Made by a program: the position numbers and the translations under genes. This document shows, in pieces, positions 1 to 64,000 of a stretch of DNA of 64,000 nucleotides (within the stretch, counting starts at the first letter, position 1; each line of letters opens with the position of its first letter). The notes under the pieces are model-generated. The model made no database searches. It saw only the letters and a program-made list of their open reading frames with translations, and had not been told where the DNA came from. Source of the stretch: Cystobasidiomycetes sp. EMM_F5 (Eukaryota); the NCBI GenBank assembly GCA_051047955.1, contig JBPGPT010000011.1:310001-374000 (forward strand). The letters are read 5' to 3'.

Positions 1-210
1 GGAGAGTACAAGCGGGGATTCGACGGACTCGAGATTGCGAGATGGAGAGATGCAGTGTACAACTGCCCAGGGAAACTGTCTGGGTTTGAGTAGGCAGACA
101 GACACATGACGTGGCAGGGGTTGACTGGCACTGTCGGTCAGAGTCTGCAGCGTGCCTCGTATGACCACCGTGTAGCATACACCACTCCGCCAATGTAGAT
201 ACGCCGTCAT
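1..210 (-). CDS. Possible 5' end of a gene running off the left edge (unknown product)
   Basis: ATG at 210 on minus, donor-like sequence ~30 nt later, CTGAC...CCAG acceptor near 125, then frames open to the edge; no recognisable motif. Confidence 0.3.
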   Translation of the reverse strand, partial: MTAYLHWRSGVCYTVVIRGTLQTLTDSASQPLPRHVSVCLLKPRQFPWAVVHCISPSRNLESVESPLVLS

Positions 211-640
211 TGTCGCCGTCTCCGCACTCGCTCGCTCAACACCACCGCTAGTCCCCTTTGAGCCTTGCAGAATTTGCAGCAAAAATCCCTCGATCAATTT
301 TGGGTGCCTGGATGAAAATAGGGGCTAGACGGGAGTGTCGCCTCGCACTTTGGCTGGCGACTCGGCGGACGGGAATACGCGGGTTGGCTTTGCCATTTTC
401 ATTTAACAAAAAAAAAGAAAAGGGCAGCCAGGCACCGCTCGATCGCCGTTCATTACAAACTCGACGAGGGCTGATTACAATTCTCGGTCGAGCATTACCA
501 TTCCGGATTGTAATACCCTGGCATACCCTGATAAGGCAAATCATTCGACGACGATTCAAATCAAATAATCCAATCAAGATTTACTCCTAATCACACTGCC
601 AGCAATACACACACACCTCTGCATCCATACACTCCGCTGA

Positions 641-3600
641 ATGTCGGCACTCGATGCACTCGCTTCCGAGGCATTGCTGAATGGCAGCGGCAGCAGTGGG
701 AAGGAGAACGGACACCAAGGGAATGGCCAGCTGAATGGCCAGATGAACGGCCATCAAGAGGCAGACGCGGCCAACGATGGCAACGCCGTCGCTTCTCTGG
801 CTCACGAAGAAGCTGTCGGCGGTCCTCCGATGCCCCCAGCAGGACAGGCATTGGCGACGCTCAAGCAGCAGCAGCTTGGAACGACCATTCCAGCGTCGTC
901 GTCTGTAACGCATCCGCACGGCGACGGCGCAATGGCAGCTGCAGACGGTCGACTGGATACGGCCGACTTGCCGCATACGAACGGGTACACCGACGAGTAC
1001 CGTATCCCAGCGGAGCCTGCAATGTCGGCAGACGTAGATCAGCCAATCTCCAGCACGTCCGAGACTACAAATAGCCCCGCTGTGGAAGCCGTCAAGCCCG
1101 CATCACATCCCCCGGCACCCGCGTCAGCCAGTCTGCAGAGCATCCTCTCACAACCTGGGGATACGTACGATGACTACTCCGCCCAGACGCAGAGCGCCGA
1201 CACTCCCTCGATGGATTCGTTGCCAAATGAACCTACCCCACTGCCGTCGCAACTCCTCCACGGCACTGCCGACACCACGGATAGTCTGCTGGATGCACCG
1301 CACACGTCCTCTCATCAACTTCCTGGAGAGCTCGAACCTCAAGAAACTCCAACAGCTGCCATGCCTCCCTCTCACGACTTGCAACCCCAATCCACACCAT
1401 CGCTTTTGGATGCGCAAGACAGCAGTGCTCCCTCCGACGCTCCATCTCCCAACACGCTGGCAAAGCGACCGTTTGAAGCGGATGCAGGCGTACACTCACA
1501 AGCAGATTTGACCGTAAACGGCCAAGAAGGAGGATATGAGCCAGATAGCAAACGCGCCAGGATGGAGCCCTCACTCTCGCTCAATCAAGAACAGCAACTG
1601 CATCAAACCGGAGAGATTATGCCTTCTCACTATCCTACCGGGATCAAAGCAGAAGGAAGTGACTTCAATCTCGACCCGTCCTTCCAGTCTCAAGGGATGC
1701 CAATCAACGAGATTAAAGCAGAGCAAGGACACGATCAAGCAACATTTACGACTTCAGCGGATGCAGAGGGCGATGGTGATGCGGAAGACGCAGAGGACGC
1801 CCTCGGCGATATGGACTATTCAGGCATGAACGATTCGTCAATCATGCCGCAGGACACAAGCTTGGATCAATCTGGTGTTATGGATCAGTCCGGAATGGTA
1901 TGTTGAACACCATAGCTTGTAATTATTTGGCCGTTTTTACTGATCTGCCTCCTCTTACAGGTCAATGAGCCTACTTCGTACTCTTTGCCTATCGAAACAT
2001 CTGGCCAAGGTGATGAACAGAAACCAGATGTGCAGGAAGGTGACATTTCTCTGTCCGCATCAACATCAGCACCCCCTCCTCAACAAGTACAAGCCATGCC
2101 GTCCGACCAGAAGAAGTACGCTCTGTCGATGCTTCGCACGCTCAAGAAGAAGCGGGAAGCGACCATCTTCCTACAGCCCGTTGATCCTGTTGCACTAGGC
2201 ATCGAGCATTATGTCAAAATCATCACTCATCCTATGGATCTTTCGACTGTTGAGCGCAAATTGCAAAACCATCAATATGCATCTGCCGAACAGTTTAGGG
2301 ACGATGTCAATCTGATCTGGAATAACTGCTACACCTTCAACGGCACCGAGTCACCCTTCTCCGAATCGGCGCGCGTTCTCTCGGCCATGTTTGACAAGCA
2401 GATGCAAAAGATGCCAACACTTGCCAGCATCCAGGCACGAGAGGCAGAGAAGGTTGCAATGAAGGAAGCGGCGAGAGAAGCAACGGCCAAGAGGTCGATC
2501 TCGCCTGGCGGATCATACAGATCAAAGAAACCTCCTGCAAGACGTACGTCAAATGCTGGTGCTGGCCCTCGTCAGTCTATTCTTTGACAGACAGCTTGCC
2601 ACGAATGCATAGCCCTTATACTGATTTTGCTTGTTATTTTCTCGTCTATAGCCATGAATTTCGGAGCTTCCGTCATGAAGAACAAGAGCAAGAAGCCTGG
2701 TAGCGGCGGAATGCCGACTGGCAGTAGTCTAGGATCAAGCATGTCTGGACGGCCGGGCTCGGCTCAGTACGCCCAGATGCAACAGCTGCAAATGCAACAA
2801 CAGCAAGCGCAGATGCAAATCCAGCAGATGCAGCAGATGCAGCAGCAGCAGAATAGCGCGGCTGTCTTGAATCAGGAACAGCTGAAATTCTGCCGAATCG
2901 TCATGAATGAGCTCTTTGATCAGAAACATTCGGCCTTTGTTTACCCCTTCTACGAACCTGTCGATTGGGTCGCTCTCGAAATACCAGACTACCCCAAGAT
3001 TATCAGACGCCCAATGGACCTGTCTACCATGTCTCGCAAACTCGAACATGGAAAGTACAACTCTGCAACAGCTTTTGAAAACGATTTCAAACTTCTCATC
3101 AACAACTGCTTCACTTTCAACGGCCCTGCTTCTCCCGTCAACCAGATGGGCGACAAACTTCGCATTCTATTTTACGAGAAATGGCGAGAACTACCCCAGT
3201 ATGTAGACCCAATGATGGGCGGGGGTGGCTGGGGTGGTCCCAGCGGTGGCTACGGCGATGGCTTTGGCTACCAGGACGAGGACGACAACGGTATGGACTA
3301 TGATCAGATCAACATGATGCAGAAACAGCTCGAGCTACTCACTGGAAATCTCGAAATGATGCGCAACAAAGCGAGAATGAAGCAACAACATCGCACTTCT
3401 ATGGGCGGAAGCATGTCTGGCATGTCTGGTATGCCATATGCTGGTTCACCACCTCTTTATGGCGCACCATCGCAAATCTTACCTCCTCCGCAAATACCGA
3501 TTCCCATCGCCAAACCTCCGGTCCGAGCACCTCCTGTCCCAGCAGCTCCGAGGGTGCGCCCACCTCCCAAACGCAAGTTGTCCGAGTCGTACATTCCTCC

Positions 3601-4243
3601 GGCCGCCGCACCTGCTGCGCCCAAACCTCGCACAACGAAGAACTCAAAGGCGGTCGGCGGTGCAGCGGCAGATCGCAGCGACCGGGATTATACTCCTCCA
3701 GCTCGTGGCGGCAATACTTCAGACTACGAAGAAGAGGAAGGAGAGGCTGCCATTACCTTTGATATGAAGCGCGAACTGGCCGAGAAAATTCAGGAATACA
3801 CTGAAGGCTCCCGTCTTGATCGAGTCGTTGAGATTATCCGAAACTCTGCGCCCAACCTCATCGGCGGTGCAGATAATCAGGAGATTGAGCTCGACATTGA
3901 TCAACTCGATCAACGTACTCTGCTCAAGCTGTACGAGTATGTTGTTAAGCCTATCGGGAAAGGCAGGCAACTCAAACCAAAGAAGAATAAGCCGAAGGGA
4001 CGCAATCGTGGTGTCGATGAAGTCGCCGAGGAAGAACGTATCAATGCTCTTCAAGCTACGCTCGATGCCATGGAGGGTACCGCTGGAGTACCGGGTCTGC
4101 CCAATCTGCCGCAAATGCCCGCTGCTCCTCCCGTTGCAGTCGAATTGCCTGTGCAAGCTCAGCAAGGAGGCAGAGGTGACGTTGCAAGCTCTTCAAGCGA
4201 AGAGGACGAGGATGGCGACCCTTCTGATTCCGAATCTGAGTAA
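641..4243 (+). CDS. BDF1: BET-family double bromodomain + ET domain protein
   Basis: 3 exons (introns 1898-1960, 2571-2651). BD1 IFLQPVDPVALGIEHY...PMDLSTV...NCYTFNG; BD2 PFYEPVDWVALEIPDYPKII..PMDL; ET domain ITFDMKRELAEKI...EIELDIDQL; acidic C-terminal tail. Confidence 0.95.
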
Positions 4244-4322
4244 GTGGCACTGCACGATGTCTGGACATGTAGAAGCCGAGAGCTGACAATGTTGTAACCT
4301 GCAGTGGCTTTGCTCCCTCGCC

Positions 4323-4368
4323 ATAGAGGTTGCAACGATCTCGCAATAGAGGTTGCAACGATCTCGCA
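4323..4368. repeat. Perfect 23-bp direct tandem repeat (ATAGAGGTTGCAACGATCTCGCA x2)
   Basis: Read directly, about 80 nt after the BDF1 stop. Confidence 0.95.
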
Positions 4369-4788
4369 AACTTCGGCTCTCTTTGTTGGAGTTGTTAACG
4401 CGCTGGAATTCAAGCATTTCTTTGAATGAAGCGCAACATCGGGATACGATTGCATGGGATCACCGCTCGTAATCCAATCTCGCTTTGCAATAATACATAA
4501 GCGCATTATGCGTACCTCAGTAAACAAGCCAAGCTGTATCGTTAGTCGAGAAGTCCGGATTTGAACGCTCAATGCTGCCAAGTTGCTGTGTCATCACGCC
4601 GCCCTGGCTACTCACTTCCTGTCCACTCCCCTTCCGCACGTAGAGCAGGAACTGTCCAGGTTTGCATCGTATACTGAAGAGCCAAGATTTGAACGTTGGA
4701 ATAGCAAAACACGTATAGACTGTACAAGGTGCCTTCGATGGAATGCAGTGCAAACAGCCCTTTCCTATGCAAACACAATTTATCGCGC

Positions 4789-7700
4789 TTACTGCTTACA
4801 ACCATCTACCAGGCGCTGTTTTGGGTATCTATAACCTGCCTGCTTCCACGTTGTTAAGTTTGCATTGGTATATGCATTAAGGTGCCTGCATTTCACGATA
4901 ATGTCAGTAACATAGTTCGTACAAGGGTGCCGAGACTCACTTGTCAATGTAAGCTGATGTGGGTCTGTCCTTTGGGTCACAGCCGATATTCGTCATACCC
5001 TCTTGCTGATAAACACGAACGTAGTCGACTTTCATATGAGCCGGGAAGGGCATGCTGGTCAGATCGACCTGATTAGGTTGCGAACATGAGCATGCCGATT
5101 CATTCAACGCAACGCAAAGGACTGACCGTCTGAAAAGTATCGGAGATGCCCAAATTCAAAATCTGCAATCTTTAAGGGTCAGACTTCTCTGCGATATATT
5201 CAATGTGCAGGCACTTCTGTCTTACCATATATAGAGGCTCGTCCGGTACTATCCTTGCTTGGATTTGAGTGGCAGGATTTGGACCAATCTGCTCACGCGC
5301 ATTCATCAGCTTGGAAATTCGCTGATCGTTGTCATACGTACCGCGCCAGACATCATTGTCCATGTCTCTTCCCCATTCTGCAGCGGGAACCAGTGGTGAG
5401 CGACCTTCGTTAAACATGGCAGTTGCAAAACGGCTCACGTAAGTCCAGGTGATCCGGGATGCTGGATCTGTGCCAGGCACTAGCTCAAACCCGTACTAGT
5501 CATGCAAGTCAATAATATGAACTGCCAGAGAATGGACGAACGAGTAAGGAAGACTGACTGTGCTGTAGCCATCGACCGATTCGTATCCGCTGTTGTCTGG
5601 GAAGTACGTCAAGCCAGAGGCGCATTGCTGCAGCCTTACATTAACAGATTCCAGACCCAGCTATGATCGCAAGCACTTGCCTGATATCGGCCGCCTTCAT
5701 AAGTGTCTGGAGTAGTCCAGATCAGTACTTGCGTACGAAATATGCTCGGCCATGTTTGGCTTACTGTACTCGGTCCTGCAGCCAACGTTACATCAGCAAC
5801 TGTCGAAATGAGGCAGGGAAGGCTACGCACATTGAACTATCCTTGATGCGACATTGACTACGGTCGATGTGGTATTCCGGATCTAATGACCGCTGAAGCG
5901 TTAGTGTCTCAAATAGCATGGCACAGGCTGACATGTCGGACGGACCGTAGGGAGCTAATTGAAAGGACTGCGATGCCCCGCCCTTTCTGACGCTGCCTGT
6001 CGAATCGATGACAGCTTCTATCAAATCGACTTCAGGTGATCCTCTTCCAGTCTTGATATCAGGCCCAGGATGATCTTCGCCTTTACATGTACAAGCTGAG
6101 AGCTTCTGCCCAGGCTGGTATGATAACTTTACAGCAGCAGCCGGCGATGACTCATCGGCATTTGTCTGGTTCGGACGAGTGCCAACATCGCAACTGTCGT
6201 ATGAACTAATTTATGTGCGTGTCAGCTAACATGGTGTGCGATAGCGGGAAGAGCTTACTATGGCCATACTCCTGGCATCGCACTTGTCAGCCGGTGAATG
6301 CAGCAAGATCGAAAGGTAGACATACCGTCGGTAGTTGCTCCAAATCCTGCTCTTCCGAGATTGCCCATAGTCCATACTCCTGGCCAGAAGCCTGATGTCT
6401 GATGCGATCCTGGTAGCTGCACCCTGGCTTCGATATATCCACCAGTGAAGCACATCATGTTCCATGATTGAATCATCCCGCTCATATAGTCTAGATCGTG
6501 CGATCTCTGCTTGGAAATGGTGATGACTAGCGAGCCATTTGCAGTCGTGACCGCTGACGGGTCGTACCATTCGCTTTAAGCGACATCAGCAGAGTCAAAA
6601 GACTGATAGTTGAGAACATACTAATTTCCAGTCCCCCTGACGAGCAGGACGTTAGCGGAAAAAAGGCGCTCTACAAAATACAGAGGGCGGGGCTCACCAG
6701 TAATGCAAGTCGACGGCTGACCAAAAGGGGTCATCACCCTCATAAAAAGTTCGACCCGGCACCTCGAATTCGTCAGAGAAGACCAGATTGTATTTGCTGC
6801 CATCAAAGCCTTCACATTCTCGCATCAGCTTGGTGCTGACTAATGAAGCATGCCTATTACACACCTGTCCTCGTCAGCGCTTTCTGCGGAGTATGTCTGT
6901 CGATGAGTGTAGGCAAATTCGGTATGTCTGAATGCAAGCTTAAATCAGCATACAATGTGTAATCCGCCACTAGACTCACCTGGAACTTGTCCAGTTGAGT
7001 TCGTGCCACCGTATCCAAAACTCCCGTTGTAAGCCAGAATACGCTGATATATTTCTTGGCATACAGGGTAGACACAAAATAGTCCCAGCAAGGCCGCAGT
7101 AATGAGAACCAGGGTAAAGACGTTCAAAAAGCCTTTAATGCCCATTGCGCAGCATACGCCATCAGTCACGCGCTTCTTTACAGCTGGATCATGCATGTAG
7201 TCATCCTCTTCCGCCTGTTTCGAATCGTAGAGAAAATGCGATTCGACAGCGACATTTGCCGAATAGTTGGCAGGTAAGGGTGGATGTTGAGTTACGTTTG
7301 TGACACCAGACTCTGCGGTTCCGGCGAAGCTGCGGACACTGTGAGGTGTGGTGCGCCCGCTGACGTATCCTGAAATGGCGGCAATAGGAGTATATACACC
7401 ACTTCGCTGGCTGTTCATGCGACTTTGCTGTTTCCCGCGCACGGTTGACTGGCGACTTGTCGTAACGGATCGACCGCCGTGCTGAGCGGAGTGACTTTGT
7501 GAGCTACTGACGAGAGAGTCGGACGAGTAAGAACGCTCGAGATCACCCCGCTGCCATGGTCCGCGGGCGGTCAGCGGTGACGAATTCTGCGAAGGCCGTG
7601 CAGTCACAAGAGCAGTGTCTTCTTTCAGCTGAGGCGGAGCAGAAGGAGTACTCCCCGGCAGGGACATTCTAGGATAGGAGGAGCCGCTGAATACGATGGG

Positions 7701-8066
7701 AGGATCTGGTACTGGCGGAGGAGTGCCAGCGAGATAGGGCAAAGCTGGCATCTGGTCGATATCATCAGACTCTTGTGCATGCCCTTGAGGTCGGTGTCTA
7801 GCCGCATCCTGCAGAAGAGGCTGCTGTTCAGATTGCGAATGATGTTTTGGCGGAGACTGTCCCGGCGCCATGAAAGTGTAAGGGCCGTATTGGTACCCGC
7901 TGACCTGCGGTATGCCATCGTCTCCGACTTGCATAAAGTCGGACTCGCTCAGACTAGACTTTGCCGTCATGTCGGATTTCGACGATGCGTTAGAGTCTCC
8001 CCGAGGTCGAGTCATGGCGGATACACCACTCTGCGGAGGTTCTAGCGCAAGGTAGTCAGCTAACAT
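4789..8066 (-). CDS. KRE6: Beta-1,6-glucan synthesis-associated GH16 protein, KRE6/SKN1 family (exact start uncertain)
   Basis: Disordered N-terminus, DDYMHDP, one TM helix, then [58 protein letters not shown] (ExDxxE), [15 protein letters not shown], across about 10 exons. Confidence 0.93.
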
Positions 8067-8556
8067 AGATTGAATACGACGATATCTCGCGGGAAGCCGT
8101 CATCCTAGTCAGTCCCTTTGTCCATTTCAGCCAAATCGTTTGGACAGCGCGCCGCAACCAAATTCGTTTCTCATCCGATGCCAGCCAAACGGCGGGCGCA
8201 ATGAAGATAATACCCAACATCGTCGGCGAGGGGCGACAACGGCAGCTTCGTAGCAGGATTGCTGAGTTGACCCAAGGCATCGACGCCGAAGAAAAGTCAG
8301 CAACTCGAGACAATAGTAAGCGGCATCAGAGCTTGTGGTCAGTTTGTGATTAGCCTGCAAATGCATGTCGAGCTGTGAATTGGCTGGCGGACTTGTACTC
8401 AACCCGTGATTTCTGGGGCTCCGCGCACAAACTTGCCGATACTTTGCGGAATTCCGGTGAGTGCCGTTAAGCTTGGCTCTGCTTTGACCAGAGCTGCCAG
8501 CAAGAATATCCGCTGACCGTGCTGAAGCTTCACAGGCTTCCAACTATCCGCCAGCC

Positions 8557-10546
8557 ATGTCGTCGCCCGTCGCCCGGCTGCAGCAGATCGCGTCGGCTTT
8601 GAAGGATACCGTGACCGGGCAGACCCACCAGCATTCAAATCCAGACTTCAAGAATCCCCACGCTCTCAAGTTCCAGGCTGGACTACCAAAAGGCCTCAAA
8701 GTAAATCATACCCCGTTGAATCCCGTTTCCTTCCTCCTGCGCTCGGCGACAATACGGCCAAACCGGATAGCGCTGAAGCACCCCGCCAAGAACGCACAAT
8801 GGACGTATGCGGAATGGTAAGCTCAAGATATACAGCGTCTGGATACTTGTTCATACTCTTTCACTCAGGGCAATGCGAGTCTGCGCGCTCGCCTACGGTC
8901 TAAAGAAGCGGGGAATCAAACGCGGGGACAGAGTCTGCATCATTTCGCCAAATGCACCCATGATACTCGATCTCATCCAAGCACTACCAGCTATTCACGC
9001 AGTCATGGTCCCGATGAACATTCGTCTCACAAAGCCCGAGGTCGACTATATCTTGGGTCATTCCGGTAGCAAGATGATCATATGCGACTACGAATTCAAA
9101 CGTCTATCGGAAGATTTCGACGGCGAAGTCATCATTTGCAATGACTCTGCAGGAACAGATCCATCGGATCCATACGAACAATTGATAGCGGAAGGACAGA
9201 AGGAAGCAAACGAGATTGGCTGGGCAGGCCTAACCCTCGTTGACAATGAGGAGGCTCCACTGGCGATATGCTACACTTCGGGAACGACGGGAAGGCCGAA
9301 AGGAGTATTGACGACCTTCAGAGGCTCTTACCTTGCTGGTCTCGCCAACGCCTTCGAGGCGCAGATGAATCACGATTCCGTTTACCTCTGGATTCTGCCA
9401 GCCTTTCACGCCGTTGGATGGACGTATCCGTTCGCCGTTACTGCATCAGCAGCCGGTCAAGTATGCTTACGGTCCGTTGGAGACTACACCCCAATCTGGG
9501 ACGCTTTCATCAGGGACAAGGTTACGGTAAGCTACGCTCATACTTTCCTGTTCGCAACATTGTGCTGACGATTGTCGCTCGCAGACGTATTGCGCAGCGC
9601 CTACCGTCCAAATCGCCATATGCAATCATCCACAAGCTGGCACGCTCAAGCACAATGTACGAACAATGATAGCTGGTGCAGCACCATCTGCACACCTCAT
9701 TCAATCTCTGGAAAAGATAAATATCCAAGTCTGCCACGTGTACGGCTTGACCGAGACGTACGGGCCGTTTACAGCCTGCATACAACACAAGGAATGGGAT
9801 GATCTGTCGCCCGAGGAATTTTACAGACTCAAAGCCATGCAAGGGCATGCATACGTCACATCTGACCTTGTACGGGTTGTGAGGACAGACTCTTCTGCCG
9901 CTGATGGGTACGAGGATGTGGAGCCAAACGGGAAGGAAGTGGGAGAAATTGTCGTGCGGGGCAACCTGGTCATGCAAGGTGAGTTGAAAACTACACACAC
10001 CTATGGTGGGAACATGCTGAAGACTTAGGATTCTGTCAGAATACTACAAGGACCCAGCCGCTACTGCGAAAGCTTTCGAAGGTGGCTACTTCCACACGGG
10101 CGATTTGGCAGTCATGACACCTCACGGTGCTTTGAGTATTCAAGATCGTAGCAAGGACATCATCATCAGCGGCGGAGAAAACGCATCGTCTCTAGCTATC
10201 GAGAGCGCTCTATTCGAACATCCAGACGTCCTCGAAGTAGCGGTGGTAGCCAGGCCGCACGAGCAGTACGGTGAAAGGGCACATGCCTTCGTCATCCTTC
10301 GACAAGAGGCGCAATCCAAATGGAAAGGCAAGGGGTCAGATTTCGAACAGGAGCTCATTACGTTCTCCAAGACAAAGTTGCCAGGCTTTGCCCGCCCACA
10401 ATGGGTCGAGATAGTCGAGGCGCTGCCGAAGACTAGTACGGGCAAGATACAGAAGCACGGTGAGACACAGAGCCTTTCGACTGCGAGCGTTACCGAGGCT
10501 TACTCGTGATGGCGATTCAGAACTCCGGAAAAAATTCAAGCAATGA
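8557..10546 (+). CDS. Acyl-CoA synthetase (AMP-binding enzyme)
   Basis: TPLNPVSFL, YTSGTTGRPKGV, HVYGLTETYGP, GGYFHTGDLA, DRSKDIIISGGEN, LPKTSTGKIQK; 5 exons, last ends ELRKKFKQ*. Confidence 0.93.
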
Positions 10547-11102
10547 GCCAAGCCAGGGTGACCTAACATCGGACGTCAGGCATGGAGCGCTGTTACTGCG
10601 CTTGTACAACAGGTAAAAGCATTTAGTCGATGACATCGTATGCTAGTCTACATTGTGCTGTAAAAAAGTTACCGTCTAGCCCTACGCCTTCTAACAATAT
10701 GTAGTTCCAACCAATGTCATTCGGCAGAACTACGCAGCAATCGCATAGACGAACGCTGGATGAAACAATGAGAGAGTCTGATACATAGGGAGGCGTTTTT
10801 GGCTCTGGTAGCACTTGTGCGGATCCAGCTGCATGCCGTAGCGTTCGTTATCATTCTTGTCATTATGTTACAGTATCGCGCGCTAGCACCTCGGAGTCGT
10901 ATCAGCGCACTTCAAATAACAAAAAGAAAGCTCGCATCGACTAACCGGACTCAAATTAATGGAGTTTAATGGGCAGTATCGTTACCCCACGATTCGGAGA
11001 GCTTTATTGGAGGACGCACTATGACTCGCTGTTTCGATCTGCATCTTTTGTGAGGAAGCAGTGAAGGCGTAGTCTTCCCCTACTCGTACCGAGACTCGGT
11101 GA

Positions 11103-12717
11103 CTAGAGTAGCCAACTGGCTGAAAGTATCACCATTTGTAGCTCTACGTAAGTGATCAATTCACGATGGTAGATTTCCCACTCTTTCGCCTGACGCAGTC
11201 ATGCTCGTCAGTATAGTTGTTTTTCCTTGAGAACATCGGAATACATACTTTATCGACAATCGAGAGCAGCATATCAGTTTTCACGGTCGCGGACCGCGCG
11301 CCCATTTTGCCTAGAATCGTATGTAGTTGCGACCACGTGAGCCCTGCCGTCTTAGCCTTGATATTATCCGGTGAGCAGTCCTCGAAGTATTGAGGGTCAA
11401 TACATCGCCCTGAAAGCCTCTTGGGACGTCGCGGTAGCAGCTGAAAAGGCCTCTCAAAAATCTGATCCTCTGTCAAATTGGGTCTGAATTGAGGGAATTG
11501 AGCAGCTCCTCCGCCAGCGTGTGCTGGGATAGGTAGCTTCGCTCTGAGGTATGCTAGCCTTGATATTTCGCTAACATAAGCAGGGTCGCGAAATTTTGTC
11601 GTGAAAATACCGCGAAGCCAGACTTTGGCTTCCGGAGTCAGAGCCGGATTGTTGGAGATATCTCGCAAGTAATGGGCTTCAGCACTACCTCCGTCAAATT
11701 CAGAGATAGGCGCAGTGGATTGCGGCTGCTTCGAGTTGGCAGGTGATCCATCGTCACGATTCCATTCAGCTACGTTGTCAACAAATGTAAGACCTTCAGA
11801 TTCGCAGCTCGTAGACCGTTGTTGTGATGTAGCTTTCATCCTCTTCGAAGCATGCAATGGTGGTTTGACAGCTTCTGACTCGCTTTCAGAATCTGAAGCG
11901 TCAAGGTATTTCCTCTTCTCAGGCTGTCTGTTCTTGGCGCCAGAAATCGTAGTCTGTGCTGGTTTTGAGGCAGAGCTTGCCACAGACGAAGGTTTGGAGG
12001 CTTGATTCTCTGTACGAGACTGCGGTATACTCGCCGTCAGACGCTGCTCGAGCTTGTTCAACGGAGCAGGCAGCACATCGACTTCGTAAGATTGGGATTT
12101 CGTGACTTTGCGATCTTTTGCAGTTGCCGCAGTCCCAGGTGCAGGCAGGAGATCATACAGTTCGTCATCGGAAGGATCGAAGTCTTCTTTAGAGTCTGCA
12201 GTTTCGAGCTGTGTCCCAAACTCGCGACGCTGATTCACGCGTCACGATGTTGTAAGACTGTCGTAGAATTGGGCAACTTACAGAATGCGGTCTCCAGACA
12301 AGGGGCGATGACTATGCTGTACATTAGCCCGAACTCACCTGAAATATTGATCAACTGCACCTACCGGGTATCTGGGCGATGGCGGAAAGAATCTTGGTGG
12401 TGACGGAATCTTCCGTAGCGGACGAGCCTTGAGTACGGGAGAAGTAGTTTTGATCCCAACGCCTATGGATGTCTAGGTACGAATGTTAGCAAACGACGGT
12501 AGTAGTCGTGCTGAGCGGAGTCAGCAGCACCTACCGTTTTCTTCGGTTGGCATAGTAATGTAGTCTCCTCTAACTGTGCCTTGACTGCCCGAAGAGCAAG
12601 GTATGCGTCGGCAATTTGCGTTGCCTCGCGAGTCTCAGACGAATCATCCTGCCAATTAGCAGCAATACACGTGTCCACCGCTGCTACGGTCTCTTGCAAT
12701 CGGTTCTGCAAAGCCAT
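11103..12717 (-). CDS. Hypothetical multi-exon protein (helical N-terminus, long S/P/K-rich region, short helical C-terminus)
   Basis: ORFs 12463-12717 and 11156-12238 join in frame through GTAGGT/GTAAGT/GTATGT introns; predicted last exon AKEWEIYHRELITYVELQMVILSASWLL*. No family recognised. Confidence 0.6.
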
Positions 12718-13653
12718 ATCTACTTATCTTGCGTTTCATTCCGTACCACGACAACGGAATGAGAAGAAGAAAGGAAAGAAGGAAAGGACAGAGAATCAAG
12801 CTGCTTAAATAGTTTAGCTGCACAGCACGAAAGCCCGCTTTGGTCTTCGTCGGGCAGTAGTATCTAGTTAGACGATAGAGGATGATAGTCAAGGATGGGA
12901 GGGAGGCCTGAGCGCCAGTGAATACTTCAGCGCGATACGGAAGATTCGTCTAGTTTCGCTGTAATGATGCGCTATGTCGTGCTCCACCGCCATTGACGCA
13001 ACCTCCAGAACATCAGTCCCCACAGGCCCGCTGCAGCTCATTTGCATTGAACAGTCAGCGGAGACCATCCAGTGGAAGCGTATGCTGGGTGCATCGAAGC
13101 AGGGACAAAGCTTCATTTCAGCATAGGGAGACAAGGCAGGTTGCACGGCAGAGCTCTGGACACCTCCGCATGCCGTTCAATCGATATTCGCCACTTGTAC
13201 GTTCAAGGCTCAAAGCACCACTCTAGGAATTCTCAGTATTTTGAACGCATCTAGACTAGCTACATGTGTTTGTACGCGTTGATAGAGGGAAGGGAAGGAA
13301 AGAAGGGCTATCCAGGTCTACAATTTTACCTTGCCATTTCACGAAAAGCCAAAGACGAGCCTGTCGCTTGAGACAATCCGCAGGGTGACAGCGTACTTGA
13401 CGCCATCAGCGGGAGATCTGTGGTGTGAATGAAGAAGTATATGCCCTTGTGCCAGTCGTAAAACTTATGTCGTCAAAAGAAGGAAGACGAAGAGTACTGA
13501 ATCGTCCAGGAGGCACTGCTGTCCGATTGAATTGAGGAAGGCGGTTCGACTTGGGATGAAAGAGTGAGGGTGTCTCTACAAGTGCTCATTCCGTATTGTA
13601 TGCACAGCATTATATTGAAGAAGCACTTTTCCAGCAAGTTCGGCACATCGAGT

Positions 13654-15180
13654 CTAGCTCGTGTACCACCACTGAATCTGTCTGATGCCGTGCGTTTGGT
13701 ACTGCTTGTCGAGCGCCGACATGGCACCGACTGATAGATCGATACTCGAGTCTGTCTCGCAGCTCGGGCATAGGTCCTGTATGTATCTTCAATCAGCTTC
13801 TTTTCGCCATAAAATTCTACACAGCAATCAAAGTCGCTTACAGCAACAGTAGCCGTCACGCTAGTTCCGTCTTGTGTATTGTAGATTTGTACCGTCTTTC
13901 CGCAGTTCTTGCCGTTATCCCACTTGGCGGTAGGCAACGCAATAATGTACGCAGAGTCTGGGTTGACTTTACCGCACGCTCCTGCATTATTGTTTTGTGT
14001 ATACTTTCGGAAGGTTAGCTTTGGTCTGCATTATAGGCTGATATCGGCTCACGAATGTAGCTATGCCAGAATACTTTGTCCCGCTTGACGATCCAGTCGA
14101 AGCTGGTTGAGCAGAGGAAGCGGCGGATGAGGTCATCTTTGGTGCAGATGAGGAAGACTTTGCTGCAGTGTTGGCATTGGTATTCACATTCGCATTGAAT
14201 TGTACCGCCGCGGCTTTTACAGAGACTGAAACGGCCGGGGCAGATGAGGAAGAGGTACCGCTTGACGAGGATGTGGCAGTGCTAGAGTCCTCGTCGCAGT
14301 CTTCGGTATCGTCAGAATCATCTTCGTCGTCATCGCAGTCTTCTTCGTCGTCATCGTCGTCTTCCTCGTCTATTTGAGGGTTTTTGTAGTGATCATTCGA
14401 AGAGTCAACAACGGGAAAGCCAAAACAGAGCACAAATAAATATCTCAGCATCTCCTTATATTTGGGTAGAGGAACAACACTCACCGCAATCGTCATCACT
14501 ACTAGTGGACGTGGTCGTAGAAGACGAAGAGGAGGTACCAGAGCTTGACGAGCCCGATGATGCTGAGGAGGAGGAGGAAGAAGATGGAGTACTTGATCCG
14601 CTGGATACTTGCTGAACGTTAGCACTGCTACCAGAGCTGCTGCCGTTGGAATTGGAATTGGACGAGGATGCAGACGAGGAGGAAGCGGAACTTGAAGAAT
14701 CTGAGGTGGACTTGTCGGAGCTTGCAGAGGACTTGGGAGTAAAGACTGGCGCAGCTGCAGAGGAGCTCGACGATGCTTGATTGTAACCTTGCTTGCCATT
14801 GTGTTTCGGCGCGTCATTATCGCGCTGGACCACTATAACCAATATTTTGGCGTCAGCCTGCAAGTGGAAGGGGGATTAACTCTCCACTTACAGCCGACAA
14901 TAGGAGCGGTACCAGCACCCATGATGGGCATTGCACCAAACAACGGCTCTCCCTCTCCACTGCGCTTCGACCGCTTTACCATTTTGGCGTTGCCCTCAGT
15001 CAAGGACGGTACGAGCGGCTGACGCGCAGCGAGTATTGGCTGAGCATTACCTGCAGAGACCTCATCCCGTCTCTGGAGGTGACCCACGTACGGGCTGTGC
15101 GACAGGTCTGCGCTGACTGCGGTAATGGCAGATGCGGCCGACAGCAGGAATGCGGCAGTGGCGGTGGTAGACAACTTCAT
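13654..15180 (-). CDS. Secreted Ser-rich protein with C-terminal RlpA-like double-psi beta-barrel (expansin/barwin-like)
   Basis: Signal peptide MKLSTTATAAFLLSAASAITAVSA; Ser/Asp-rich linker; YSGIATF..., NAGACGK, NCGKTVQIYN...SVTATVA-DLCPSC...IDLS...IQWW. Confidence 0.88.
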
Positions 15181-15792
15181 TTTGTATATCCTTTCGAGAG
15201 TGCGTATGGCTATACGGTGTACTGAATGCTTAAAAAGGGTGTGAACTGATGGATGGTCGCTTGTTTTTGGCGGGGTTTTCTCGTCGAAGGACCTGCTTCG
15301 AGTTTGGGTGACGGGCGAAGATGGGGAGAGCGAGGAGAGTAAACGCCGTCTAGCTCGTCGAGAGTGTGTATAGAGACTGGCGGTTGGTGTGTGTTGGCTG
15401 AAGCCGAGTTGCGATTGCCCTCGTTATTTGTGCCCTAACTAAACCTGAGCGCAGTCGCCCCTTGGAATGTCTGGAGCGTGCCTTTGCGCAGAGTGACGCG
15501 AAGGACGACGCGAAGTCAAAAGAGCAGGGCAGGTTTGTACTGGAGGGTGCGCAGGAGTGTTAATGCAGAGATGGGTGCTATTACAACAGTGGGATAACAT
15601 TTATTACAATCCTTGCAATGCTTGTAATTGCATCACACCTTGTTGCCAGTGCACGGTCCTTCAGGAGGACGATCGAAGCACAACGACAAACACGCAGACA
15701 CTCTGCAAAGCATGGATGCATTGGACAGCAACAGAACACTCGTCAATCAATCAAATGCTACACCTGTAACACAAGCTAATCTGACAACGCCC

Positions 15793-18700
15793 TCAGAATA
15801 GAATCCTGGAAAAGCAGCGAAACAATCGAGTCAGAGCGGTGTACGTATATTCACTCGACGCTACACTCACATGCCTACTTCATCGTCTACTGCCTCGTTC
15901 GGGTCGTCAGGCTGAAGAATACTGTCCTCGTCTTCCGAGCCAACCTCGGCAGGACTGAGGAGCGGGGTGCCGGGAGTGAGCGGAGACAGCAATCCATCCT
16001 CACCAGGTGCATTGCCATTCAGAGTCTCGTCTTGCTGTTGCTGCTGACGCTGTCTCAGGCGCTCCCTCTGCAACTGTCGTCGATGCGCGAGGAGATTTGT
16101 AGCATTAACTTCAAGTGCGGAATGTATTTGCCCGTTTGATGATGGCTCCGTCAACGTGTCCGCCGGGCCATCACGCTGCCTACCGTCTCGATCTGTGTAC
16201 GACGGCCCAGCGATGGGTTCGTTGACCCCTAGGCTGCTAGAAGCAGACAAATTGTGCGATGCCCCGTTCTCTCCGGCCCGATGTGGAGGCGCAGAGACAG
16301 ATAGAGACGGCAGATCATTATGTGCAGCCAAAGCAGCGGCAAGCGCATCCGCGTCAAATGGAGGATCAAATAGCTCGCCACTCGCAGTTGCATCATTGTC
16401 AGGTAGCGCAACAGCTCCAGATGAGCTGACTTCGCCACGATCTTGAATGGTCGTTGGCCCTTCACTTGAGTTGGGTTGAGCAGCAGCGTCTGACAGACCC
16501 GCCGCGCTGATGGATGCTGGTCTGGGAAGGGCCAAAGCCGGAACGGAAGCATCAGAGTCGTTGCCACTTGCATCATTGGTATCTGCTTCTTGCAAACGGC
16601 GTTGCAGTGTTTCAGCTAGAGATTGGGTAATATCTTCTTGTGGCGCGCCGGATGTAACAATGTTTTCCTGTGAGGTAGTTGCACCACCTTGAGATATAGC
16701 CTGTCGAGCAGCAATACTAGCCTGTCGAGCAGCTACCAGTTCGATAATCTTCCTCGTGCGCTTCTCTAGCGCTCGTCTCCGCAGTCTCTCTACTTCCGGA
16801 ATGAGTGTAGCAAAGAAGAGGACCAGACACACGTACATATTCCGTAATGCTCGACGAGGTGTCAGAGGTGGAAGATCATTCGGATCCGAGACTATCGCCT
16901 CGATGCCTGGGGGCCCTGGAAGATCTGCGTCTGCGACCGGCTGTCGAGGAGGACTTGAAGACGAAGCTGGATGTAGAGCATTACTGCGGGAAACGCCCAT
17001 CTCCCTGGCTTCTGCGCCAAGGCCGACTCTAGCAAGACACTGCATCCAATACTTTGGTGAAAGTCTGTTTGCGACTGGTCGATGAGCAGAAGGTCCACGC
17101 CACGCAATCTCGGGTAGACCCAGTGCTCGCTGTCGTTCATTGTATGCAGCCCTTGCCGCTCGTCTCATCTCGCGTTGTGCAGCCTCTCGCTCGCGAGGAT
17201 CGCGAATGACAATCGGAGCATAGAGATCATCGGCATTGTCGAGGACTACTGGCGGATTCATCTGATCTGGCGGAAGGCCCTGCGCGCCAGGCAGTAGACG
17301 AGCATGAGCGGCTCGTAGCTCTTCATGTGCTGCTTGCCGCTGTTGGTCACGGAGTGCGCGACGCTGCGCCTGTGCTTCTTGCTGAGCAGGGGTCAAGTTG
17401 GTATTGGCCTGATTTTGTCGAAGTGGCTGTTGTTGCTGTTGTTGCAGCGCCGCCCGATTTCGCGCTGCTTCTACTGCTCGACGTCGTCTACGGATTGCCA
17501 GCCCTTCCCAAAACACATACATGACAGCCATCCCAATCATGACTGCCAATTTACGATTGGACGCATTTCGACCAAAGATGTAAATCAGGAAACCGAGCTT
17601 GGCTGCCAGAAAAGTGAGCGGTACGAGCAGAGCTAGAATTTGGTCAATGTTGATGACTATTGCGAGTCGAGCGGCTGGCAGGGTATCGCGTGCCATCTGC
17701 GCAGCATTCTGTCCAACAGCGATTCCTCCTAGTCCACCGGGTGGTGGTGCCCCTCCTCCTACGGCTTGTTGCTGGCCTGGCCGTAACGGAGATGGAGGAA
17801 CGAGACGCGCTGCGATCGATTGGGGATCGAACTCTGAGGACATTCTTGAGCGAGTCAAATTGAGCATAAGACTGCAGATGATGCGAATCTGTGTCGCCTT
17901 TTTAAGCTGAATGTACGCTTCTAGTCGTTTCTCCTTTGAGATACTGTACGCCTGTGGGATATGCAGCAAGAAGGGAAATCCATTGATCGAGACAATCTGC
18001 GATGTCGAGTATTCGCCCATGTATGCAGCCTGTTGCTTCAGATGGTTCTCGAAGAACGCAGTGGCCTCCTTGACGGCTGTACTTACGCGACCCGACAGCT
18101 CACAAGCTTCGAGGAGTGCCTCGATCTTTGCTTCGTACTCGTCTGGCTGTGGAGTGCTGTTGACTGCGGCATACAAAGCCTCAAGGTCCTGCTGTTCCAG
18201 AGGTACGCAGTGTGGCCCGCTGCGCTCGCCTTGCACTCTGACAATCTCGGCATAATATCTGTCTGCATGTGCCATCTGTGTCATGAACTCTGTTCGTTGC
18301 GATGCCGAAAGTGACGATAGATGCCGCCTGAAGGCAGCCCAGTCTGCGAAACTCCCTGCTGCATGCAAAGGAAATCCGGCAGAAGACGGAGGCATCTGAT
18401 GAGGTAGGAGTCCAGTAGGACGAGTCTGAGCCGACATTGGGTTGGCGATGCCAGTGTTGACGTCTATCCCTGGCAAGCCGAGTTCGTCGACTGAAGCAGC
18501 GAGGGGCGTCCCGGGTGCGAGTAGGGGCGATGGTCCGGATGTGGTCTGTAAGAATGGAGACGGAGACAGACCTGAAGACAGGGCTGCCAGGCGTTGAGCT
18601 GCCGACGTCGTTGGGTTGGGTGAAGCTGCCGCATCATTCCTCGCGGCCTTCCAGGATCCAGGCAGGACATTCAGATAAAACATGTGGCCGTGCTGAGAGT

Positions 18701-19045
18701 CTGACTGGGGCTGCAGCATACCGTACTCAGTCATCGTGAGCAGTCTACATCATTCCAATGCCCCCTCACCGACTTGTCCTCTGCGACCACATCGCCCACA
18801 GTCTCGATATCCTGCAGCCGCCTGCCCCGCCAGATGAGCGTCTGGCCTGCAGCGTCTGGCCTGCCGGGCATGTCGGCCTCGAGGTGCTGCTTGAGCTCCA
18901 GGACCGTCATGCTGCGTGGGCAGTGCCCGTGGTGCGGAATGGCGGTATGCTCGACCCCAGGCTGGCCGGGGCACCATACCGATACGTGCACAGTGTCATT
19001 GGGGGCAGACTCTGCAGCTGCTGGCGATTCCGAGTCTGCGCTCAT
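15793..19045 (-). CDS. N-terminal ubiquitin-like domain + transmembrane protein (Herp/Usa1-like architecture)
   Basis: Ubl motif TVLELKQHLEADMPGRPDAAGQTLIWRGRRLQDIETVGDV; hydrophobic segments LLVPLTFLAAKLGFLIYIF and VCLVLFFATLIPE; final micro-exon gives ...GMILF*. Confidence 0.7.
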
Positions 19046-19587
19046 CCGGGTTGGCGCATGGTACAGCTGCGTTTATTATCTGAAGGCAATTAATCGACCT
19101 TTACGTCGAATGGTTTGGAAGGACGACTGATTGTGAAGTGCTTACAACGATGGTGCTGGAGCGTAATCAAATGACCGCTTCTTTCCTAATGTTTGAGCTA
19201 ATCAATGGCTTATCCAGACATCCGAAGACCCAAACTCGCCCATCCTCTGAGCCTTCAGATATTCTAAGCTAACCCGCGATTGACTTGGTCCATGGCATTA
19301 ACATTCACTGCATACGGCATCCACGTCGCGCCAACAGAGTAAACACGTCTTTACCTGCTGATGTACCCACTCCGCCACCAGGTTAATAGGTTGTTCCCCT
19401 TTCCGCCGGGCCGACTTCGTGGAAATACCCAAGAGCCTGATGCGAACAAGCAGCGGAGGTCTCAAAGCGAAATTTAGACAGCCTGCGATGGGCTGGCCGA
19501 ATCATCGCACCCTTCTCTTCCTCCGACTGCTCGCCCTTTCCTCGCCCTCGTCCAGCCCCGCATTCTTCATACTCCTGATAACTTGCA

Positions 19588-21355
19588 ATGACGCTCGCTG
19601 CCGCTGTCGATTCTTCGGCTCCTACGACCCACGGGTCTCCACTCTCGAATGCCCTGGCGGCTATAAGCCCACTCACTACTTTGGCTGTCGTTGCACTGGC
19701 AATCGTCGCACTCTACTTTAAGCAACAGAGCGACTTTAATAAACGCAAGGCTGGAGCAAAGACCCTTCCAGGACCCAAAGGCTCCTTCTTTCTGGGCAAC
19801 CTACGCCAATTGCCCGCCGAGAAGCCATGGGAACAGCTGAAGAAATGGGCAGACGAGTATGGTGCGTGCTGCCATTCTCCGACCCTAAACATCGCGCCCA
19901 GCTGATTTAGTGCCTCTTTCAATGACAGGCCCAATCTACCGCATGCGCCTCGGTGTACAAGAAGTCGTCGTCGTCTCCACTGCAGAGATTGCCATTGAGC
20001 TGCTCGACAAGCGCTCCCCCATCTACTCGTCCCGTCCCCAGCAAGTCTTTGCGAATGATCTCGTCTCCCGCGGTCTCCGCCTTACTTTTATGCCATAGTG
20101 AGCAATATAATGAAGGAGTAGTATGCTATGTCTGACGCACTTTGACCGCAGCCATGACCTCTGGCGCACTGAGCGCAAGCTGATTCACAAGCTCACTTCC
20201 CCGCAAGCTTCCTCGACATACGAGCCAATGCAAGAGCTTGAATCGACGCAACTCATGATTGACATGCTCGAACGACCAAAGGCATTTTGGGGACACTGCC
20301 AGCGATACGCAGGAAGTCTCATTATGCAGATTGCCTTCAACAAGCGTGCAAATCGCAATACCGACCCAGCCGTAGCAGATATGCGCGCTATCCTGGAAGA
20401 CTTGACCGCCGCTGCCGTGCCAGGAAAGAAGATTGTAGACTCGTTGCCCTTCCTCAATAACCTACCCGGTCCTCTTGCACCTTGGAAAGCGGAAGCCGAG
20501 CGCATCTTTTCCAGACAAAACGAACTCTTCAGCGGTCATATGAATGACGTCAAGCAGCAGATGGCGTCTGGACAGGATGCTCACTGCTTTGTCAAGTATC
20601 TCGTAGAAGGTCAAAAGGAATCTGGTGTCACCGATCAGCAAATAGCCTTTCTCGCGGGCGTCATGTATGGTGCCGGATCCGACACGACTTCCGATGCTAT
20701 CGCTACCTTTATCATGACTATGCTCAATCACCCTGAGGAGCAGCGCAAGGCTCAAGAAGAGCTCGATCGCGTTGTTGGAAGAGACAGAATGCCTACTTTC
20801 CAAGATCAAGATGATTTGCCATACATTTCGGCCATTGTAAAGGAAGTTCAAAGATGGCGACCAGTCATTGCCGGTGGTCTGGCTCATGCCACTACAAAGG
20901 ACGATACCGTCATGGGCAACTATTTCATTCCAGCCGGAACAACAATCATTCCCAACGCGTATGCGATCCATCGCGATCCCGAGCTGTACCCAGAACCCGA
21001 AAAGTTCAAGCCAGAGCGTTTCATCGACTCTAGCGGTAAGGTGGTCGGCAATAAATTTGCAGAGCGCGGTCACTTTGGTTTCGGATATGGGCGCAGAATC
21101 TGCCCTGGAATGTACATTGCAGAGCGATCTCTGTTCATCGTCTTCTCGAGAATGCTGTGGGGCTTCACAATCTCGCCTGCAAAGGACACGAGCGGCAAAG
21201 ACATCAAAGTCGACAGTAACGCCTATACTACCGGATTCTCCTCCCATCCCAAGAAGTTCTTGTGTACGATCACCCCTCGAGACAAGGAGGTTGAGCATAT
21301 CGTACGGAATCAGGCGGAAACCTACCATCTACCGGTCAGCAAGTCAGAGGCGTGA
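19588..21355 (+). CDS. Cytochrome P450 monooxygenase
   Basis: N-terminal TM anchor, LPGPKG, AGSDTT (I-helix), EVQR (ExxR), PERF, FGFGYGRRICPG heme motif; 3 exons. Confidence 0.96.
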
Positions 21356-21787
21356 AGGGAATAAGGAAGCTCAATGTTACAGTAGCAATGTGTGAATAGG
21401 CATATCGATTGGGGCTGAAACTATAGCGATTTATAAGCGTTCAGTATTCAAGTCATGTACATGAAACCTCCATAGCAGAGTAACGGGTAAAAGACGAGTT
21501 AATCGCGAGTGCGATTTTGTCAGTACTGTGCATCGTAGCGCGCATTAGACCGTTAAGTGCCCCGGATGCTCCAATCCGCGGCCATTTCAGCATTCTCTGT
21601 TCTGAGTCTACATGCAACTGCCGGCGGTCGCATGAGCATCGTAGCAGAGAACAACGAACAACTGACTAAAGATACAGATCGCACGGACTTGACGGCCGTC
21701 GAGATTGGCGTAGAGCTGTTTATGCGAATTATGCTGAAACGACAATTGCGAGAGCATGCGAGGGAATGCCGATGTTGATGTTGAGAA

Positions 21788-24643
21788 TTATTGGCGGTAA
21801 GACACGTTTTGAGGAAGGTTGCTGGGCATAGGGGCCATTCCGAGCTGGGCAATTTGGGGCAGAATGGCTGCTGCGCCATACCATCCTGGAACGCCTGGAA
21901 CACCGCTATTAGAGAAGGCAGAGTAGGCAGGTAGCAATGTCCCATCGGCAGGCTGGTAGCCGTAATAGCTGCTGGGCATGACCATCGAATACTGCGTTGA
22001 GTACAAGCCGGAGCGGATGTCGGTGGGAGAGCTATTGGCAGATCGTGGAAAGTAGATTTGGCGACCCGGTTGATCGAATGTACCCCCGCTGTAGGTGTCG
22101 GTTCTCCCGGATGGAGCGGTCTGAGGTGCTACACCGCTCTGATATTGAGGAACTGTCAAATGCATCTGAGGAGGAGGAGTGTACTGCAATCGTGCAGCAG
22201 ATGTAGAAGGTAGCGTCGATGAATGCGCCGACAGCCGATGCATTGGTACGGGCTGTATCTGACGAGGAGCTTGCCGGACGGTGCGCTGGTCAACTGGGGA
22301 ATGCGACAGGGCTACCCTCATGCCCGGTGCCAAGTGCTGCGGTGGGTGTAACGCAGTATTCTCCAAGTCATACACACTTGCATGGCTCGCCTGTAATCTG
22401 CATGGTAGCGGTGCGTACTGGCGCATATCGTATGGTATGACAGCAGCGTGCGTCATGTTCGCGGGAATTACGTTGCGAACAGCGACTGGCTGGTACGTCA
22501 GATGACCGCCACCAGGTTGTCCAGCAGCGAGCTCATAGTACGCGAGACTCTCTGGTAGATTCTGACGTGCTTGCCCATCGACTGGCGCATAATAGCTTGT
22601 CAGTGATGGAAACTCCGCACCCGATTGATCAAAACCGCTGCTCTGGGCTGCAGCGGTGCGCACGCCGCTATCAGTTGCAAAAGCAAATGTAGGCCCTGCT
22701 GCGGCTTCGTACTGTGGTCTTGTCACATTCGGCGCAAGCAGCACAGCTCCAGATGATGATGTCGGCCGACCTGATGGCACATACGTGTGAGGCTGGCTGA
22801 ATTGCGACGGTCCAGGAGCACCCAACGTCTGTTGTGTGCCAGATGCCCTTCGCTTGCGACTACCGTCAACAGTCTCTGAAAAGGCAGGTACTGGCGCGGC
22901 GACTCGCGGAAAGGCAGGGCATTGCGGGGCAGGGAAAAAGTATTCCCCGGTTTGTAACGCTGACACATCTCGGGCTGGACTGGTAGGCGCGGAGGGTGTG
23001 ATAGAAGCCTGTGGTATATCGAATCGGGCCTTCTTGCGCAGCGGAGTGCCTTTATTTGCCCTTCTAGGTTCGGGTCGCTCTAAGAATGCCAGCCATCTGT
23101 CCAATACAAAACGGGTCTCAGCGTATGTAACGACAAAATATGTGCTAGCGTACGAGTTATACATCGTCTGCGAAACGTGAAGGTTGAAATTTAAACCGGC
23201 CAAAAATTCCATTTCGCCGGCAGTGAGCGAAGCTAGTGGCAAGCCCGACACGTCAGACCATGTTCGATTGGTGTAGGTATGGTCGTCCAGAATCTTGTTT
23301 GCCAGCATAAGACCAGTCTAGGCAGGCCAATCATTCAGCCTGTGTTAGTCAGTGAGCGAGCATTAACAACTCACTATTGTCAATTTGTATTCTGAGCCGG
23401 CATCTGGCACTATTCCATGCTTGGCTTGCAATTTCCAAACAAAGTACAGAGCTAGAACGACGACACTTTGCGATACTTGGGCTAATCAAATGTCTCAGCT
23501 TAGATGGATAAAGGAGAGCGCCTATTACGCACTAGTCACCAGAACGTCATTACAGAACCGTGTGAAAGACGACGAAGGCTTCGGAAAATTAACACTTGCC
23601 GACCTTCGAGTATGCTTGGGAGGGGAGAACCAGAGGTACACCACCATTTCTGCCAAATACGTTGCGAGCTGAGACACTCCAATTTGTGCCGGTGCCATAA
23701 GTGTCGACGGCACCGACACCTCCGGTGCTGAGACTGGCAGTACTCCCTGATGTGCAACGGCCTGTGCATCCGGCATGCTGTTGTGAACCGCGTCGTCTAC
23801 CACGCCATAGGTGCGAGACTGGTTCACAAAGGCGGCTGGCCAAAGACCAGCAGATTGCACATCTGTGGACTGCTCTGGTGGATAGCCAGCGCTTGGACGC
23901 AGGGTGCTGGTGTTGGAGTAAAAATGGTCCTTGGAAGCGTCTGTTGCTGGGGGTGGTGATTCTGATGATGACGCGGTTTCACGACCCTCACCGTAGCTCC
24001 GGGTAGAGGTGCCCACGGATGGAGAGAAAAGGTGTGAAGCTGTCGACGAGATTGACGATCTTGATGGGAAAGAGTCGGGGACGGTCATATTGTACACAGC
24101 AACGTCGCGCTGGTAAAAAGGCATGCTGTTGGCATTATGGTCATAGCCGGGGGTAGAGTACGCTGTATGTAAGAACGGAGCGATATCTGCTGCCTCGCGA
24201 GTTGCTTGACGCGGTTCTGTGCGCAAAGTGAATGGCGGTTCCAGCACTGACGAGGAAAAAGGTGCTGGAGGATTTGGATGAGCAGTTTCTTCCGACCCAT
24301 CACTGTATGATCCAGCGTAATACGGCACTGTTGCAGTGTTTGTCTGACTGGTCGTTTCCCTGCTGGTACTCGCAGCAGGAGAAATCAGACTGGCCAACGT
24401 CAACGCGACGCCACGCTGCTCTGGGTCCTGCGACATCGGCGATAACGGTAGGACAGATTGTGAGTGATCCGTCAAGCAATGTAGATGGCCTGCAAGGTGT
24501 GAACAACCAAGACTGGGACCAGTGTCGTACCGGTAGTCGTACACTGCGCCAGCTGAGCTGAGGGAGGACTTTGCTAGAGGTGCTGCAACATTCGCCACCG
24601 AAACCAGAAAATGCGTATTGTCGAAAGCTGAGGCCGCTGGCAT
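21788..24643 (-). CDS. Pho85-type cyclin (Clg1/Pcl-like) with long disordered flanks
   Basis: Cyclin box across 3 exons: FTRFCNDVLVTTQVSQSVVVLALYFVWKL...SEYKLTITGLMLANKILDDHTYTNRTWSDVSGLP...EMEFL. Confidence 0.88.
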
Positions 24644-27600
24644 ACGAAAAGAGACCTGGCAGAGTATCTGAGGTAAGCTAGTCCCGACAGGGTGTGAGGG
24701 GATGTTGAATCTTCAGATTCCTAGGCGTTTTCTCAGGACTCGGACAGGAGGATGTAAGGGCGAGGGTGAAGTGGGAAAGTGCATTCGGCAACCGAATTGC
24801 TTTGTAGGATGTGTGAAGGAGAGTGGTCGGACTGGGTCCCGCTTCTAGCGAAATTGGCAATTTTCTAGTAATTTTCTGGTCGTCTCAGACTAGGTCGGAC
24901 CTCGTCGTATAATCGGGACCGGCAGAGTCGGCTTGGTTGGTAACCAGTGCTGCGTCGTAGTCCGAATGCGGAGGAACTGCAGTACCCTCAGGTTCTTGCC
25001 AAATGCTACGGTAAGGTAGAGTGCCGTCTTGTCGTTGCAGGAGACCTTCTCGGGAAGGCGTTAGCCACTTGTTCTCGAGACGTGGCACTGGTTCAGTTTG
25101 CACGCACAGTCCACACGCACGCTTTCTGCTTTTACTCGATTATTGATTTGCCGTAGGTTTTATTACGTGGGCGGCCAGCGCTGTCGTGAGAATTTGAACT
25201 GATTTCGTAATGAAACGCCTCGTCTGAGACCAGATGAGTGAAGACCGGTGCAAGGTTTCGCGCTAGACGGCAGTTATTAGGGCTCGAGGCAGGCTCCGTC
25301 TGACTCCGTGTCCCTCTTTTGTCACACAGTTGCTGATGCAGCTTACAGCCCCTCTTCTAGATCTGCTGAGAATCCGCCCTGAGCGAAGCAAGCAAAGCCG
25401 CCGGCAAAGTGCAGAGACAGAGGCCATAGCGTGGGTTTCCGGAATTCACACCATGTTTGGATTTCCCACCCCGTCAAACATGAGCCGTTGATTTGAGCAA
25501 GCACAGCGTCGTTGCGAGGCGGCCCAGTTGGGGGTTTCAGATTCGCCGTGTCGACAGGTGTGTGGGCGTCAGAATGTTGAACAACATGGTCAGCACGGTT
25601 CCATCTTCCGAGCGCTTCCGTTGCGGATCCGTGCAGCCATTGTTGGGCAGAAGAAGCTCGTGTCTCACAGAACATGGAGACTACGAGAAATTCGAAAATA
25701 GGGGTATCATAACTGACAGCTCACCTTGCAAGCAGTGGAAGTGTAGACAGTGAGTTCGACGGTCGCATAGGCACTCGAAATATCCACAAGCTTGTAATTG
25801 ACGTTCGCCTTCCTCCCTTTCGCCTTTCTTTTCGCTCTATAGCGATTGCGCTCTTGGCTTTTGTCCGAGCTCTTCTGGACCCAAAGTGTCCTGTGAGGCT
25901 TAGCAGTGACGGAGGCTTGTATCGCTTCAAGTCATTCTGGTCGTACGTTCGTGTTCCGCCAGGATTCCGCTTGCCAGTAGACTCCAGGCAGGTTGTCACT
26001 CTTGGCTGACCGGCTGATGCAAGACCGAGATCTTCTGGCAGAAGAGTGATGCCGATTAACAATCAACAGGGAAGTTGGACCTGCGCCGACTGTTGCGACT
26101 CTTCAGAGTTGTGGTGTGGGTTTATTTCGATACGTGCCGTACGTCAAAGCATGAGTGTGCTCATGACACCCCTTCACGTTGAGTACGCTCTACCACATCC
26201 CTACCACATCCCTGCCGCAGCTATACCCGCTAACAAATGTTTGGCTCGTCATGCCGCCTGGATCCTGATTGATTTAGCTATTGCGGTGAAATCGGAGACA
26301 AAGTGCCTGATCATTTTTGAATGCAGCCCCTGGACGACCCGCAAGTGCATTTGCCTTTTCACGACATCATGCGTGTGCCCCATAGAAATGCAGCTGATTC
26401 CATGCGGAACCCAAGCCTTCATCGCCGTGTGCATAACCATATCTCTACCGTGACGCGACGCCTCACTGCATCTCGCTGCAAAAAATTCTGGACGCGTCTT
26501 TTGACTAGGTTTCGCAGACCTTGATTTCGGATAGTAGCGGAGCCTGCAGTGGTTTAGGGCTCTTCCCGCAGCTGCATGTCCAACGAATGATCTTCGACAG
26601 GGCGCTTCCCGCAAGTAGGTAAGCTACGCTTCTCTAAGAAGTCCCAGCAGGCGACCCAGATGAGGAGTCGTGTCCTACTTGTACACGCGTTAGAGCGCGT
26701 CTCGTGTTTATTGTTCGCGCCACTAGTTAAGTTAAAGCCGAAAGGATGGAATGCGGCGACGCGACAGCGCATGGCGCAGCCCATCCAACCTATGATTGTC
26801 AACGATATAACTTCCACGAACACGACGCAGACAATCTTCATCGCAAGCTTCCACGCCAAACCTACTGATGGAGAAAGTCATCCAGACTTGCCGTCCACTA
26901 ACGTTAGCGTGCCGATTTTTCTGGCTCAAACCGTACTAAAGCGCTGCAATTCAGACATATGCAGACTCGAAGAAACAATAACCACCGCCAGCAAGCCATT
27001 ATTGTACAGCGAGTCTTCACATGCAGGTATCACTGCGCGACGACCAATTATGCTGAACTTCCTCGTCACCGTCCAGCCAGCAGCTTAGCCTCAAAAATTC
27101 GGTGCGAGAATGTCATCAACTCGAGGAACACTCAATAGCTTTTGGCGGCGGTTCACCTTCCGACTCGTCCCAACAAGGGTATCGACTTTCGAGACTTATG
27201 TGTATGCGGCAGCGTCCTGCCATATTTCGTTATGTCGAATTGCCAGCAGAGGCGCGCTGACCTCTCTTGCGTGAGAGTTGCAGCCATCAAACCTCAGATG
27301 TTCGGCCACTTATTTGGACTCATACCTTGTCGCTGAGTTTCTTGCTTCTCCTTGCGCGTTGCGGGGCCATGGTCGGGCGTTGCCATCCAGTCGGCTTCCA
27401 GTCGGCTTCTCCGCAGTGACCGAAAGAAGCCGACTACAAGTAGCCGTTTCTCAGGAAATTTGCAAAACAGGCGTAACACCAGTCTGTCGTAGGGGATACG
27501 CACGGCCGAGCCTGCCTGCATGGGGCGCCGCGCGTCCTAACAACGGGGTTATGCATACTCAGACCTAAAAATATACTGACTGCAACGGCTCCCATCATAT

Positions 27601-27717
27601 CAGCCAGACTTCCTTAGAATCACACATCGCTTGCTTCCGAATGCTTACAGCTCTTCCCTGCCTGCGTTCGTCGCTGTACCAACCTTACCTGTCTCTCAAT
27701 CCTCCACACGTACTGCG

Positions 27718-29203
27718 ATGCCAGCACTGAATCTAGCTGCAAGAGCCGCCAATGGCGTGCATCATCTTCTTACCGGTATGGATCTACTCGTACTCGAGGA
27801 GTGTTTGATTATTCAGACTCGTAACATTAGGTTCTTACACGAATATGTCGCTCTATCTGCTGGCATTCGATTCCTCCGCGAAAACGCTGACTCTACAGAG
27901 CACGACTCCTGCTCCTGCCATTCATCAGTTTCTTGCGACAAACGCCAATCGCTCAATGCTATATGGGACAGGCGCCTCTGAACCGCCGCGAATGTACGCC
28001 TGGTCGATCAGACCGGACTTCAGCCTACAGTATGCGGATTTTGCAGACATCATGTCGTCGTCAGTTTACTTCACCCAAACGGAAGATTAGAAGACAGGTT
28101 ACATTACAGGTGGCGCATCTACCCAGGTGTGGAGTATTGACAGTGACGGCGGATTTGGCGAGAGAAAGCAAGAGATCCTGTATGTGCCATACAACGAAAT
28201 GACCACTGTCGATCGGACAAAGGCGTATACGGTATTATGCAAATCCATCTTTCACCAGTAGATTATGGTCTCACGGTACCTATCGTAGTTGCACGGCACC
28301 CATTCTGTCGACATCAACAAAAATGGTTTCATGTTTACTCCGCATCTGTAGGCTAGCATGGCCTTGAGTGCGATGTCATGACATTGACTCACGTCGTGAT
28401 TCTTCCACCACACAGCGATCTCAACATGATATTCATGTATAAAGTCGAAGCCAACGGCACCCTTACGCACGTTTATAATCAGACATCGCCAACTCCAGGT
28501 GACGGACCGCGCAATACTTATCCAAGCTCCGATGGTAACTTGTTATACGTTGTATGCTGGGTGCACTCGCCACGGACATGCTAGATTGCTGATTACCGCT
28601 ACTTCCTGCCCTGACAACCAGATTTCGGAGCATAGCGCAATGCTCGATGTATATAAGCTTGGAGCTAGCAACATGACGCATGTCCAGCGCGCTAGTACAA
28701 TTCCTGACAGTGCGTTCCCAGTCCTGGGCGTACGACAATCCATGACTAAGCTGCTTTTCCACATCTATTATCCTTGACAAATGCATATAGCTGCAAGGAA
28801 CACTACCTCTGTGTTTCGCGGAAATACCGCTCGACCATCTAGAGACGGAAGGTACATGTTTACGACGACCCGGGGAAGCGCCTCCAATGCGACAACGGGC
28901 GTCGCTTACTCCAACGGATTCGTCGCGGCTTTTGCTGTCAATTCCACTGGCTACCTCACAGGGGAAAGGCCTGTCTCTATGTTTGAAGCGCCGATCACGC
29001 TCGGTACGGCTGGGGGCATTCGCGTGCTCCCATTCGATGACGCGTCAAATCCTTCAATTACGGATTACATGTACCTTTCGGACAATTCGCAAGGCGTCAT
29101 GTATGTTTTGGGTTGGAGCCAGTCAAACGCGACCTTCAGCATCATTACCTCTCTAAAATATCCAAACGGCCAAACACCTTTTGAGGCAGTCTGGCTTGAC
29201 TAG
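27718..29203 (+). pseudogene. Lactonase-family 7-bladed beta-propeller (carboxymuconate cyclase/6-PGL-like) with in-frame TAG at 28088-28090; pseudogene, or sequence error/recoding
   Basis: HHLLTGSYTNMSLYLLAFD, HGTHSVDI, PGDGPRNTYPSSDGNLLYV, RPSRDGRYMFTTTRG, C-terminal AVWLD*; the frame continues through ...TED*KTGYITGG; many N-x-S/T sequons. Confidence 0.65.
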
Positions 29204-29262
29204 CTCCTATGCCGTGGCACAAATTATCAATACAACACGATATACACGTAAGGCCCATCGCA

Positions 29263-30975
29263 TTACTCCGCATTGACCACTGCTGAGGGAGGCGGCGGGA
29301 TTTGGTGATTATATACGTGCAAGTCGATACCCTTGTCCCGACACGTTGTAATGAATTCCAGCAGGTCCCTCTTGAATTTAGCATTCGCGAAGCCTGACAG
29401 TCCAATCCTTGTCAGACTTTTAAATTTGCCCATCTCTGCGATAAGAAAGGACAGCAGATCCTTCGCGACGATGCACGGCTTCTTTTTCGTGAATTCCCAG
29501 CTATTTCCTATGATATGCAAAGTTGATAGTGCTGGCAGTACTGCGGCATTGAGAATCGTTTGAACGACACGTAAGTCATCAGTTGATGGTGCACACGACA
29601 TCTCTAGATGTTGCAGGCGACCAAAGCACCGAGACCGCGCATTAGACCTGTTCCAATCCCGGAAAATCGAGTAATCACAAAGGAGACTGAGTCTACGCAG
29701 GACTGGAGCGATTGAAAGCATCGAAGCGAAATTTTTTTGAGGATCAACAGGTCCGGTGTCAAGAAGCTGCAGCTCGACATTCAAGCCCCGAGAGTAAGTG
29801 TTCCCAGTCAATGCCGTCTGTAAAGCATTCAAGAATGAGTTGAGAAACTCGAGTCGCCCTTGCATCTTGTGTATGTCGTAGAATATGGTGAAATCGAGCG
29901 TATGTATTGTTGGCAGACCGATGTCTAAACTTTCCCATCTCATGTCATAGTCCGCCAAACTCATCCAAATTCCAGCTGCAAGTCGTGTCAAACGAGGCAT
30001 GTCCCAAGCCATCAACAGGCAGGCTAATTGGTGGAACGTCATTTGTGTGTGGCAGCGGATCTCGAGCGAGATTAGCAAAGGCAAGCGGAGCTTGAATGCT
30101 GAGGCTTCTCCACTCGTGACGTCGAGACCGGCTATACAGAGATGGCGAAGGGAGCCAGCAGCGCTCGCCACCAAACCGAGATCTTTCAGGCGGCAGCTTG
30201 AACGTTCGAGGCTTAATCGCTCCAGAGAAGCTTTCACGTTAGATGCACCGCCAGACGAGGACGGCACAATGTGGCTGACAGTGTCGGTCAAGATAATATG
30301 CCGGATGTTGTTGAGAGAAGCGAGGCGCTCTCCCAAAGCTGGTTTCAACGACACGGGTCTCGATAATGAACGGAAAGTGACACGTCCGATCCGGAGATCA
30401 GTGAATATATCCAGCATTCCAGCAACGTGTGCCTCTAGTTGTACTGTAACGTCCCACACGAGTCTCGACTGATCGTTGCGGGTTCGCAAGAATGATACAA
30501 GCGACGACAGGCAGGGCATGCTTGTGCTGTGCAGCGTTTCGGCAGACGGCATTGTCACCATGATCTCGCACGACGTTGGGAGGTGGGTCAACAGGCTTTG
30601 GAGGCAGTGGCTAACGACGTCCGCATCTGGAATTGGCGTGAAGTCGAAATAGATGGCCAAACTTGTACATTCGCGGACATCCGAAGCCAGAGGCAGGTTA
30701 GGTAACCGGACGACGACCTGATTGTGCTGCAATTCCTTGACAATATTGGACACGGACTTGCTAACGAGTAACAGATTGATACGTGTCTGTACAGGCCATC
30801 AGTCAGCAGATCCGCGAGAGCTCTGTGAGCCACTTACCGTGGCGTTGGTATAGCCGATTATGGTCCGCAAAATGTCGATCGGCAATTTAGGTGTGCGTGC
30901 ATCCTGCCCTCTGCGGAAGCTTATATACCTGTAGATAACCAGGTCTGAGCGAAGTATTCGAGTTGCATCGTGCAT
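29263..30975 (-). CDS. F-box protein with LRR-like C-terminal region
   Basis: Spliced N-terminus LPIDILRTIIGYTNAT|TRINLLLVSKSVSNIV fits the F-box pattern; repeated LxxLxL units (LERLSL, LRHLCI, LISLEI, LRRLSL, LQHLEM, LSTLHI). Confidence 0.75.
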
Positions 30976-31753
30976 GGGAACCTACTTGGTCAGTGCAGAC
31001 TTGATTCTCATACCTAGTGGGGACAGCGAATGGGACTCGGTAGTTAGGTAGATATAAACGAAAGCCCTACTTGATTGTGGGATCCGAGGGTATATACCTG
31101 TCATACGGAAGCTTCGGTCAAACTGTCATTGGGCGCGCGTCGGACACTCAGCCCCCAAGCGTTCCAGATGTGCTGGTCTGGCTGATAAGCGTCCTCGAAG
31201 GCAGCGAATCAAGCTGACCAAGCACTGCAAACCCGAGATTTTGTACTTACAATCATATTCGCGTGCTTGAATTGCAATGCCTTGTTTACGCGATTTGCCT
31301 TCAGGCGGGAGAAGTGGACAAGGGTGGAAAAAAAGCGATCCGTATCCAGATGTCACGCGGGGATGCATTGGCATGTGCTCTTGATAAATGTCAATTATTG
31401 GTACTTAACGCTCGCTTGCATCGCATCGACCGTGATTTCTGATTGATTGTCAATGTCGGATTTATACAATGTGAGGGATAGTGCAAGTAATGCTGCGCGC
31501 CCAGAACAATAGTGTTTAGTCTCTGTAGGTGCACATGTTCCTGCCCGATAGATGTATACGTCGAAGGTACAGAACAATTCCTGCGAAGTCAGTGTACAAA
31601 GTCAGTGCATCAGTCAGTTACCGGATAGATGGGCATAAATAAGATAGTGGACGCGGAAGAGTAGGTTAACCTGTCAACGACCAGCTTGACCGCAGCGTTG
31701 CCGACAAAAAGGAGAGAAAAGTCTGACTGCTACAACACCTTGAAGCGACAACC

Positions 31754-32519
31754 TTACTTGGCTTTGGCAGCCTCTGCCTCCTCCTTGGCAGCAATGCGTT
31801 TCGCACGGACACCGACGTACCGCGCGTCGGATTGCTCCTTGCGTAGGGTAGCGTAGGCGTTGAAATCCTTCTCCTCTTGGGTGATCGCTCGCGGCTTCTC
31901 GGCAACGGAAGATGGTGGCAGGGGGAATGCAGCGGAAAGAACGTTGGTGGTTTCGGCTTTGAGGTCGTCGCCCTACGAACAAAGAAAGTGCTCGGTAAGC
32001 CTTCATTGTCAAATTAGCAAGTCACAGCAACGTACGGTCGAGTCACCCTTCTTTGACTTTTTGCTGTTGCGTGGGAAGACTACCAAGCGCGCCTTGTAAG
32101 CTTGCAGACGCTCAACATTCCTGTTGAATCGCTCCTCGCTTCTGCTGCGAGCACGGTGGTCGACGCAGATGCCGAGAGACAGAGCCTCCTTCTTGCGGAT
32201 ACCGGCAGCCTTGACCTCCTCGATAGAGAAGCCACGGCCCTCACGGATCTTGGTGTTGTAACGGATCGAAGGGCATCGTACAGCGGGTCGTAAGAGGTCC
32301 GTCGGTCTGGAAAGTTTTATTGGGTCAAAATGTGAGCTGGATGCGCTTTGCAGAACAGAAGACTACAACCAACCTGGCACCGAGCTTTGCGGCCTTTTGT
32401 TGGCGGGCCGTGCGGCGTGCCTTCTTGCGACCAGCTTGGTCAAACCAAGTCCGGACTCGGCGTTGCCAGTCCTTGTGGAAGTGGTTGGCGGCTAAGACGT
32501 TATTGCCGTGGACTGCCAT
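31754..32519 (-). CDS. RPL13: 60S ribosomal protein eL13
   Basis: MAVHGNNVLAANHFHKDWQRRVRTWFDQAGRKKARR...LLRPAVRCPSIRYNTKIREGRGFS...; 3 coding exons. Confidence 0.97.
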
Positions 32520-32991
32520 TTCTACGAGTTGATAAATAGTGTATGCAGCGGTTGAGAGAACGAAATTGTCGGAAGCCAGTCGACCATGGCATTGCCGGCG
32601 ATATTGTATTTGATGAATCAAGTCGCAAAGTAGTCATTCGACGCCGGACAAAGGGAATCCAGAGGTAGGACATAGACGGCAGCGGCATGGTTTATCGAGG
32701 CAGAGTCGTAACATGGTCGCGCAGCATGGTTGTATCATAGATTGGCGAGGTCGTACAGCATATTTGTCGTTCGTACCAGGAAAGCAGGGCGAGAAAGGAC
32801 ATTGTCAGAATTGCCAGACATCCCGCTGCAGCTGGCCAGCAGCAGCACTCACCTCAATATCGATGGGGTTTCCTGGTCGTCGACGAGTCCTTCGTGGCCT
32901 CTTCTTTCTCTCTCCCGCGAACTTCCGATCACCGAGAAAAATCGAAGTCGAAAAATCTCTTCCCCGCTGGAATCCCAGATCCCGAAAGAGC

Positions 32992-33991
32992 ATGCAACTG
33001 GAGAGCCGTGGACTGGAGAAAGCAAGCCGCTGGCTGGCGTCACATCGCAAGCTCCCGAAAAGAGTCTGCTTTTCGTTTGTCCAAGGAGCTCAGTTTGTAG
33101 CCATCGGTGTCAGGTTGGTCAATGGTCAGAATGTGTCATCGTAACGTCAATAATGCCCAATACACAAATCGTGCTTTCTTTCCATCAGAGGTGCATACTT
33201 GGCCGATACGCTGACCCTTGAGTTGGACGATCTTCAGGCCGTTTTGATTGGCTTGCGGACTGTACGCTGAGAGCATACCCAAAGCGAGATTATGCCGCAC
33301 TAACAGCACCCTCCTACAATCTGACCTGACGTAAAGTGTGATGCGTGTTTCAACAACGTCCGACTTTTTCACGAGATCTTTACGGGACAAACCTTCGTAG
33401 TGCGCAAGACAGCTGCGAACGTCTTTCAACTACGGCCAGATCCCGTCTACGTAAACCCTGAAACCAATATCACAATCGAAGTCAGTGTTGTTTGAGTTTA
33501 TTTATGCTATGCCCCAGCTAATTGACGCGGTGTACCGCTAGCTTGACGACCTGCCTGAAGCCCTGTCCCGTATTATAACAGATCTGCAAGAATGCGACAC
33601 AGATATATGCGTCTTGGACGTGCGAGGATACACGTCCGGAGACGTCGAAGCACAAAATCTCATGGTCGCCGTTGCAGGTTGGCTGCTTGAGTATCCCTTC
33701 GTTTACCTTCCGCAAGTACGAAACACGGCAGGACAGACTGGCGAGAGTCTGCAAAATGTGAATGTTGCAGTCATTGCGTATCACCTGTCCTTGCTGGCAG
33801 ACAGCGAGGATAAGCTGGTCCTTTTGCAGTGTTCTGTACCTGAAACAGTATTGGAGAAGACTCCGTCATGGCGGGCTCATCTGGAAGCGTATAGGGCAGC
33901 CATGTCCAGGAGGGCAGAAGCAGCGGTACACGGAGCAAGCGTGTCAATGGATATCAAGAGAAACTGCTACTTCGACAGGCTTGCGCTGTAG
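32992..33991 (+). CDS. C1orf74/UPF0739 (DUF4504)-like protein
   Basis: Spliced FVAIGVR|GAYLAD and VAVAGWLLEYPFVY, LLQCSVP resemble motifs I recall for this family; 4 exons. Confidence 0.65.
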
Positions 33992-34153
33992 CTAGTATGC
34001 TTAGATGGTACAACATCAAGTAGTCATGGGTGGGTCGTGATTTTCGTGACGTAGTCCGCGGGCCTCACCTGCCTGCCAATGGGCGTACGTGCTTGTGTGT
34101 ACTACAGAAACAGACATGCGGACACTCCACCGGCCTGGTTGCCTACGCCAGAG

Positions 34154-37100
34154 TCATTGCTTGTTGCGATGAAGTGAGAATCGTGATTTCGTCTTGATTG
34201 ATGACGCCGGCGCGTCGGCAGATGAAGGTGTGAATGCATATGCGGGTGAGTTACGCGAGGGCTCTGGAGTTCCAGGAGTGGCAGCTGCGGTCCAGGCCAA
34301 GCGCAACTGTACAGTTCTTTCCTCGATAAGTAGCTCGACATCCTGTGCATCACGAATCCCAGGATGAATGTATTTCCACACATCTATGTCGGTCGACCCA
34401 ACCTCCTTGTCCTTGCCGAGCGTCTTTTTCGCGTTGATGGTAACGGTGAGAGTCAATGCCTGAGGCAGCGTCTTGAAAAGAAAGGCTTCAAAAGTTCCAG
34501 TCGAACCTTTGATGGTATGGGTTTTGTCTGGAGATTGATTTGGGCGGCTGACTGCGGTCGAGAAAGGTACCTTGTCAGCAAACAACGCATGCCCCGAAGT
34601 CGATATCACTTACCGGACACATACTCCTTCGTATCCTCTTTTGCGCCAGAGAGTTTGATGATTGTGATCTGGAGATCTCCAAACCCTGGCACACCACTGA
34701 GAGGCGTCATTGAGACTGTGCCGTTGATATTCTGACTGCCCGAATGGTGCGTAGGCGAAGGGTCGCCACTGATTGAAGCAATGTCTTTCTTAGCGGGTGT
34801 GCTGAACGATGGATCTACGGTGCCGTCATAGCTTCGCCTGCCTGGCACCATGCGATGTGCGCCGTGAAGTAAACCCTTGCCGACGGATGTAGCCCCACTG
34901 CCTACCACATTCACGCTGGTCCAGGCAACTTTGCCGCCCTAAACGAAATCGCCCAAGTCAGGGTTGCAGCATAAAGGAGCCTGTTGCGGCAACTCGCCTT
35001 GCCAACAATTTGTGCACCTCCAGCAAGACCAGTGGCAGCTGCTCCAGTGATGAAATTGCCATGCAGGGTGCTTGTTGCTCCTCGTGTGCGGTACAGATTC
35101 TGGGTTGCTCATCAATCAGCTATTTCAGCACCCGGCAATCAAAGAACTCACTCCAGGTGTGAAAATGAGGCTGACGTTCAGTGTACCCTGTTGCTGTCCA
35201 CCTGGGCCAAGCACAGGCAGACTTTGCAACTTTGCCGAGAATGGTTCAATGTCTAGAACGTTTATTCTGCACCCCCCCAACGGATCAGATGCAGAGACCC
35301 TATCCCAGTCGAACACTGGAGCAATGGGTGTCAACATAGCCTGTCGTGACGTTCACACCGGGGGACATACCCTCAACCGTCAATTCTGCATTCCATCGCG
35401 AGAATACCTCGATATCGAAATGCTGCAAATAATTGTCACGCCCATACCACACCACGTGTCACAGTAGAGCTCACCTCATTCCATTTGGGATTTAGTGTTT
35501 TCTTTTGGATGGACGTCTTCGCATGTTGCATTTTGACCTTGTTGAGATAGATCTGACAGTAGGGATCGCTTTTCCCGTTGCGGTCTGCCGCCTTGAGGTT
35601 GATTGCATCTATAATGGTCACACGTATCATACCACAATCTTGCATAAAAAGGGTTAGTCCGCGTGCGTCGCCTGACCGATGCATAACCCACTGAGAGACG
35701 TTTCCCGCAGCTCCAGCTGGATCGGTACAGGTATGAACTTCGCTCTCAGGTTGATGCGAGACGTGATAACCGCTTGTTCAGGATGTTTGTCGTTTACAAG
35801 CTCTAGCACACCCTGGTGATCTAGGCACTTCTCCAGCAGATGCCGCAGCGATGTGGTCAATTCCGCCTGGACATCTTCCTTGCTATCTTTTCCGGCAGTA
35901 TTCAGCTTCAGGGTTATTTGAGCATTGTCCATCTCTCGAATAAATGTTTCGCCGACTTCGTCCCACAGGTTGCTGTCGACTGTTCTAGCGGCCGCGGTAG
36001 AATCTATTGAGGCGATCATGTTCAGCTCACTGGATTGCTTCATGGGCAGTCCTTGACTCACATTCTGGCCAAAATGCGCCAGCCTGCGATATTTCCAGCC
36101 GGGCCCCCTTTCGTACATGTTCGCCCGAAATGATGTGAAATGCAAATACTCCAGAGCCTGCGCATGACGGTCATCAGCAGCTATGAGGTGCGTAACCCAA
36201 TCACAGAGAGCGTACCGCTAGAGAGCAGCTCTTCTTTCGTCATTACTACACCATCGTTGTTTGCTGCGGTTGTCGAAAAAGTAGCAGCTGTGTTATGAGT
36301 TGCTACCGTCGACAAACTCGCTAGTGATGCATTCGTACGATGGGTCAGCTGACGCGGTCTGCCTGCGTCGACGCCGTTGCGCGTGTCCGTGAATACATCG
36401 CCTGAGGCCGTCTTCTCGGGCAGGTCGCTTATGGCTGCATTCTGTTCATCCCTCGGCATGTGATCAGCCGTATGCGTTGACGGGCTGTTAACAACCATCG
36501 AAGCACTGTACTCGGGCGATGTGGGAGAAAGTGCGGACAGTGGCGAAAGTAGAGTAGGGGCAGGATCAAAACGAACATTGCGAAGGTTGACAGTCGGATG
36601 GAATGTTACTGAGTAATTCAGTTCTCCCTTTGCTGTTTTACCGTTATCGGTTACCAAGCGTGCGGTACGTTCAAACTTGTCTCCTGCCACATAGGGCTGT
36701 GTCTTGTCCGGTCCTGCTTTGATGATCGCATCGACTTGAAATTTGGTGAGACCTAATGTCCGGTCCTTCGTATTTTCCTGATAGTCCATGCATTCGAATA
36801 CAAGAGTCTCGTTTGTGCTTGCATTTCACGTGTTAGATACAGCATGGCGATGGTCGGAAAAAACTTCGCATACCTGTGTACCGGTACATAGAGTATTTCG
36901 TCGAATTTGGGGTCTAAATTATTGTTGAAGACCAGGGTTCTGGCGACCACCAGACCGTTGCGAAGGACACGGACATAGGGGTCGGACTTGCCCGCTGTAT
37001 CATAACCCCGAAATGCCCTCAGTCTGGAATGTTGTGACCGGTGTTCCCGAACTCACCAGTAAGCTTCTCGACATTTTTCAGATCCGAAGCCGATTCGAAC

Positions 37101-39870
37101 AAGATCCGCGCAATTCCAATTGGTTTTCGGAAGTCTCTAGCCGAGTTCACAGCACCAGCCATAATGACAGGCTTGAATGTGGCGCTCATTCGTACTTTGC
37201 CATTCGTGCTCCCTAAAGGGAACCAGTCCTGCCCGCGCTCAGTGGCAGTCAAGATATCCACCAAGTTGATGTTCAGCTTTCCGATGACCGGGTCTGTGGC
37301 GAAGTCGGCTTTGTGAATGACTTGGACACCAATGACTGCATCGCGCTTCGCAGTCACCAGGAATTCCGTATGCGTCTCCCACATAGGATTGTGGTTACGT
37401 TTAAAAGTAGGTGTTGTACAAATCACTTTGCCCTTGAGGTAGATCTCCGCGAATGCATTGCATTCTGCAATACCTTTGCCGACCTTGAGATCTTTGGCCT
37501 GATGCAGTGTCAGACGAACGATACCGGTATCTGAATCAAGCTTAGCTTAGAGAGTATTTCAAGGAGAACAATTCACGCACTCGACTCAGGGAGCGGCTCG
37601 TCTGAGCCGTCACTTGATTTGCCAGGCTTGACGACCGGGAAATAGCGGACACTGTATTCAAGCTCGCCTCTATCCTTAGCATTCAATACCACGGGGACAT
37701 GAAGATTGTCCTGCTCGACGTCCGCCTCTAAGGTCTTGCAGTCAAACGCCGCAGAACCCAATTCTCCGTCTTTACGGACTTCGTTAAAGTCCAGTATGTT
37801 CAGAACGAGTGGATCGTTGAATGAATTGATGAGAATGAAGAATGTCTCATTCCAATGCGGATTGGGCCTTTTTGCCAAATGCAAATGCGTCAGCTACAGT
37901 TTTGCCCACTGCTAAAAGCGACCAGCAAGATATCCACTTACGTGTTTGACTTGACGGTGGTTTTCGCAACATCCAATTTTGAACCTACAGATACCCTGAT
38001 ATAAGGATCCGGCATGCCTCCAGCGAATTTGACACCTTTCAGGCCTCGAGCGTTATGGATCGTCAGCTGAATAACTCCAATCGCCGTGTCGATAGGTGCC
38101 AAGGACAACAGCTGCTCCAAATTGATGGTGAAGACATTCGGGTCATACATCATGGGACCAAGCGTGGCATGCACCTGATTGTTGCTGTGTACCAAGTCAG
38201 TAAGAGCAGGTCGTACGCTGTTGCATAGGCCAATTAAATCTTACATGAAGTTTGCCAGTCCTGGAATCATGTTCAGATCGAAGCCCAAAGGTTTAGCGGC
38301 GTAGTCTATTTGCGGCCTTTCGATGAAGCTGGCAATATTTGTCAGCGTGAGTGACCACATCCGCCATCATGACCATGTACCTCAAATCCATAGTCTGTAC
38401 GTGAGGAAACCTCTGCATGAGTTTGAGAGTAAGACGCATTGTCCCCGCAAACGAGACATCCTCTACGATGATGTCTTTTGCTGCCGAAACCTTGCCCTTG
38501 CCTACCCGCAGGGTCAGCGCTATCTTGGGATTCACTTTGTCGGCAGCTTCCCGTATCGTCATGTCTGCCGTGTCGTTGGGTGTAAACGATATCTTCCAGT
38601 CCATGACGATAACATTGGTCGGTGCCCCAGCATGAGTGCGAATAAAGTCTATTCGCGGAGCTTTGGTGCCAAGCGTAAAGTGCGTAAGGCGCATCGACTC
38701 TACTCCAGGAGGAGCGCTCAAAGCGAGTGTGTAGTCGACACTCGCAACTATTGTGGCCGACAGAACGGGTTCGTATATCAACCAGAAACTAGACAGAAAG
38801 TTGTTCATCCATTCAACACTTTCCTTGTCGTCAAACATCCTTTGCTTGGACAGCTGACGGTTTATATCGTCTCTGGCTCGGTACCGAACTCGCTCCACCG
38901 AAGTCCGATAGTATGTTGAACAGACTGCGAGTATGATGAGTAGCCAGCTACGGAGATGATAGCAATGTCAATGTGGAATGCTAGCTGTGCAATTGAGGGG
39001 ACTTGCCCTTTGCCTCCGCCAAAGACAGTCACGAAATGCGATGACCAGACGGCAAAGAATATGATTGCGGCGCTGTTTCGGAGAAATGCATCAGTTGAGG
39101 CAGGGAGTTGTAACAACCATACGACCTACTTGTGATACCAAGCACCGTAGTAGCTCTCGCTCACAAACTCCTCGAGCAAGCCTATATGCCTCGCTTCGAC
39201 GATATCGCCACCGGTGTCCATGACCGCCTGACTTTGGGCTCGCCAACCGACGCGATACCATTCGGGAATGGCTGCTGCAATCTCAGAGGGCAGTCCTCCT
39301 GGTATCGCAGCTTGACTTGCAGCTTGGGTGTCTGGTGCACGCTGCTGTTCGGCCTTCGACGCGGCTGATACATCCGCCAGAGTTATCGTAGGCTTTACAT
39401 TGTGCCCACCAATGTCAGTAACAACCTCTGAGCAGATGTAGCTCCATAACGTAAGATAGGCACTACGGCACGTGCAGGACTGCTCTCGCACCAGTTCCTC
39501 CGTGACGCCTGTCGTGCAACCTGCCAGTCAATGGCTCCAGTCTCTCCTTGACGTCGCTCAGAGCCTGTGCTCGTTTTTGTTCTGGCGAGGCTTCTGGGTC
39601 GAAATTGTGGATGCTGTGAATAGACGACCGAGGATACAATTAGCAAACGCAAGTCAGTCAAGTGAAGTGGAATAGTCAGACATCAGCATCCGCAATCAGC
39701 CGTGCAATATCTTCTCGGACTACCTACACTGCACCGCGAGCCTCCATATCCTTGACGTCGGCCAGGGCTTCTTCTCTGCTGACGGGCGGTTTGACGTGAT
39801 ATCCATTTGTAAGGCTGGACGGCTGCTCTGCCATGTCGCGGCTGACGACCCCGTCCAGCGAGGCTGCCAT
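34154..39870 (-). CDS. Tricalbin (TM hairpin + SMP + multiple C2 domains)
   Basis: ESVEWMNNFLSSFWLIYEPVLS...LTHFTLGTKAPRID (SMP); C2 domains GVIQLTIHNARGL, GKSDPYVRV, LKAADRNGKSDPYC, VFDWDRV; more than 15 exons. Confidence 0.95.
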
Positions 39871-40453
39871 TGTGCAGCTAGTCGCAGTATTGCAGCTTCA
39901 GAATGTCGGGCAAAAGTGTTGGGCTGCCAGCTGTCAGCATGATGCGACAAGGTGCCTGGACCAGAATGGCCGTGTTGACTTTGAAATATCAAGTATACAA
40001 GTATACAAGACTGCGCATCTCAACGGGCATGCGCTCACTCTATCTACAGCTGTATCCCAGGCTGCTTCAAAGGCTCCATCACAAAAATGACCTCTTTGAT
40101 TGACAAAGTCGGGTAACCAGCGGTCACCCCACGGATATCGTCCACAAACGAGCGCATTCTGACCGACTGTCGCTTGTCCGCTGACGAAGTTGACTGACTT
40201 GGGCTACTGCTGATACTCGGCCTGCAGCTCCCGGGCAATAAGTTCTTTATTCCGTACCTGAGAGTGACGTTGCATCCTAGAACCTGAGGCCCCGGATTAC
40301 TTTGTAGCCGGGCATCAGGCAAAACGGATGGAAACATGTGCGTCGAGACGCAGAGATGTCGTTCTGCGCTCGCCAACACGCTCATCCACCATCATACTGA
40401 CTTGGTCGCAAAACTTGGGCAATATTCTCGCTGGCCTTCACCTGTTCGGCGTT

Positions 40454-43129
40454 ATGACCTTGCTGTGGCTCTGGGCATTTGCAGTCTTTCCTCTGCAAAA
40501 CATTCTCGCACAAAATGCTGCAAGCAATAGCTCCCTGGCACTCGGTCCGATAACGTTTGCTGGCTTCAACAACTACGTCTACCGGGATGAAGTGACATCC
40601 GCTGTAGCAGTGATATCGGGGTGAGTCTTTCTGACGGCTATGCTTGGTAGGAACGTGCTCACATTTACAACAATACATCAGCGGCACGTCCATTACGTCA
40701 AGTGGCACTCCGTCTCGCCCTGGCTCAAGTGGAAATCGCTTCATTATCGCCTTCCCGAAAGGCAATTCTGGAATTGGAACATATCTACTGCCCTTGAATG
40801 GTACACTGTCGACGACCTTTGACAACTCCTCATTCACATCAATCACTGCGCCCAACAATCAAGTAGGAGTCACGACTAGCCTCAACGTTTCTACAGATGT
40901 GCAGCTAGGCAAGACTCTTAGTGGGTATACAGCTTCGCATGTCTTGCATTATTGCTTACCCATTTCAAACCAGTCGGCTCGGTGCGAACAATCCGGGACT
41001 ATGTCGAAGGTAACGGGACAGAGAATGCCATCTTCAATTACACGCTAGGAACGTATAATGCAACGTCGTTCACGCTCATTCGCCGTTGGATAAACGGGAC
41101 CACAGTCCAATATCTGAATTTCGTGGCAGCAGCCAACTTCAACTTTACCGTAACCCCAAATCAGAATGCAACCCTGCCCCCTGATATCCGCATGATCCGA
41201 CCAGATCAGGCAAGGAACGGCACTTTGACAATAAGCACGACTTTCAACTTCACTGGACCTGGATCAAACTCTACAAACCTGACTGGACTCGGCAGGTAAG
41301 CAGCATTTCGAATAATCACAGTGCTTGCCTGACCCTTTGTCAGATCCCAATTATTCTTGACGACTGCACCTAACAGCAGTCAAACGCTTCTCCAGTCGAC
41401 CCTGACGGCTATCAATGGCCCAGGGGCGTCGATTGCAAATCAGACAGCCTTCTTGGCCTACTCAACCGAATTCTTGGCGGGGTCGTGGCGATTCTTGACA
41501 TGTAAGCGATACTATCCCCACACAAGCTTTCTGTGCGCGACTGAGAGGTCGAATACTATTTCCCAGACTTTGGTCGTGACACGCTGCTCACTTTGCGGCT
41601 TTTGATGCCAACGATGTCGTCAACCGCCAGTGAAGCCATATTGCGAGCCGTTATCGAACGAACACGCGATATTACAGTCCCTGGAGAGCTCTGCCACGAA
41701 GAGACAGTCGGCGATTATGCTTCATTTGTCAACTTGCAGAATAATCAGAGCTACTTGGGCAACTACCCGAGCTACAGCTACGTAATGGTCGATACAGATT
41801 TCCTGCTTCTTCCCGTCCTGAGCGAATATCTTCTGACAACTCCTCAAGGTCAAGGCAGAGCAGGAGCGTTTCTCAACTCGACGTCTGGCCTCAATACTGG
41901 CACACTTCTCAGCTTGCTGAGGCTGAACGTCGACCATGTCATGAACCTTTCACGCCCCTTCGCGGCGAACCAGACAGCGACTAACCTTGTTCGTATTCGC
42001 GACGCTAACGTCGGTAGGTCTACACATTCAGCTGCATATCGACGAAGTTGGTTGACCACAAACTCATTGCAGGCAATTGGCGAGACAGTAATGCCGGTCT
42101 TGGGGGAGGCAAATTTCCTTTCGATGTAAATTGCGCATTTGTGCCCGCCGCCCTTCGAGCCATCGCGGACCTATCCAACGCAGGAATATTGCCATCAAAT
42201 CATTCCTCCGAAGCTATGCGTTCCGCTTTGATCTGGGAGACTGCAGCTCCACCTTTGTTCGAGGTAGCTATCAGCAACGCGACGGCAGCTAGCAGAGTCA
42301 GCGCGTACATTACTGCCGCAAACCTCACAAACGCCACGATCAGCGGTGCGGGCGTCATGAATGGCTCCTCAGCTTCAGCCGGGTATAGCGATACCAGTCA
42401 GTTTATCGGAAGCGGAGCACCTTTCTATGCTCTATCATTGCTGGAGAACGGGACAACAGTCAAGATCTTGAACTCAGATCTATGCTTCTTGCTGGAATAC
42501 AATACGAATGTATCGGAAAGCGTTATACGAGCGACTATCCAGGCTCTGCAGCCTTATCCGCGTGGCTTGCTGACCAACGTAGGCATGGTAGTTGCCAATG
42601 CTGCCTACAGTCCCAACACATCAGATGCAGCCGTGAGTCACTCCAGCCTTACACGAGCTTCAAGCTTGACGTTCGCTGTTACCAGGTCTTTGCAAATTCT
42701 GCGTATCATGGAGCCGTCAGCTGGTCTTGGCAGTCAGGATTGATGGCGAAAGGCATTGCGAAGCAATTGGCGCTCGCAGGCGTTAGCAGTCCAAATCTTG
42801 ACGCACTGCCAGCAAACGCTACCAAACCCGCTTGGGCAAACAATGCAACCCTGGTCAGCCAACTACAGCAAGCTCAGACGAGGCTATGGGATAGCATAGC
42901 AGGCTCGCGGTCCGTACTTTACACCGAAGTGTGGAGTCCCGTCTACGATGCATCGCGAAACACATTCACCATCGGGGATCTTGGTACGGAAGGTAGGTTA
43001 TGAATGAGCTCGAGTATGAGCTTTGGCTGAGAAACGGCTTGCACAGGCGATGCTATCCAGCTGTGGAGTTACGGCTTCCTAGGGCTGGTCGATCCGCGAA
43101 CCAACCAGCCGGTAGCTGCTGGATTCTAG
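40454..43129 (+). CDS. Secreted six-hairpin glycosidase-like protein (glycogen-debranching-enzyme-like fold, uncharacterised)
   Basis: Signal peptide MTLLWLWAFAVFPLQNILAQ; FLAGSWRFLTYFGRDTLL, CHEETVGDYA, YVMVDTDFLL, GNWRDSNAGLGGGKFPFDVN, YHGAVSWSWQ, DAIQLWS; many N-glycosylation sequons. Confidence 0.8.
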
Positions 43130-43285
43130 TACATTGGCGTATATCAAAACCACAAACACAACAGCCGCATTTTTTCGAACATTCTTCTGTGTCATTTGAA
43201 TATGTTAAGGTCTTGCATATTGAGGTCGAGTCAGAGACAACAACAAGCCGGCAGGCGAACAGCAAACAGCATTTATCGGGGCATT

Positions 43286-43758
43286 TTAGTCTTCCTCCCT
43301 AGCTGGAGGTAAGCCGCAAGGTTGTAGCATCCGCTGTTGTACATAGCGAAATGATTCGATTGAGGAACCAGTCAGCCGGAAGAACGCTGGAGAGTCTGTC
43401 TTCAGGTGAGAGTCGCACCTCCATCATTTCGAACTTTGCTCGTCCTACCGACTCTCCGTCCGCAATGGCAATGTAATTGAGGAGAGGTGGATGTCCAATT
43501 ATTGATGCAAAAGTGTCTCGGTGCTGATGTGTGATCCATTCGCTGCACAACGAGAGTGTCAGCCATCCGTCTAGCGGCACAACTGCAGCGTGCAGGTATT
43601 GAAACGCACTACTTTGAAATGTCTGGATGCCCAGTGCCTGTGTATCTGGCGTGCACTGCTCGATACGCTTAGTTTGCTGGACGCATTGCAGCCTGGAGAT
43701 TGTGGGAACACTCACAATTCTCAAGCTGTGTATTCTGCGTGTAACGAAGTTCAGACAT
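43286..43758 (-). CDS. Small spliced hypothetical protein
   Basis: ATG 43758, GTGAGT donor at ~43715 joining in frame to ORF 43299-43817; a possible second intron gives ...YIAIADGES|TDSPAFFRL.... Confidence 0.4.
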
Positions 43759-43997
43759 CGTGATATGCGGGTTGTAGAGTGGATGTGTGAGTGTGCGAAG
43801 TGCAACTCGAGAAGCAATCCATGATCGGCTGGCGGCTATGACCGCGAGACGCGAAGATAGTTGCGCGAACACGATGCTATGTAAACAACATGCAAAAAAT
43901 CACAGCCAATGAGTCTCCCACTGGGCAAGCTCTGATTCCGAAAAGCACGGGATTGAGCCTTACGACCGAAGACCAGCTCCACTTACGAGCCGCTGCG

Positions 43998-45555
43998 TCA
44001 ACAGCAGCCGAACCACTTCTTCCTGTCATTTTGTTCGCCTCCGACCTTGAGTGACTTGTTTTTTCCTGCAGACGAAGCTGACATAGAGTCCGTTTCCCGC
44101 AAGCGGTCTTCACGATCCTGCCAAGCCCACCGAGCGGCAGCACGTTTTGCCAGATACTGAAACGCTTCATCAATACCATCTCCAGTTTTTGCTGAACATG
44201 TAAAATGTCGTATGCCGTCATTCGCGCCAAAAATTGTTGCATAGCGGGACGAAGGAGTCGACTTGGATATCAGAGGTTGTTCTACCGCAGCTGGACCTTT
44301 GCCCGCGTCATTCGCTGCAACAATGCTTTCATCCTCGTAATCTGACAGGAGAGAATCGGGTACCGGCCCGGGCTCGACGGGTAGCTCCGGTTCTAAAGCT
44401 AATTGCCTCGCAAAAGCGTCCTCTTCGGCTTGACTGACGGCTGCCGGAACCTCATCATGGTCTGCGTGACTGATAGATATGCCGTTGGTGTTTGTCCAAC
44501 TCCCTGGATGAGCGAGACTTGAGGCTGGAGTGTGGTAGATCGACTGTGAGAGAGAAGGGTGGTGAGAATTTCGAGGGTGCCGCGACCGTGTCTGATCGGG
44601 AGTGACCTCTATGCTTCTTCTGTTGATCTTTCTTGTGACTTTTGCTTTCACGGATTGCTCCGTGGAGTCCGCAACAGTGTCTGACTCAATTATTAGCGCA
44701 CACAATGACGTGAAGACAAGGAAAACCTACCATTTGCTACGTCCGTAGCGCTGTCTAATGTAAGATCACATGTACGACCTCTTGTGGATGTTTTCGTAGT
44801 GCATAACGTGCCTAACAATCTGACCGCTTCCGGTTCATCTAGCCATTCGTCTGGGTCTGTTGCATGTTTCAAGTCGCTTTTGTTGCCAATGCAAACGAAG
44901 GGGAAAACTTGAGATTCTTCCTCGGATATTGGACATCTGTCTACGAAGGACTGGAACCATGTCCCGACGTCCTCGAGCGTTTTACGCGAGTTTCTCGCAT
45001 AAACGAGAATACACGCATCAGCGCCTGGGGATTTGCGTGCTTTAGTACTGCACTGCACCTCTGTTGAGATGCTGAACACACCTCTGTAGAAAGCAGCGCC
45101 TAAGGCCTGTCGTGTTTGAAGGGGATTTAGTGAACAGCTCGTAATGCTTCAGAGAGGACGAATATCTTGCCTGAAAGCGTTCTTGGCCAGCTGTATGACG
45201 ATAGAACATAATTCAGGCAAGATTGAGGCGTAGGCAAAAGCGTACGTACCCGTGTCCCACAATTGCAATGACACCTCTTGGCCGTCATCTAGCGTTATCC
45301 GTTTTGTCTGGAAATCAGCCCCGATAGTCGCAATGTAATTCTGATGAAAGCCGGCTTGTCCACGATGATATCTGTTACGCAGGGATGTCTTGCCTGTAAG
45401 ACGTTTGGTTTCAGTACGATCAGTGCAGCATGACGCCGGGACCCAAACATGTCCACTCAACCTGTTGATGCAGCACCAATCAGCACAACTTTCAATGGCC
45501 TCGGAGGGCTGTTTGCGGAAAGTGTCGTCGTTGAGGACTCAGCCTCTGTGCTCAT
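43998..45555 (-). CDS. Rab-family small GTPase (Rab7/9-like) with a long insertion
   Basis: G1 GAASTGKTS, G2 ATIGADF, G3 WDTAGQERF, FYRGAD, G4 NKSD, G5 SAK, C-terminal CC prenylation motif. Confidence 0.92.
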
Positions 45556-45827
45556 GGATCAGACCAGACGCCGAAAGGATTCCGATTGTGTCAAAGCAAA
45601 CGCAACATTCGCGTAAACGATATGAAATCGCCATCAACCTGCATGCTGGCAACCATACGGAACTCTAACAGCTGGCAAGATCTCACATCTTCTTTCGACA
45701 CCCATCGTAGCCATTGCTACGTATATTGCTTGACAGCACAACATGAACTGCTCGAGCGAAAACGATAATACTGAGACATGCGAAGGACTGATTCAGCTAC
45801 CGTATCGTACAGTGAGACGCTCAGCGC

Positions 45828-46624
45828 TCATCCAGCCATGATCTGAAACACTGACACAATCAGCATGTTGGACGACTTTGATATATCAAGTCTCGTCAAA
45901 ACGAGGCAAACCTCACCTCTCTGACGAAAGCTCGATAGTCGATGCTACCGTCCGAACTTGTCTTGACGCCAGCAAGCAGTTCGTCTACTTCTTGGTCGGA
46001 CAGCTTTTCCCCTAGATTGGTGAGGACGTAGCGGAGTTCGCCAACGCCAATGTAGCCAGTCTGATCCTTGTCAAAGACTGCGAATCCGCGCACAAACTCC
46101 TCTGCGGATAGAGGATTGAGTGTATCATTCATTAGCTAATCTTCGCCAATATATGATGGCTGTATATAGGGTGCGGCGAATTGAGCGGGCAGCGCATTTG
46201 CACGACGAGTGTCGCTGCTAGACGCGCTACATTCATCGCTACAGATTTCAGACCCACCCTCGCTGCCTGCGCTCTTGTAGCCGTCAGGCCTGTGCAGTAT
46301 CCCGGTAAACGTATTGAAATCGACTGGTAAACAGAGCGCGCGTTGACGAGGCACAATAGAACGCTCAGTGCATACGCCCACACGTCCAACCGCAGCGATA
46401 CTCACTGTCCCTCGAATGCTGGCTGGCCAGCTCTGCGACTTCTGCCTGCGTCGGGTTCTGGCCCAGCGCTCTCAGCAGGTCGCCCAGCGATTCACGCGGT
46501 ATAGCTCCAGCGCCGCGTTTGTCGAATAGCGCAAACGCCTCTCGAATCTCTGCGTCAGACTGGTAGACATGGTCAGAATGAGACAGTGCCGCTTTGCAGC
46601 TGTCGTATCGAATGCGCTTGCCAT
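45828..46624 (-). CDS. MLC1: Myosin light chain (EF-hand, Cdc4/Mlc1 type)
   Basis: [42 protein letters not shown]...[36 protein letters not shown]; ends IMAG*. Confidence 0.93.
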
Positions 46625-46721
46625 TTTTTGGTGTTTGCAGCGCTTGGTGCCAGTCAAGCAAATGCAAAGAACCGGGGTTTTGCAACAAACCAATCTGCCG
46701 ATATTGCACTCGTTGACCACA

Positions 46722-47574
46722 ATGCGCACGACGCTGTGCAGATGCTTCAGTATGGCTAGGAGTCAACTGGCCTCGCCGTCTGCCATTTCCTTTGAAGCTG
46801 CTACGACGCCGGCGGCTAGTGGCAGCACTCCCAGAAACTCTGGAGCCATCGCACAATCCATCATGGACAGGAAGTCTTTTGTGCCAGATATGAAGAACGT
46901 GCAGAACGACGAGATACGGGGCCATTTCCGCAAGATGCTTGGCGTGTCGGCTCTGGCTGCTGGAGCACCTCCAGGTAAATTGCTGTCAAGCGAGTATTCT
47001 GTACGCTGGCTTACGAGAAGGCATGTTCCATCATTCAGAACAAGTTCAGAGAGATTATGAAGCCGGGACAAGCCAATCCCCCTCGCCAGATAGTCTAGCG
47101 AATCAATCAGTCGTCTACGAAATTCCTCCAATGGAGGATCCCCTGCTGCAATTTCTCACAAACCTCATGATGACTTCTGGCAAGAAGGCTACTGCAAGAA
47201 ATCATGTTTCTACCGTTCTCTCTACCATCCGATTACGTTCGTCCTCCGATCCACTTCCCATTCTTCGCCAAGCGATTCGTCTGGCAGCTCCAATGATACG
47301 GTTAACGCAACAGAAGCGAGGTGGAAAGAGCGAGTCTGTGCCAATAGCACTAGGAGAGCGTCAAAGTGTCAGGCTGGGGATACAAGCAATCCTGAAAGCG
47401 AGTGACAAGCGATCGAATCCAACAGCCGGCGGGTCAAAGGTTTTCGGCGAGCGCGTGGCATACGAGATTGAGGCGGTCATCAATGGGACGTCAGATGTGT
47501 TGAAGCGGAAGGATCAACTACACTCCGCAGCGACTGTCGCTCGGTCAAAGGTCGTCCAGAGTCGGGCGCGGTGA
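46722..47574 (+). CDS. RSM7: Mitochondrial ribosomal protein uS7m
   Basis: R/S-rich presequence MRTTLCRCFSMARS; DPLLQFLTNLMMTSGKKATA, AAPMI...RGGK..VPIALGERQ, LHSAA; 1 intron. Confidence 0.9.
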
Positions 47575-47647
47575 CACGACTGATGTATTACCACTGTAAT
47601 GTTACGCAATGCAAGTATCGATACTGTTGCCATGGCCAAGATCAATA

Positions 47648-47680
47648 TTATAGCTTGCTGGCTGCCTTTGCGACTAGTCA
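47648..47680 (-). other. Stop-codon read-through signal (TGA CTA) and extension encoding PTS1 (LVAKAASKL*)
   Basis: Minus strand reads AGT TGA CTA GTC GCA AAG GCA GCC AGC AAG CTA TAA. Confidence 0.85.
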
Positions 47681-48781
47681 ACTGTGTTTCGTAGCGGGCC
47701 ATGACGGTCTCGCTTCATCTACCGCCCTCCGCAATTGTTCGATGACTTCTTTCGGCTGAGGCGCACCAAAGACTGCCGTACCAGCAACAATAACATTACT
47801 GCCCGCATCAGCACACGGCTTGATCGTTTTCGGCCCTACTCCTCCATCGACTTGTATGTCTTTGGTCGGAAATCGTGCCCGCAGTTCCGACACCTGTAGT
47901 AAGACGTACATCAAGACATTTAGCAAAGCGAAATACATTGAAAGACCAAGAATCGCATGACTTGCTCACCTTTGGTATGCACTCTTCCATAAACTTCTGC
48001 CCTCCCGCTCCGGGGTGAACAGTCATTACGAGCAGCATGTCGGCCTTCTCCCCAATCTCGTCGGTGATGGCAGTCGAGGGCGTCTGCGGGGAGACGGCCA
48101 CACCACATCGCATACCCGCGGCATGAATCTGATCGATGACAGGAAGCGCCTTCTCTGTGTTGAAGTATGCTCGTAAGCGCTCTGTGGGTATTGAAGACGG
48201 CGTTGTCCTACCTGGACCTGTTGCCTCAATATGAAACGTGTATGACTTGCCGCCTGCCTCAGCGACGTCGTTTACCCACTGCAAGAGAAGATTAGACGGC
48301 GCAGATTGCATGGCTCAGACACCTCACTCTGGCAGGATCAGACACCATCATATGACAATCCATCCAAGCGCCAGTAACGGTTTGAGCAACGCTCTTTAGG
48401 ACAGGCGCGCCTGGATTTGACTGCGTCAGCCAGACAATGTTTATGTGAGCTATTCACCACTCTACCTATAGTGATATTTGGAACGAAATGCCTGTGAGTT
48501 TGGTAGGGTTCGTTGGATTCAGTAGGACGCGGCACCATCAGCTTGTGACGCACCCATCCATGACATCTGCACGATAGACGAATGTAAAGAGAGAGCAGAA
48601 CATGTCAAAGACGCAAACGGATGAGCTGTGCGCGTGGGACGCTGATGGCCGTACCCATATGTAGCCAATCTGCTCCATCCTTGATGATCCTGGTGCATTC
48701 GGCAGCCAATTTGCCAAAGTCGCTGGCGAGAACAGAGGGCGCAATCTTGGTGGTCGCAGCATCAGAGGACGACGACGACAT
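47678..48781 (-). CDS. RPE1: D-ribulose-5-phosphate 3-epimerase
   Basis: [74 protein letters not shown]. Confidence 0.97.
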
Positions 48782-51120
48782 GATGACCACACCGTGAAGC
48801 GTGTATGTCAAATCGCAACTGGCATTGCACTGGTGATGGTTGATCGAGCATTCGGTCGCTAATGCGACGGGCTTCGCGACACAAACACACCTGCAATATA
48901 ACAGCGGGTACACCTCCGTACATCTTGTCAAGCCCCACGGCGTTCTTGTGATGGGGCTACGTTTCAAGACGCTGACCGACATGCAAATACCGTATGCGTC
49001 TCAATGCAGTTTCGACATCATCTGCCTGTGCATTCTGGCCGAGCTCGGGAGTTGTACTATATCGTCGTTCGCCAAGGTTGCGGTCGACAATGATGTTACA
49101 GACCTCGTACGATTTCTACCGAACGCTGTCTCCACGTCATACCCTTCACTCGCCGGTGGGAAGGGTTTCGGCATCCAATGCGCATCTTCCTACGGTGGGT
49201 TTTTGAGATTACCGGCATCCGGTGGGTTCCGATGAGCGTACGATATTGGCCTCCTGGAAAAGCAGCGAATTGTGAACGTGTTTCGGGCGACAGGCTGTTT
49301 GTATGATCGACCAAGTAGACGGAAAGCACTACCCGTTCCTACATTCACTCGTTTCTTTGGCATCAATCCTCGTGGTCGATCCTCCACTTCAGCCCGAACG
49401 TTTGACGCGGCTTATCCTCTCCACTTTCTAGTCAACGCTTTTCGAAAAAGGTCAGATTGGCAGAAACCTCGCATACATTCCAGGACGGGCCCGAAACGGT
49501 TCGTATACACTGATGTGAAAATAATTCTGTTGCGCGGAACGGCACTCGACACCCTGCGCGGAACCGTTTCGACGCCTCATCATCGCTAAAGCATGGTCGT
49601 ATTTTGGCAAGCGTGAATAGTGTTAATGGACGTAGAAGAGGTTGCTGGAGTCCTTTAAAGTATGGTATTTATTTCTCACCGCGTCTTTTGCGAGACTGAC
49701 AATACCGACATGGCCCCAAAAACGCTGCTCTGGCAAAGTTGCGGTATCCCAGCGTTACACTTAGACATGGAGTACTGTAGTAACCTCAATTCGTCTTTAC
49801 GCCCATTCACACTCACCCCACTCGCTTATCAAATGTTCGTCAACTTCCTACTGACTCGCATCCCTGCATTTTTTGGGTTTACAAAGTGGGGCAAAAAATC
49901 ACGATGACGCTTGAGTGCCGAGCGCGTCCGTATGGCAGGGACACATTGAACGACGCTGGCTGCCAACCACTCTTGATATTCGAATGTATGACGACAGTCT
50001 GAAAAGTGGAGTCTTCGCAGCTCCTGAATGTTCGATTCCATCGACTCTGTCTCCCTCTGTCCTGCACACCATTCTTACATTTGATCTCCAGCTTCGTACA
50101 CTCGACTGGACCAATTGCTGCGCTTGTGTAGCACCTCCTCTACTACTGTAGGTGATTTGCCCTTGAAGGCTGACACCATTGTCGACTGACTCTTGAAGTA
50201 CCCCAGGAACCGCCATCCTTTTGTTGTCCGCTTGGCAGCCTGGAGGCGAGCGGAGAGGTGGTAGTCAGCGTCCTTTGTGAGTAAGTCATATCATCTGGTC
50301 TCTACAAAGGCTGCAATTGCCCTGCAGCTCTCCCTTTGCCGCCTCATAGCCCGCAACCTCGCCTTTTACGTACTTTGTCTTGGGCCCTGCGCCACAGCAT
50401 CCTTGATGACGGACATTATAAATGCTGACACTTCTTCACTCCGGCTTGGTCCCATCATTGCATCCTCATTGGCACAGAACTCCAATCACATCCGTACGTC
50501 CTGCCCTCAGCAACGCATACTTTGAGGTCGAACCGCGTTACGGCCTAGAATAGCAACGTTATCATCTCGATACCTATATCTTGTCTTGGACAAGCCCTCG
50601 TATCGATCTTTGTCGAGATCTAGGTATTACCCCACCGCAGCCCAAGCCGTTGAGTCGGAATCCTAGCCGTTCAACCGCGAAACATCCGCCAACGGCCAAA
50701 ATTTGGCTGGTACAAACAAATCATTACGGAGAGACAAGTACAAGCAAGCTATCGTGTAAGTCAGGCTTAAACACCATAAAGCGCATCTTTGGCTTATAAG
50801 CCGCCGATCTCCCAGTCGCGCCCTGCGAACTATGGTCAACTCTATTCAACTGCCCTCCATCAAGTTGCAACCAGACACGGAATCTCCCCTTCTCCGTGCA
50901 CCGTTTCGCTCGCGTACGCATACATTCCATTTTGCGTTCTCCCTCTAAGTGCCCGAGTGGCGACATAGGGAGGAGATGGCAGCCTCCCGCACAAACGGAT
51001 TACAATTGCTGACTTTGTGACTCTCTTTCGTTTTGCCTCTCATCTTCATATCCGCCCACACACTCTTTACACTGTCCTTACGCACCCACAGCTACATCTA
51101 GAGCTTTACAGGCAAGAGCC

Positions 51121-52743
51121 ATGGATACTATGCGTCTAGCTTTCCTAAACACGCCAGCTCGCTCGGCGCCTTTGTGTGCAAGCAGCGGGTCCTCATCACT
51201 GCCACCCAACAAAGATGCACTCAGTAGTATCAAATTGCCGGTTCTTACCAAGGATCTCCTCTACAACAATCTTATGAAGAGATCATCTAGTATCAGCGGA
51301 CCGTCTACGCATCGTCCACCTGCTCAAGGTCGCTCATATTCGGACGCTAGTCTGGATAGATGCACTGGCAACCATCCTGTAAGCTGCTTTGCGTGTAAAT
51401 AACAACTCGCAATGTCCTGCTAAATTTGACTAAATCCAGCAGCAAACCAATCTCGTCAAGTCACTGCCCTCGAAAGCTCATTTCGTGCACCGCTCTCAAG
51501 AGGATCTCTCAACTCTGAGAGACCAGCGCGTGAACAGCACGGAGAGCAGTGCCGGCAACTCTCCGGTTTCACAACCCTTTCACGATGGACGAGTAACTCT
51601 GGAAATGGCTATGTACGAGCAACCCCGCCGCAATCAAGCCGGAGATGGCGGAAAAACGCCGGTAGGCTCAATGCTGGGCGACTGCTCTCCTTCACACTCC
51701 AGACCTCGTACTCTATCCTCAGGCTCAGCCGACGTCCTCATCCAGCCTACCAAAGCATCCACCTTCACTATGATCAGTGCCATTTCAGCTCCACCACTCC
51801 CTCCGCAGATGTCGCGCGACGAGGACATGGAATCGTCTCCTCGATCCCGTGCTCATTCAGATTCAGTCTCATCCACTATCAGCAGCAATACCGAAAGTCT
51901 CTCGCTTTTGCTTCATGTAGCAGAACTCCAGGAGGAGCAGGAGGCCCAGACAAAAGCGCAAGAACCGTCCAGCGGTGGCATGAGCATTTCGAATTATGCA
52001 AGCGACCGTTACAGGCCTCACCAAGCTGCCGTGGCTCACGAGGCGCAAGCGCGATATGCACAATACCGTGTCGCGCAGCAGCAATCGCTTGATCATTATC
52101 GCCGCCTCCCTTCGCGCAGCATGTCCTACGGACAATCCAAAGTCGATGAGGCACTCATCCCTCGACATATTTCGCACTATGCACCGTACCCTCAATTCGG
52201 ACGCGGCCGAAGCACAACGTATCCTGGAATGACGCGTGATCAACAAAGGGAAGGACTGGCTCCCTCCCGCTCACCACCTGGGACTATGTCTGCCGAGCGA
52301 AAGCTACAGCTGCACGAGCTGAGGATGCAAGAATTTAGACGGGTACACGGGGGTCCCGCTTTCGTCGCACCTCTTCCAGCTTCACAAGCTCCGCGCTCGA
52401 ATGCTGCTCGCTCGAATGAACCAGCTTCTGACCGGCCTTTCGCTTGTCCAGGCTGCGACAAGACTTTCGCTCGCCGGTATGACCGGAACAGACACGCACG
52501 AAAGCATACTGGCGAAAAGCCCTATCAGTGCACAGCACCCAACTGCGGCGAGGAATTTGGCCGTCCGGATGCATTGCAGTGAGTCATGATACGCACACAT
52601 AGTCGACGAAGCGCGGCAACTGATTCCGACTGCTCTCTAGACGGCACTATCGCGCTCGACCCGAGTGTGCTGAGCACAAAGAAAGTCGTCCGGGCTCGCA
52701 AGGCTCAGAGTCGCCCCACGTGTCATCCTGCGATGAAGCTTGA
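51121..52743 (+). CDS. C2H2 zinc-finger transcription factor
   Basis: RPFACPGCDKTFARRYDRNRHARKHTGEKPYQCTAPNCGEEFGRPDALQ|RHY; long disordered N-terminus. Confidence 0.9.
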
Positions 52744-52909
52744 CCCTGTTGTATACCCTGCTTATGATCAATTGTTATTTGCGCTATTCTACAAGTAGAT
52801 AGTATCGACAACAATTATTGAATACCTCATGCAATGCTTGCGACGTTTGATGACTCAAGCTCCACTCGCAGCGGACTGCAACGACAGTAGTGTTTTGCAG
52901 CGCTTTGGA

Positions 52910-54377
52910 TCAAAGATGGAAGTCATCGCCTCCGCCCCTGCGTTTCCAGACTGCGTCTATTCCCATGTCAAACAACCCATCATCCTTGATGTTTACGACT
53001 GGCTGACCAGAACTGCTGGGAGGATTACGAAATATGACATTCTTTGTCTGCTTGCGAATGATAGTCAGCTAGCAAGTACTTTTATACTAGTGCACTCTGT
53101 GCTGCTCACTATTCCCAATGTCAGGTGGATGCCCGCTGAATCAAATTTGTACGCTTCAAGCGGAGTGTCATCGCTCAGATGCCGAATATTCTTCGTCAGT
53201 ATCTCAGCTTGGACCATGCCCCTATTTATGTTTGAGCGTCAAGTCTCTACAGCAGCGGGATTATGCACCAGCTTACGGTCGTGCCGCCTTTGGCGCTCCG
53301 GAGTTGGATATATCACCGACGACAAAAATATTAGGAAAGCGGTCATCGTCTATCTGTAGTGTTGGTTTTGTAGAGATGAAGCCCGAAGAGTGCAATGCAT
53401 TTGGAGCAAAGGTGGCTATTAAATCGGATTGCGGCGTCTGTCCGGTTGCAATGATCTGTTGATTTGATGTGAGATAAAGTAAGATTAGAATTCGAGCGGA
53501 ATCAGACCCACAGCGAAATCAGTCTCAACTTTTGAGCCATCCTCGAGATCAATGGCAAAGGTGCGGTCGAGCGGGTATCCCTGACTCGGTAATCTGACAC
53601 GGGAACCCAGAGCCAGCCTTACACCGAGTTCTTTGGCCCGAGCTTGGATAATATCGTGCAGACCGCTGTGAAATCGGTTCATTACTTGATTCCGCGAGTG
53701 GATGAGCGTCACTTGTTTTTCGGGATACAACTCCTTGATGTCCATTGCCATCTGTACTCCGACTGCGCCAGCACCTATTATTGCTATTCTCTGCGCTTGT
53801 CTGACTTGGCGAGCGTGCTTCTCGAGGTAGGCCACCGCGTCTAGCTTTTCTAAATCTGGTAGCGTGCTTGGCGGTGTGAGCTTTGTCCCAGTCGCAATGA
53901 TCTAAGCAGGGGCGCATTGTTTAGCGGGATATGTAATATACAGGAGGTGCATAGACATACGAGATACGTGTAGGGAATGGCATCAGTCTTTTGTCCGTCC
54001 AGGTCGACTTTTCGGTCGAGCTGCAAGTCTTGCTTGGTGATACTCTGGACGCGAGCTCTCACGACCCTGCCAGAGTCGGGAGGGCAGTCTGCAAAGGTTC
54101 CCGGGGTATACGGAATGAAGGCCTTGTGCTTGTCTATGCCTGTAGCGACTGCAAACCTCGGAAAGGCAAAGAGGTGCTGAAAGTGCGAGTTCTTCTCTAT
54201 CAGCAGTACCCTGTACTGGGAGTGGAATGCTTGAGCCAGCTGCTTTGCGGCCATTACGCCGACGTAGGATCCACCGACGACGACGATGTTTGGGAGCGGC
54301 ATTGTATGATGTGATGGCTTGTGCAACAGGTAGGCGTAGAGGATGCAGAGAGCAGACACGACCAGCAGAACCTTCAT
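52910..54377 (-). CDS. AIF/AMID (FSP1)-like FAD-dependent NAD(P)H oxidoreductase (start 54377 or 54302)
   Basis: IVVVGGSYVG, HLFAFPRF, IIATG, IAIIGAGAVGVQMA, IFVVGDI; ends GGGDDFHL*. Confidence 0.9.
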
Positions 54378-54406
54378 CCGGGTGCAGAGTCGGGCATCGC
54401 ATCAGT

Positions 54407-54416
54407 AATCAGATAA
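54407..54416 (+). promoter_or_regulatory. Candidate iron-responsive GATA-repressor site AATCAGATAA
   Basis: Exact match to RATCWGATAA (SreA/Sre1-type consensus), just upstream of the oxidoreductase. Confidence 0.5.
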
Positions 54417-54762
54417 AGATGAAAATATCCTCGGACAAAAGTCCGGACAGTCCGAGCTGATGGTGATGGCCGAGCAGACGCAAATAACATTACTAATGAT
54501 GGATGCAGCGCCGCATTAATATTCTAAGAGATAGCGTGGACATGTTCTAATGTTGACTGGCACTCATAACCGGCATAGCATGCTGGTCTATCCTGCATGA
54601 TCGAAGCCAATTGCAATTGAGGTCATTCATGACCCGAATTGTTCAATTTTGTATCTTCTGCTAGACTATAACCTGCCCAATTCTGTCATAGCCTGAGACT
54701 ACTGCCTCTCTGAATAACCTCGTAGACACAGTCCAAGCCTCTCTCGTCAGCGAATCTGACCA

Positions 54763-56366
54763 AGTATGCACGACGATTTCTCGCAAAGGCTCAATGTGTT
54801 CACGATTTACTGATACTATCACCTCGCCCTCCTTCAGTGCCTTCTCCCGCTCTGCAGAACCTCGAAAGCTTGCCTCGGACGCCATTAGCGTCATCGCCTT
54901 CGTCGACTGGTCCAAACTCCACAAATGTGTCGCGTCCCAGCTCGCGAAAGCAATCTAGCACAGCGCATGCTGGAACAGGCGGGGGTTCTCTCCATGCTCT
55001 AGCCGCCATCCGAAACTTTCAGCGAGAACAGGAAAAGGCCAGCGGAAAACGGGTCACCGAGGGCAACGGACAGGTGGAGGAAGCAAGCGATGATGTAGGA
55101 GTGCCAATGCATGATCAGCCGCAGGCGGCATCAAATTCTGCTGCTAGACCAGTGCAACCCAACGGCCAGACTCTGCCCCCAAACGCTGCGCCATCTACAA
55201 TTTCCATCGCCCAAAAGAAAGACGTACCAGTACATGCAGCTAAGCATGAGCAGGATACCTCTCCGGTCGAACGTGCTAAGCGAATGGCAGCTTTCCGTGC
55301 CGTTGATGCTCATATCAAACCTCACCATCGCGTTATTGGTATAGGCTCTGGCAGCACCGTTCCCTACGTGGTGGATCGTATACTACAGCTTGGTCGGGCA
55401 GCCAACGCCAAAAGATGGGTAAGTGCAACTTGATTCTCTACTGATGAGTATCGACCGTACCATTCTCCTGACAAGCGCATCCAGTTTATACCCACAGGGT
55501 TTCAATCGAAAGAATTGATTGTCAATGCAGGCCTGAATCTGGGGGATGTCGACCAGTTTCCGAAAATTGACGTCGATATAGACGGTGCCGACGACGTCGA
55601 CCTCGCTCTTAATGCAATCAAAGGCGGTGGAGCGTGTCATTTGCGCGAAAAGGTGCTGGCAGAAGCGGCAGACGAATTTGTCATTGTTGCGGATCATCGC
55701 AAAAATAACCGCTTGCTTGGCAGGGTGAGTGGATTTCTATCCCGTAGCTGTGAGGCGCTTCCTTATACGTCCGTCTAGGCTTGGAAGCAAGGTATTCCGA
55801 TCGAGACGCCTCCTTTCGCATACTCCAAAGGTAGCCTTTTGACACTATCGATAATATCAGAAATGCTAACGCAGCTCTTGCAGTTCTTGCAAACTTGCAG
55901 CGGATCCCGGGCTGTATGAATCCTAAATTGCGTATGGCACAAGCGAAAGCTGGGCCCGTTGTGACGGTAAGCTGCCCTTTGTCGCCTTCCCGAGACTGAA
56001 CTGACATTTAATGCGAAGGACAATGGCAACTTTGTCATTGACGCTCCCTTCGACGAAGCGCACATGCGAGAGCCAGCTGCCCTCCTCCTTAAACTAAAGA
56101 TGCTGACTGGGGTCGTCGAAGTCGGACTTTTCTGCGGCATGGCACGAGCCGCCTATTTCGGTAACGAGGATGGAAGCGTCACAGTAAGGTGGTCGGATGG
56201 TCAATCCGAGACTCTCACGGATGGACAGACTCCTAGTATAACCCGCGAGACTATCGATGAAACGCAGACGCCGGCAGAGGCGCTGCTGCTCGTAGATGGT
56301 TTCAGAGACGGCGGTTCGGAGGCAACACCAGAAGTGCTTCGAGACAGGTTGGAGAAGCTGCTGTAG
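54763..56366 (+). CDS. RKI1: Ribose-5-phosphate isomerase A with long N-terminal extension
   Basis: [72 protein letters not shown] split by intron 54764-54837. Confidence 0.95.
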
Positions 56367-56592
56367 ATGCGACTTCACATTTCGGCAGCCGCATGTCTGT
56401 CATCACAATTTCTGCGAAGACGGACCCTGCCTTATCGGCTTCGTTGCGCTAGGCTGTGCTGCTGCGCCAGGCCGTGCAGGCAAGTGCCCAGCCTCTTATC
56501 TGGCCTCGTGTATGCCTCCTCACTTGTCTTCAACATCACTCACAGGCTTCTCGTCTCTGGTGTACGCTCACCCTCCGTCGTTGTATCTGGCC

Positions 56593-57116
56593 ATGTCGTC
56601 AACCGCATCCAGTGCCACAAGTACTCCAGGCAACTCGCGTCGCTCATCGCTGTTCGCAGATTCTGGCAGCGTGACGCCTGCGACTTCTCGAAGTAGCGTA
56701 TCTGGCGCGTCTGTAGGACACCATACGCCAGTGGGCCCGAACACGCTTTACCAGCAAGTCATGGATCCGGTACCACCTGCATGTGTTGCAGTAGATCAGC
56801 GTGAAAAGCTTTTGAAATTACGGCAACAATATACGCGACGCTTGGCAGCCCTTCAAGCGCCAACAGGGTCTAGTACACCCTCGCGGTAAGTCGTTGCAGT
56901 CGCAGTAGATTAGCCTGCTGACGGCCTCCGGGACAGGCTATCGGCCAGAGAGCAAAACAAGAGAGCAGTCAATCGATATAAGGAGATTGGCAGGCTAAGA
57001 ACGCAACTGGCAAGAGTCACTCAATACTTGTATGGCACGTACAGCTTAGACGATATGCTTCTGCATTAATCTGCAGTTTCCAGATTGAGCTACACCAAAG
57101 GATGTTCTTCGTCTGA
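56593..57116 (+). CDS. Small hypothetical protein (S/T-rich N-terminus, basic helical C-terminus)
   Basis: ATG 56593; GTAAGT and GTATGG introns join in-frame exons ending ...FFQIELHQRMFFV*. Confidence 0.5.
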
Positions 57117-57128
57117 TCAGCAGCCGAC

Positions 57129-60100
57129 TCAAGCATCTTCGCTTGCACTACTTTCTGCATCGCTTGAATCTACCCCAAACACGACAAAAGCTTTGACTCG
57201 CTCCTGATTGCTGCCACCTGGTGCACTATTTCTGCGAGTCCTGACTGTATTTTGAGCATTGCTTTGCTTTTTGAAGTCCTCTGCACGAGGCGTCCTGTCT
57301 TTACTGTTTCGGCTGCTTTGTGGATCTCGAATCGCATACTGCCGCAGGTGACGAGGCTCGTTCATTTGTTGCTCTATGTCGCGATACTCTCGATCAGCAG
57401 ATTTTGGTACAGATGCTGCGGAGGCAGGCGGGTGTACCGCAGGTTCGCCTGATTGGCGGGCGTTCTGTGCGTCCAGCTGTGACGAAGTCGGAGACTGAGC
57501 GGATTTTGACTCTGGAGAGACGTCATCAATGTCGAAAGTCCCATCATCATCCTCTTCGTCCGGAGAAGGTTTCGAACTATCGACGTTGTTTGCCGCCAAA
57601 GATCGGGCGACATTAACCGTCGCACTGCCACTGGAAGAAGTACCGTAACCGGACTCGGCTTTCGCCTTCGAGTCATCGGGATCGTGTGGTTCATCGCGAC
57701 TATGTTCGACGACTACAAAGGACTTTTGACGCTGCCGTTCATTCCACTTCAGCGTACGTTGAATGGCCTGGAACCAATCCGTGCTTTGCTTGTCGGCACA
57801 GACAGTTGGGAAAGGGTACGATGATGCCGTCACCTTGATGTGGTCGCCCTCTGTAATAAGATCCCCACATCAGCGTGAATACAAGCGACAATGCTGGAGA
57901 GAGGCTCACGGCGCAGCTCAACTCGTCCCCTGCCATCAAACGATGCCCAGGCCGTCGAACGAGAATTATAAGGCACACATATGCGCAACTCCATACTGTC
58001 TGGCAATAGCATCGGCCGGAAGGAGAGTGTGTGCGGACATATCGGTGTGATGAGGAGAGTAGGGATTTCGGGATGGACGAGGGAGCCTCCGGCGGACAGC
58101 TGTACAGGCACAGTCAAACATTGAAGTCATCGTTTCATTCTCAAGTTCGATACTTACCGAGTATGCGGTAGAACCTGTAGGAGTAGCTACGCATAGACCA
58201 TCGGCTTGTACCGTCGTCATGTGGTGCTCGTCGCCAAAGAGCTCAAGAAGGGAAACGTACGGACTTGGCCCACGATCGACGACAAGATCGTTGAGAACTT
58301 CAAAACTTTCTGCGGGTCTGGTAATTGAAAATGCCAGTTCGCGATCTCTGCCACCACAATGGTATGAATTTGCATTTGAAGGCGGAATAGGCGTGTTTCC
58401 ACTTTCGATGGCTTGCCATCCTGTGGAACGCAATGTCTCCATGAAGATCTGCCCCGTCTCGCCCGATCGAACACATCGACGCCGTTCTTCTTCTTCGTCC
58501 TTGTTTACTGCCCTATAGATTGTAGCAGTAAATCGCATGCGTAGGTTGACTCGCACACCATCGTTGATGGCGCTGTCCAGCACCTTTTGGTGGTTGCTGT
58601 AGTCAAAATTAGTCAAGAAACCCAACGACCCAAGAGCGAAGGGGATGACGGGCGGGACGACATGCTGAAACAGCCAAGAAGTGAATAGCACTGTTCCGTC
58701 CCCGCCCAACTATGGATACGTCCAATATCATTTGTTGGCCCACGAACCGACCAATGAGTGCAACAAACTTACCGTAACAACCAGATCGAACAGTTGAGGA
58801 TTTTTGGAACACATTTCCGCCGTCCAATATCGCAACAGACCCTGTTCGTCGTTGGAAGCATTTGATGTGCCTACAGAAGGACTTCCTGGCACAGACGTTC
58901 CCTCTGAGCCATCTCGAACATTGCCCATACTTTGGCTGTGGCGGCGAGAAGCCTCCCGTTCTAATTGCCTATTGACGAGTGCTTCCGTCAAACGAGTTAG
59001 CGGTTTACCATTCGCAAGCGAATTGGAGGAGGCAAGACCAGGCGTAGAAGCGCCCGATGTTGGATTTGACGAGTAGCCCGACACACTACTTCCACTCGTC
59101 ATGCCGAGCAGGTTGAGTGCAGAAACGGAGGATGAAGACGAACGACGAGAGGCGCGAGAGCTGAAAGATTCTTTGTGATGGTGATGTGAATGATGGCCGT
59201 GATGGTGGTGGTGATGTTGTGCGTGCGCAGTATTGGATCGGAACAGATCTGGATTGTCCCGCTCCAAACCTGCAGCATCGAATCGCTTGCTCTTTCTCAA
59301 CTGCGCATCGACGTACACGATCATCCCTCGAGTCTTGCCGGGTCGGGGCGTCTTCATCAGATACAGTGCGACTTCTCTCGTTAGCTTGATGAGCTGGTTG
59401 TCTCTTGCTTTAGTGACAATGAGGACCGATTGTATATTGCTCTTTACGCGTGCTCTTCCAAGTTCGCGCGACATTTCGCGTACAGACACAGCCGTCTCGG
59501 CGAGCTGACGGGTGAGTGATCTCCCGTCATCATCATAGTCCTCGTCATCTTCGTATGCATCGTCAGACTCGTCTTCTTCGTCGTCGTCATCGTCGTCGGA
59601 TTCTTCCTCGACTTCCGACAGCTCGAGGGACTGCTCCCTACTGTCATCCAGACTTATTCTGAAGCCATCGCGGTGGTAAGAGGAAGGAGAAGGGTATGCT
59701 TCGTTGCTAGTGTTAAAGGATCCAGCGTGAGTTGCCGACGACGAAGACGCTTTCGACAGTGCTATCGCCGAGCCAGAAGTGGATGACTGCGCAGCGGGGC
59801 CACTTTCATCTGGCTTCGGCTGCGCTGAGCGCTGTTGCTGCCTCTGTCGGCCCAGTCGACGCTTTCTCCGACGTTGACGCTGCTCTACCGATTTGCGTTG
59901 CCGTTCCTCCTCGGCTCTCCGCAGCGACTCTTCGAGCGACGAAGTGATGTGTACCGAGCTGGGCGTGGATACTCCCAACTGAGGGCGTGCGGGGATTGTC
60001 AGTACTTGGGATGCTCCTGGTGTGGTAGGACTGGTCGACGCAGCCAGATTGCCCGTACTTCTTTCTGCAGGATGAGCTTGTGCAGCACCCGAACGCTCCG

Positions 60101-60350
60101 ACACGCGCTTGTTTACTGCCGTCGACGCACTGTGCGATAGTATCGTCGAATCCTCAGCTGGCCCATCAAACGTCACTCGTTTGCCGGAATTTGGAGGGTC
60201 AGCCATGCTTCCCGACGACATGTGCGATACAGAAGTCGGTGTACTCGTAGCATCGAGCTCTGCAGCGCTGCTCGTCATGGAATCATGGCATACGTCGTGT
60301 TCGACTGACGGTAGCTGGATGCAGAGCCCGCGAGACGCAGAAGGCGGCAT
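57129..60350 (-). CDS. UTR1: ATP-NAD kinase (Utr1/Yef1-type, cytosolic)
   Basis: [76 protein letters not shown]. Confidence 0.95.
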
Positions 60351-61103
60351 GGATGACAACGCAATGTCACCAAGTAATACGAGGCTGAGTCGTTGAATAA
60401 TATTTAAACTATACGGACTGCGTCTGCATTCTAGGCTTCCCAGCGCAGTCGAGGCCGCTTGGTTCCATCACTACAGTAGGCATCGCAACCAAGTGTCCGG
60501 TAATGTATGAGAAGTCGGCGGACGTCTTCGCCTGGCAAGTATGGTCTCATGCTAACGAGGACTTTACGCTTAATTCACAGCATCTAGACATCAATGCACG
60601 CCGTGTGCCCTGTAACCGTCGCGAAAGATTGCCGTTATTCTGGAATTGCTGCGACGTTAACGTTGGCCTTAAGTTAACTACTTCTTTTCACCACAGACGC
60701 GATTCAGCCCTTCCAGCCTTCCGAAATGTCTATGGTCGATGCAGCCAGATACACCGGATGACTTGTGTGAGGGGAAGCGGGACCGCCGTACTACCAGTTT
60801 GTGCTTCATACGCCTGTCCGAAATCCGGAGTTGCAGGCAATGAGTCTGGCGGCATCCTACTCGGCTGCAAATGTCTTTGAAATGTGAGTGCACAGCAACT
60901 GTGATGACATGAGTACAGCAAGTGTCCTCGACGACGAAAATCTTCCTTTGGCCGTTTGCAAGGAAAACGAACGATTTGCATGGCGCTTTGAGTGGGCGTT
61001 CCGTCTGCTGTAGACCGTTGATAATTGTGTCCAATCATTGTTCAGAGCATGTGTCTTCTTGCGTGGAAGGTCTAGCGCGATCAGTTGCGTTTAGTCGCCA
61101 AGA

Positions 61104-61113
61104 GATCAGATAA
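61104..61113 (+). promoter_or_regulatory. Candidate iron-responsive GATA-repressor site GATCAGATAA
   Basis: Exact RATCWGATAA about 60 nt upstream of the ferric reductase ATG; an extra TGATAA near 61019-61024. Confidence 0.6.
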
Positions 61114-61172
61114 CTCCGACTGCAGTGCCTGCGAGCTTCTAATCCCTGTCTATCAACGGCGCAGTTGCAGCC

Positions 61173-63119
61173 ATGGCCACGTCTGCAGTGCTGCTGCCTC
61201 GTCACGATGAGGCTCCCGATATGCCAGATCCATACGATGCTTCCGGAAAGTACTCGCTCGGGGTCGTCGGATTCATCGCCGGCTTCATCGTAGTCTTTGC
61301 TATAGCAAGGCAGCTGGCGCATCTCCGACAACGTCGCCAGTCATCCGGGTACTCTGCGAAAGCTCTTCCGGTAGTCGTTGCCAAACCGCTGGCCGTTTAC
61401 AGATGTCTCGCGACAAAGCAGGTCGTCCTGCCATGGCTGAGATGGAGGCTGCCAGTCCTCGGGACTACCCTTCTGATAGCGGCCTTTTCTGTGTTCATGT
61501 TCATATGGACTTGGTCGGTTAGACCATACTACCGCGCGACATGGAACACTGGAAGTCCCCCACTGGCCATTCGCACGGGCATGATGGCTCGTCAGTCTTC
61601 TTCCATCTGCTGAATTATTATAGCACTAATCGTCAAAGTTCTACAAACGCAGTCGGCTGCTTCCCATTCATCTTTGCATTCGCGTCGAAAGTGAATGTCG
61701 TCACGTTTGTAACCGGAGTATCGCATGAAAAGCTGCAGGTCTACCATCAGTACCTCAGCCACATCTTCCTCTTCCTGTCATGGGTGCACACAGTTCCCTT
61801 CCTCATCCAGGGACTGACCGAATATAAACCAAACTATTCTCCGCCGACTCTTCAGCTAAACTATAGCATGCTCGTCGTTCGCAAGTGAGTGGAGGCAGCA
61901 GGTGTGCATTTGAAGCCAAGGTTGATGGTCTCCTTCTGCTCTCCTTGTACAGAGTCTACTACTGGACAGGCGTAATTGTAAGCTTTGTAGGTCAACGGGC
62001 TCCACAGTACCAAGACTGATTTGCTCGTTCTAGTTACTCGTACTACTTGCCATTCTCTGCTGGGGCAGCTTTCCGGTGTTCCGTCGACGCAACTACGAGG
62101 TCTTTAAATGGCTACACATCGTCTCGGCTTTGCTCTTCATTCCATTCTTCTTCTTACATTGCAATCGGCTGCTAGGCAGTTGGGAGTATCTGTATGCAAC
62201 AGCAGTATTGTATGGACTGGCCGTCATCGGACGCTTCATCTACCTTTTCCTACTCAACGGCGCTGGCATACCACGGGCGGAATGCGAGGTCGTACCCGGC
62301 GGGATGGTGAAATTGAGAATCCGTTCCAACCCTATGGACAAATGGAGGCCAGGGCAGCACTACTTTATCAACTTTCTGACATGCGAGCCCTTTCAATCGC
62401 ACCCTTTTACACTGGCCAACATTCCCACGCAAGTCGTTCGAAACGGTCACATACACGAACAGGAGATGGTTCTCATCATTCGCGAAGCAGCTGGTCTCAC
62501 GCAGAAATTGAGGTCTAAATTGGAGAAATCACAAGCAAAGTCTCTGCCGGTACTCCTCGATGGACCTTATGGAGGTGTCGAAGCAGAGTTTTCGCAGTAT
62601 GACAGCGTACTCTTGCTCGCTGGAGGTGTGGGAATTACCTTTATCCTCCCGATCCTCCAGGATCTGGTACACCAAGTCGAGCACCACTGCATCTGTAAAT
62701 CCGTGGAGCTCATCTGGTCAGTACGAACTGCCGGTAAGTTAGATCCTCGTGTTGTGCTTGAAGGACAAGCTGAAACATTCACTACAGACTCTATCGAGTG
62801 GATTAGGAATGAACTGGAAACGATCCTCGATGCCGCACCAAAAGGCTTTTTCAAGCTCGACATCCGCGTCACGCGGGAGGAAGTGGAGAAAGCAGATGAG
62901 TATGACGAGCTGAAACCCGTCCGTGGGCGGATCGACGTTTCAGACAGGATACATACAGCGGCAGCAGACTGCCTTTCTCTAGGCGTAGCTGTTTGTGGGC
63001 CTGCGAGTCTCGTTTTAGACGCAAGAAACGCCGTTGCAAGTATCGAGAGCAACATCGTCAAAGGGAATGCAAAGGGCGCAAAGGATGTCTATCTGCACTC
63101 TGAAGAGTACTCGTGGTAG
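61173..63119 (+). CDS. Ferric/cupric reductase (FRE family)
   Basis: TM helices with heme His pairs (YHQYLSH...VHT; LHI...LHC), QSHPFTL (FAD), LLDGPYGG, LLAGGVGITF, VCGP, HSEEYSW. Confidence 0.95.
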
Positions 63120-63394
63120 GTAGCGGGAAAGCGGGAAGGAAGTCGCTGGGGGAACTGTGCATATCGTTCATTCATCAAGAGAACGTAAGTAGTTACTGCA
63201 TCAGCATAGCACAGACGTAGCAAGCAGCATAGTACATAGTCTCCCAATCAATCACATTCACTCGCTCTGAATGTCTTGCTCTCTTTGCGTTTCTGTCGAT
63301 TTTTCCATCCCGATCAAAGCAAGCCTGCCTGGAATTGAATGAGAGCCCGGAGCCCGACTGGCAAACCAGGTCACCATACACATATCTGCAAATC

Positions 63395-64000
63395 ATGGCT
63401 AGAGGAGGAAAGGCAAAGGGCGAGCCAAAGCAGCGCAGCGTCAGTCTACGCGGAATCTATGCCAGAAATCGTCGACGGTCCAGGACATGCTCGATCAGTG
63501 CTGCCAGCTATGCAACGAGAATATTGCAGAGGGACAGCAGCGGGGAGCTGGGACTGTTATGGAGACGATACTGGTACAATACGTCGAAAGAACCGAAGTA
63601 CTGATTTGTTTTGTGTCGGGAACTGACAGGCGCTCAACGAGGTTGTGACGAGGGACTACTCCATCAACCTGCACAAGCGGACAAGAGGGCTAGGATGGAA
63701 GCACGTATGTTGCTTTAATTTGATACGCGATGTCGGTGTATTCTGACGCAAGACTATCCTGTGTAGCGTGCACCAACAGCCATTAAGGAGATTCGCGAAT
63801 TCGCACAAAAAGCAATGGGCACAAAGGATGTCCGAATCGATCCCTCCCTCAATGCGGCGACGTGGCAGTTGGGTATCAAGTCTGTGCCAAGACGAGTACG
63901 CGTCAGATTGTCCCGTACGTCGCCGGATGCCCCACCTTTTTTCAAGGAAATAGAACGACGGGCTGATGATATCCGCGCTGAATAGGCAAGCGTAATGATG
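63395..64000 (+). CDS. RPL31: 60S ribosomal protein eL31 (partial, runs off the window)
   Basis: [19 protein letters not shown]...[29 protein letters not shown]...[19 protein letters not shown]. Confidence 0.96.

Follow-up and report, generated by a model that had tools for sequence, protein, structure and literature searches.

The ribulose-phosphate 3-epimerase gene (RPE1) of Cystobasidiomycetes sp. EMM_F5 probably gives rise, through read-through of its stop codon in the context UGA CUA G, to a minor peroxisomal isoform ending in SKL beside the cytosolic enzyme, as judged from its sequence. The gene was found in a window of 64,000 nt (assembly GCA_051047955.1, contig JBPGPT010000011.1, positions 310,001 to 374,000), which is the whole stretch of DNA that was analysed and to which all coordinates below refer. 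A preliminary description of this DNA had placed at the end of RPE1 a TGA followed by CTAG, with nine in-frame codons leading to SKL immediately before a TAA. The minus strand was read over 47560..48700 and translated over 47899..47600, and these coordinates proved to be exact (Table 1).

Table 1. Coordinates of RPE1 and of the elements around its stop codon
Feature	Position in window	Strand	Basis
Ribulose-phosphate 3-epimerase gene (RPE1), ATG to TGA	48781..47678	-	Pfam PF00834, tblastn of relatives, splice model
RPE1 exons 1-7	48781-48655, 48566-48554, 48491-48466, 48410-48328, 48278-48212, 48154-47970, 47893-47678	-	Spliced model
RPE1 last intron, 76 nt, GTGAGC..CTACAG	47894..47969	-	Splice model and run X3 contig
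Annotated stop TGA	47680..47678	-	Minus-strand reading and translation; C-terminus ...ATKHS shared with P0002
Bases CTA G following the TGA (UGA CUA G leaky context)	47677..47674 (CTA 47677..47675, G 47674)	-	Sequence
Nine-codon in-frame extension LVAKAASKL (CTA GTC GCA AAG GCA GCC AGC AAG CTA)	47677..47651	-	Translation
AGC AAG CTA, Ser-Lys-Leu, the canonical PTS1 tripeptide with which the read-through product would end	47659..47651	-	Translation
Second stop TAA, abutting SKL	47650..47648	-	Sequence

The identity of the enzyme is clear and the gene model is intact. Exon limits were set by tblastn of four related proteins (P0004, P0002, P0009, and P0007) against the window, and the resulting spliced model, with seven exons and six introns that are all GT..AG, was in frame and encoded 238 amino acids. 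Two exons exceeded the curated cut-off of 21.1 for PF00834, exon 6 with 59.7 bits and exon 7 with 29.6 bits (E-values on the two exons of 3e-16 and 6e-07). The product was colinear with the full-length relatives P0004 and P0007, and the conserved HMDVMDGHF, DCHMMV, and DIQVDGG stretches were present in it; we take these to contain the metal and catalytic residues. Four public sequencing runs gave short contigs on the window, and the last intron was confirmed by a contig from one of them (X3) in which position 47890 was joined to 47967, with 76 nt skipped and ends of CT..AC on the plus strand. Exons 2 and 3, which are only 13 nt and 26 nt long, interrupt a conserved stretch of 14 residues.

The nearest named protein, P0002, is labelled by its source as the ribulose-phosphate epimerase of the same Cystobasidiomycetes sp. 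EMM_F5. It was identical to the exon-coded residues of RPE1 and had the same C-terminal end, while the remaining named matches were from Pucciniomycotina and Agaricomycotina. By these matches the source of the window is a cystobasidiomycete-like basidiomycete and no smut fungus. The N-terminus of P0002 is read from within intron 1 and exon 1 is absent from it; the exon 1 product matched residues 8-38 of P0004 at 100%. The public model of P0002 thus seems to begin at the wrong place and to lack part of the 5' end of the gene.

The extension LVAKAASKL has no acidic residues and carries a Lys at position -6; with only nine codons it is too short for a measurement of coding constraint. In the alignment, the native tail of RPE1 (10 residues) runs past the last conserved stretch, and roughly 20 residues would separate SKL from the last conserved helix, which makes its exposure to Pex5 plausible. 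A convergent gene for a mitochondrial-type ribosomal protein S7 (PF00177) is encoded on the plus strand at 46894-47574, with its TGA at 47572-47574, and 73 nt separate that stop from the TAA of the RPE1 extension. Because the two genes converge at this short distance, their 3' untranslated regions presumably must overlap. The extension would be in the first part of this overlapping region and is hence almost certainly in the mRNA. No stabilising RNA structure was found 3' of the RPE1 stop (z = +1.19; 180 of 200 shuffled sequences folded at least as well). The published core read-through motif needs no RNA structure, and the absence of structure after the RPE1 stop is consistent with an element that consists of context only.

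The preliminary description had also relied on two points of background, that UGA CUA(G) is a leaky stop context and that a peroxisomal Rpe1 made by read-through was reported from Ustilago maydis. Both were borne out by the literature: the context is documented for mammals as well as for a basidiomycete (PMC4207609, PMC4973966), and the U. maydis enzyme is described in the text of PMC4207609. In a U. maydis reporter, UGA followed by CU was enough for read-through (Stiebler et al. 2014, PMC4207609). All U. maydis genes ending in TGA CT were screened in that study, and its Table S1 contains 66 rows, three of them marked 'Targeted' (PMC4207609). The top PTS1 score in the table belongs to um04797, the U. 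maydis RPE1, which has TGA CTT and an extension given as ...VEGKLARRPAKL, with a tail that reads ...RRPAKL; this extension sends GFP to peroxisomes, and read-through of Rpe1 is stated to occur in other fungi too (PMC4207609, Fig. 2). According to the same text, many such genes carry a G at +4 following CUA. For UGA CUA (G) alone, read-through of about 4% is reported from human systems, and yeast inserts Trp, Arg, or Cys at UGA (PMC4973966). A literature search on the epimerase that also covered PTS1, read-through, and the pentose-phosphate pathway returned two papers, the one of 2014 and an unrelated one on trypanosomes. Nothing in print was found on the enzyme of Pucciniomycotina; the main text of PMC4207609 names no Puccinia, Rhodotorula, Cryptococcus, or Sporisorium, and its species list is in Fig. 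2C, outside the text searched.

In PMC4207609 the class of enzymes with a cryptic PTS1 uncovered by read-through is defined by UGA then CU, ideally CUA G, and RPE1 carries both sequence hallmarks of this class, UGA-CU (here with the A and the G) and an in-frame terminal PTS1. Under the proposed mechanism, most ribosomes would stop at the UGA and release the cytosolic protein of 238 amino acids. The CUA G that follows would allow a small fraction of ribosomes to decode the UGA with a near-cognate tRNA and to add the nine codons; if yeast is a guide, Trp, Arg, or Cys would be placed at the UGA, and the fraction may be around one percent, to judge from other genes with UGA-CUA. The longer product, ...KHS-X-LVAKAASKL, would be recognised at its SKL by Pex5 and imported into peroxisomes as a minor isoform, and a single RPE1 mRNA would then serve both compartments. 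An epimerase in the peroxisome may be useful to the cell, for example in sugar-phosphate or NADPH metabolism. On the sequence, and by analogy with the genes above, such a minor isoform appears mechanistically well founded, with read-through in EMM_F5, exposure and import of the tail, and usefulness to the cell as the steps that we infer.

The main alternative is coincidence without function, in which an ordinary 3' untranslated region happens to read this way over its first 33 nt and any read-through product is unselected translational noise. We consider this rather unlikely, and what sustains it is the negative result on conservation that is given below. Chance rates were estimated in two ways. 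The six reading frames of the window together contain 4269 in-frame stops. The frame behind the stop ended with [SAC][KRH][LM] at 25 of these and with SKL at a single one, that of RPE1; the TGACTA context occurred at 29 stops. The 120 nt after the RPE1 TGA were also shuffled 200,000 times with dinucleotides preserved, which gave a [SAC][KRH][LM] end in 797 shuffles, SKL in 55, and a stop-free stretch in 29,407. The product of two of these rates (29/4269 x 55/200,000) is our own estimate of the joint rate of TGA-CTA and SKL, approximately 2e-6 per stop. Occurrence of TGACTA together with SKL at RPE1 by chance is therefore unlikely, and coincidence becomes less likely still because the combination is found in one of the few enzymes with a validated device of this kind, and indeed in the very enzyme validated in U. 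maydis. Against this, the extension is short, and very many genes were scanned at the first stage, so that some rare chance cases are expected. Even an unselected UGA CUA G with a terminal SKL would be expected to bring some enzyme to peroxisomes, and thus a lack of selection would not imply the lack of an isoform.

Two other places in the window bear on PTS1-like ends. Only one stop-to-stop open reading frame of at least 100 codons had a strict PTS1-like end after its stop. It is located at 36183 on the minus strand, in a C2/tricalbin-like gene region, where TAG CTG is followed by an extension of 40 residues that ends in ...ILARM; this end looks like chance background. An AMP-binding (acyl-CoA synthetase-like) gene at 8777-10560 on the plus strand was considered as an example of an overt PTS1 and rejected: it ends in ...ELRKKFKQ TGA, with no PTS1, and a probable intron at about 10459-10519 precedes that end.

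Conservation of TGACTA with an in-frame PTS1 in related species, which the preliminary description had named as a check on its proposal, found no support among the relatives with readable 3' DNA. A metagenome scan yielded 80 RPE-related loci with readable 3' DNA, mostly distant or non-fungal and not including the contigs that encode P0009/P0039, P0052-P0054, and P0004, and the device was absent from all 80, a result that favours coincidence. The stop was TGA in 27 of these loci and TGAC in three, and TGACT did not occur; among the 77 extensions that reached a second stop, none had a cryptic strict PTS1. Four of the 80 were Pucciniomycotina-like, and in each the frame after the stop was without PTS1: L001, with a last exon 82% identical to that of RPE1 (...WPKAS TGA ATT), L002 (...AGTLT TGA TTC), L006 (...ALDSK TAG), and L067 (...AKAKA TGA GCG). 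When the read-through product, with the TGA as W, was used as a protein query, there were 97 matches, none of which had the extension in frame. Since the readable intervening relatives are without it, the device was likely gained independently in a cystobasidiomycete-like lineage rather than inherited in common with U. maydis, as far as these sequences indicate.

The ends of the closest relatives were compared in the main frame. The closest sequence of all to RPE1 was that of P0009/P0039, which was 94% identical over the last exon and ends in ...PSWPSGNKL. A maximum-likelihood tree of 26 rows was built from 25 sequences chosen from 142 stored matches and the spliced product of the window, with fragments that cover only the last exon omitted. 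In this tree P0009 was the partner of the RPE1 of the window (support 92/78), and P0004, with the end ...EAGRL, joined the pair next (91/86). The overt ends of these two nearest full-length relatives in the tree, NKL and GRL, are both non-canonical. NKL is described as supporting import in the context of alanine:glyoxylate aminotransferase (PMC2120593). Three last-exon fragments, P0052, P0053, and P0054, were closer to RPE1 than P0004 (88%, 86%, and 85% identity); they end in WPKAQ, KWLKN, and GQKQQ and have no overt signal. Ends of the form [KR]L were rare in the family and were found in two of the 150 representatives and in seven of the 142 word-search matches, with P0009 and P0039 sharing one tail, and strict PTS1 ends in one of the 150 and none of the 142. 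PTS1-like main-frame ends also occurred in four other basidiomycete epimerases (P0012, P0027, P0071, and P0130), which are ...AKANL in Cronartium, ...SQKL in Microbotryomycetes sp. JL201, and ...GLKL and ...WGKL in metagenome fragments. The Cronartium end is presumably catalase-like.

The pattern among the nearest relatives, which is post hoc and consists of three sequences, may point to retention of a K/R-L end in the immediate clade through different encodings. A more extended reading of the data would be that a partly peroxisomal epimerase is a maintained trait of a small cystobasidiomycete-like clade, independent of Ustilago. In that case the encoding would flip between a weak overt signal (NKL in P0009/P0039, GRL in P0004) and a strong SKL behind UGA CUA G, with signal strength traded against the rate of read-through to set the same small peroxisomal share. 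This is offered as a speculative proposal, and we hold it to be unlikely.

The same relatives are the point in favour of a third explanation, that the RPE1 TGA stands in place of a sense codon, through a mistake in sequencing or assembly or through a nonsense mutation peculiar to the strain, and that the true protein always ends in SKL and is constitutively peroxisomal: P0009/P0039 and P0004 do end in KL or RL in the main frame. This explanation is very improbable. A contig of 230 nt from the public run X1, which is independent of the window unless it is the source sample itself, as it may be, showed 0 differences from the window over 47640-47783, a match that spans the C-terminal codons of RPE1, the TGA, the extension, and the TAA with 8 nt more, and that gives no obvious sign of an assembly error at the TGA. 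The named protein P0002 also stops at the same place, and a fully peroxisomal sole epimerase would presumably deprive the cytosolic pentose-phosphate pathway of this activity. Beyond 47640 the X1 contig continues for another 86 nt that are unlike the window; it could come from a strain whose 3' flank differs, or it could be a low-depth chimera.

The least credible explanation is that SKL is reached through alternative splicing or a frameshift, in the manner of the fungal GAPDH/PGK splicing variants or of yeast IDP2 with its +1 frameshift; both routes are known in fungi (PGK/GAPDH, PMC4973966; +1-frame cryptic PTS1s, PMC4526572), but in RPE1 the SKL is in the zero frame right behind the stop, no homopolymer slippery run precedes the stop, the sole GT..AG pair that spans the TGA upon inspection by eye would be a 9-nt 'intron' and is not usable, and the one spliced contig seen, that of run X3, uses the normal last intron.

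Read-through of UGA CUA G to a minor SKL-ended isoform, the reading that we prefer, can be compared with several known systems. The closest is U. maydis Rpe1 (um04797), which belongs to the same enzyme family and likewise has UGA-CU, a short in-frame extension, and [SA]-K-L directly before the next stop; dual targeting to cytosol and peroxisome from one mRNA was proposed for it, as it is here. The two differ in detail, with TGA CTT and the AKL of VEGKLARRPAKL in U. maydis and TGA CTA G and the nine-residue LVAKAASKL in RPE1, and the extensions are alike only in their KL end. They also differ in lineage, U. maydis being a member of the Ustilaginomycotina and the source of RPE1 a cystobasidiomycete-like member of the Pucciniomycotina, and in the kind of support, which is experimental for U. 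maydis Rpe1 and comes from sequence for the gene described here. Pgk1 and Tpi1 of U. maydis and LDHB and MDH1 of mammals are different enzymes with the same stop context, a strong PTS1 behind the leaky stop, and a small peroxisomal share. This class of read-through enzymes with cryptic PTS1s goes back to Freitag et al. 2012 (Nature) and Stiebler 2014. The extensions of mammalian LDHB and MDH1 are listed as conserved across vertebrates (PMC4207609, Table S2), whereas none of the 80 loci shared the device of RPE1.

Two further systems reach a similar end by other means. In the methylotrophic yeasts K. phaffii and O. polymorpha, ribulose-phosphate epimerase activity is also described in peroxisomes, but it comes from a paralogous gene of its own, whose product carries an overt signal and serves methanol or xylulose-5-phosphate assimilation (PMC6052537), while here there would be a single gene with a recoded stop. 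In pre-duplication yeast IDP2, a cryptic PTS1 just past the stop of a cytosolic NADPH-related enzyme is revealed by translational error (Yanagida et al. 2015, PMC4526572); that signal is in the +1 frame and is reached by frameshift, whereas the SKL of RPE1 is in frame behind a leaky UGA.

The mechanism, the stop context, and the enzyme were all published by 2014, so that RPE1 of EMM_F5 is a further instance and raises no new question. If the reading is correct, the read-through route for peroxisomal pentose-phosphate enzymes would reach the Pucciniomycotina, which are distant from the smut fungi. Its presence there would probably represent a convergent gain, which would strengthen the case that sugar-phosphate enzymes are repeatedly selected for a second location in peroxisomes and acquire it anew with ease. 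Standard annotation ends at the RPE1 TGA, as the ...ATKHS end of P0002 illustrates, and predictions of the peroxisomal proteome for such fungi would therefore miss the isoform.
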